Positions 1 to 64,000 of a stretch of 64,000 nt of DNA are shown here, piece after piece. Positions within the stretch are counted from its first letter, which is position 1. The number at the start of each line of letters is the position of its first letter. The DNA is from Zygnema circumcarinatum SAG 698-1b. Its lineage: Eukaryota > Plantae > Zygnematophyceae. The notes beneath the pieces were generated by a model. That model ran no database searches and was not told the DNA's origin. It saw nothing but the letters and a program-made list of their open reading frames with translations. Made by a program: the position numbers and the translations under genes. Location: NCBI GenBank assembly GCA_037447605.1, contig CM074804.1:1860001-1924000 (forward strand), in the 5' to 3' direction.

Positions 1-228
1 TCTTTCACGACCTCAAGTCGGGAAGACTCTCGTAGAAGGCTCTCGTATCCTCGTCGTCCCATAAGGGGTCGCCAGGTGGCACTTCGCGTGTGCCCGTAAC
101 CCCTCCGCCCCCCTCCGCCCCTCCGCTCATGCGAGTGAGATGGTCATCTTCCGGCATTTCAGGGGGCTCTTTATCCAAGGCTTCCGCTAGTCTGCAGAAG
201 GAGGAAGGAGGGACAGTGAGAGGGGGAA

Positions 229-284
<56 letters not shown>

Positions 285-3200
285 GGGGAGAGAGAGAGTG
301 AGCGAGTCGAGTGCTTTTACTAATCTGCAAGATACTTAGAGAACAACAGTCAGAGAGGGAGGGGAAGGAGAGGGGGGGAGAGAGGAGATAACGAGAGAGA
401 GATGGAAAAAACAGCGGAGTGCAGGATCATCATAAGTATTTGGAAAGTTGGTTTCTAGGGCTAGGAGCTTCCGCTAATCTGCAAAAGGAGAGCGGAAGGA
501 CAATGACGGAGGGGAGAAGAAGAGGAGAGAAAGATAGAGAGACACGAGACCTTCAGCTAATCTGCAACATCCATAAGGAACATCAGGCCGAGAGGGATTA
601 CGCGAGGAGAGTGAAGGAGAGAGCGAGCTAGAGGCCGAGAGAGAGAGAGAGAGAGAGAGCACAGAGGGAAGCGAACATACGAGGTGACAGAGCGGAGCAG
701 CTGATCGTACGACTTTCGAAGTCGCTCATAAGCGGAAGAGACCTCCTCCGCCAACTCCCCTCTCACAGCGAGCAGTCTCGCGATGGTTCGGTCCTGATCG
801 ACCAACGCCTGCACATGGCCCGTAATAGAACTCTTCTCGGCTCAGGAAAGAAACAAGAGAACGATTATTGGCAAGCAAAGAACTGAAGGTTTCAGAATTC
901 AGAATTTTTTATGTGGGATTTGCGGGTTATGTAGGATTGTCCAACTTAGGAAAGCTAGCCTATTCTAGTCGCATAGGCTTAAGCAAGCAAACAATACACC
1001 CTGAGGGATTTAGAAGTTTGAAGAGTTAAAGAGAAGGGCCGCACCTCATGCTCTGAATGCAGTAAGGCCACTGAAGCATCATAAAACGCAGTCACTATTT
1101 TCATCAGTTGCCGTTTTTGTTCCGTCGTAATGCTCAGATCTGCATACACCTGCACCCTCGAAATGCATACACACACAACTCAAATCTGCAAACTATTTAT
1201 CACACGGTAAAACTGTAGGATATGTTTTTCTATTCTGAAAAGATTCTGTTACTTTTGATATATCCGTGACGAACCCAAAACAAAATAAAAAAAAACGAAT
1301 TTGATATGTTCTCCTAAACTTCAAATTTTTTTTCGCTGTTCCAGACCGTGGATCGTTACAGAACTTCATTTCTAAACTTCCCCAGAACATTCTTCAAAAC
1401 CTTCCAAAACCTTCCAAAACCTTCAAAACATTTCTTAAAACCCAACAAGTCCAAGGTTTGCTCTCTCCCACCTCTGCATCTGCTGCAGTGACTGGCAGCC
1501 CCAGCATTGGCCTCCCATATCTCACAAAAGTGAGCACAAGGGTAATGCTCGCATGCGCCGCCTCTCTGTCCTTCTTACTCAGCTGCTCCGCATTGCCCAC
1601 CTCCTTCACCACTCCCACTACCACTCCCGCATCTTCAAATACTCCGCAGAGGTACAATTCGCAGAGTAGACGGAGGGTGCTTCTTTTGCGCATAGCACGC
1701 GCTGTGGTGCTGCCACCTGTCCCTCCGTCTAACAGGTCTTCTGCAGCTGCGAGGGAGGCAGCAGCTTTTCCAGAGGGAGGGGGGGCGAAGGCTTTGGCAA
1801 GGCTAGCAGTGAGGGAGGGGCCGAAGTCGCGGTAGCGCTGGTGGAGGAGAGAGCAGATCTGGAGGACAGAGAGGGAGAGATAGGGAGGGAGAGGGGAGGG
1901 GAGTAAGGAAGGGAGCTAAAAGGGAAGGCAGGAAGGGAGAGGAGGGAGAAGGGAGAGAGGGGCCAGAGTGACAGTATCGGTTGTGGAGTGGGGAAATTCT
2001 GGAGGATCGAGAGGGAGAGAGAGTGCGAGACGAAGAAAGTGTACTCAAAGAGGAGAGAATGCTCAAAGAAGAAAGAAGGGGAAGAAGAGAGGAGAAAGGT
2101 GGGGCCAAAGTCGCAGATCGCCGGAGGGGACAAGCAGATTTGGAAGATCGAGAGGTAAAGAGAGAGAGAGTGAGAGAGGAGAGAGAGGGAGAACGAAAGG
2201 GTGAGGGAGGGGACACAGGGGAAAGGGCGGGAGAGAGGAGTAGAGGGAGTGAGGGACATGCAGAAAAAAGTGGGGAGGAGAAAGGTCGAGGGAGGAGAGA
2301 GTGCCGACGACAGAGTGAGAGAGCGAAGGACGGAGAGATAGAGAAGTGGGGGAAGGGCGGAAGAGGAGGTGTGTGGGGGAGAAACGTGGGGGAGACGAAA
2401 GGGTGGACGAACAGAGACGGGCGTTGAAGCCGACAATGAAGAGAGTGGAGGGAGGGACATGAGGGAAAGACCGAAGGAAGAAAGTGAAGGAAAAAGAGAC
2501 AGGACAGGGGGGGGGGGGGGGGCAGCGAAGGAATTGAGAAGCGAGAAGTGAGAGTGGGACTCCCAAACCACTATCATGCACGAGAAAAAAAGAGAGAAAC
2601 AGGAGAAAAAAAAACGCAAACCACCTGCACAGCCGCATTTATATCGGCGCTTTTGAGCTTTGCATCGCAAATTGATGTGACAGCTTCGCTCGTGTATTTG
2701 CTGAGATTAACGGCCTGCAGCTCCTCCAACAGCGCCTCCCTCTGCTCCTCACTGAGCTGCCGCAGCTTCTTCACTACTGCGGTATTCCGTTTTATGCTCG
2801 AGTCCAGGCCTCGCAGGGAAGCCGCATCTGCATATAATAACAGGTAAGGGAGCAGGACCAGTAGCTCTTAAGGATTTTTAGGTTTTACTAGTTTCTTAGG
2901 GGTGCCGACTTGAGATGTTTGAGTTCATGCAGACGGTTCATGTGTTGGAGTTTCAGACTTGAAGTGCATGGTATTTTTAGGGTTTGAAGCTTTGCGAAGA
3001 TAGGGTAGACAAGAAATAAGTCTAGCAAGTTAGGAGCTTTCTTAGCAATCGTTTGAAGCAAAATATTCACTTATTCAGTCACTTTTTGTTTGGCTACATT
3101 TCGTTAGAGTGAGGAGAGAAAAGAGAGATGAGTGGACGTGATGGAGTGTGAGGAGAGAAGTGAGGGTAAGGGGAAGGAGATGTAAAGAAAAAGAGAAGAG

Positions 3201-3964
3201 GGCGTTGGAGAGTGAGAAAGAGAATGAAGGAGAAAGAGGAGAGGGAGAATGTGTGAGCTCACCCATAGGCTGGGCCTGCAAGTTGCTGCGTCGCAATGTT
3301 CGGCGGGCCTCCACCAGTTTTTGAGCCTCCTCCGCTCTCGCAATTCCCTCCTGCAAACCTCAGAACCAAATTAAATTAAAAATTAAATAAATCAAAGCGC
3401 TAACTCTACCGGTTTCCCTTGAATAGGTCAAAGGGAGGAGAGAAAGAGAGAGAGGGGGAGAGGGAGAGGGAGGAAAGGTGGAGACAGAGAGTGGCGGAAG
3501 ACACGGGACCAAGAAAGGTTCAAGGAGTGAGAGAGAGAGATGGGGAAGCGAGTGAGAGAGTGGGGGGAGAGGTCGAGCGAGAGCCTAAGCAGATGCAAAG
3601 AAAGAAAGGCTCGGAAGGAAAGGACGAGAGGGACGACCTCGCGAGACAAAAAAAGGAAACTGGCACACTCTGAATGAATGAACGAGCAATTAAAAATAAA
3701 GAAAGAACTAACTACAAAATAAAATGAATAAATAAATTAATATTCTGAATAAAGTAACCATGCCGCAAAGCCTGAGCAGCTAGCCCCTAACCCTAGCCCT
3801 AACACTAACCCTGACCCTAACCCTAACCCTGCCAGCAATACCTCCTCCTCTTCGCGGCTCCTCCCCTCCGGCACCTCCCCTCCCTCCCCCTCCGCCCGCC
3901 CCGCAGGCTCCATGGCGCTCCCTACCGCGTCCTCCTTGCCGCCCTCTGCAGGCGCGGCAGCCAT
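1..3964 (-). CDS. UPF2: Regulator of nonsense transcripts 2 (UPF2, MIF4G-domain NMD factor), 5' portion; the gene continues beyond position 1
   Basis: GT-AG exons 3964-3842, 3350-3263, 2827-2625, 1858-1472, 1149-1045, 808-681 and 191-1 splice in frame. Peptides LDSSIKRNTAVVKKLRQL, VNLSKYTSEAV, AAVQICSLLHQRY, KRSTLRLLCELY and LWDDEDTRAFYESLPDL match the UPF2 N-terminus/MIF4G-1 as I recall it. Confidence 0.95.
1865..2560. repeat. Representative long polypurine/polypyrimidine intronic tract; many similar ones occur across the window
   Basis: About 700 bp almost entirely G/A on +. Similar tracts at e.g. 6400-6700, 9720-10050, 23455-23760, 25130-25470, 28790-29030, 31540-31960, 36030-36370, 41380-41580 and 47650-47900. 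Confidence 0.95.
3785..3830 (-). repeat. Degenerate TTAGGG-type telomere-like array at the 5' end of UPF2 intron 1
   Basis: About 7 CCCTAA-like hexamers on +, starting ~10 nt after the GT donor at 3841. Confidence 0.8.
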
Positions 3965-4573
3965 GGCGGCCTCTCCTTCCCGCGCTCTACTCCCTTTCCT
4001 ACTTCTTCTCCCTCTCCCTCGCCTTCCTCCTCTCTCCTTCTCTCCAGTCAGTTCAAACCCTAATCAGATGTCTACATCCACATACTAAACATGCTACGAA
4101 CACAGCCCTCCCAAACTTTGCGGTGCCCCAATTACGAATCTCCACCAATCAGGGGTCGCCATTCGGATGTCGTACGGCTCGTACCTTCGCGGCGACCTAA
4201 CTGCTGCCACGGTTGGCAACGGTCGGCTAACATCAATTGAGACGTGCCTTTAGCCTTGTTGGATGTGCCCCTACTCCGTCAAGAGATAAAATTGCTCTTG
4301 TAGCCCTCCCTGAATGTGTTTGTTTTCCCGGAATTGCTTCTGCCAGTGCGCGGACAAATGGCCCTGGCGCGAGGGAGAGGGGGAGAGCGAGGCGGAAGGA
4401 GAGTGGGAGAGGGGGAGGGAGAGGGGGAGGGAGAGGGGGAGGGAAGGGGGGAGGGAGGGGTAGAGAAAGACGGGGTGGGAGAGAGAGAGAGAGAGAGCGA
4501 GAGAGAGGAAGTCATGAGGTTGCATGCAGTGGAGCCCTAATTCCCTCCTCCTCCCCGCAGCCTCCACGTCGCC
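3965..4573. promoter_or_regulatory. Short bidirectional promoter region UPF2/DEG10
   Basis: Divergent ATGs 610 bp apart. CpG-rich core with CCAAT (4145), CGTAC x2 (4171-4184), GGTTGGCAAC (4211-4220) and a GA-repeat tract (4370-4510). Confidence 0.7.
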
Positions 4574-6075
4574 ATGCGCAGCTGGAAGCCTGGTTTCCAT
4601 GCTCCCCTGTTTCAAAAGTTGGCATCTTGTTTGCAATTTCGGGGCCCTCCGTCGCGAGGCTCCGACTCCCTTTTTACTCACCGAAATTTCGAAACCGCAG
4701 CGCCTTTTTTCACTGATCTCAATGCGAATCGGAAAACATTTCAGCTTTCTTTTCTCTCCCCACATCCAATAAAGCATTTCTTTTGTGCCCCTCGTCATTT
4801 TTCAAGTCCTTATACAAAGAACGCATGCGCTGCCGCCGCTCCGTCCTCGCTCGAATTATTTCGGATATCGGAAACACTTTTTTGGTCTGAAAACAAAAGA
4901 AAGAAGCTATTTTCTACATCTGCGTCTTTATCTGAAGATGGTTCGAATGATAATTCAGCAAAGAAAAAAATATTTCCGAATGTCGATTACAAGCAGGAGA
5001 AGATGCCCATCGATGCGGTTGTGAAGGTCTTCACTGTCTCGAGCAGCCCTAATTATTTTCTCCCATGGCAGAACAAGCCTCAACGGGAGGTTACCGGCTC
5101 AGGTACTCACAATTATACCCCTTTTAAACCCTAAATTACGACAACAGTAAGGGTAATAGTGATAGTGTTAGTTTTTAAGTTACAAGTTAGTTAAACTAAG
5201 GGTAACTAAGGGTAGTTAGTTACTGCGCAGCTAAAAAATTGGATAGTCATTAATTCGTCTCTATCTGTCACGAATACGTGATACTAAATATTTCTAGTTA
5301 ATTTTTATTTGTTATTGACTTGCCAAAGGGCATTTTAATAACATTTTGATCCAATGTTCTAGTCCACATTGAGGGTGGGTTTAGAGATGACAGTACAACT
5401 CATGCAAATTCTAGTCCTTCCCTCCCACTCTCCTTTCTTGCCTGCCTCACCTCCCTCACCTTCCTCCCTCCCTCCCTCCCTCCCTCCCTCCCTCCCTCCC
5501 TCCCGCCTTCAACCCCCCTCTATGACTCATTCAAGGCTCTGGGTACATCTAGACAAAGACTGTTGGGTAAGTCAACCTTCTCCGATCAACGTTCGGTGTC
5601 CCATAAAACTGAAATCCAACTGAAACCTTTTTCGGGGTTTTGTTTAAAAATACCCTTGCTTGTTTCCGATGCAGGTTTTGTGATTTCAGGGCGGCGGATC
5701 ATAACAAATGCTCATGTAGTTGCTGATCAAACGTTTGTGCTCGTAAGGAAGCATGGATCTCCTATGAAATTTCGCGCCTTTGTGGAGGCGGCGGGGCACG
5801 AGTGCGACCTTGCACTGCTGAGAGTGGAGGAGGAGTCCTTTTGGGAGGGAATGCATCCGCTTGAGCTTGGGGGGATTCCTGAACTGCAAGAGCAGGTGGC
5901 TGTGGTCGGATACCCTCAGGGTGAGATATTCGTTTCAGGGAATTTTTAGAGTTTTTTTTTTCAAGATTTGGGGATGTGTAACTCACGGAGTAAAAGGATT
6001 TTTTAATGCTTAAACATGAACCAGCTCTTGGTTCTGGGGGAGGTGCTCGGGGAGGGTGGGAGGGGGGGCAGACTC

Positions 6076-6143
<68 letters not shown>

Positions 6144-8738
6144 TGGGAGTTTGTAAGCCTGTTTTTGCATGGGCTGGACATGTTTCCTGCAGGAGGAGAC
6201 AACATATCTGTGACGGGCGGAGTTGTATCGAGAGTGGAGCTCACTCAGTATGCACACGGAGCCTCTCATTTGATTGCGATTCAAATTGATGCGGCAATAA
6301 ACCCCGGGAACAGCGGGGGGCCCGCTCTCTTGGAAGATAAAGTGGCCGGTGTGGCCTTCCAAAACCTTGCAAATGCGGAGAATATTGGGTATGCAATATT
6401 TCTTTATCACCTTTCACTCTACCTCCCCCTCCCACGTTCTCTTTCGCCTTCTGTCTCTTCCTTCCTCTGCTTCTTCCCTAGTTCCCCTCTCATCGCCGCT
6501 GTCCTGCTCTTCTCCTTCTCTCCTCGTTGCGCCTTTCCTCTCACCTCTCCCTCTCCCCTATCTCTCTCTCCGTTCCTTTCGTCCCCATCCCTCCCCTCCT
6601 CTTTACGCCCCCCTTCCTCTTCCATCGCTTCCCACACTTGCCTCTCTTCCGACGTCGCTTCTTCCTCCTCTCCCTCCCTCCGAATCTCAAATGGCAATAA
6701 CCGTTCATTTTCTGCCTTTTCTCTTGTCAAGAGCAGGTACATCATTCCTGTTCCAGTAATCAACCATTTCTTAACAGATGTGGAAGAAAGAAAGCGCTAT
6801 GTTGGGTTCTGTTCTATGGGTCTCACATGTCAAGCTCTGGAAAATGCGCAGCTTCGAGAACACCTTAAGCTTCCGCCCGGCATGACAGGAGTGCTAGTGA
6901 ATAGAGTACAGCCTCTTAGTAATGCATCGAAGTGGTTGAAAAAAGATGATGTTCTTCTCGCATTTGACGGAGTTCCAATCGCGAATGATGGGACAGGTGG
7001 GCTCCGGCTTTAGAAACCCTAAGAGACTAAGAAGCTGGAAAACTGTAAAGTTAAAAAAATTAAAATAAAGGGGTATCAATCACATGAATGAGGAACCTCT
7101 AGTGTGTTAAGAGCTTTAGGATTGTAGACAGCTTCAAGTAATGGCTTTACGGAGATGGCTAAAAAGGCAAGGTTATTCAGATTGTGAGGTTATTTAGTTC
7201 AGTCAAATCACATTGATCAGTTCTCAGGCAACATGAGACTGAGTTTAGAATATGCGAAATTTGTAGTATATGTTGAATCCAAGCTCTGACTCCTGAGAGG
7301 GCGATGGCAGTGCATTTCAGGAAGCGGGAGCGGATAGCTTTCGATTATCTTGTGTCGATGAAGAGGGCGGGAGAGACGGGCCGAGTGAGAGTGTTGAGAG
7401 GAGGAGAGGAACTTGAATTCGATATTGATCTCTGTCCGGTAAACTCTCATCTGTCACTCACTCTCTCACTCACTCTCTCCCTTCCCTCGCTCCCTATCTT
7501 TACCCTCTCTCTCTCTTTCTCTCACCTTTGCCTCCGACAATTCATCGAAGGCGTGACTGACCATAGCAAAAACTAGCGCCCTAACTCTGAACCTATAGAA
7601 CGACCTAACCTTCACGGTTTTGACCCAACAATCTGCCCAACCCCTTTCTTTGTGATAACTCAGTTGACATATTTCCGTTGAATGTGTTCCTGCTTGCATG
7701 CATGCAGCTGGAGGCGTTAGTCCCCATCCAGCAGTTCGACCGGCTCCCCTCGTACTTCATATTCGCGGGCCTCGTGTTCGCGCCCCTCGCCCAGCCGTAC
7801 CTGCACGAGTACGGCGAGGACTGGTACAACGCCTCCCCGCGGCGCCTCTGCGAGCGGTCCCTGCGGGAGGTCCCCACCAGGGCCGGCCAGCAGCTCGTCA
7901 TACTCTCGCAGGTCACTCTCTCGCCCGCCCGCCCGCCCTCGCATGCATGTGCATGCATGCATGCATGCATGCCGCCGAGGGAAGGAGATGCATGTGCATG
8001 CATGCATGTATGCATGGCGCTTGGCTCGGTTTTGTGGCATGAGGGGGAATGGGAGGGGAGAGGTGTGATGTGACGTGACGTGACGTGTTGTCATGAAATG
8101 TGGTGTGATGTGATGGCATGTTGTGACGTGACATAAGGGGAAGGGGATGTTGGGCTTGTCGTGTTCTCAGGTCCTCGTGGATGACATCAACGCGGGGTAT
8201 GAGAGGCTGGCGGAGTTACAGGTGAGAGGCCTCCCTCCCTCCCTCCCTCCCTCCCTCCCTCCCTCCCTCCCTCCCTCCCTCATTCTATAGTGTGTCTTGT
8301 TGTTCTAAAGAGGGTAATAATCTTGAAAGCCCCAAAACTATCAATCTATCAACCCCAAAAGTGAAGATATGAATCAAGAGATTGTTTTCTAACACGAGGA
8401 TTGTTCCTTGCGTTCCCTCATTTTAGGTGAAGAAAGTGAACGGCGTGGAAGTGCACAACCTGCGGCATCTCCAGCGATTGGTCGAGGCCTGCACCGCCCC
8501 CGCCCTCCGCTTCGACCTGGACGACGAGCGCGTGGCCGTACTGCACATGGAAACGGCGCGACAGGCGACGGAACGGATACTGAAACGGTACAGAATTCCG
8601 TCGGCGATGTCGGACGACCTGCTGAAGGTGGAGGAGGAGGAGCCCGCACGGGGCGAGGGGGGGAAGGAGACGGCGAAGGGGTTGGGGGGGGGAGAGGGAG
8701 AGAGAGAGAGGGAGGGGGAATCGGCTGGAGGAAGCTGA
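4574..8738 (+). CDS. DEG10: Deg/HtrA serine protease, DEG10 type (probably mitochondrial)
   Basis: Exons 4574-5102, 5675-5920, 6193-6388, 6737-6996, 7311-7438, 7708-7911, 8171-8221, 8427-8738. Intact triad motifs [15 protein letters not shown] and [10 protein letters not shown]; PDZ regions; [11 protein letters not shown]. Arg/Ser/Phe-rich N-terminal presequence-like segment. Confidence 0.93.
7941..8132. repeat. (GCAT)n self-complementary microsatellite followed by (GTGAC/GTGAT)n pentamers in DEG10 intron 6
   Basis: GCATGCATGCATGCATGCATGC at 7951-7972 is a perfect palindrome; more copies extend to 8016; pentamers at 8063-8132. Confidence 0.9.
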
Positions 8739-8752
8739 ACAGGGAGAGGGAA

Positions 8753-8797
8753 TTTAGGGTTAGGGTTAGGAATAGGGTTTTGGGCTTAGGGTTCAGG
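8753..8797 (+). repeat. Telomere-like TTAGGG array just after the DEG10 stop codon
   Basis: TTTAGGGTTAGGGTTAGGAATAGGGTTTTGGGCTTAGGGTTCAGG. Confidence 0.75.
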
Positions 8798-9406
8798 ACT
8801 ATTTTTGTCAGTGACAGTTAGGCAAGGCATTCTTTTGGGGTTTTAGGGCGTGATGCAGCTCTAGATCAGCCTTTTGGAGGGCAAAAAAAGGAGATTTCTG
8901 GTACGATTTGGGACCTCGCGCCATGTTGCAACCGAAGACCATTTTTTTTTCCTTCGTTCAGACGTCGTCATCGTTCATTGCATCGTCAAATCCGTCGTCC
9001 TGTTTGGGGGCAACAGACAACTGACTAAAAGTTGACTAACAAATAAAACCTCTCAAATCATTTCTTAACCAGAGTAGGGAGAATGAATCCCTGGCTAAAG
9101 AATGGCTAACCAGATGTGATTTGTGACCAAAAGTCAACCACTGCCAACCAATCTGTGTGACCAAGTGACTGCAGGCCCTCCAATCCTAAGTAGCAAGAGT
9201 CCCGTTGGACCGTAACATACATTTTCCGAATGCACAGATTTTCAAAACCAGTACTTCGCTACGCGCAAACGTGCGGAAATTACTAGCTAACTACGACATC
9301 CGGATTACTTTTTTCGAAATAAATGCCAAAGCTCAATGCCAAAGGTTAGCTCTCCCTCCTCTGCGCGAGCGCCAGCTGGCGCCAAGCGGGCGGGCGGGCG
9401 GCCGCC

Positions 9407-10635
9407 ATGGACGCCTCAGGTCGCCGCTCTGAACCCTGCCTGCTTTAAGGCTGCGGCCCTGAACCCAGGGAGGTTCAAGATTCTGCACCTCTCAAAAATC
9501 CTGATGACAGTCAAACCCTAAAAAGCAACCGTGAAAAGAGCCACGACAAGTATTCGCAATTTTTTTTTTTTTTTCTTTTTCTGATGAATTAACATTTTGG
9601 CAGCGCAGATGTGATTCTGCTCTCCATTGAGGAGATGAAGTACCGACAGTACGAGAAGGAGTTCCTCCTGAGGGTCAATTCCAAGTACTTCTCGGGGGCC
9701 AACCTCGCGGGCACAGGTGAGGGAGGGAGAGGGGAAGGTGGGAGGAGAGGGCGGGAGGGAGGGAGGGGAGAGAGGGAGAGGGAGGTGGGAGGAGTTGGAG
9801 GGAGGGAGAGGGAGTGGGTGAGAGAGGAAGGAGAGCGGGAAGAGACGGGGGGCGATGGAGTGGTATAGAAAGGGAGACAGAGGGAGCGGGAGAGGGAGAG
9901 GGAGAGGGAGAGGGAGAAGAAAAGAGAGAGGGAGAGGGAGAGGGAGAGGACGAGGGAGAAGGAGAGGGAGATGGAGAGGGAGAAAGAGAGGGAGAGGGTG
10001 ACAGACAGGGAGGGGAAGAGGGAGAGGGGGAGACAGAGGGAGAGGGAAAGCGATTGGGCGACGACTTTTTTTTCAGAAGCCTTGAATTATTGGGGAGCCA
10101 TAGTAGGTAGGTGATGATGCTGACTGAGCAAATATGCAGTTCGGGGGGAAATGGGGTAAATGCAGGGGCGGTTTTTGATCGAACCGCTGTTGTGGACAAC
10201 TTTGTCATCAAAATGAGCAAGTAAGAACCTTGAACCCTCCTTCAACACGCGAAAATCTGGAAAAAAATACGAAATAAAGCAAAATAGAAAAGAAAAAGAG
10301 AAGGCAAACTTAATCCTACACCTGTTCAATTTTCATGTACCTAGTCTTCTTGTGAAGCAGCAAATCGTTAAACAGAGGGATTTGTCTGTGATGTGACACG
10401 ACCCGGTCTTTTGTGTAACACATAGAACTAAGGGTTTAAAGGGTCTTAATAGAAAAGCCATGGAAGATGATGGTTATGTGGTTAATTAGGGGTAGGATTG
10501 ATTTCGGCTCATTGGGTTGAATGGTTATGCAGAGAACCTTTGAAGGTAAACTATTTGCAACAGCCTCTATCTGCACCTGAACCTGATCTGATGACAGATT
10601 CGGAGACGTCAACTTTACCCACAGAGAAGCAGTAA
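9407..10635 (+). CDS. Small uncharacterised protein, 92 aa
   Basis: Kozak GCCGCCATGG. Exons 9407-9419, 9609-9716, 10166-10220, 10533-10635 total 279 nt in frame: MDASDVILLSIEEMKYRQYEKEFLLRVNSKYFSGANLAGTGAVFDRTAVVDNFVIKMSKEPLKVNYLQQPLSAPEPDLMTDSETSTLPTEKQ. Exon 2 has strong coding-type codon bias; exons 3-4 are less certain. Confidence 0.72.
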
Positions 10636-11454
10636 TCGACCTCAGTTTCCCTTGAGATGTGTCTAAATGGGATTTAAGTGGGATCCAATGGGGTTTGAAT
10701 TGCTCCTTGTGGAGCATATTTGGCTTTGGGTTGAGGGACGAAAAGCTTTCAAGGTTCTTAGGGTTTGTACAAAGTTGCAACTTTCTGGCCCTTTGTAGCG
10801 TTCCATGCCGTTTCCACTTGGTTCAGTTTGTAAATAAGTCACAGTCGTGAACTCTGTGTACACGTGGCAAAAATAAAAGACATAAATATAGATCTTGGTT
10901 TTAGTATTTTTAGTTTGTAGGATTTAGCAGGCTAGGAATTGTAAGAGTTTGTTGGTGTCCTCTCGCTTGGGTTCTGGATAATGGTCTGTTGGTAATGAAG
11001 GGAGCCCTGCCCTGCCCTGTGTGGCCTTAGGGTAACGACAAGGGAAGTGTGCATGCGAAGCGGAGGGAGAGAGAGAGAGGAGAGAAAGAGAGAGAGCGAG
11101 AAAGCGAGACTGCTCACAACTATACCACTTATCCTCCTCTCCTCGTCCTCTCTCTCCCCATCCCCTACCTCGCAGGCCCTCCCTTTAGCCATCTATCCAT
11201 TAGACATAAAGTCAAGAAAAGCTCCAATTGACACGCAGAAATTCAGATATCTTCATGTCAAAGCTATTTGGAAGCCAGCGCAATTAACAATGTTAATTAG
11301 AAAGTCATATTATTGATGGACAAAAACTCACCAGCAAAAAGAGCTACGGTTGCTACATTCCCCCCCCTCCCCGAACCCATGGAAAACGAACATCTAACAA
11401 TCCTTTGCATGTTGTTGTTAACGATCTCCGAGTGACTGTCATTCAGACATATCG

Positions 11455-14400
11455 TTATACGCTGCGGACCCCCCGTAATCCCTTAGGCCTTAAGCCCCCC
11501 TTCCTGGTTGCAGCCTTTTGCTTCTTCCTAAAGTCATCTCTTAACGCTTGTTTTGTGGCTAACCAAACTTCCTCAGCATCAGCGGTTCTCATGAAGGCGC
11601 ATTCGGCTCTCTCCCCTTTCACTACAGCTGCACGGTTTTCCATTCCTTCTCTCTCACTCACTCCCACTCCCTCCCGTACCTTCTCCTCACTCTTCACCTC
11701 GCTTCTCGTCTCCATGTGATTCTCTCTCTCTGCCACCCTCACTCGATCAATGGACCCATTTTGACTATGCTTCATCTTCACCTCCGTTTCCATTCTACTT
11801 CTCTTTTCGACTTTCTGTTCCCCTCCAGAAGAGGCTCCTCTCCCACTGTCCTTTTGCGCGCTCTCTCTCACTCTCTGACTCTCGTCACCCTGAGTGACCC
11901 CACTTTTGCCTATTAGTGAAGTGAGTGAGAAGGAGACCTTTCCCTCCGGATCCACCAAGCTCTTCCAAGACGCCTTTTGTATCCACTCTCTCTCTCCCTC
12001 TCTCACCCCCTCTCTACTCTTACCCCCTTCCTTTACACTCATTTTTGTCTCCTCTCCAGCTCCTGAACCCTCCCCATGTAGGGTATTTCCGTTTTCAAGG
12101 TCATTAAGGTCAATAGAGTCAATGAAGTCCTTAGGGTCGTCTTTAAGGTCTCCTCCAACCACTTCCATCTTCTCCCCCTTGGCCTTCTTTTTAGCATTTC
12201 CCTTGGTGCCCTTTCTATGAGCAACGTCAGATTTGCCTTTCTGTTCATCAAGGTCCTCTATATCCTTGTTTACTCTATGTGAACTCTGCTGCTCTCTCCC
12301 CTCCAGAGGTACACCTCCCATACCCTCTCTCTCGTCCTCTATAACATCCCCTATACCTCCAAAAGGAGTCATTCCTCTCTCCTCCCGAACATCTTCCTCT
12401 TTTACACCTCCCTCACCTGCATCCCCAGCCTCTCCCTTTCTCTTCCTCTCCTTTTTTTTCGCGTCCTTCCACTTCCTCTTCTTCCCAGTTCGAGCCGTCT
12501 CTCCATCCTCTCCTCCCACCATGTCCCCCCCACTCTCTCTTCTCTCACTTTCCTCCACCTGTCGAAGGATGCCCACTTCAAGGGCTTCTGGACTTTCAGG
12601 CATTCCAGAGCCTTCCTTCAGGCCTTCAGAATCGTCCAATTTTTTAGGGTTTTTAGGAACCTCATTCCCCCCCTGCATCCATACCTCCTCCTCCTCCCCC
12701 CCCTCCTCCACCTTCTCTCCCTCCTCCTCCTCTTCCCCCTCTTCCCCTTCGTCGATCTCCTCTACATCATCAAGCTCATCATCCACATCTAATTCTCCTG
12801 CTGCGACTGCAAAGAGCTTCGCCCACGCACTCCCACCCCCCTCTGTCTCGCTCTCTCTTACTCCTCCCTTCCCCTTCCCCTTCCCCTTTCTTTCGTCTTT
12901 TCTTTCAAACTCTACACTCCCTTTCTTACCTATTTGCTGAATTGTAGCAGCCTCTTCTTTCTTCCTCGACATGCCTTCAGCAACACCTCCTTCTCCCTTC
13001 ATCCCCTTCTCCTCCCTCTCCCCCACTCCCTCACTGTAGTCCGTCCCATTGCGAGTAATGTCCCCAGCAGAGTTTGCACCATCCCTAGTCGAAGTTGTAA
13101 CCAGAGACGGGTCATACCGAGGAGTCGCGACAAATCCAACATTTTTTCGAGGTTTCTTGTCGTCCTCCCTGCCAAGACGAACAATAACTCGAGAACATTA
13201 AACCACACCTTCTGTTTCTCTGTCTCTCCCTCTCTCCCTCCCTCTCTGTCTCTAGCAGTCAAAAACACGCACTCACATCCCAGAAAACGCCAACATCCCC
13301 AAACCTAACATACAACAAGCAATACGATAGCAAGGATTCTGGACGAATTCAAGTTTTGGAGCCTTCTAGAAGATGTCTGCAAAGTTTTCAGCCGAGCAGC
13401 ATCCCTGCCAAGGAACGAGATTGACCTGAATCGCTCCTCCGGAAACATAGCTGCAAGCAGCGCGAGATTCTGCCTCCTTTCCTCCAATAAAGCTTTCGCT
13501 ATTTCATCTCCCTCCTCAGCCTCTCCTGCCTCAACCCCTGGTAAGCAACACACAAAGAAGGGGAGGGAAAGGGTGGGAGAGAGAGGACGAGGCGGGCGGC
13601 AGAGAGAAGGGGGGAAAGGGAGAGAGAGAGTGTGAGAGAGAGTGGGAGAGAGGGGGGGGCAGTCCTTAATGGAATGTTTAGCTTCACCTTCCATTTGAAG
13701 AATTTCCAGACTACTGTAGGCTTTGGTCTGTAAAAAAGCATTTTCCCTCAAACATTCCTACCTTCATCCACAGTTGTCGCCCCCACTGAGATGAAACCAT
13801 CGTGCAGCTCCTGAAGACCTCCTTCGAGTGCCTCCTCCCCAAGTTCTATGCGCTCCGTTCCGTGCTCTTCCGCTTCATATCCGTTGTATCCTACACTTCC
13901 AACAAGTGTCGTCCCGCTCCGTTTTTCCAAACTGATTTCAGTTTTTTCCTTCACTCTCATATCAGAAATCCTTACATTTGGATCCTCCATAGAAATCGGA
14001 GCATGTCCGGGTGTCTCCATGCGCTGCCGTTTTGTATCGCGTGAGGGGAGATCCTTCGTGCCGGTCTCAACTGGAACTGAAACTGAAACTGAAGGTTGCG
14101 CAGTTCCATGCGATACGCCTTCCAAGTCACGAACCGCTTTTTCCATGACTGCGTGAAGGGGCGGAACTTCGATATTGCGAAAACTGCGTTTATGTTTTCC
14201 AGTTTCGGGGCCTCCCGCTGCAGGCATCACCTTCACCTGAAAAATATGCAACAACGAAAAATTAGGGTTTCATGATCGCAAACTCACGCGCTTTTCAAAC
14301 TTAGTTTTTTTTTTTTTTGCAATTTCATATCTTCCGTATGTCCAAATCCTGACGACAGGTTAGAGTTTCTGAGATTTTAAAGTTTTTCTGGTTTCTAAGA

Positions 14401-15570
14401 ATTTGGGTCCCAGATTTTCAGTTTCCAAAAAGGGCAGAGTGGGTCCGTAGAAACCCTAAAATCCTGGAAACCTTAAAGTCCGTAGAAACCCTGGAACACC
14501 GTTAACGTCGGAAAGTCTTGAACCCTAAATCCTAAACCCTCAGTTCAAATTTCCAACCTCCAACTCTAAAACCCTAAATCCTGAAAAATCCAAAACCCTA
14601 AAGCCCCAAAATCCTTAAACCCCAGAACCCTAAAACCCCAAAGCCCTAAAACCCCAAAACCCTAAAGCCCCAAAACCCTAAAACCCCAAAACCCTAGAAC
14701 CCCAAAACCCTAAAATCCCAAAACCCTAAAACTCCAAAACCCCAAACCCTAGAACTCACCTTCTTCCCACCCACGCCCCATATGAGCTTCAAAGGCCGCA
14801 GATTTTTGGTTCCGCTGATTAAATCTCCAGACTTATTTTTTCCAGAGCCAATAAGGGCCTCCGCTGTAATTTTTTGCCTTTTTTTCCGTTTTTTTTCGGC
14901 TTCAAGCGCAGCCTTCTGCTCGTCCAGCCACTCCCTTTGAAGTCGAAAAAGATAAAATTCCTTCGCTTTTTCCACGCGCAGCTTTCCGCCTTTCCATGTG
15001 GCGCCGTTGTACTGAAAATCGGAAATAAAAACAAAAAAAAAGGGGGACGGGAAATAATTACAAAATTGGTTCGATTCTAAACATCTCAAAACCCTAAACT
15101 CTCCTCAAAATTGATTTCCTGAGGTTTTAGCCTTTTTTCGAAATTTAGATTTTTTTTCGGGTCCTATATTCCTCTATGTTTCTGAACTTTGAAGGCTCCG
15201 TAATTTCTGGGGTTTTAGGGTTCAGTTACAAATTTCACGGTTTCCGGATCCTGCTTTTCGGGGTTCAGGGCGGCCCCTTTACCGCCGAGATGCATTTTTT
15301 GAGGCTGCCCGGCCCCGCTGGCAGAAAGTCCACGTAGGCAAACCCTTTGCAGGCGTCGCCCCCCTCCGCGGCCGCCACGACCTCCACGCCCGCCACGTGG
15401 CCGAACGGCGCGAACCGCGCCGCCAGCTCAGCGCCGGACAGGCCCCGCGCCGGCAGGCCCCCCACGAATAGCCGCACGGGCCCCGCCATGGCCCCCATGC
15501 CCACCATGTCCTCCATGCTCATGGCCTCCTCCATGCCCACGCCCCCCATGCCCATGGCCTCCATGGCCAT
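11455..15570 (-). CDS. ROS3: Nucleolar RRM protein, ROS3/NOL8-like
   Basis: Five exons (about 15570-15283, 15011-14760, 14237-13756, 13506-13417, 13035-11455). RRM VRLFVGGL...KGFAYVDF followed by YNGATWKGGKLRVEKAKEFYLFRLQREW, TGKHKRSF, WIQKASWKSLV and C-terminal CAFMRT, matching conserved ROS3 blocks; long acidic/lysine-rich centre. Confidence 0.88.
14452..14752 (-). repeat. Degenerate telomere-like array (AAAACCCT/AAAACCCC on +) filling the 5' part of ROS3 intron 2
   Basis: Roughly 20 or more 7-10 nt units, densest at 14570-14752, beginning immediately after the GTGAGT donor. Confidence 0.85.
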
Positions 15571-15621
15571 GGCCTCCTACATGCCCATGGTCGCCATGCC
15601 GATGCCCCCCCCCATGTCCAT
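15487..15621 (-). other. ATG-dense repeat at the ROS3 start: in-frame 14-codon uORF plus Met-rich leader
   Basis: MDMGGGIGMATMGM*EAMAMEAMGMGGVGMEEAMSMEDMVGMGAM: 15 in-frame ATGs, TAG at 15579-15577. Confidence 0.85.
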
Positions 15622-17252
15622 GGACCGGACCGGACGGCCTCCAAGGCGGAGGGCGACCTCGTCACTACAGTATGGCGCGGCAGCGACGGCCATCGTACGG
15701 CAGCGCCGCGTACATCCGTACTGTACGTATTTCGCGTTCGTACATACAGTACATGTGCCTTATTTACGGGATTTTTCAAAACCTATTTAGGGGACTGTCC
15801 CCTATTTATCCTTCACGTCGGCTCAAAGCGCCTTCTTGTCCCCTCAGTTGTATCCAGAGGACCGTATTTCATGACAACGTTTCTGGTCTTTCTGTTTATC
15901 ATTCCATGCACAAATATTTGAAAAAAGGTCAAATATGTTCTTGCTTTGGAATGTGGATCTGATTAGAACTCTGCGTCGCGTCCCGCCAAGAAATGGTGCT
16001 CGTTGGATGGACTCTTGCGGGGCGAATTGCTATCAGGGTATGGAAACTGTGGTTTTTAGGGTTTTTAGGGTTTTAGTTAGGGTTTTAGTATGCACGTTGA
16101 ACGACGGCGATTGAAAGGAAGCTGGCGACTCCAAACGTGACAAGAGGAGTGAACGATTAGAGACGATGGATGGAGGTGCTTCTTTTAGACTAGTGTATGT
16201 TTCATTATGTGAATTCCGATGTATGATATTATCTATTGCTATTATCTATGTTTTACCATATACCATGCGCATGATGTTGCGCGTCTCATATTGTCCGTAT
16301 GGTCTTTCTCAACAAGACAGCTTGACGGTTGCCTTTTTTTTTTTTTTTTTTTTTTTTGAATCTACCGCTGCGTTTGCAAAAGTGCAGCACCTTCATCGCC
16401 TCCTCTCCTCTTCGAAGGCCTCTTCTTTCACGCCCACCTCCAATTCAAAAGCGACCACTGGAACCAATATTAACCAATTTCACTCGAAAAACAAATAGAA
16501 AATGAATAGAGAGAGAGAAAAATTGGTAGAATCGATCGTCAGACAAGGTCAGAAACCCTGACATAGTCAGGTTTGAAATGACCATCGAGATTGCCCATGG
16601 TTTACCGAGATGATTCTTTTAAACCTGCATTTCCCTAAGTTAAAACGGGTTTTAAGGATCAAGTTAAAATTCATACAAACAGTCCCTCTTTATATTTTCA
16701 TGCTCGTTGATATTGATTGAATTTAATCGAGTCTTGTTGCACCGATTGTAACACTCCCTCGTCGTGTGTTTTCTCTGCTCTGTACGATGCAAAATCTGAA
16801 ATTCAAGGGACTTATCTAGTACCTCTCTCGCGGGAGACATCCCCTCATAATTCCTTGCAAACGGACAACAGACCTCTGCCGAAATCTCGTCGAACTGTTT
16901 TGACGGTACATCACAATGCGGTACTCAAGGGCAAAAGTTACTCTCATCAAGTGTGGCCTTCTGGAAAGCAGAAGCCTTAAAGAAGCATGACCTCCCAAAA
17001 ACCGATCCAAAATCTTATACCATTTCGTATTCGTAAGGTCACACAACCATTTGACTACGACTACAGAATATCTGAGAGATACAGCCGACAGTGCGCAAAA
17101 TTCTCTCGAGATCGCAATCCTCTGCCAAAAGGCCTTCCAGAACAGGGTTCTGAATTCACTCAACCCTGAGCGCTGCAAATTCTAATAGCAACCTTTCCCT
17201 CCCCTCATGAGCAATTTGAAACCGAGTACACAAACGCTACAGCGCTTCCCGC

Positions 17253-18233
17253 CTAACACGTGGCGGAGTACGCGCCGTTTGCAAACCTCGCATTGCAGCC
17301 GATGCCTGTGACAAGCGACTGCAGCGGATACGTCCCCGTGAGAGCCGTGTAGAGCGCGGGACAGGCCGAAGCCGCCGCGCTGAGCACTCCCACAGCTATC
17401 GGGCTCTGGTACGGACTGACGAGGGGCCCTCCCGCCATCCCGCGCTCCACGGACACTCTCTCGCACAGAATGTTCGCGGAGAGACCCTCGCAGCCGCGAC
17501 TGAGCGGCACGTCGGTCACGTCCGTGACGAGGGTGACGCCGTTCTGCGTGGCCGCGGGGTACCCGAAAATGGCGCGCGGCTGCGTCCCTGAGGCGGCGCT
17601 GGCCCACTTGTGCACTTGCCCGACGAGGGACGTGTCCAGCTTGACGACGGCCACGTCGCTGCCGGCCTTGAGGGTGCTTGAAAACGTGGGAGCGTTCTGG
17701 AAAGCAGTGAACAGCTTTACACTCTCCCACTCGCCGAAGGAGTAGACCTTGTCGGCCGCGCCGTTCTGCCTCGACAAAGCGAGCAAGGTGACGCCCGAGC
17801 CCAACAGCCACTTGTTTTTGTCGGTGTCGTAGATGCACTGCGCCGCGGTGGCCACAAGATTCGGCGCTATGAGCACGCCCGAGCAAGTTCCGTACACGTC
17901 GTCGAAGGACGAGGAAGTAAGCAAGAGCAGCACCGCGCCCGAGCTCACGCCGACTTGTTCGAAGCCTGGAAGGACCGCGGACGCCGGAAAGCCGATGTTG
18001 CAAGTTGAGAACCCTTTGGGAGCCAAACCCGTGTCGTTTTTATTCTCACGGAGAATGTACAGAGCTACAAGCTCGCTGAGAGGCTTGTTGAGTGAAAGCT
18101 TCTCCATCAGCTTGGAGCTTCCCTTGCGTTCGTTACTGATCCCTACCGTCTCGGGGGAGGCAAAGGCTGCGTTGGAGAGGAAGAGGGTAAGGAGGAGAGG
18201 GAGGAGAGTGGGAAGGAGGTGGAGGGCGGCCAT
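17253..18233 (-). CDS. Intronless secreted trypsin-fold (PA clan, V8/Mpr-like) serine protease homologue, predicted catalytically inactive
   Basis: 326-aa ORF with a hydrophobic signal peptide. Motifs CSGVLIAPNLVATAAQCIYD (His->Gln), GSDVAVVKL (Asp kept), IFGYP and GMAGGPLV (Ser->Ala); 8 Cys; NDT sequon; TATAAAT ~80 bp upstream. Confidence 0.85.
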   Translation of the reverse strand: MAALHLLPTLLPLLLTLFLSNAAFASPETVGISNERKGSSKLMEKLSLNKPLSELVALYILRENKNDTGLAPKGFSTCNIGFPASAVLPGFEQVGVSSGAVLLLLTSSSFDDVYGTCSGVLIAPNLVATAAQCIYDTDKNKWLLGSGVTLLALSRQNGAADKVYSFGEWESVKLFTAFQNAPTFSSTLKAGSDVAVVKLDTSLVGQVHKWASAASGTQPRAIFGYPAATQNGVTLVTDVTDVPLSRGCEGLSANILCERVSVERGMAGGPLVSPYQSPIAVGVLSAAASACPALYTALTGTYPLQSLVTGIGCNARFANGAYSATC

Positions 18234-18313
18234 GGCTGCTTCTCTGAGGCGAGAGCTGAGAGAGCGAGAGGAGATGAAGAGCGGCGTGGAGTGGAGCGTC
18301 GGCAGCCGCTTCC

Positions 18314-18473
18314 ATTTATAAGTGCGCAGCCGCCGACGGGTGGATGCGCGGCGAAGCGAGGCGGAAAAACCAGAAAAAACTCGGGCTGCAAAACCTGAAA
18401 ATGCTGACGTCAGCGTCAGGGACAGGGCGGAAGAAGGGTCTCAGTACGAACGAGAGTTCCTGGGCTGACGTGG
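18314..18473 (-). promoter_or_regulatory. Proximal promoter of the pseudoprotease: TATA box plus bZIP-type ACGT elements
   Basis: TATAAAT on - at 18320-18314; perfect palindrome GCTGACGTCAGC at 18403-18414; TGACGTGG at 18466-18473. Confidence 0.6.
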
Positions 18474-18814
18474 AGGCAAAGCTCGTCATTGATTGGCTGC
18501 GCGGCTGGTCGGCACCTCGAACACGGCAGGCCACATATGGGCAAGGGAAATTGATGACGTCGACTCCATATTGTCGTTTCCGATAGAAAATATTCGGTCG
18601 ACGGAGGCTGACGCGAGCGGCTCGCTTGCGGACCAAGCGTGCCTCGGGCGAGACTCGAACTCGCGACTCGCGGAAAGGGACGAGGGACGCGCTGACCGCC
18701 AGATCGTGGCAGAGTGCTCGTGCCGATCGACGCGATGCCGATCGGACGGCCCTGCGAGTACCACGAGTACGGAATGGGCTTTGAGGGCGCGGGGCCCACG
18801 AATCTAATGGCTAA

Positions 18815-19395
18815 TAGGGCGTGTCAGACTTAAAAAATTCTCGTAATACTAAAAACTCGATATTCGTAACATTTCGAGTCAACGTCAGTAAAACTCAAAT
18901 TCCCGAGCCTAGTTTTTCGCACTCGCGGCGCGGTCCTGTTCGCACTCCGCGATCGCCGTCTTCGCACTTCTCCAAACGCCGTCTTCGCAACTTCGCCCTC
19001 GCGCGGGGCCCTCAGACTTAGAAACAGCGCCGGCGCGGCGCGCGGAGACCGCTTGTCGTTGTGTCGTGTTGCGCGTCACGGGCGGGCGCGGGCGCGGGCG
19101 GGAAGCCGGGAAAACAACCATGACGTCACGTTGACGCGATTCTCGCCAGTATTTTCTTCGCACGTCCATTTCGGCGCCTCGTTTGGGTGCGAACAAAATC
19201 GTGCGAAGAAATGCAATTTCAGTAAACCCCACGGGTCAATCTTCGCAACGTTGACCCGTTGACTTAGTACAGTTGACTTCCGTTCGGTTCGGTTTAGGTT
19301 CGGGGGCGCGATGATTTTTAGTACTTAGTAACCTCGATTCTCGTAATACTAAAAACTCGATATTCGTAACATTTTGTTAAGTCTGACACGCCCTA
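18815..19395. mobile_element. 581-bp non-autonomous TIR element (MITE), possibly hAT family
   Basis: Perfect 19-bp TIR TAGGGCGTGTCAGACTTAA (18815-18833 / 19377-19395); identical 38-bp direct repeat at 18837-18874 and 19337-19374; flanks ATGGCTAA / ATGGCATC (5 of 8 match as an 8-bp TSD); no ORF. Confidence 0.8.
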
Positions 19396-20190
19396 ATGGC
19401 ATCTTTTTCCCTCACGATGCTTCGAGCCGCGGATCGGACATGTCACGGAGCACGTCACTTCGGATTCCTGAGACGGGATTCTGATTACCGTACCCAAATC
19501 GTGCTGATTTCCTCCGATTCGGGCACATAAAAACCGTATGTACGGCTCCGATCGTTCTTGCGAGATGCGTACAGCACAGTACAGATACCGTACGTTGGCC
19601 GCCGGTCGATGCGGGCCAAAAAGATGCGTCAGGAGTTCAAGTCTCGACGGCCTCGGGCTGTGCCCACAGCGGGCCGGAATGAAATATCTGCAACTTTGAG
19701 GCAGATCCAAATTGTCAATGGCTCGTCTCCGTGACCACCAATGGGCAATGCCACAAATGAGCTGTCGGATAAGGGTAGAATCTCAAGACTCCCTAAGATT
19801 TGACCAGGAAAGATTTCCTGCATGGCAACAGAAGCCATGTGAATCTGTGATTCTCTCGCAGGGCGAAGAAACTGGAATTTGAGATTTCGAGGTCGGTCAG
19901 CTTGCGAGGAGGCATGCGGAGCCGCTGTGCATGTGATTGGAGAAAGGTTGGGAGGAGGTCCGGGCAGCGTACGGCGGGGCGGCAGGCCCCCGACCCGTCT
20001 GCCCGCGGGGGCCGTTCGCGCACCGACACCGTACGGCCGAACCGTACGAATTTTGTGACGAGGGCGGCTCCGGCCTGCGTGCCGTACAGGTAACGGCATG
20101 GTTGCAACTCTTTTGTCGTCTTGTGCTCCTCGTCCTCCGGAGGCCAGTGCGCTGCTGCACTTCTGATTGGGCACGGCGGCAGCGAGGCGC

Positions 20191-20251
20191 CACGTGACGC
20201 GGGAGCGTGCGCCACGTGGCACTTGAAGAAAGCCTCCACTTGCGCCACGTG
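20191..20251. promoter_or_regulatory. Cluster of three GCCACGTG G-box/ABRE motifs upstream of the ABCC gene
   Basis: CACGTG at 20191-20196, GCCACGTGGC at 20211-20220, CACGTG at 20246-20251; ATTGG at 20166. Confidence 0.6.
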
Positions 20252-20727
20252 CAACTTTTTTCTGGGCAGCCCGTTACGAAGGGTTTTATTTTTTTGTTGT
20301 CGATGAAACGTTTTTTTGGGGCAGACTCAACTGACTGTTCGCTAAAGAAGGATTCCTTTTTTGGACAGCTGAAATATGTTTTTTGGGCAGGGACATGTCA
20401 TACGAAATGTCTATCGGGCAGAGTAAAATCTTTCCTAGCCATGAACAACCCGGTTTCAGTTGTTTCGGGCGATAAAAAAGCCACGAAAAAAGCTGCCAAC
20501 TGTCCACAGAAATATTTGAAAGCTACCGTCTTTTGAACAAAATATTTCTTTTTTTTGGCCACTCTGACACGATGAAGACGCTCGCTCCTGCCCATGATTC
20601 ACTGGCTGCCCAAAGAAAGTTTTCCAAGTTCCAAACCTCGCCTTTTACCATACGGTAGTCTCCGAGGGAGGCATGGCGTCGGGTCGAGGAGAGCAGGCGA
20701 AAGCTTGGGAGGGGAGGTCCATGGAGG

Positions 20728-20790
20728 GTTTGGGTTAGGGTTAGGGTTATGGCGTAAGGGTTGGGTTGAAAAACTAGGGTTAAGGTTAGG
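20728..20790 (+). repeat. Telomere-like GGGTTA/GGGTTT array immediately upstream of the ABCC start
   Basis: GGGTTTGGGTTAGGGTTAGGGTTATGG...AGGGTTGGGTTG...AGGGTTAAGGTTAGG. Confidence 0.7.
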
Positions 20791-20801
20791 ATTGGAGCTC
20801 G

Positions 20802-33721
<12,920 letters not shown>

Positions 33722-35843
33722 AGGAAAGAGAGGGAGTGCGAGGGGAGGGGAGGGAGTGGTAGAAGCGGGGAGGGAGGAGGGAAGCAGTGGGAACTGATGC
33801 TTTCAAGGAATTAAAGACTATTGTTTAGCGACTTGACGCTGTCGAGGATGCAAAGATTTGTAATTTTAACCAATCGCAATCTGCCCGCGTATTACTGAAA
33901 GAATGCATACGGGATCAGAAAAAAAAAAAAATCCTTTTTGGCGATGCCACCACATTACCCTTAAGGCCTTGGGTCGGCTGAATCTGTTTGTACTTCTTTT
34001 CTAAGTTGCTCCCGTTGTATCCCAGTCGTGCATTAACTCGAAAAAAATATAAGGACCAGCTTTTCTTCTTCATAAGGCGAAGTTCTTCTCCTTCGATTTT
34101 TTTCTTTTTTCAAATTTCTTCATTTTTTTTTTTATTGAATCTTGCGCGCTTTCTAGAATTCACAGCATTTTTTAGACAGCTTTTTTCTGACTTTATTACT
34201 TGGCAGTACAACCTAACTTTCAATTCAACAGCAATATTACGCGCATCGTTGATCTGAATAGACGGTTACCCCTTGGTTTTTGCTTTTCAAACACAGTTTT
34301 ATGAAACGGTTTTGGAGCCCTTGTACTTGCGGATCGATCTTGCAGTTGCTTAATAGACGTAAACGACCTTTTAAAAACTTATTGAGAGAAAAAGAAGTGC
34401 AGGAAAAATTGTGCGCATGGGGGCAACTTGTGTAAAAATAAAAAGTAGCTAAAAAGTTGGATACTTATTTTCAGATAGAGTTGCCTTGCGCTTGCCAACA
34501 GGCCATGTAGATTTAAAAGCCGGTTTTTGCAAACTTTTGAAGTGTTTCAATTGCAATGTTAAAATGGCTCACTTTAAAAAAAATTACTACTTTGTTTTGA
34601 TCAATTTTGCTAATTAGATTGAACGAGAAGGGGGGTGTGGTGGCATTGATCTCACGAGGCCATCAAATGTAAATGGACAAAATCAACATGGAGAACCACG
34701 AGGAAGTCGTCGCAAAGGACCTAAGGACAAAAGAAAAATGCTAGGAGCTGAAAGCTACGACCGAGAGACTGTAGAAATGAATTAGGTTTACCTTCAGCTT
34801 TTAGTTTGCCCACCCTCACGTGGACCCGCCTTTGAATATTCCGCTCGGGGCAACTCCGAGCCTCGGTTGCTCCATTTTGAAAGATGCAGCTCAGCGCGAT
34901 CTGCGCCGACCAATGCCCTCCATTGGGCTGTCGCAACGCAGGTAGTAAGGTCGAAATTCGGATTAACTCTTCCAAACAATTTCCACATCCATTTTCCAAA
35001 GTTGCATACCGCCTAGAAGATCGTAAAGGAACCTTCTGTTGGACACTTTTTATTGGTCCCTCGTTTGAAATTAAAGTGTGATCGCGACCTAGAAGCACGC
35101 TATGAAGTCCTTTGCAGGCAAACATTTACAGGCAAGCAATTTCGGAGTCGTTTTTTCTGAAAAATGGCAATAAAATTCCTGAGAGAGACCCAGTGTTAAG
35201 AAAACAAATAGGAAAACAAAACACACCTTTCATTGGAGCTCCAACGATGTTTGTTTAGGATTATGCGGACTACGGACCGACCGACTGACCGTGCCACGTG
35301 TCGTGTCACGGGAAAAGAAGAAGGTTACAACTCGTGGTTCCTTAGTTTAGGGATGCAAAGGGGGAAGGTTTAGGTCTGCTCGAAAAATGTGCGGGAACAC
35401 ATGAGGCACACACAAGACATCCACAAGTAACCGCGTTCCTCCATCAAGAAAATGGGCATAAAATGAGATGGAGTGGGCCTGTAACTGAACAAAACTCAAG
35501 GAGAACGCTTTGATGAAATCACAGTCCTCAATCAACTCAACAAAACTGACTCAGGACAGTGCAGGGGGTTTACGATCATTTTTAGTCCCTTTGGAGCTTC
35601 ACCTCACCCCACGCATCAACATTGCTCATGAACGACATGATGACGCCTCTAGAAATAACAAATTGTACAATGGGGGCATGGCGATGGTCCTTTGACCTTA
35701 TTGCCATAGCTACAACTTTCGACACCTGCATGCGCCCTCACTGATTCTCACCTTAACGAGAAAAGTTTGGCCTTTGAACATATAGCGTAAGAGAGCGCAG
35801 AAGAAGGATAATGCGAAGGAGAAGGAGAAATAAAATGATGGGT

Positions 35844-38800
35844 CTACCGAATGGAGTAGTCGTTGAGTATTCTCTTGAGCTGCAGGAAGAAGTTGTCAAC
35901 GTGTTCCCGCTCCAGTTGAAAGGAGGACGACTCGAAGAGGTCCAGCTTGGCTCCCACTCCAAGAAGCTCTGCAGCGCGCTCAAAGGCGCTCCCGAAAATG
36001 CTGCAAACGGTAATCACCAAATTAGACACTGCCCGTCTCTCCACCCCTTTCTCTTTCCCCTCCTCTCTCTCGCCATTCCCCCCTCCCCATCACAATGTCT
36101 CCTCTCCTTTCCACTTTCCGCTCTCCCCCCCACATCTCTTTCTCCTCCCCATTCTCCCATTTCCCCTTATGTCTCCTCCCCTCTCTCTCCTTCCCAACTC
36201 TCACCTCTCTCTGTCTCTGTCTCTTCCCCCACCCCCCCCCCCTTCCCTTCTGTCGCCTCTTCTCCTCACTCCATTCTACTCCCCACCCTTCTGGCTTCTC
36301 CGTCCTTCGCCTTTATTCTCCCACCCTCTCTCATTCTCCCTCCCTCCATCACAAACGCTCCTTCCAGCCTCACCCTTGCAAACTATGTCGCCTGAATGTG
36401 AACTCGGAAACCCTGAAAGGGAGAAAGGGAGAAAGCTTCCTTATGCCATTGGCATGGCAGCACTCACTTGCCAATCTGATCCTGAATGACGGGCTTGTAC
36501 ATAACGCCCACAATGAGAGCCTTCTTGCTGCCCGGAGCGATGGCCGCAGCCACCATGGGGGTCGACCTCTCACCCTGATTCTGGACAGTGCCCCAACACA
36601 ACTTGTCCCATCTCAGCATACAGAGATACAACACGCATACATGCATACAGAAATACGTACATACACGACTCGACTGACACAGCATACAACTTAACAATAC
36701 ACAACAACACAACAACAATATGCATGCAGACAACAAACACACATATGGCACGATACACACACAAGGCCAATATACATTGCAGATATACAGATACTCAGGC
36801 GTTTGACCCCTCCAATCGGTAGCTTCATTAGCTTACCTCCTCACAAGTAAAGAACAACCGGGTTGAACCAACAATCAAGAGTATGCAGAGATGAACAAAA
36901 CCGGTAGGAATCTCCTCCCTCTCAAAAAACCTGAGACATACATTGAGCATGAGATGCACGGAGGTGAGTAGAAGCGCTTCCAATACCTTCTGAGCATCCT
37001 TGATGAAATGAATGAGTCTTGTCAAAGCAAGAGGGTGCGCCAGCAACGTAAGGTCGATGTTGTTTTCCAAAAAAATAGTTTGCACTTTGGTTCGGCCACC
37101 TCTGCCTCCGGTGCTTTTGATTAATATCTGCAAGGAGACCAATAAGAATACACTTCTGACATAAAATCAGCTTCTTGACGATAACAACTCAAGGATTTCA
37201 GCAAAATTTGTACCAGACAACATACCTCCACGGAGGTGGCTAATATATAACATCAAGCACGAAGCAGGGAACTTCTGGGCTCGATCTCACCTTCTTATTA
37301 ATTACTGAGCGTCCCACGCGAACAATAGCCTCTTGAACCTTAATTGCCAAGTCCATACCTCTTTCCACCTCTTTCCATCCCTTCCTGCGCAGATGTCGAG
37401 TGAACAACAACTGAATATGGAGTCGTGCAAATCAATTGTACTCCAATTATGACCACCACAAGGTTATCCTTTTCAGTAGTCTCACCTAAGTCTCCTTTAG
37501 CAGCGAGAAATGGGCTCTGACTCTATTTCTTCAAAATTCCTCCTCCTATGTGTGTGACTTCCCACTATACGGCCCTGAATGCAGAAAACTCTAAAACAGA
37601 ACAGAACAGAACGTACAGAACGTCTTTGAGAAACATATTATGATGACTGCAAAGAAGCATCAAAATTGTCTACACCTTCAAAAGAATTAATAACGTACAA
37701 ATGGAGAGCAGATGCCGCTGTCCAAAAGTTATCGGCTCTCCTTTCAGAGACATTTGTAGACTCGAGAAGCGCTGTCAGCCCATACACCAAATTCGCCGCA
37801 GAAATGTGCGTTCTGCATAGATAAGCAATATCGGGAAAAAATTAGTGAATCAATCTTCAACAGTTTCCTCGTTTCACCTATTGTAATGGCAAGTAGAAGG
37901 GACCGAAAGGAGCGTGACAACACAAAAAGGAATAGGAAATCAATGTGCCCATATTGTACTCTTCATGAAGACTTCAAGGGAAGACAAACCAATACTGAGA
38001 AGGACAAGACCAAAACTTTGCCATTACAACAAACAAAGGGGACGGAGGAAAAAACTGGAAGAATAACAACAGAATCTTTCTTCATAGACTAATTGGTTCA
38101 CTCGAATGAATACTAGACTGCCAAAGGTATAATAACAGGGGCATCTGACGAGTCAGTAAGAATCTCACTTGTAGCCATGGTATAGATGGAAGCTGCGGAA
38201 CGAGATACCTTCCAACCCATACTTTGGAGCAATCTTCTTCAGGTTTTCTTTCAACCTACTGCACAACCAGTTGGAGAGCAAAAGAGAAAGCCAAGCAACA
38301 CCAAGCCTGCAGTGCATTAGGGGAAACTTCCAGACGAAAGCGACAAAACGGAAAGGGCAAAAGAAGCAGTCTGCCTCCTAGTGGCAGACCCACACCGAAT
38401 CTGCATGCATACATTAGGATACTTTCAAGAGATTGTCCATCGCAACCACTTGAAAAAGTCGAGATAACCTCTTATTCAACCAAAACTCGTGATAAATTTT
38501 GTGCTAAGCGCAAAGGGAAAAGCGAGATTGCTTCAAAACAGTGATGCGTCTGACCTTTTGATGTCGCTATCCATGTAAGTGTACTTCTGACGGGCAAGTT
38601 GGTGCTTGATTCCCATTTCTGCAAAGAACAGCCGCAGCCGTTTCTGCCCCGGCTCGCTCCATGTCTTCAAACTAGTGCAGGGATACGTAGAAAATTCCAT
38701 CGAATTGAACAAATTCCAGCGTGGGAGGCACATTAAAAATAGCCTGTTTTACAGTCAAGGATTAGCTTCGCAGAAAATTGACGAGCCTATCCAGATGTAA

Positions 38801-41800
38801 ACAATCTCGGATCACAATTTGCAGCAGAGACAGAGAGGAAGAGTGTCTGGATGAAAAAAATTGCATTGCTTGTCTTTATCATGCAATGAAAGGATACTCT
38901 TCATCATATTCGATTCTGCAGTCGTCAGGCAGTCTTATGACAACCCCTCCCTCCAAGGTAGTAGAGCGAGGCTTGTCTTGATTCCCAGCACTAATCACCT
39001 GCACAATTGGATACTTAAGTGAGTCAAGCAAGACCTAGATAGAAGAATCTTCCTGTATTGACAGTGTGTGAACAGAGTTGGAGTCTAAAAGCTACAGAAC
39101 AGAGCTATTACTTAAAATGGAGAGCAAACGTTTGTTCTGCCTGGAAAGCAAGTGTAGGAAGGTTTTTTTTATCGGTCATGGTCAAGGATGTAGCGGTGGA
39201 CCTTTTGTTCGAGCTCTATGCATCCAGCCTGATACTTCTCTTGAGGCATTCGAAAATGAACAAAATGATCGGTGAGTGCAACACAGGCCAGCCTGGCAAA
39301 AAAAAAAAATAAACAGTACCACTTCAATATTGACACAATTCGTTCTTATGTTGAATCGCTCACTTATGTTTATCAGGGCCACTTCGCGAGACAGGCAGCA
39401 TAGTGTGACTTACAAGGGAGATTACGGGACTGACATCTCTTAAAGTGAACATGCAACCTTGTCACTTGCAGATTAAGATTTCTTGTCGAAACGAATAATT
39501 ACGTCCAAGCCCTCGCAGACACTGAAAATCAAGATACCTGCAGCTTAACCATTGAAAGGGACGCAGAAAACGTGCTAGACAGGTGTCCTAACTGCATGTC
39601 ATACCATAAGTGGAAATTGCTCTCCTTTCGCAGAAAATGTGCAGCCTCGTACATGCTGCAGCCAGCAGGTCGCCCATAATATGTCCCCCTCTGCCTGTAT
39701 TCCTCTTTTCTGTGCTTGCGTTCTTGAGAGCCGTCCTCCCTTTTCCTCTTTCGTCCATTAATTCCTTCCACGACATCATCACGATCATCATCATCGTCGT
39801 CATCATCAGTCTCATCTCCAGAATCTTCAGGCAATTCCGCCAATTCAATAATCTCGGGATCCTTCTCTTGATCGTCGTCCGTCCATGCTATGTACACCTG
39901 AAATAAAGTCGTAAACGTATGAGTTATAAATTCTTGTGGATGTCAATGCCGCCTTTAATCAAGCAGATGAGTCAACAAATAACATGCATGCCGTGACTGA
40001 AAGTTTGAGTTACAAAACATTATCCGCCAAGTGAGATACGAGAATCCTAAACACCTTTCAAGAATGATAAAGTACTCTCTGCTGCTATGCAACGAATGCT
40101 AAATGCAAACACTGAAAGCAAAACTTGAAGATTCGTTTGAAGCAAACTCACCTGTCTACTTCTAATGTTGGCAAGTTCGACTGGTCGATGGCTGTCCAAT
40201 ACAAAAAAAACTGCGCTGCTTCCAGCATTACATATATCTACAAGGTCTTTAGTTGCTCCGCAGTTGATGAATACAGCGACATATGGCTGTCACAAACACA
40301 GCTAATCTATGGTGTCAAATTGAGGCCACAACTGTTTACGTAACCGCGTTTCGATATCCAAATTGTCAGAAGTTTCTCCTTCACCCAAACCTAAAATCCA
40401 ATCTTTAAATGTCCTCCTCGGTTCTCTTTAAAACCGTTTCGTGCTTCTGTCTGATGAACATATATACTTGTGCTTATCTCTTGAATGAAGAGCTTACAAA
40501 AGCGACTCAGAAGCGGGGCTAAATGATTTGAGTGGCTCAAACTTAAGAATTTAAAATACGGGTTTACAACCTCCAAAATCTCTGCCAGACTGACTCGAAA
40601 AGAGAGAAGGCGCAGCAAAGAAACATTCCGAAAAGTGCCCTCGTTGAAGCCCTCTCTTTTGCACAGGGAAAATGTAGCTACATATGTTATGATGACGACC
40701 TTCCTATGATAAATTGCCAAGGGCAACGGTTTTCCAAGTAAATTTGTCTGTTAAAACATGCAGGGAAGCAAGCAAGACGTACCTGACTCTCATCTTGCAT
40801 CCCCTTCTCCACATGTTCACGTACATCGTCGTAGCCATAGACAGGAAAAACTGAGTAGAAGATGGAGTCATCCTTCAACAGGTCCTGCAATGAAAAAGCC
40901 AGCATAACTGACACAGTCTAAGTGGTGTCTAACTGATAACAAATCTTTTTCAAAGTGTCTTGTAAATTTTTGTTGGGTCTGCCCACATAAGACTGCACTT
41001 CGTTACCTGGCTGCTGAGTCCAAAAGACAGGTAAAGCAACTGGCTGATAAAAGCTACTGAGATTCAGCATAGCAGGCTTCATGGGTAAGCAGCAGCAGCC
41101 TTACTAGCAGTCGTCTCTTCTCAGACAATCCCTATGTATACGAGTTAAAAAGAACTTGAAAAGTGCCTCATTTAAAGAAGTAGCTCTTCCTAAAGTTCAG
41201 ATGCTGGTAGCGGCGGAAGGTATAACTGAAAGCGAGAATACTTTGCGCGCCCTACCTACTCTGTTCAGCCAGTAACACTCAACCAATTAACGATGGTCGA
41301 ATCCTATTGTTCCAAATTTTATGTCCTATGAAGTAGCCATGCATGTCTGGCATGGTCGAGTTCTCTGCACTTTCTGCCACCCAGTCTGCCCTCCCGTCTC
41401 TTTTCACTGCTCCACTCTCCCTCTCTTCCCTTCTCGCCTTCCTCTCTTCCTCCCCCGCTCCCTACTCCTCGCCTACTCCATCGCCCACTCTATCGCCCTC
41501 GCCCTTCTTCCTTTTCCTCTTCCTCGCCCTATCCTCCCTCGCCCTCTCTTCACCCTCTTCATCTCCTTTTTCCTCTCGAAAGCCGCAAAAAAATGCGGCC
41601 ATAGCTTGCATTTGCCAGTTTGCTCCTCTGAATTCAGGAACCCTAAAATTTCATCTGTGAATTAAAAAGAATTGGGATCACTTACAGCAAGAATCTTGAG
41701 GGACACCAGCGAGTCCACATAGGTTCCGGCAACGAAGATATGGAGAGTATTGGAGCCTGTTCCCTTCGCATGCTCTCTTATTTCTCCATAAAACTCTGTC

Positions 41801-41820
41801 GCATCCCGCACACAGACCAT
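35844..41820 (-). CDS. CDC45: Cell division control protein 45 (CMG helicase subunit)
   Basis: Multi-exon. MVCVRDATEFY...YVDSLVSLKIL, INCGAT, FVLDSHRPV, acidic loop, LACVALTDHFV, WNLFNSM...LKTWSEPG, HISAANLVYGLTALLES, AIKVQEAIVRVG, HPLALTR and FGSAFERAA...LFESS follow the plant CDC45 order. Confidence 0.93.
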
Positions 41821-44511
41821 TTATCCTGTCGCCGGACAGGGAGCATTCCTTCACGCTGCTTCCCTCCCTCCCGCACAGCTGCTCCGCCTAAAAGGTGACT
41901 CCCTGTTCCCTCGATTCTAAGTCGTTGAACGCCCTAACACCTAAATAATGCTCAAATGTTTCAGCAAATTCGCGTCATCTAGAGCCGCGTCCATGGCTTC
42001 CTCATTCATTGGTGATTTCCAATATAGAATAAGAACCCTACTTTTCTATGTCTACGCTCCATGCCCTTCCTGTCCAGAGACACCGACCTTCAAACCAGCC
42101 CCTCTTGAATACTGAAGGGAGGCGTCAAATATCTTCAGAAGCAAACGAAAAGAACATATTTAAGGGAACTTTCCTCAGAGCAGCAGAGAGCACTTCAATC
42201 GAAGCTTTTTGGATGAGACCTAGTTTCGCCAAGCTGCAGGTTTGGTTAAGTGAGACGGACTAATTGTGGTATTGCTTTCTAATATTTTACGGGCAGAAAA
42301 GGGCCAAAACTACAGTGGGAGGTACAAACTCTCGGTCAGGCCCGCACGGGCTGGACCATTTTTAATCTTTTTTTTTTAAATTTAAAAATTTTAAATTCGA
42401 AAGCGGAGCCTGGGCCTGCCGCGGAGCCAGCGGCGCCGCGCGCAAATTTGGGCGCTTGTCGCTTTGAAAGTTTGGAGGTTCGCATGTTCCGAGTTCGCCC
42501 AACATGCGGCGCATGGATGCATGCATGCATGCGGCATGAACTAAAGTTGGACCAACCATTGGTAACCCAATCAACCATTGCCAGTGGTCGCTGACCGCTG
42601 GATGGCGATCACCGCCAACCATTGCCGATAGTTACGACCATTGGATTTGACGGTCGACAGCAATTACCAATAGTTGGCAGCCATGCTCGTCAAGCCCTCA
42701 TTTCGAAGCTTTTATTTCACGGATTTGAATGTTATTGACGGTGTAATGGTCAAGGTTGTCGCTTCTGTAAATGGTTCGCCAACAGTTGTGGATCAATCGT
42801 CCGATCTGTGCAAATGTTTCTTATTCCTGGTCTTTCACAGTTCTGCTTGTGTGTTTTTTTCTGATCTTATTTATCACTGGTTTCACGTTAATTCCATGTT
42901 TTCGATGGCCAAATGAAACAACCATCAACAAGAGTTCATCAGGGCGATAAAGGGAGGGTGATCCTCTACTCAACAGTCAACTCAGACAGTAGCTTTGACA
43001 CGGCGGAAGGTCGTATCAAAGTCGGTCCGAGCGAATTAGACCTTGAGAGCCTTCACTTGATACAAAAGTACGGTGGTACGCGGTACTAAAAAGTTCCGAG
43101 AATAAATCTCACTGCACCTAAAGAGGTATCTTTGTTCGTATCTTGCGTTCAAGGGCTCATGCGCACAACAACTCTGCTTCTTCAGCGCCATTCCTAAAAC
43201 CCTAATTACGAGTTCGCTTGCCTGTGGGTCTCTTGTTCTCAACACCAAACTTCAGCGAGCCTGCCTGACAATGTCAACGTTCATGTCACTCCTGTTGAAG
43301 GTTCGTAGAACCAATTCAAGGACTAGAACTTCGCTTTGTTGGATGATACTTCACGTTTCCAAGACCTTCAACATATCTGAGCTGTGGACGACTCTGACCT
43401 CTCCATGATGGCGCACACAATGTCCCCCAACCACAATCCTTCAAGCATTTGTGACATGACACTTCATGCTTTAACTCTATGACACAACTGTCAGTCGTCC
43501 ACAGCAACAGTCTATCTTATCTGAGAAAGTACTTCAAAGACGTATCATAGCAGCAGAATTAAATGTCCACTGCTCCATACCACTGGGATCAGCAAACCCT
43601 AACGCCTAATTCAACACTCTTTAGGCAGCCAAGTGCCACTACTTGCCCTGATTTGTAACCTACCGAAACTCAACACATCTGGAGCCGCTTTCTAACAAAA
43701 CGAACGTGCAGGTGGACAACAGTTCCAGTTCAAGGATCGCAGACTAGCTGGAGCTTTTGCAGTCTATAGTTTTGCCTTACACTAAGACTCAAACATCAGT
43801 TCCTGAGATTGGTTGTCTTTACATAAGATTTTACACGATACCTACACAGACAGGACCTCGAAAAGAAGATAGCTAGTCCAAACATCAGCTCAACCAACAC
43901 ATTGTTGCAGTGAGTAAAGACTCGCCCCTGGCTGACCACCCAGAGTGACAACAGAGCGTGGTTAGACTAGACCTGGAAAGGTTCTGAGGTAATGCTTTAT
44001 TACCAATAGAGTTCCTGCAAAGTGAGAAAACAGTACAGAGACCAAGAAGCAGAGAGAGATGACGGATTTCAAACAAGTGTCTTAGTACCTCAAAAGCGAA
44101 ATTGCGCGATATCTGTAATTTCCCTCCACTCCACAGAATAAATGTGCTTGTACATGAACAGAAACTCACCGCAACCTGAGAAATTCTGAAAAGTACTTGG
44201 ATCTCAACAACAAGAAATGGGAAAGCACTATGAAAACACTCTGAGTCTCCTGCTCCGATAGGCCATTCATTAAAGATCTACGATATACATTGTCTTCAAT
44301 TTGAATTGGAGTTGACTGATTCAAGAAGACCAGCCGGAACAACCCCCACTGCATGGGTATAGTCAGCTCCCTTGCAGCCCAGAAGTCACCCCTTGGACAT
44401 TCTCGGAGCATCTCGCAATGAGCCGGTGCCCATGCACCAGCACGCTGCATACAATCCTCTATTTGGAGGCGTAAATCTACAAGAAGTCATATGCGCACTC
44501 TTCCATATCCA

Positions 44512-46044
<1,533 letters not shown>

Positions 46045-46295
46045 CCTTCCGAAGCAATGTCCTCACCAAACCCTCCTTCCGGTACAATTCCAAGCGATCA
46101 AGGGGTCAGCGAAATCCCTCTGAAAAAACAGGCACTGTCTCTGCAAATATCCGATAGATAGCAGAGCTCTGAATGGAGTAGTTGGCAGAAAATTAGGAAG
46201 GCGCAGGCTTGCGAGAGACAGAGACGGAGTGCTCCAAGCGGAAACCTCTGGATGCAGGCAGGCAGTAGTTTCGCCTCCTCCTTACAGGGCTCCCC

Positions 46296-46723
46296 CGTTC
46301 CGCGGAACGTCCCGTCCCGCAGAACGGCGGAGACAGAGGTACAGCAGTAGGTTTCAGAACAGCGGCCGTTCTGCGGAACGGCGAAAGAAAGAAAGAAACA
46401 AAAATAAAAGTTCTGAAGGAAACCGTAACTTTTTGTCAGTCCGAAAACGCCGCGCAAAGCGCGGATAGAAATTAACTTATTGGTCCACATCACCCCTAGA
46501 TAAAAACTTTTTAACTGCCCGGTCCGGCATGTGCGTTCACGAGCGGCAGTCCCCCGGGACCGCGGGCAGAAATTTGCGGCTGAAAAACGGTCCTGAAAAA
46601 AACCGCAAAATCGGCATTTAGAAGACATCCATCTCCTTCGAGCCCAGCTCGTAATTTTCCGAAAATTCAACATATTTCGCGGTTCTCAAGATGCAAACTT
46701 CATGGTCAGGTTGGCAACCTGAC
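46296..46723. promoter_or_regulatory. Palindromic motifs in the UBC promoter/5' region
   Basis: CGTTCCGCGGAACG at 46296-46309 (perfect 14 bp); GCCGTTCTGCGGAACGGC at 46365-46382 (one mismatch); GTCAGGTTG-G-CAACCTGAC at 46705-46723 (9+1+9). Confidence 0.55.
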
Positions 46724-47269
46724 GGATGCCGTCACAAAGTTTGCAAACTGCCGGCGGTGGTCTGAGCTTCCGTCACATCGGCCAATTGTCACATGTTACA
46801 AATTTGAAAACAAATTACAGATTTGTGAAATAACCACAAGAAAAGCCCTAATTTTGAGCCCAGAAAGTTTCAGCCGGACTTTTTAATGTCCCTCTTCCTT
46901 TTATTTGTGAAGTCTCACACACAAAAATTTGTTCCCAGGCCTCCCCTCCCTCTCCTCCCTCCCCTCCTCTGCAAGGGCTAGCCTCTGCTCGCGACCACGT
47001 GAAGCACTTCACAGTTCTTTCGAGCAGGAGCTCCGACAAGGCAGCGAAGGAAAAAAAAAAGTAAAGAGGGGCGCTGAAAGCAAAGGTCCTGATGCCCTTT
47101 GGCGACAATCTCCGCTTAGCATTAATAACAACAGAACACTTCTTCTCTTTCAACCGCCACCCTTATCTTACAAATACGAAAAAAGGTTATTTTTTCTTAA
47201 ATAAAAACAAGCGCATCTAGATAACGGTTTGAAACTAGAAGCTAGAAACTAGAAAGTAGAAACCAGAAA

Positions 47270-50200
47270 CTAAAATTCTTGAGCTGAGGTAAACTTGCGG
47301 TAGTTGATGTGTGGCGGGAGAGAGAGCGTCATGAGGAGGGCGACTATGTGCAGGCCTCCGAGGAATAGCCACGCAAAGTGGTAGTCCAGAGGGAAGTACC
47401 CGCGCCTGCTGGTGGTCCACGCGAACAGGCTCCCCACTACAGTGGGCGCGAGGGTTCGGAAAAGGGCCTGGGAAGTCGCCAGCATCCCGTTCACGGCGCC
47501 CATGTACTTGGGATGCCGGACGCTGTTCCCTGTCAGGATGAACATGGCCGCCATGGCGGTTTCGTTGAAGCTGTACAGAGAGCAGCACAGAGAGGTGACA
47601 TTCTATTTAGCCGGCTCGTGATGAACACATGCAAAGAGCATGCATGCATATGGGGAGGGGAGTAGGGGGGAAAGAAGGGAGGGGCAGATGAGATAGTGGC
47701 TGAGATGGGGAAGTTGACGAGCGGATGGGGGAGGGAGAGAAGGGAGAGGAGAGGATGTGGGAGAGGGAGAGGAGAGAGAGTGGGGTGAAAAAGGGAGGAG
47801 ATATGCGGAGCCGAGAGAGGAAGAGGCAGAGGAGGTAGAGTGAGAAGAGGCGGTATAAGGGTCGATCAGGGAAACGACAGGGATGGGCATGAAGGGAGGC
47901 GAGTACATGGCAATGAACGAACAAGCATGAACTCTAAGGTCTTTTCTACAGACACTAGTTGATATACAATCAGGAAACGCTAACCCTCATGCTTTCGAGG
48001 ACATAGAGATGCTGACTGGAATCATGGGTGATAGAGTAAGGAGAGGCCCGCACTGACAACACAAGAGAGTTGGCATGGACCACCAGCTGGCTTACCTGCG
48101 AATTGCAAAAATAATCATGCATGCAACCTGCAGCACAAGGGGATTTGGACCCAGATTGCGAATCAGAGGAATAAGCGCCTGCAGAATGCCTGTTCCCAGT
48201 GACATCTGAAGTGCTCCGACCGCACCAATCTTGTTCACAAGCCATGGGTACAGAATCAGAGTGATCGGAATCTGGCCGCAGAAAAACAAACAAACAAACC
48301 AAGTATGAGATTCAAAGGTAAGACTTTCCGCAACACTTCCAACAGTTTTGACACTTATAAACGAGCATGGTGTACAAACTGCAGTGCTAGCTCGCCATAC
48401 ACTCTCCCTCAACGGCAATCATGCTGGAATCACACCTAATCGTAACAACTTTCATGAAAGAGCCAACGCATGCATAACCGCTGAAAACTAATCTGGGAGC
48501 AGATGGGAGCCGGGCAAAGTTACGATTTCAATGTTCCCCTCCAGCAGCACAATCTCCTTCACATCTGCCTACTAAACAAAAGATCGCTCGCACTGTCGGC
48601 TATTCTCCAACAGGATTTGCAATCACCCGTTTTTACCATCATAGAAACGGGAAAATGGAAAGAAAAGGTCGGAGAACATGGGAACCCACCAATGCAACTC
48701 CGGCGGCCCCTTGTGCCAAACCCACATTCCTGGTGGTGAAGCTAAGTCCTCCAAGTTCCCAATAAGTGAGGGACCACAATGGAAACAGCTGTTACGCCCA
48801 CACCCAAAAGGCAGACAAACGTTCATTATGCTAAGTTTCTCCCATTACAAATTGACATAAAATGGGTGGCACTTAGGAAGTGTCTAAAAAGCGGTTTTCC
48901 CGCCTAACCATGTAAGCATCCTCCATAGCCATATGACAGCTTCACAGACAAAAATTGGTTCCCTGCTTTAAAAACAAAAGCCTCTGAATGCCAAACACGA
49001 AAACATCGATCTCTTATACTACTGTTACTGCAAGTGGGAAGGTTCGAAGAAATGCTAAGTGAGTGAACATACCTCATCAAAGCCCACAAACATGAAACCG
49101 CAGAGACAGAATATGGCGCCAGTCAACACTGCACAAACAGCAAACCAAGGATGAAAAGGCCGAGCCGTTAGTATCCACATTAGGAACAAGGAATACTTTA
49201 CTTGAACGAAGTTAACCACAATTGATCGTACGGCCTTCGGCAAGAAAAATGCAAGAACACTTTCAACGGGAAAAACAAAAAGATATTCGCAAAGGTTTTC
49301 AACAACTGAGCCTGTATCCTTGTAAAAAAACCATTCCACTGAGTCTGGAGCGGTCAGCAAATTGGACCAGACGAAAATAGAGCACTGATTTTTTTTAGTG
49401 CAAGCAGAACATACTAAGTGAGGGTCAGACTGCAACTCCCAGACCAAACTTGTTCAAGCACTCTTTTCCTTCAAGTTCAAGGTAAAATCTACCTATGTTC
49501 TGAAGGGGTCCCATCAAACACAAAGGAAACAATAACAACACTTCTGAAAGTTATGCAAGCGACGACAACCTCGGTAGACCAGCAACTGGAGAAACGCTAT
49601 TGATGCGAGGACGAGATAAAGAGTCAAAGGTGCTTAGGACGAGCTCTTACAAGTGTCTGGCTCGCAAAAGACCACTTTAACCATCCCCGGGTCCTCCTCC
49701 TCGGGCGGTTTTCCATCTTCATTTGCTTCAGTGCTTTCCGAATAACTTAACAAGCTTTCTTGCAGAACATCTTCCTGTTCAGCTGTAGAGCTCTTGTCCA
49801 CTAAATTTTCTCGGCTTGCCGGTGAAGTGAACAGTTTTGACTTCCCACGGGTCTCCGGCAGGTATACCACACAGAGAGCAAGTCCCACACATGTGAATAC
49901 GCTGAGAAGAAGGTTCGGAAGAAGGAAGGGGAAACGCCCAAAAAGTCCGTCTTCTGCAAACACTTCAGGATACTGTTTTGCTGGCTCCGCAAGAATACCT
50001 CCAAGGACAGGCCCTGCATTGACACGCCAATTACCAAAGAAAAAAATCGGTTCAACAAATTTGAGCGCACATAAAACAAAAGTCAGCCATACAAAATGTC
50101 AATTGCACCAAGTTTCCTTCCCTTGAACTTACCAATAATGAGTCCCAGACCCCAGCACAGACCGAAAGAAGCGAACCTGTAAAGAAAACAAAGAAACACA

Positions 50201-51706
50201 AAATAACATCAGAATTAGCGATCAAGCAACAACGATTAGCTAGCACTCTCCAACATGTGCTGAGTATAGCAGCTAAATGTCAGTCCTTATGCGCCATTCC
50301 TGATCTCCTTAGTAACCATATTCTGAAATGAAAAAAATTGCAACAACTTTCCTTTCTGCCTAGCAGCATGCCCACGCTTCAGTTTCGTGGTTCCCGACTT
50401 CCCTGCTGTTCCACCTTCCCCGCCTACCTGGCCCTGCGAATCTATGCTCTCCTTCTCTATCGATCCCTCCTGCTGTCCACTTCTCTCTCCACACCTTTCT
50501 CATTCCCCTTCCCTTCCACACCCTGCTCAAATATCCCTAGATTCTTCTCTACTGTCCTTCTCTAGCAATTCCTCTCTCTGACCAACCCTATAACCATAGA
50601 TAGGCCGGCTGAATATTGGATGAGATGGGCTCAAGACGCAACAAGAAGCGGAATTGATGAACTAAATGGGTACGCACCCTTGAGCTTGGTTTGTATCGTC
50701 ACACAATTCTGTCATAGCTCTGCAGCCCAATAAACCCCACGTGAGCGTCAAACAATCTGTGAGAAGCGAATGTTCAATCAACGCGGCACTTTCTCCGACC
50801 TTGTTGCCAGAATTTCAGAACCAGGACGTTCTTCTCACGTTTTTGCCGCGATAAATACTGTTGAAAGCAGGCCAAGAACGAAACGTGAAGCCATCGCCAT
50901 AGGGAAGTTGACGCTAAATCCAAAAATGGTTCCAAATATGGCATTGCTGCAAAGGCCGATTAGAAGTACCGGCTTCCTCCCTAGAACATCGGCTAAGAAC
51001 CTGCAACCCATCTCCAAATATCATACAGAAGAAAGATTAAAGTGAAGCTCTTCTTTCAAGAGGTTTCGCATTATCTGGCTGGGTTTAGGGTGTACCTCTG
51101 CGAAAAATGAACAAGGCAAAAAATAAAATTAGTTTCCAGAAAGCAAAAATAATAGGCGACGTGAACTTACCCCCATATTGGTCCTGCTATTAAACTGCCA
51201 CAAAAGAAGGACGATGCAAGAAATCCTGCATAATACCTGCAAGCCATCGACCATAGAAAAATCAGCAAAGAATCGAAAACAAAAACCTAATGATAACAAA
51301 AATGAGACTAAATTATTGGACAGTAAAATTCCACAAAAAAAGCACAATGTTCTAGCACTCCTTGCCACCACCTCATGCATATGACCACTCATGAAGTGCA
51401 GCTTTAGGACAATGCACAAGGGACAAGCACTCGTTGATAGGAACAGGAGGTTTGAACATGCACTTCTAAATAGGTATGATAGGTCTGAATATGCCTACAT
51501 TTGAGAAAGAAACGTCCAACTCACCCTAACTTTGAGTCATCATCTGTGACACCGAAGCTCGCAACCATGACCGGCGCGAATGGAAAGAGCACGGTCACTA
51601 CAAGTGAGTTTGTGAAGAGGCCAATTGAGAGAGCTCCCAGTGCAGCGATGGGAAGGGGAGTGGGAGGCCTCCCAATCGCCTTGTACAGCGACTCTTCCGA
51701 ACCCAT
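47270..51706 (-). CDS. Major facilitator superfamily transporter, ZINC INDUCED FACILITATOR-like
   Basis: Spliced peptides LGYYAGFLASSF, WGFLADVLGRKPVLLIG, ELCDDTNQAQG, WGLGLIIGPVLGGILAEPAKQYP...FGRFPFLLP...LPET, LFPLWS and GAVNG match the ZIF/ZIFL family. In-frame stop upstream of ATG 51706; 5' UTR intron about 52656-51764. Confidence 0.9.
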
Positions 51707-53071
51707 CACAACTACGTGAGCGTTAACGCTCTTGAGTGGGCGAGATCAGCGAAGCCTTTATTTCTACAATAAGAATAGGAAACAGAGTCAGATAAAGAAG
51801 CTCTTGTCTCTGTCATTGATAAATGTGGAGGGAGGAAAGGGAGAGATGTGTTGTTTCTGCAGTTTTGTACGTGCCTCTCTCCTCATGCAGTTATTCCTAT
51901 TCGTTAAGTCTGTCCTCCGATTCTCTCTCACTCAACATGGTTCTCCAACAACTCGTGCTACTTATTTCGATCACTCTCCCTCCATCTCTTCCGGCAGATC
52001 TCACGCCTTCCCTCTGTCTCTGATGTTATTCCAGACTCTCGAGCCCTTCATTTTTTTCCTCTTCATTCCGACCTGTTCTTTCTCCTCCTTCCATATTTCC
52101 GCTCCCTTCCCCTCTCTATGGCTCTCCCTCTAACCCCCTTCCTCTCCCTCTCTCCATCTCCCACTCCGATCTGAGTCCAGCTAATAATCAAATCCCAGCC
52201 ACCATAAGATCTTGAATTCAAAATATAAAACTCTGAAATCCTAGTTCTGAACTACGTTGCAAGATCTTCATCTACGCGCTAGAAACTGCAGCCCGATCCT
52301 CACAGAACTTCAGGGAAGCATTTGTGCATTTTGCAGAAATTTTAGAGACACTGGATCAGTGAGTTATGATTTTCAACTAGGCATGTTCACATCAAGTGAT
52401 CGGAGATGTGACAAAGAAAACGTTCAAAATTGTAACATTTTCAATTTTTTCAAAAACAGTTTGCACACACGCATCTCTGAACTCCTCGGTCATACATCTG
52501 TCAAACATGTTGTGCAGGAAAACAAAGAAAAGATAACTGCATAAAACATTCAAATGCACGACAGAAGCAGGGAGTTGACCATGATCGAGATTAAAAAAAT
52601 CCGCATAGTAAAGACTCGCTAAGAATGCGTGCCGCGCCTCTGAAGGCTTATATTACCTGCACCAGTTCTTTTGTAAGCAACCTCGTCCTCCAATTTCTTG
52701 GCTTCCTCTGCAGGGCTGTTACAGGGCTTCTCCAAGCTATCAACCAAAATGCTCCCAAACCAAAGGCCCAAGGCACTTGAGGCTTCTCCAAAAGATTTTC
52801 CTCCCTCCCTCCCTCCCTCCTCCCTCCTCCCTCCTCCCTCCTCCCTCCTCCCTCCTCCCTCTCTCCCCCCCGCTCTCACTTACCCCGCTTCCTCCCCCTC
52901 TCCCACCCCCCCCTACTCCCGCCCGCCGTACATTCGCGCGGGAGACGGGGGGAGTCCCTGTACGGCTCCGCCCCGGGCGAGGCCCTTCCCCTTCCGCCCC
53001 CCTCCGCGCTCGGCTGCCCGTCCGTCCGTACGCATTGGTTCGTGCGGAGGTCAGATCGAGCCGAGGCAAGG

Positions 53072-53306
53072 CATCGTCAAATACGGGATTTTTTTGAAAA
53101 TTTCCCGTAAATACTGAAAATAAAACTCAAAAAGTCCCTAAAATAAGCCGCCCTTCAATATGAAGAAAAAAAAGCCCTTCACGAGGCTTGCCAGCTGTCA
53201 AAAAGTACAAAACAAAAAAGTCACAAAATCCCGAAAATGAAACTCCAAATTGGTCCCGAAAATAGTAAAATACGGGGATTTTCCGTACATCCCGTATTTG
53301 ACGATG
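53072..53306. mobile_element. ~235-250 bp MITE-like element in the MFS/ARP7 divergent promoter
   Basis: Perfect 17-bp inverted repeat CATCGTCAAATACGGGA (53072-53088 / 53290-53306) extending imperfectly to ~27 bp (right end reads CAGGG); A-rich interior with repeated TACGGG; no clear TSD. Confidence 0.55.
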
Positions 53307-53897
53307 GCTGGCCCTGACGGGCCATCCTACTGTCCTACGAATCCAACCGTCGTCGGAAGCGGACGACTCGTACGGCGGCAGTTTGGGAAACCGAGAGGCC
53401 GTACGATGCGCGACCGCCGCACGATTTTGCGATCGACGAATGGCAGCCGTCGGATCGGGTGAGCTCCAGGGCGCGTGCCGGCCGCACGGGCCCGCCCGTA
53501 AGCGCCAAAAGCGGCGGCCTCGTTTCGCGGCTGAGAGCGCGCTACGTGGCGCACTTTACGGGCCGCTTTTTGGACCAGATGTCGGTGCGCGCACGCCATT
53601 GGCGGAGAGGGCCCTCGAGGGACCCCCTCTGCCACGTGGACTCAACGGACGGGCGAGGCCGCTCCAAATTTGTCGTTTTATAGAGATGATCTATGCGAAA
53701 TCTCGAGAATTTGTTATTCGTACACAATACGCTGGACTGCGGTTTTATGCTTGGGTTCCCGTAGAGCAGAACCTTTCCATGCTGTGAAGTTTAGCGGTGT
53801 TAGCGCTGTTCCGTTGACAGTCGCGAACGGACTGTCATGTAACCTTGAAGCAGGAGGGAAGGGAGGAAGGGACGGGAAGGAAGGGCGAGGAGGCGCC

Positions 53898-56593
53898 ATG
53901 GATGCATGCGTCCTGGACCATGGCAGCGCCTGCGTGCGAGCAGGAATCGCTAACCCTGATGCGGACCCGCCTCTGGTGAGTACTAAAAAAAAAAAGGCTC
54001 ATCGGATTTTGCTGACAACACTACAATTTTCTGCCCCCTTGTTTTTTTGTTATTGAACATCTAGAGTATATTGTCAGCAGGAAAAGGTTCTTTAAGGCTG
54101 CAGAGGAGGCGGGGAAAGCATCATAGAGTATGCAACGGTTGTTGCTTGTAATTTGTCTACGGATTTGATCAATGCAGATATCAATGTGTACAGTATGTAT
54201 TGAAGAGCCGCCCAAACAGTTCGTCTGAAAGACGTGGTCTTAGTTGCAGGATTAAACAACGTTTAGCGCGTGTGAAAAGTAAAGGTTCACATTTATTCAG
54301 TGCTGGTCGTGTTCTTTGGCGCGCATTTCATGAATAGTGCGGGGGAGCTTGGGCGTTTGAAATGAAGGCACTGTCGGACAATGAAATTCTTTACTAAATT
54401 ACCATTCAAGTGCTCAAACGTGATTGAAATGGTTAAGGCTAACCTTTCCTTTCGACCTGTCTTGACCAGCCACTCCCGAATTATGACTTCTTATATCTTA
54501 TTGTTGTTTATGCTTCATTTGCCTCTTCATTTGTTTCTCAAAAAACGAATGGAGAGGTTCAGATCATTTCCTCCGAACTTTGCAGAGTCAATGGGGAGAC
54601 CCCTGTTAAGATAAACGGAGCCAACCATAGCAAGAGTGTGGAGGACATGGACGTGGTTTGTCCGATCAAGAGAGGTCAGATTGTGGATTGGGACGCCATG
54701 GAAGACCTTTGGCGGTACATTTTTTACAGCAAGCTTGGATGGGAACTGGGAAGTGAAGGCCCGGTTCTTGTAGCGGAGCCCCTGCAGACACCCAAGGTGA
54801 AGACTCAATACCCTAAAATCGTCTGCATTCTAGTTCTGACAGTAAACATTGAATCCTTTCCCGCCCCCCGGTTTCCTGACCCTTTTCTTTAATGTTCCTC
54901 TCTTTTGGTTCAAATTGGAAAGGTGTTTTTTGGAGTCTGGAAATACTTTGAGGCTGACTGAAGCTTACTGCGGCAGGGGTCGGAGGGCGTCCCAGATGAT
55001 GCGCGAGAGAGTGGTGCAAGTGATGTTTGAGACGTTCAATTGCAACGGTTTTTACTCCATTGAACAAGCTCTGCTCTCGCTATATGCAGTGGGCCGCCTC
55101 ACCGGATGTACCTTAGATATCGGCCATGGAAAAACTGGTGAGTTCATAAGTTCATAGTATGAACCCAGCTCTTCTTGAGTTTGTAGGCTGCATTATTCAG
55201 ACTGCAGTGTTTGCATGGATATCGTGACATTTGGCATGACCACATTCAGAGTATGCTGGTCGTGGCTCCTTACAAACTTTTTGATACTATCTGTAAACTG
55301 AAGCTCGTCCCTCTGTATGCTGTTGTTGTTGCCGGTATTCCCTTCATATGGACCTTACAGAGATTACGCCAATTGTGGAAGGAGCCATTCAGCAGGCTGG
55401 ACTTCGACAAATGGATTTGGGCGGTCAGGATCTTGACGAGCTGCTTGGACGCCAGCTGGCACAATCTCAGCCGCATATTCAGCTGGATAGTTACTCACTT
55501 CGTAATATAAAGGAAAGCTGCTGTGCTGTTCCGTCTGACTCGGATGCATATGCCATGTCGGGAGCAAGTGATGCAGTAGAGGAGCACAAACTGCCTGATG
55601 GACAGGTGGAGAACACTTCCTTCAACAGTGTGGATCTTTAGGTTCCATTCGTTTCTGCCGGTGTTCAAAAGTAGACGTTCAAACATTGAGATCCCTTATC
55701 CTCGCGTTTTGAGATGTGGTGAACACTTAGTAAGTAGAGCTAATGGATTGAACTCATACATTGTATCTGAAGCAATCGCATCTTTCTGCAGTTTTCAAGG
55801 TATTCGATCCATCCTAATAGAATAGATTAGGGTTCAGGTGATTTCAGTGGGCAAGGAGCGATACTTGGTGGGGGAAGCACTTTTTCGACCCGAAATTTTG
55901 GAATTGGAGGAGTATGGGCTGCCCGAACAGTTGTTACGATGCGTCACCCTCTCCACCACCCCAGAATCCCATAAACAGATGCTCGACAATGTGGTATTGG
56001 TGGGAGGAGGTTCTCTAATGAGAGGTTCTCCTTCTGTCTCTCCCTCTCCCACTCTCTCTCTCTTCTTTGTGTGTATGGAAATAATGATCATTTTGAGAAG
56101 TTCAAGGCATGGATTATTAGGTGGAAAGTGAGCACGCCGTTTCTGGTTTGTTGTAATCGCAGGATTTGAAGAAAGGTTCCTCCGAGAAGCTGCATTAGCA
56201 GCTCCACCCTCCTTGCGACCAGCACTGGTGAAGGTAAGTTCTCCAGTCAAAAGAGATTTCAGGTTCCCAGGCTGCTTATTGTCTCCCTTCCCGTGTGTGA
56301 AATGATGCATCGAAAGTTCCCATGTGATCTAATGCACATTACAGCATTACTACTAATGATGTTGTAATTGCTTCATTGGGAAGTCTGGTTCGACGCTGAT
56401 GGAGTGTACAATACAACTGCGTTGGGTTGAGGGAAGGCAGGCTCCCGAGTATATGCCGGAAAATACAGCCAGGAATGCTGCATGGTTGGGAGGGGCAATT
56501 CTCGCAAAGGTCGTTTTCCCACAAAATCAGCACATCACCAAGGCGGAGTATGATGAGGTTGGCCCCTCCATAGTTCACAGAAAGTGCTTCTAA
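53898..56593 (+). CDS. ARP7: Actin-related protein 7 (nuclear ARP)
   Basis: Exons starting at 53898, 54563, 54996, ~55360, ~55837, 56162 and 56441. [54 protein letters not shown] and PEYMPEN...[34 protein letters not shown] match plant ARP7. Confidence 0.95.
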
Positions 56594-57004
56594 ACCTCCT
56601 TTCTTTCTGCATTTTGGTCTAGATTTCAAACTAATTGCCTACTTTCTCCGACCATACGTCGACATTCCTTCAAAGAAACCATGGACTGTCATGCATTAAG
56701 GTCACATAATGGATTTTCGTAGGTTTCTTTTGGAGATGTTTTAGACAAAAAGAAATTTTCATGGAGTCCTTTAAGGATTTAGAGTTTGATGGTCTCATAT
56801 GTCAATGTAGCAATTCTTTTAGGTGGGGTTCCTCTGACAAGTCTAGGTCCTGGTTTGGTAAACTCGCTGCATCATGTTGCATTCTGGTAGCGTTATAGTG
56901 CATCTTGAAGGCCCTTCAATGTAGTTAACAAGCCTTCACAAAGGCAGCGTTCAAAGTTTTCCCATTGCGTCGTAAAGTAGGTTATCGGTGAAAGTTAAGC
57001 ATAA

Positions 57005-57080
57005 CAATTCGTGTAACTTTACCAAGTACGTGTGACTTTTTCAAGTACATGTGTCTTTATCAAGTACTTGTGTCTTTATC
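57005..57080. repeat. 19-bp minisatellite (3 good copies plus 1 degenerate) between the convergent ARP7 and POLH 3' ends
   Basis: CAAGTACGTGTGACTTTTT / CAAGTACATGTGTCTTTAT / CAAGTACTTGTGTCTTTAT at 57023, 57042 and 57061. Confidence 0.9.
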
Positions 57081-57662
57081 GAGCCTTGGGGACTTATGTA
57101 TGCTGGGTTCCCGTTGGCGGCTTTCAATGTGCCGACTGTCGGCGGGTCAACGAGGGACGTAAACGATCGTTACTTTAGGAAGGGGGAATATGTGCCTGTT
57201 GTGTTTTTGTCAGGCGAATCATTGACGCTCTTGCGTTTACTTAAGGTTAAACTAAAACTTAAACTGACTTTCATTAATGAGAAACATGTCAGGCACTGGA
57301 AAGGTCCCTGTCAAGCCACAGACAGTATCAATAGTCTTTCGCGATTGCAACTTTGGGCCTTTCTCCATTGTAACTGTTGTCAAGCACATTCCAATGGCTA
57401 CTCTCCACTTGCACAGGATAGTCGAGCAGCTTCGAATGACGACTCCCCTCATGAACAAAAACTACTTGGCCACTTGGCCAGTCGCACTTGGCAGATGCTT
57501 AACTATGGTAAGCAAGGGAGAGCCGCCCTTACTGCATCTGAAACACTGAAATAACCCCAATTTTAAGTCAACTATTACATGTCCGTGAAAGGCCAATACA
57601 GAAGTGCTAACCCTAATGAGGTGCATTGAGACCAGTCTGCCATAAAAACTGGCTGGTCATAT

Positions 57663-60600
57663 TCAACACGGCTTGAAGAATGTCGATATTGATTTGTCTA
57701 CGCGTCCTCTTTTATGCTTTGGAGTGTGCCTCAAAGCGCCCCGTAGTTCTTGTTGTATTTCATGCGGCAGTTGGGACCACACGCTCCCGTCGATGTCCTC
57801 AACGTTGTACCCGCAATCACCTGCCCGTCCTTTTGACGATCCTTCCTGTTCATTCCTTCTCTGCAAATTCTGCTTTTCCCACAAGCGCTGTAGACTACCT
57901 CCACCTCCACCTCCGCCTGCAATCTTCCTGGCTGCAGTATGAGCAAGAGATTCCCCCTCACAAGGTCGATCACAGACCTCTGCTGTCGCCATGGATGCTC
58001 CATCAGGGAGAACAGCCGCAGTGCATGCCTCTCTCTCATCATGGGAAGCGGCAGCAACAACACTCGGATGATTCCCAGTTGGCTTCACATCATCATCTTC
58101 AAATGCTTCTTGAATGCGAGACGCCTCTTCACCTGCCACATTGCCTGGAAGGGTTACAGACTCCACTTTTGAATGAAGGGTTTCGTTCTCAGAGTTGCTG
58201 CCTAAGGCCGCCTCCGATCTGTATGTTTCAGAGTTTTGATTACTTTCAAAACTGACTGGGCAGAGGAACTGGCGGATTGATGCGTTGCCCTGCAGCAACC
58301 CACCGCCCCTTCAAAAGCTCGGATGATGGTACATGACATGGGTGAAAAAATCACCTAACTTTCAAGGTTTATAGTTTCTGAACGAAGCACAGGATGCCGT
58401 ATCTGTGTCAGACGACTACAACAGCATTTAAGCAGCTCTGAACTATCCGAGGAAAGATGACTCTCTGCTTTCAATCTGAGTTCTGAAAAGCTTCTGTTGC
58501 TTCCTGAAGGCAGGCAAAGGAACGCACCGCAGGTGGTGCCACAATATTCGAGGCTCCGAGAGTGAGCAAAGTTATACCCCACTGACTGATGCTGTCCGCT
58601 CCTCCCATCTCCTCAAGGAGGCGAGTGATGGCAGCCAAGGCATCATGCACAATATTCTGAACTCCCTCTCTTAGAGGAAGGGACCTGGAAGAAGCACGAC
58701 TTTGTTGTGCATTGCCTTGGCCCTGCTCTTCCCCCCCCCCCCCCCTCCATCAATTCCCTCTACAGAGTCAACCCTTCCACTCATAGCCAAACCGAAAAAA
58801 TCTAAAAAGCTGAATTCTCTGAAGGCCATTTAAACTCTCTCACCGCTCTGAAAGGTCCGGGGTGATCCACATCTCTGTCCAAGTCTGTGAGCTCACCAGC
58901 AGAAAACTTGCACCGGCAGTGAGGAGACGAGCACTCCGACCATGGTTAGAATAGTCTTCATCGAGTCGCTCCTGAAGCTCTTCCGCCAGCTCCCTCAACC
59001 AGTGCTCTACCTGTGTAGGAAAAAGATGCATGGAATTAATGACAGAAAAATAGGCTTTCTGAACTCTCAATCTTTTGAAGGTGCCGCCACAAACAGCCCT
59101 CGGCAATGCACGAGCCCTACGTCTGAACCCTGGATGTCTAAAACTTCATCCTGTAGATTTCAGGGTTTGTTGAGATGTAAGGCCGTACAGAGGGAAGGGA
59201 GCGCAGCATGGTCGAGCCTGCAAAGGTCTTGGAGGAGCTGTGAGACTTGGGAAGAACACGGTCCTGCACAGAGGAGGAATCCTGCCCACGTACTGCCTTC
59301 CATAGCCATTCCCTGCATGCCAGGCCGAGCAAGGTGGACTTCACATCATGCAGAAAATCGCTTCGATGATCACTTCATGACTGCATACAGATAAGCTTCA
59401 TCTCTACACTTGGCAGTAGAGGCTGGTTTTATCCATGTACATTTGATGGACTTGCCATCGGGAGTTCAAACAACCATCCTCTTCTTTCTCTTGGCAGTAA
59501 ATCTCATCGTATTAGGGGAGAGAGGGACCTGCCTACCCCATGGATGGACCTAGGAGGTCTTGCAGGCGTGCCAGTGAATGTTCCAAAAGATCTCCCACAT
59601 GTATCACCCCCAACTCTGCCTTCACTCTCTTTCCGCGTTGTCCGCCCAAGCTCTTCCTGCCCACTTCAACTCAATCTCAGCAGGGTTGTTGTGCTGGACG
59701 TGCTGTGTTGTCTCATCTTGCACTCTCTCCAATTTCCACAATTGTGCACGCTAATGATAGGGCGATTTTGGGGGAAACATTACATTTTGTGAATTGGGAG
59801 AGCGGAGAGAAGGCCTGGCACAGCAGCCTCCAGCACTGCAGTCTGCTGCGACGGCTTGTGCAGGCCGCTGGCAAGTTTAGCAAGCATCTGCATTCCATGA
59901 AGGACAGCAAAAAAGAGGACCACGCAACTTATAAGGATATGCGTCTTCTAAAAAATGATTTTGTTGAGGAATACCCAAAACGACATTCACTTCCAACCTT
60001 GCTCTTTAAGTCCTAAATTAACACCTGAGCAGCTCATCATTGAAGATCATTTATATGCAACATAAAAGATGGTTGATAATCACCTTATTGTGTGCTATGC
60101 CTGCAGAGCATGTGAAGCCTGTCTCCGCTTGAATTGCCATTCTAAGCTCAGCTGCAATAATAGCCCCGCATGCAAGCAGCTGTTCTGAATCATCCGCACC
60201 CTGCACGAGCCACTCTCTCACAGCATCGTCCGAGTTTTCCGCACAATTCTGAAATGAAGGAAACACAAAATTGTCGTTAACTCCTGCCCACCTTTTCATT
60301 AATCGTGTACCTTCATCACCGTAAGCATTCACAAACCTGCACGTTGGTTTAAGAACCTTCCCACTATTCGTCTAAACTCAAGTGAGATGGAGTTCGAGCA
60401 ATAAGGGACTCAATTCTAGGCATTACGATGAATGAAAATGGGCCTTGTGACATGAATAAAGCACTGCTTTAAATGATTGAAAGTCAGAGAAGGAACGGAG
60501 AGTATTAAAGATTCCTCACCATGTTCAGTCCAAGCACGTGTGTCCGTAAGACCTCTGCCGGAAGGTTCTCCACAACAAGTCCCTCTTTAAGGCGAGCTGC

Positions 60601-62532
60601 AGCAGCCGTAGTTAAATCCACGTATGCTTCATCGATGGATGCTCTCTCACACTTTCCTGCCCGCTGTAATATCGCCACCACCTGCTATGCACCACCTGCT
60701 ATCCCTTATCTACTCAATATCTTGTGATATTCACTCAATACGAGCGCCTCCTTCTACCAGAAGACAGCACTTTTTCAACGGGAACCAAACATCGATTCAT
60801 GCTGAACGTGCGAACATTATTCCGCACAATCCCTAAAGTTTAGGAATTGGTCACCTGCCATTGCTCAAGTGCTCTGGCTTTGAGGTCTTTCTTTCCTCAA
60901 CTCTTCATTCAACTCTCAGGAAATTCGTATCATCAACGCAATTCAATCGAACTTATAATCACTAGAGATTTGATGGTTTTCCAGCTGCGTATGTAACCTT
61001 AAACGCAAAGAAACTGACGTTTCTTAAAATTAACATATTATTAATACATATGTATAAAAAATCAATATTGAAAAAATCAGCGCACCTCAGAGCCTGCATT
61101 ACGATATATGGTGAGGTCTGCCTTTCCATGCGCAACAGGGACTTGCACAAGTGCCACTTCCGGACACTTGTCTCGCGCCTCATTTCCACGCATACTCCTG
61201 CGCGGGTTCTCGAGCAGACCAATCAAAGAAAAGAAGAAAGGAAACAATCATTACGTTTGTTATTAACAGTGTCAGTGAAATGTCTAATCGCAGGCAAGCG
61301 ATCAAACGTCTGTTATAATCACATCAAGCACAAGGAGTTCGATGCTATAGTGATTTTCAAAGTTTCAACTTCCCCTTCCTAAGCGCTCACAGCCAGAAAG
61401 CCACTAGATACGATTAAGACAATAAAACGAGAATGACGTAGACGATGACGTTATCTTCCCCTTCCCCTGCATAGCCGCAAGTGAGAAACTTGAGGTTTGC
61501 GACTCCGTAACCATTGGAAACGCCAGAACGAGTGGCTAAGTGAAGGATAAAAAGGGATCAACGAGCATGACATACATGCATGTCTGCTTAAGTGAAAGGT
61601 TGTTACCGTGTGACGCCCATTCGGCGTGCTTCGTAGCCCACGGCTATGAGCCCGCCACCCTGCGAAAGTCCCCCCCCGTTTTCGTTAGAACCAGAAATTC
61701 AAAGCATTCATGATTCATTCGTGATTTTCGATATAAAAAACACAACATTCACGGATTTGTACTCCGTCCCCCTCCTCCTCCCTCCCCTTTGAGCCTCTCA
61801 TTCCTCCAACAACAAACGCGTACGACCTATGTATTGTATTCACACGCATATGTGCGCGCACTGCTGGGCATATTCAACCTCCGCATTACATGACCAGGGT
61901 GTTAAATGCAGTACAGTCGAGAAATGGTGTCTCGGTACACAAGAGTTTCATGCTTTTGGCAAAACAAGAACTGACATTGATTTCTTTATGCTCCTCCACA
62001 TTTCCTTTTCCAAGACAAATTTTATTTAGTTTGTACACAAGCGGTGCGCACACTCGATAAATTTAACAACAAAACAAACTGTTCGAGACACGGGCGAGCG
62101 ATTACCGCATTCATATCTTAACTGAACGGTGACTTACATTATCAAATTTTCGCATCTCAAAAAATAAATCGTTTAAAACAAATTAACTTCACATATTTCT
62201 TGTACTTAAAAACTTAAAACAAACCCCTTTTTCTACAAGTTGAATTGCTTCAACGCAGAGCTCGCACCTGCCAGGGGTTGTACTGCACCACTGCAGTGGG
62301 CCGCCCCTTCAGTTCCGGCCGCCGTCGCTGCTCAACTGAACGCTAACCCACATGGAACCACGCAATCAGTCGCCAGGAGCGCTTGCTGCCTCAATAACTG
62401 GCCTCCAAAAACTGTCCACGGAAACCAGTGAAGCAGCGCGGGGCACGGCGACTCGCCTTGCACATAGAAGCAGTCGAGGTCGAAGTGAGCGACGACGCGC
62501 GTCTGCCCCGCCTGGCCCGCGCCCCTCCGCAT
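57663..62532 (-). CDS. POLH: DNA polymerase eta (Y-family translesion polymerase)
   Basis: VAHFDLDCFYVQVEQR, AVVQYNPWQGGGLIAVGYEAR, CERASIDEAYVD, CSAGIAHNKMLAKLASG, LPKSHSSSKTF and VEHWLRELAEEL; C-terminal LPHEIQQEL and SISTFF. Intron 1 is GC-AG. Confidence 0.96.
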
Positions 62533-62851
62533 GCCGGACCCGACCCGACCTCGCCCCTCTCTCTGCTCGGAGGACTTCCCCTTCAAATGGCCACTCCGAC
62601 CCCTGTCTCTCTCCCCCTCCCTCCCTCCCTCCCGAACCGTACCGTACCGCATTCCCAGTTTCCCAGGTTCCCGCCATATGGTACCTCCGCCCCGAGGGCG
62701 GGTCGCCAATTTCCACTTGAACCCGCAAAACGGGGCTTGCACGTGTGAACGGTCGGGGCTTGCACGCGTGGGCGGGCGCAATAATATCACAGTTCGGACC
62801 AGTGGATCGGCAACCATTGGACAACCATTGGATGGCAATGGTTGGACGTCT

Positions 62852-63004
62852 ACTGGTCGGCAACCAGTCGAATGGTTGTTTCGATCCGGCGGCACTGGTT
62901 GGCAACCAGTCGACTGGTTGTGAACCAGTGGCATCCACTGGTTGGCAACCAGTCGAATGGTTGTTTCGATCCGGCAGCACTGGTTGGCAACCAGTCGAAT
63001 GGTT
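62852..63004. repeat. Palindromic tandem array (42-43 bp period, 3.6 copies) upstream of POLH
   Basis: Units start at 62852, 62894, 62937 and 62979; core ACTGGTTG-G-CAACCAGT; perfect 18-bp palindrome CAACCAGTCGACTGGTTG at 62903-62920. Confidence 0.9.
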
Positions 63005-63054
63005 ATATCCATTAAATCAAGGAAAATTCTATTCTCACACCTTTTTTGTCTACA

Positions 63055-64000
63055 CACAGACCTCTTTTCGCTGGGCAGATTTTAAAATAGACAAAAAAGG
63101 AACACACCTTTCATACCTTTTTTTTTTCACCTTTTTTTTCACATCGTTTTGGAATCGATAAACGCTACTAGTCCTGAGCGGCCGAGCGCCGTGAGACCTT
63201 TTTCTGTCGGGCAGATTTTACTCCTTATCATTTATTTTAAGGAAAAAAATATCTGCCTGCCCGAATCCGCTCGGAGCGGAAGATCCGTCGCCACGAGATC
63301 GTTCGCGGGTGGCCGTCCTTCACACGTGCAATAATTCTCCGCCGTCGATATTCACGCAGATCGCACCATGGCAGATCACCTTTCGATCAGCAGCCGGGCT
63401 CTGTCCCACGTGTCCCACCCAAGCCGGCTCCAAGGACCGTACAAAAGGCGTACGCCCGCAGCTTCGAGGAAAGTCAAAAAACGTAATAATTAAAGTTGAG
63501 TGCCTGTACCAATCACAGTTTGCCACGTCTAAAAAGAGCACGCGGCAGGTGGTGATTGGTTCAAGCTCGCAATATAAGGAATTTAGACTTTCCTCGAAGC
63601 TGTGACCGTACGAATTGTGTACGGACCTCGAGCTGCTTGGGTGGGACACGTGGGCGTGTCCCATTCGCTGGAATCGAGCCCGGCTGCCGATCGAACGGTG
63701 ATCGGCCGTGGTGTGATCTGCTCTAGAATCGACGGTGTATAGTTTCTGCACGTGTGAAGGACGGCCACCCGCGAACGATCTCGTGGCGGACGGATCTTCT
63801 GCTCCGAGTGGATTCGGGCAGGCCGATATTTTTTTCTTTGAAAAAAACAAGAAGGGATAAAATCTGCCCGATGGAGAAAGGTGTGTATCGATTTCAAAAA
63901 GGTGTGAAAAAAAAGGTGAAAAAAAAAAGGTGAGAAGGTGTGAAAGGTGTGTTCTTTTTTTGTCCTATTTTAAAATCTGCCCGGCGAAAAGAGGCCTGTG
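63055..64000. mobile_element. Fold-back element with ~420-bp imperfect inverted arms (MULE/Foldback-like, non-autonomous); right end lies outside the window
   Basis: 63055-63475 pairs with 64000-63586 (e.g. CACAGACCTCTTTTCGCTGGGCAGATTTTAAAATAG vs the reverse complement of the window end); the 110-bp spacer also partly self-pairs; no recognisable ORF. Confidence 0.85.

Follow-up and report, generated by a model that had tools for sequence, protein, structure and literature searches.

In the Rogers model, introns are gained through tandem genomic duplication, the classical case being the duplication of an exonic AGGT, which makes a new intron. Gao & Lynch (2009) and Hellsten et al. (2011) reportedly described intron gain or remodelling by tandem genomic duplication. 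The creation or reshaping of introns by this route is an established process (reviewed in PMC3443670, with cases from Drosophila in PMC2891723).

We describe here intron 6 of a UPF2 gene, which holds three decoy copies of its own 3' splice site; an origin of these copies by tandem duplication straddling the boundary between intron and exon is well supported. The identity of the gene also invites comparison with the feedback circuits of nonsense-mediated decay (NMD) factors. In the circuits known so far, the NMD-sensitive transcript would be expected to code for the complete factor. The sensitive feature itself is a long 3'UTR in mammals and an intron in the 3'UTR in plant SMG7 and Barentsz (PMC3711448).

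The UPF2 gene and the age of intron 6

The 5' part of the gene lies on the minus strand within the first 4 kb of the window, by which we mean the whole 64-kb stretch of DNA that was analysed, and the gene exits the window at position 1 (Table 1). Exons 2-7 are collinear with the UPF2-type proteins P0002, P0003 (from Mesotaenium), P0020 (land-plant-like) and P0025, with 40-66% identity in tblastn comparisons, and the matches include plant proteins whose sources name them UPF2. When Pfam was consulted for the homologues P0002, P0003 and P0020, each of them showed three MIF4G stretches, and the UPF1-binding Upf2 domain was recovered from P0003 and P0020 alone. The exons of the window, which are too short alone, were also searched singly; the MIF4G match in Pfam stayed under the cut-off (E = 0.12) and the match to human UPF2 (PDB 4cem), at E = 0.82, was likewise sub-threshold.

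The sequence is not a human one, and the closest relatives of the window gene are UPF2 sequences of streptophytes and land plants, at ~50-55% identity. The best relative found for an exon-4 piece in a full-library HMMER search has 56% identity, while a search started from the Mesotaenium UPF2 returned no protein closer to the window than ~54%. A word search with exon 4 recovered distant fragments only. No match was obtained in a word search with the exon-6 read-through ORF, in a metagenome scan with the end of exon 6 or in an exact look-up of a neighbouring intronless ORF.

Table 1. Features of the UPF2 gene and its intron 6, in coordinates of the window.
Feature	Position	Strand	Description	Basis
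UPF2 exons, approximate	3964-3842, 3350-3263, 2827-2625, 1858-1472, 1149-1045, 808-681, 191-12	minus		
UPF2 exon 6	681..808	minus	codes ...YERLRKSYDQLLRSVT followed by TC, positions 1 and 2 of a Ser codon	tblastn of P0003, P0020 and P0002; splice contexts
UPF2 intron 6	192..680	minus	489 nt, phase 2, 78% pyrimidine on the sense strand; donor GT 680-679, productive acceptor AG 193-192	
Duplication unit 1 (X1 + Y1)	467..660	minus	aligns collinearly with unit 2; repeat families D3 and D5	
Decoy X1, core TTGCAG/ATTAG	557..567	minus	first 'exon' base 561; TTGCAG then ATTAGCTGAAGGT; branch-point-like CTGAT ~22 nt upstream	
Decoy Y1, core TTGCAG/ATTAG	474..484	minus	first 'exon' base 478; TTGCAG then ATTAGCGGAAGCT	
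Spacer between units	405..466	minus	about 60 nt, not CT-rich; holds the TGA TGA stops of the 478 isoform	
Duplication unit 2 (X2 + real site Y2)	180..415	minus	50 nt longer than unit 1 owing to the CT microsatellite	
Decoy X2, core TTGCAG/ATTAG	320..330	minus	first 'exon' base 324; TTGCAG then ATTAGTAAAAGCACTCGAC; reads SLVKALD; CTGAC ~26 nt upstream	
(CT)n microsatellite, sense strand	232..306	minus	between X2 and the real acceptor; (GA)37.5 on the plus strand	Tandem Repeats Finder
Productive acceptor Y2, CTGCAG/ACTAG	187..197	minus	first base of exon 7 is 191; CTGCAG then ACTAGCGGAAGCC	
UPF2 exon 7	12..191	minus	codes LAEALDKEPPEMPEDDH...PLWDDEDTRAFYESLPDL; donor GT 11-10	tblastn

The productive acceptor of intron 6 is the one at 191, since homologous UPF2 proteins read straight over the SVTS/LAEALD junction that it creates. 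In tblastn comparisons the homologues run without interruption through LLRNVTS/LAELLDKEPP in Mesotaenium, ITA/LAEALDMQPP in P0020 and VSS/LAESLDKQPP in P0025. The start of the exon at 191 (SLAEALDK), directly after CTGCAG, had been proposed in an earlier note on this DNA and is confirmed by these alignments.

An intron at the identical codon and in the same phase (TC/N, then LAEA(L/M)D) is found in the Wolffia australiana locus L001 and in the plant-like Logan contig L002, and the intron is consequently ancient. Near-copies of their own acceptor are absent from the introns of L001 and L002, both of them distant loci with about 50-65% protein identity, so that the copies described below seem to be specific to the lineage of the window gene. 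The intron is thus far older than this lineage and predates the duplication, which we regard as the extension of an existing intron and not as intron gain.

Decoy acceptors and their arrangement in two repeat units

The three decoys, X1, Y1 and X2, lie upstream of the productive site, Y2, and a direct check of the sequence bore out the coordinates and sequences that had been given earlier for the acceptor and its three copies. Each copy comprises a whole 3' splice-site module, in which a branch-point-like motif and a pyrimidine tract precede TGCAG and bases derived from the exon come after it. The branch-point-like motifs of the four acceptors (CTGAT, TCATT, CTGAC and CTCAC) are placed 22-27 nt upstream, and the core of Y1 is followed by CGGAAGC, just as in the real exon. 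The pyrimidine content between -25 and -1 decreases from 191 (92%) through 478 (84%) and 324 (68%) to 561 (60%); Y1 has the best tract among the decoys and that of X1 is weak. The productive acceptor, with the strongest tract of all, is in addition preceded by ~120 nt without any AG, as read from the sequence.

The decoys look competent because all of them match the TGCAG acceptor consensus of the gene, a motif that is nearly absent from the interior of its other introns. Of the six UPF2 introns, five have a real acceptor that closes with TGCAG; the only internal occurrences in these six introns are the three decoys and one site in intron 4, the five other introns amounting to ~2.2 kb.

That a CT-rich intron inflates alignment identity raises the question of whether the copies are a chance resemblance in low-complexity sequence. 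This explanation we consider refuted. The core 11-mer TTGCAGATTAG is not of low complexity and has three matches in the 64-kb window, all within intron 6, against 0.05 expected, a count that was reached in none of 100 shuffles. A 17-nt pattern of the family, allowing up to three mismatches, retrieves the four members and one unrelated site. Scored against its own intron, the exon-7 boundary word reaches 14; in none of the UPF2 gene's five other introns does it exceed 7. Finally, the local alignment of one unit with the other scores 33 and surpasses every control, the highest values being 18.5 among shuffles, 31.5 among first-order Markov resamples and 18 among the gene's equally CT-rich introns.

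Resemblance to the exon can also be followed beyond the core. Between +6 and +19, the 324 and 561 copies each share 7 of 14 bases with the real exon, a level attained by just 2.7% of random intronic 14-mers. The suggestion that synonymous positions account for most of the differences in the 324 copy is numerically correct: of the eight bases by which this copy departs from the real exon, six are at synonymous-capable sites, and the 561 copy gives the same count, but the excess is statistically marginal (hypergeometric p = 0.055).

Landmarks follow the same order in both halves of the intron, and the collinear alignment of these halves is broken by a single 50-nt gap that falls within the CT microsatellite. 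Neighbouring acceptors are spaced 83, 154 and 133 nt apart. Overall pairwise identity is 66% for X1-X2 and 61% for Y1-Y2, with the cross pairs at 51-58%. The similarity of Y1 and Y2 ends abruptly at ~+12/+13 of the exon (+13 is mismatched) and that of X1 and X2 continues past +25. Since the flanks are only 66% (X1/X2) and 74% (Y1/Y2) identical, the duplication events must be old, unless slippage has inflated the divergence. The intron thus contains adjacent, collinear direct repeats that carry a splice signal together with flanking exon bases, the arrangement that remodelling by tandem duplication leaves behind. The earlier note had offered as one reading that the copies are fossils, left when the acceptor was duplicated repeatedly and the intron grew, and this is upheld by the two collinear units, by the ancient position of the intron and by the absence of copies in L001 and L002.

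The head-to-tail junction of the units is not clean, in that they are separated by the spacer at 466-405, which matches nothing nearby. No significant match of the spacer to the end of exon 6, its donor, the upstream sequence or exon 7 was found when 780-640 and 1500-681 were searched; it could be filler DNA or a later insertion. The same result led us to reject a duplication of the whole intron that included the end of exon 6 and the donor.

Several other origins and classes were considered and set aside. A dispersed repeat or mobile element carrying an acceptor is contradicted by the restriction of the family to intron 6 within the window. A window-wide habit was sought by scanning all AGs for upstream near-copies, and the scan returned satellites, telomere-like arrays and the intron-6 family only; among the six UPF2 introns, near-copies of the acceptor are seen strongly in intron 6 and weakly in intron 4. 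On the donor side, the repeat at 25313/25363 falls within G-rich, intron-like sequence and does not represent a copied boundary. Recursive splice sites (AG/GT) were dismissed, as the decoys read CAG/ATTAG, and so were NAGNAG tandem acceptors, in view of spacings that are far from 3 nt.

On balance, we lean towards the view that the three copies go back to two or more nested tandem duplications, which straddled the junction of an ancient UPF2 intron with the exon that follows it. The history may have started from a short ancestral intron of roughly 119 nt, the distance that today separates the donor from the first acceptor. A first duplication, extending from about -33 to at least +19, would have copied the whole 3' splice-site module along with ~19 nt of exon, leaving an upstream copy X and a downstream, still coding copy Y. 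A second duplication would then have taken in a block of ~190-240 nt with both X and Y, its right edge at ~+13 of the exon, and would have produced the order X1 (561), Y1 (478), spacer, X2 (324), Y2 (191). Slippage of the CT microsatellite may have lengthened the intron further, for a total growth of about fourfold, from roughly 119 nt to 489 nt. Such duplications would be tolerated, and would merely lengthen the intron, because the reading frame is continued from the last acceptor alone.

Consequences of decoy use and possible roles of the decoys

Stops were located with a local script that placed exon 6 before each alternative start of exon 7. Read from the exon-6 frame, use of 561 adds 370 nt and leads to a TAG at 476-474, and use of 478 adds 287 nt and leads to a TGA at 432-430. 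For 324, the addition of 133 nt and the frameshift into a TAA had already been noted, and both are correct, the TAA lying at 173-171. The three predicted stops, TAG, TGA and TAA, precede the exon-7 donor (12/11) by 462, 418 and 159 nt, in every case beyond the 50-55 nt limit, and all three predicted isoforms end in the linker past the first MIF4G domain, which truncates UPF2. The statement that all three copies yield premature stops accordingly stands, though any intronic sequence would do likewise. Intron-based NMD is present in plants and needs UPF2 (PMC3711448). As the stops sit more than 50 nt before the next exon junction, the decoy isoforms are expected to be NMD substrates.

Judged by sequence features, the decoys probably see little use, if any. 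Acceptor 191 would be expected to dominate, because its pyrimidine tract is both the strongest and the longest; 478 would be the likeliest to leak, and any decoy transcripts would be expected to be removed by nonsense-mediated decay. Most likely the decoys have no function beyond the lengthening of the intron.

Intact decoy cores amid diverged flanks nevertheless hint at constraint on the decoys. The cores are identical at 11/11 positions in all three, compared with 66% identity in the X1/X2 flanks (Fisher p = 0.019), and a perfect run of at least 11 anywhere covering the AG was simulated with p about 0.04. Conservation of this kind would be accounted for by regulated unproductive splicing, in which the decoys are kept as genuine alternative 3' splice sites and draw off an adjustable fraction of the UPF2 pre-mRNA into prematurely stopped transcripts, so that UPF2 dosage is set; the choice would lie with a splicing factor, for instance a pyrimidine-tract-binding protein acting on the CU-rich tracts. 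The match of the decoys to the local TGCAG consensus, with their branch-point-like motifs and pyrimidine tracts, is consistent with this, as are premature stops 159-462 nt before the exon-7 donor, which satisfy the rule of >50 nt, and the existence in plants of the NMD pathway that such splicing would use. Against it, the conservation signal is modest and biased by ascertainment, since it was their intact cores that drew attention to the copies; the two other, distant UPF2 loci lack the decoys; and premature stops are given by any intronic extension. We therefore regard regulated unproductive splicing as unlikely, though as an alternative to be taken seriously. Somewhat less likely again is its stronger form, in which selection keeps the decoys as a 'splice sink' that sets UPF2 dosage and the alga recurrently, and in an evolvable way, throttles its genes by means of arrays of copied 3' splice sites.

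A different regulatory reading is an NMD autoregulatory loop, in which the level of UPF2 feeds back on itself through decoy isoforms that are NMD substrates. The earlier note had drawn here on the knowledge that mRNAs of NMD factors are themselves NMD targets, and this is true of mammalian factors, UPF2 among them, and of plant SMG7 and Barentsz (PMC3711448). By the position of their stops, the decoy isoforms do qualify as substrates. However, the circuits described in PMC3711448 have their sensitive feature in the 3'UTR, so that the mRNA would be expected to encode the full-length factor, and no plant UPF2 circuit is listed there. The predicted decoy isoforms encode no functional factor: a stabilised decoy isoform could not restore UPF2, because it is truncated after the first MIF4G domain. 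Equally, removal of the unproductive isoform would leave the productive mRNA unchanged unless UPF2 also altered the choice of splice site, and nothing suggests that it does. A loop of this type appears improbable.

The conserved core motifs, and the fact that every decoy has its own branch-point-like motif and pyrimidine tract, might also be read as signs of a positive role, the decoys serving as extra landing sites for U2AF and U2 that help to define the intron or the downstream exon without being ligated. This idea, which is purely speculative, we consider a shade more improbable than the loop, as equally CT-rich introns of the same gene, such as the 766-nt intron 3, contain no internal TGCAG and are presumably spliced.

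Other arrangements that might hide or use the decoys were looked for and rejected. As regards RNA structure, the whole intron folds no better than its shuffles (z = 0.72), and the 8-bp hairpin that might mask 478 (-11.5 kcal/mol) is equalled by one at the real site (-11.8), neither of them beating shuffles. A poison cassette exon or in-frame micro-exon was also discarded: there is one donor-like GT only (AAG/gtctcg), which would delimit an 11-nt, frame-shifting exon, and no in-frame exon has a credible donor.

Comparison with known systems

Duplication across the intron/exon boundary, with the last copy in service, makes intron 6 a clear case of a known way in which introns change. It supplies a clean and datable example of intron lengthening, roughly fourfold in extent. 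Duplications that straddle a 3' splice site can accumulate because they are invisible to the protein for as long as the last copy is used. The locus also constitutes a natural test of how a plant-lineage spliceosome chooses among four near-identical acceptors that differ mainly in the strength of their pyrimidine tracts. Should the decoys prove to be both used and regulated, they would represent a new control point on a core NMD factor.

Compared with NAGNAG and other short-range tandem acceptors, the UPF2 intron is similar in offering more than one acceptor for an exon. The resemblance ends there, since the UPF2 sites have separate branch-point-like motifs and pyrimidine tracts, are 83-154 nt apart and would give frameshifted or stopped products instead of one-codon changes. 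With the unproductive splicing of SR and PTB protein genes the intron has in common that use of the alternative site would introduce an early stop codon that precedes a downstream junction by more than 50 nt; it differs in that the UPF2 decoys are not conserved in the two distant loci examined. NMD-factor autoregulation through a 3'UTR feature likewise concerns genes for core NMD factors, of which this is one, but the candidate NMD substrates of this UPF2 gene encode a truncated protein.

The closest parallel is with intron gain by tandem duplication. In both, a short local duplication includes splice signals, the outer pair of sites is used, the mRNA is unchanged and the copied material becomes intronic. 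Unlike the classical Rogers-type case, the duplication in UPF2 straddles the 3' end of a pre-existing intron and lengthens it. The UPF2 intron further differs in keeping complete decoy acceptors and in having probably experienced at least two events, the second nested around the first.

A possible boundary copy in intron 4

Apart from the decoy acceptors of intron 6, a single internal TGCAG is found among the UPF2 introns, at the 3' end of intron 4. It reads tagttTGCAG/ATTTGAG (slash, putative splice point; G at 1186) and lies 36 nt upstream of the real exon-5 acceptor at 1150; splicing to it would give ATT TGA, a stop at once. TTTGCAGATTTGAG, from the region of the intron 4 3' end and exon 5 start, is identical to TATGCAGATCTGAG of the exon-5 interior at 12 of 14 positions, and a further stretch, GTGTATGCATTTCGAG, resembles the exon-5 start and, as sequence, looks like another degenerate copy of it. 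The boundary-copy signal in intron 4 is weak: the exon-start word scores 9 against its own intron, compared with at most 7 in non-cognate introns. The acceptors of both exon 5 and exon 6 have poor pyrimidine tracts (see Table).

Hairpins and spacer of intron 6

A hairpin of the form CUUCC.../...GGAAG carries the 478 decoy acceptor in its loop, and the real acceptor is placed likewise in another. Neither hairpin is more stable than those of shuffled sequences, so that both are probably a by-product of the CT tract adjoining GGAAG. The spacer between the two duplication units, the halves of intron 6, showed no match when compared with nearby sequence and may be filler DNA or a later insertion.

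Features of the UPF2 introns and repeats elsewhere in the window
Feature	Position	Strand	Detail
Intron 4 3' end and exon 5 start, with internal TGCAG	1133-1193	minus	
GTGTATGCATTTCGAG	1174-1157	minus	
Exon 5 acceptor	1150-1175	minus	48% pyrimidine in -25..-1
Exon 6 acceptor	809-835	minus	40% pyrimidine in -25..-1
Hairpin, 478 decoy	459-503	minus	-11.5 kcal/mol
Hairpin, real acceptor	172-216	minus	-11.8 kcal/mol
Spacer	405-466	minus	~60 nt, not CT-rich
ACCGAGCTGAGGTAAA pair	25313-25378	plus	50 nt apart
Tandem repeat	62859-63004		unit ~42-43 nt
GGGTTA/TTAGGG-type units	3785-3830		UPF2 intron 1
AAACCCT(A)-type arrays	14440-14760		near 14.5 kb

Repeats elsewhere

ACCGAGCTGAGGTAAA is present twice and resembles a donor duplicate, a reading rejected since both copies lie inside a very G-rich, intron-like stretch and not at a boundary. 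The unit of a separate tandem repeat carries the inverted core GGCAACCAGTCGA / TCGACTGGTTGCC. Telomere-like repeats occur both within UPF2 itself and as arrays further along, in or near genes.

Follow-up and report, generated by a model that had tools for sequence, protein, structure and literature searches.

The locus examined here raises the question of what becomes of a protease scaffold in a plant-lineage genome once the residues for catalysis have been replaced, and of where such a gene came from. It lies in a 64,000-nt stretch of the Zygnema circumcarinatum SAG 698-1b genome (contig CM074804.1, positions 1,860,001 to 1,924,000; this whole stretch is called the window, and positions are counted from its first letter). 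The first-pass annotation had described an intronless gene for a secreted, catalytically dead V8/Mpr-like protease, a candidate for horizontal transfer from bacteria. The features on which the analysis rests are collected in Table 1.

Table 1. Features of the protease gene, its product and the neighbouring genes, in window positions.
Feature	Positions	Strand	Basis or remark
Complete intronless CDS	17253..18233	(-)	ORF list; gap-free colinear RNA contigs; 326 codons + stop, ATG to TAG
Signal-peptide-like N-terminus, residues 1-26	18156..18233	(-)	Hydropathy scan; predicted
Pro-region-like segment, residues 27-77	18003..18155	(-)	pLDDT 50-77; one NDT sequon (N66)
Chymotrypsin-fold domain, residues 78-326, 8 Cys	17256..18002	(-)	Pfam; AF2; structural Z
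Gln132 (CAG) at the catalytic His position	17838..17840	(-)	Strand reading; His in 8/8 close homologues
Asp193 (GAC), kept triad Asp	17655..17657	(-)	Strand reading; invariant column in both alignments
Ala267 (GCG) at the catalytic Ser position	17433..17435	(-)	Strand reading; Ser in 8/8 close homologues
3' UTR	16997..17252	(-)	Shared 3' end 16996-17008 in X2, X3, X7 (three studies)
TATAAAT	18314..18320	(-)	About 30-45 nt upstream of transcript contig 5' ends (18285, 18270)
DegP/HtrA-type (S1C) protease gene, spliced	~4574-7600	(+)	(GA)n/(CT)n-rich introns
RRM-domain gene, spliced	14694-15570	(-)	LFVGGL / KGFAYVDF motifs; RNA contigs cover
ABCC-type transporter gene, spliced	from about 20.8 kb		Neighbour of the protease gene

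The coding frame is intact, as annotated: the list of open reading frames contains no frameshift or stop within its 326 codons, and an open frame of this length has a computed probability of about 1e-4 of arising by chance at this base composition. Positions 15500-20500 were compared with Logan contigs of four runs, each from a different study of one organism; the contigs are unstranded. From the four runs, contigs of 1278-1526 nt aligned colinearly with the gene, with 0 gaps and 0 mismatches, and the gene is intronless, as claimed. The protease gene was covered at 16702-18226 in run X1, at 16996-18401 in X2, at 16997-17904 and 17875-18270 in X3, and at 17008-18285 in X7. None of the four runs had a contig on the flanks at 16335-16668 and 18506-18672. 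Three of the runs share a 3' end; in X3 a sequencing adapter is joined at 16997, and the X1 contig extends past the shared end. The TATA box and ACGT elements of the annotation are present, as TATAAAT and as ACGT cores upstream, and two RNA contigs end close by (Table 1); the mere presence of such motifs is no evidence of function. Because the contigs cover the gene as a block, have a common 3' end and begin about 30-45 nt past TATAAAT, the data indicate an unspliced mRNA of ~1.3 kb that starts ~30 nt after this motif.

Transcription, which the first-pass annotation had left to be checked, is thus evident in four runs of four studies. The depth of the mRNA was at least that of the neighbouring blocks in several studies. 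Furthermore, a second index search located the whole CDS in DNA-type runs of this organism and in no fewer than 14 non-DNA runs. It is entirely missing from three RNA runs dating from 2017, and expression of the gene is perhaps conditional.

The neighbours of the gene are spliced, as claimed, and comprise the DegP/HtrA-type, RRM and ABCC-type transporter genes. As its flanks are host-type and both DNA-type and RNA-type data of this organism contain it, the protease gene is truly integrated in the host genome. Its GC3 is 0.79, versus 0.38-0.59 in four DegP exons. Neither a repeat pair bracketing the gene (repeat search) nor a poly(A) remnant (strand reading) was seen, so the gene has no hallmarks of transposon capture or retrocopying.

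Other elements of the window are recorded here for completeness. A Trypsin match at 6006-7013 was considered as a paralogue of the protease gene and rejected, since the 335-aa "ORF" behind it is a read-through of exons and introns of the DegP/HtrA-type (S1C) gene. A 523-codon frame on the minus strand (11455-13026) is Glu/Gly/Lys-rich and was not matched by Pfam; this frame probably represents a long exon of low complexity, and it accounts for the strong local strand skew. The RRM gene has a Met/Gly-rich N-terminus that stems from a 15/18-nt repeat at 15486-15632. About 230 nt of degenerate, telomere-like repeats of the plant type (AACCCTAA / AACCCCAA) with a period of 8 nt form an interstitial array just 3' of this gene, at 14546-14773; inverted copies are located near 15205-15222 and 16035-16076. 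A MITE-like element (18810-19400) lies upstream of the protease gene, at a distance of about 0.6 kb. Its 28-nt terminal inverted repeats are 89% complementary, and internally it has a 38-nt direct repeat whose copies are identical and 500 nt apart. The contig of one run skips 18836-19337, between the direct repeats, and numerous unrelated transcript contigs contain the ends of the element. Neither the Rfam scan nor the tRNA scan gave a match in the window.

The protein encoded by the protease gene looks like a secreted member of the S1 family. In agreement with the annotated signal peptide, a hydropathy calculation shows residues 4-20 to form a hydrophobic core, with AFA|SP after it. The eight cysteines that had been counted are found at residues 78, 117, 133, 248, 257, 291, 313 and 326. 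Pfam Trypsin (PF00089) matched residues 114-293 with an E value of 5.1e-12, above the gathering score, and Trypsin_2 matched more weakly. An AlphaFold2 model computed from 22 relatives reached a mean pLDDT of 81 and a pTM of 0.85, with values mostly of 84-98 in the domain. In it, a lower-confidence segment of ~50 residues leads into a complete two-barrel protease domain that begins near residue 78. Since residue 78 of the model aligns to residue 2 of mature Bacillus intermedius glutamyl endopeptidase (1p3c), residues 27-77 stand in the place of a propeptide. In Foldseek and VIA-align searches, the model matched hundreds of S1 proteases, with Z values of 20-23 to many S1 structures. By its Pfam match and its confidently predicted chymotrypsin fold, the protein is thus an S1 homologue, and its secretion is predicted from hydropathy.

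The annotation had placed the protein more narrowly, as V8/Mpr-like. The structural ranking agrees with this: the top row of VIA-align was 1p3c (Z 22.9, 207 residues at 2.3 A), the next rows were the Staphylococcus enzymes Esp and V8 (Z 21.3-21.6), and elastase, complement factor D and thrombin, all S1A, came after these (Z 20-21), so that the lead of the V8-type structures amounts to 1-2 Z units. A family profile search reversed this order, with elastase (5.5e-12) above 1p3c (8.9e-8). As a single sequence, the window protein had 1p3c as its best PDB match, which was weak (E 0.055) and confined to the surroundings of the His motif. Feature and shape searches of the ESM Atlas gave Ascomycota, Chlorophyta and bacterial clusters named "glutamyl endopeptidase / serine protease" as the nearest larger families, and NCBIfam, which models bacterial families, had no match for the window protein. 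Since structure favours V8 and the B. intermedius enzyme while the family profile favours elastase, we regard "V8/Mpr-like" as a fair description of the predicted shape; as a subfamily assignment it is not established.

Reading of the strand confirmed the annotated triad codons (Table 1); CAG and GCG are one substitution away from codons for His and Ser, respectively. His, Asp and Ser are present in all eight close homologues, and the combination Gln, Asp and Ala occurs only in the window protein. Accordingly, where the homologues have the motifs ATAAHC, GSD(I/V) and GG(M)SGGP, the window protein alone among the eight closest sequences and itself reads ATAAQC and RGMAGGP. Both lost residues are at least 90% conserved in a 22-sequence alignment of relatives. 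The window protein therefore lacks the His-Asp-Ser triad of an active S1 enzyme and has the make-up of an inactive serine-protease homologue, namely an S1 fold with triad residues replaced. Furthermore, no Ser, Thr or Cys stands beside the lost nucleophile in RGMAGGP, which excludes classical serine-protease chemistry on sequence grounds. We know of no S1 enzyme that works without both the catalytic His and the catalytic Ser. We infer that the window protein has no serine-protease chemistry, and the description of a catalytically dead S1 homologue whose active kin keep both residues stands.

A protein that has lost catalysis may be kept for another use or may be decaying. In the latter case, the gene would have been inactivated recently and would be on its way to a pseudogene, still transcribed from an intact promoter and without function. 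That one base change would restore the active codon at each of the two altered triad positions fits such a course, and constraint is not visible from close orthologs or polymorphism: no relative is near enough for dN/dS, and the runs represent one organism, with no polymorphism in the protease gene. The distribution of the changes argues against it, however. Among the 51 columns that are conserved in the family (at least 6 of 8 homologues agree), the window protein keeps 44, or 86%, and the same score for the active homologues, left out in turn, is 76-90%. Nineteen columns are invariant in the homologues; two of them are changed in the window protein, and these are the catalytic His and Ser. 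For two random losses, the probability that both fall on the three triad columns is 3/171 = 0.018.

The window protein retains the oxyanion-hole residues Gly265/Gly268-Gly269-Pro270, Asp193 and all family Cys positions, and its eight cysteines are positioned as in the relatives P0001 and P0004. Its other departures cluster near the active site; they comprise G264R, which immediately precedes the oxyanion-hole Gly, E228A within GYPAE, and F272V. In a maximum-likelihood tree, the terminal branch of the window protein measures 1.03, against a median of 1.31, and is thus not elevated. Together with the uninterrupted frame and, in several studies, a high mRNA depth compared with the neighbours, these observations make decay unlikely. 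Scaffold retention and branch length, considered over deep divergences, suggest that the scaffold is still constrained while catalysis has been released. The reading of the annotation that this is a pseudoenzyme is well supported, and the kept columns, the branch of ordinary length and the transcription suggest that the gene is maintained rather than decaying.

The relatives of the protein are few. An exhaustive phmmer search of 1.84 billion representatives returned 26 matches at E <= 1e-3, 7 of them at E <= 1e-10. P0001-P0007 and P0009, the eight closest, can be aligned over the entire domain, and identity in the family alignment is 26-34% for this close set. The best match, P0001, is 40% identical over the matched stretch and is a 1479-nt transcript-like contig (Logan SRR8128906_28964, run SRR8128906). 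P0001 has ~100 extra N-terminal residues that are Cys/Trp-rich and contain a WxxxxDCxxWxGxxC-like motif; by eye, this module resembles a plant LRR N-cap, but Pfam does not call it as one. Nor does Pfam make a call in the pro-region of the window protein. P0002 is from the xanthophyte Tribonema gayanum (EukProt), with P0005 as its close sister in the tree.

P0004 (E 2.9e-20) is encoded on a 42.6 kb metagenome contig (ENA ERZ27257064 k141_73189, L002:8001-9266) and has an active triad and a signal anchor. Its contig neighbours are PolB, an RNA polymerase Rpb1 fragment and a D5-type primase-helicase; judged by this gene content, the contig appears to be a giant-virus-like genome that carries a secreted S1 protease of the rare family. 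P0007 is located on an AT-rich, tightly packed contig of 9.6 kb with a ResIII/DEAD helicase and ORFans.

In the tree, the window protein and the algal, transcript and giant-virus-like sequences form a clade with support of 95/96; two short, unlabelled rows, P0016 (JGI/IMG) and P0023, are also within it. Matches named "V8-like Glu-specific endopeptidase" (P0010, P0019) fall into the other clade and have E values of ~1e-5 to 1e-4; the tree does not include animal S1A matches of similar weakness. A word-indexed protein search gave no match for the window protein, P0004 alone for the family profile, and P0001 itself alone when P0001 was used. No record in public assemblies matched the window protein exactly, and a literature search on such proteins in streptophyte algae or giant viruses, or on run SRR8128906, yielded nothing relevant.

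Patchy spread, absence of introns and atypical composition (GC3 0.79), the traits expected of transfer from any donor, are all present; they are suggestive of a lateral origin without naming the donor. A specific version would have the family moving between algae and giant viruses, the window copy having come from a virus or a host gene having later been captured by viruses. The position of P0004 between PolB and the D5 primase-helicase and RNA polymerase genes, and the dense, helicase- and ORFan-bearing contig of P0007, fit such traffic, as do an intronless gene with a composition unlike its neighbours and the very patchy family. Against it, the flanks of the window gene are ordinary spliced host genes, with no viral genes and no bracketing repeats, IMG/VR scans with P0004 and with the window protein detected no relatives, and the tree gives no supported sister placement with a viral sequence. 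We consider this scenario distinctly unlikely as the account of the gene; a lateral history as such, possibly one involving giant viruses, is compatible with the data.

The bacterial origin proposed in the first-pass annotation, by direct acquisition of a V8/Mpr-type gene and subsequent loss of catalysis, fares worse. It could draw on the missing introns and the high GC3, on the Bacillus and Staphylococcus glutamyl endopeptidases at the top of the structural matches, and on the weak matches with V8-like names. However, the sequences that share the 95/96 clade with the window protein are algal or transcript-derived and giant-virus-like, the bacterial-type names lie outside it, and the nearest relatives of the window protein are thus not bacterial. 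In addition, a JGI metagenome scan gave weak, partial matches of 24-37% identity, mostly around the His motif, NCBIfam was silent, and the family profile placed a eukaryotic S1A elastase above the bacterial enzyme. Direct, recent transfer from bacteria is not supported, and we regard this origin as very unlikely. Hardly credible is the idea that the protein is still a protease that works with non-canonical residues, as Asp193 and the oxyanion-hole glycines are kept but RGMAGGP offers no Ser, Thr or Cys as nucleophile and Gln is not a general base.

The explanation that we favour, with moderate confidence, is that the gene encodes a secreted, disulfide-rich, inactive S1 homologue of a small algal and giant-virus-like family, which is kept for extracellular binding and possibly is of lateral origin. 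According to this explanation, the protein would be exported, as predicted, would be stabilised by disulfides and would be devoid of protease activity, with a predicted pro-region of ~50 residues ahead of a complete protease domain. Outside the cell, it may act by binding the ligands of its active relatives, and thereby could mask their substrates or titrate their inhibitors. Alternatively, a different extracellular protein may have become its binding target, in keeping with the way other inactive S1 homologues act. In our reading, it is a secreted paralogue, specific to its lineage, that binds and does not catalyse, and proteins of this kind are known. A bolder version, in which an alga-virus arms race has turned a dead host copy into a decoy for substrates, inhibitors or activators of virus-encoded or own active proteases, is a long shot.

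As far as we know, Deg/HtrA-type enzymes are the only S1 proteases of land plants. A family of secreted chymotrypsin-fold proteins is therefore unusual in a plant-lineage genome, and here one of its members is dead yet expressed. Among animals and oomycetes, inactive S1 homologues are common, so a dead one is no surprise in kind; the rare clade to which this one belongs is undescribed. The window gene offers a clean natural case of the use of a protease scaffold after catalysis was lost. Moreover, with an active relative on a giant-virus-like contig, whether genes pass between algae and their viruses becomes a question that can be tested.

Compared with the active family members (P0001-P0007 and P0009), the window protein shares the motifs CSGxLI...ATAA(H)C, GYPA, GG(M)SGGP and CP..YT, and with P0001 and P0004 it has in common the Cys positions and a similar C-terminal ...ATC motif. 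It differs in that all active members keep His, Asp and Ser, and P0001 adds an N-terminal module that is absent from the window protein. The bacterial glutamyl endopeptidases (1p3c, V8 and Esp) are alike in fold, with about 205 residues superimposed at 2.3-2.8 A, and likewise carry a pro-region ahead of the mature domain, but identity to them is only 12-18%, and the window protein lacks the catalytic His and Ser.

The third comparison is with inactive S1 homologues, which include the glucanase-inhibitor proteins (GIPs) of Phytophthora, azurocidin/CAP37, haptoglobin and insect clip-domain SPHs and which act by binding, not by cleavage; one such protein, the scabies-mite SMIPP-S (PDB 3h7o), was among the fold matches of the model. 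The window protein stands apart from these in belonging to a rare algal and giant-virus-like clade and not to animal or oomycete S1A, and in having a putative pro-region of ~50 residues and its own 8-Cys pattern. It resembles them in its chymotrypsin fold, its predicted secretion, its substituted triad, and a scaffold that is kept together with its presumed disulfides.
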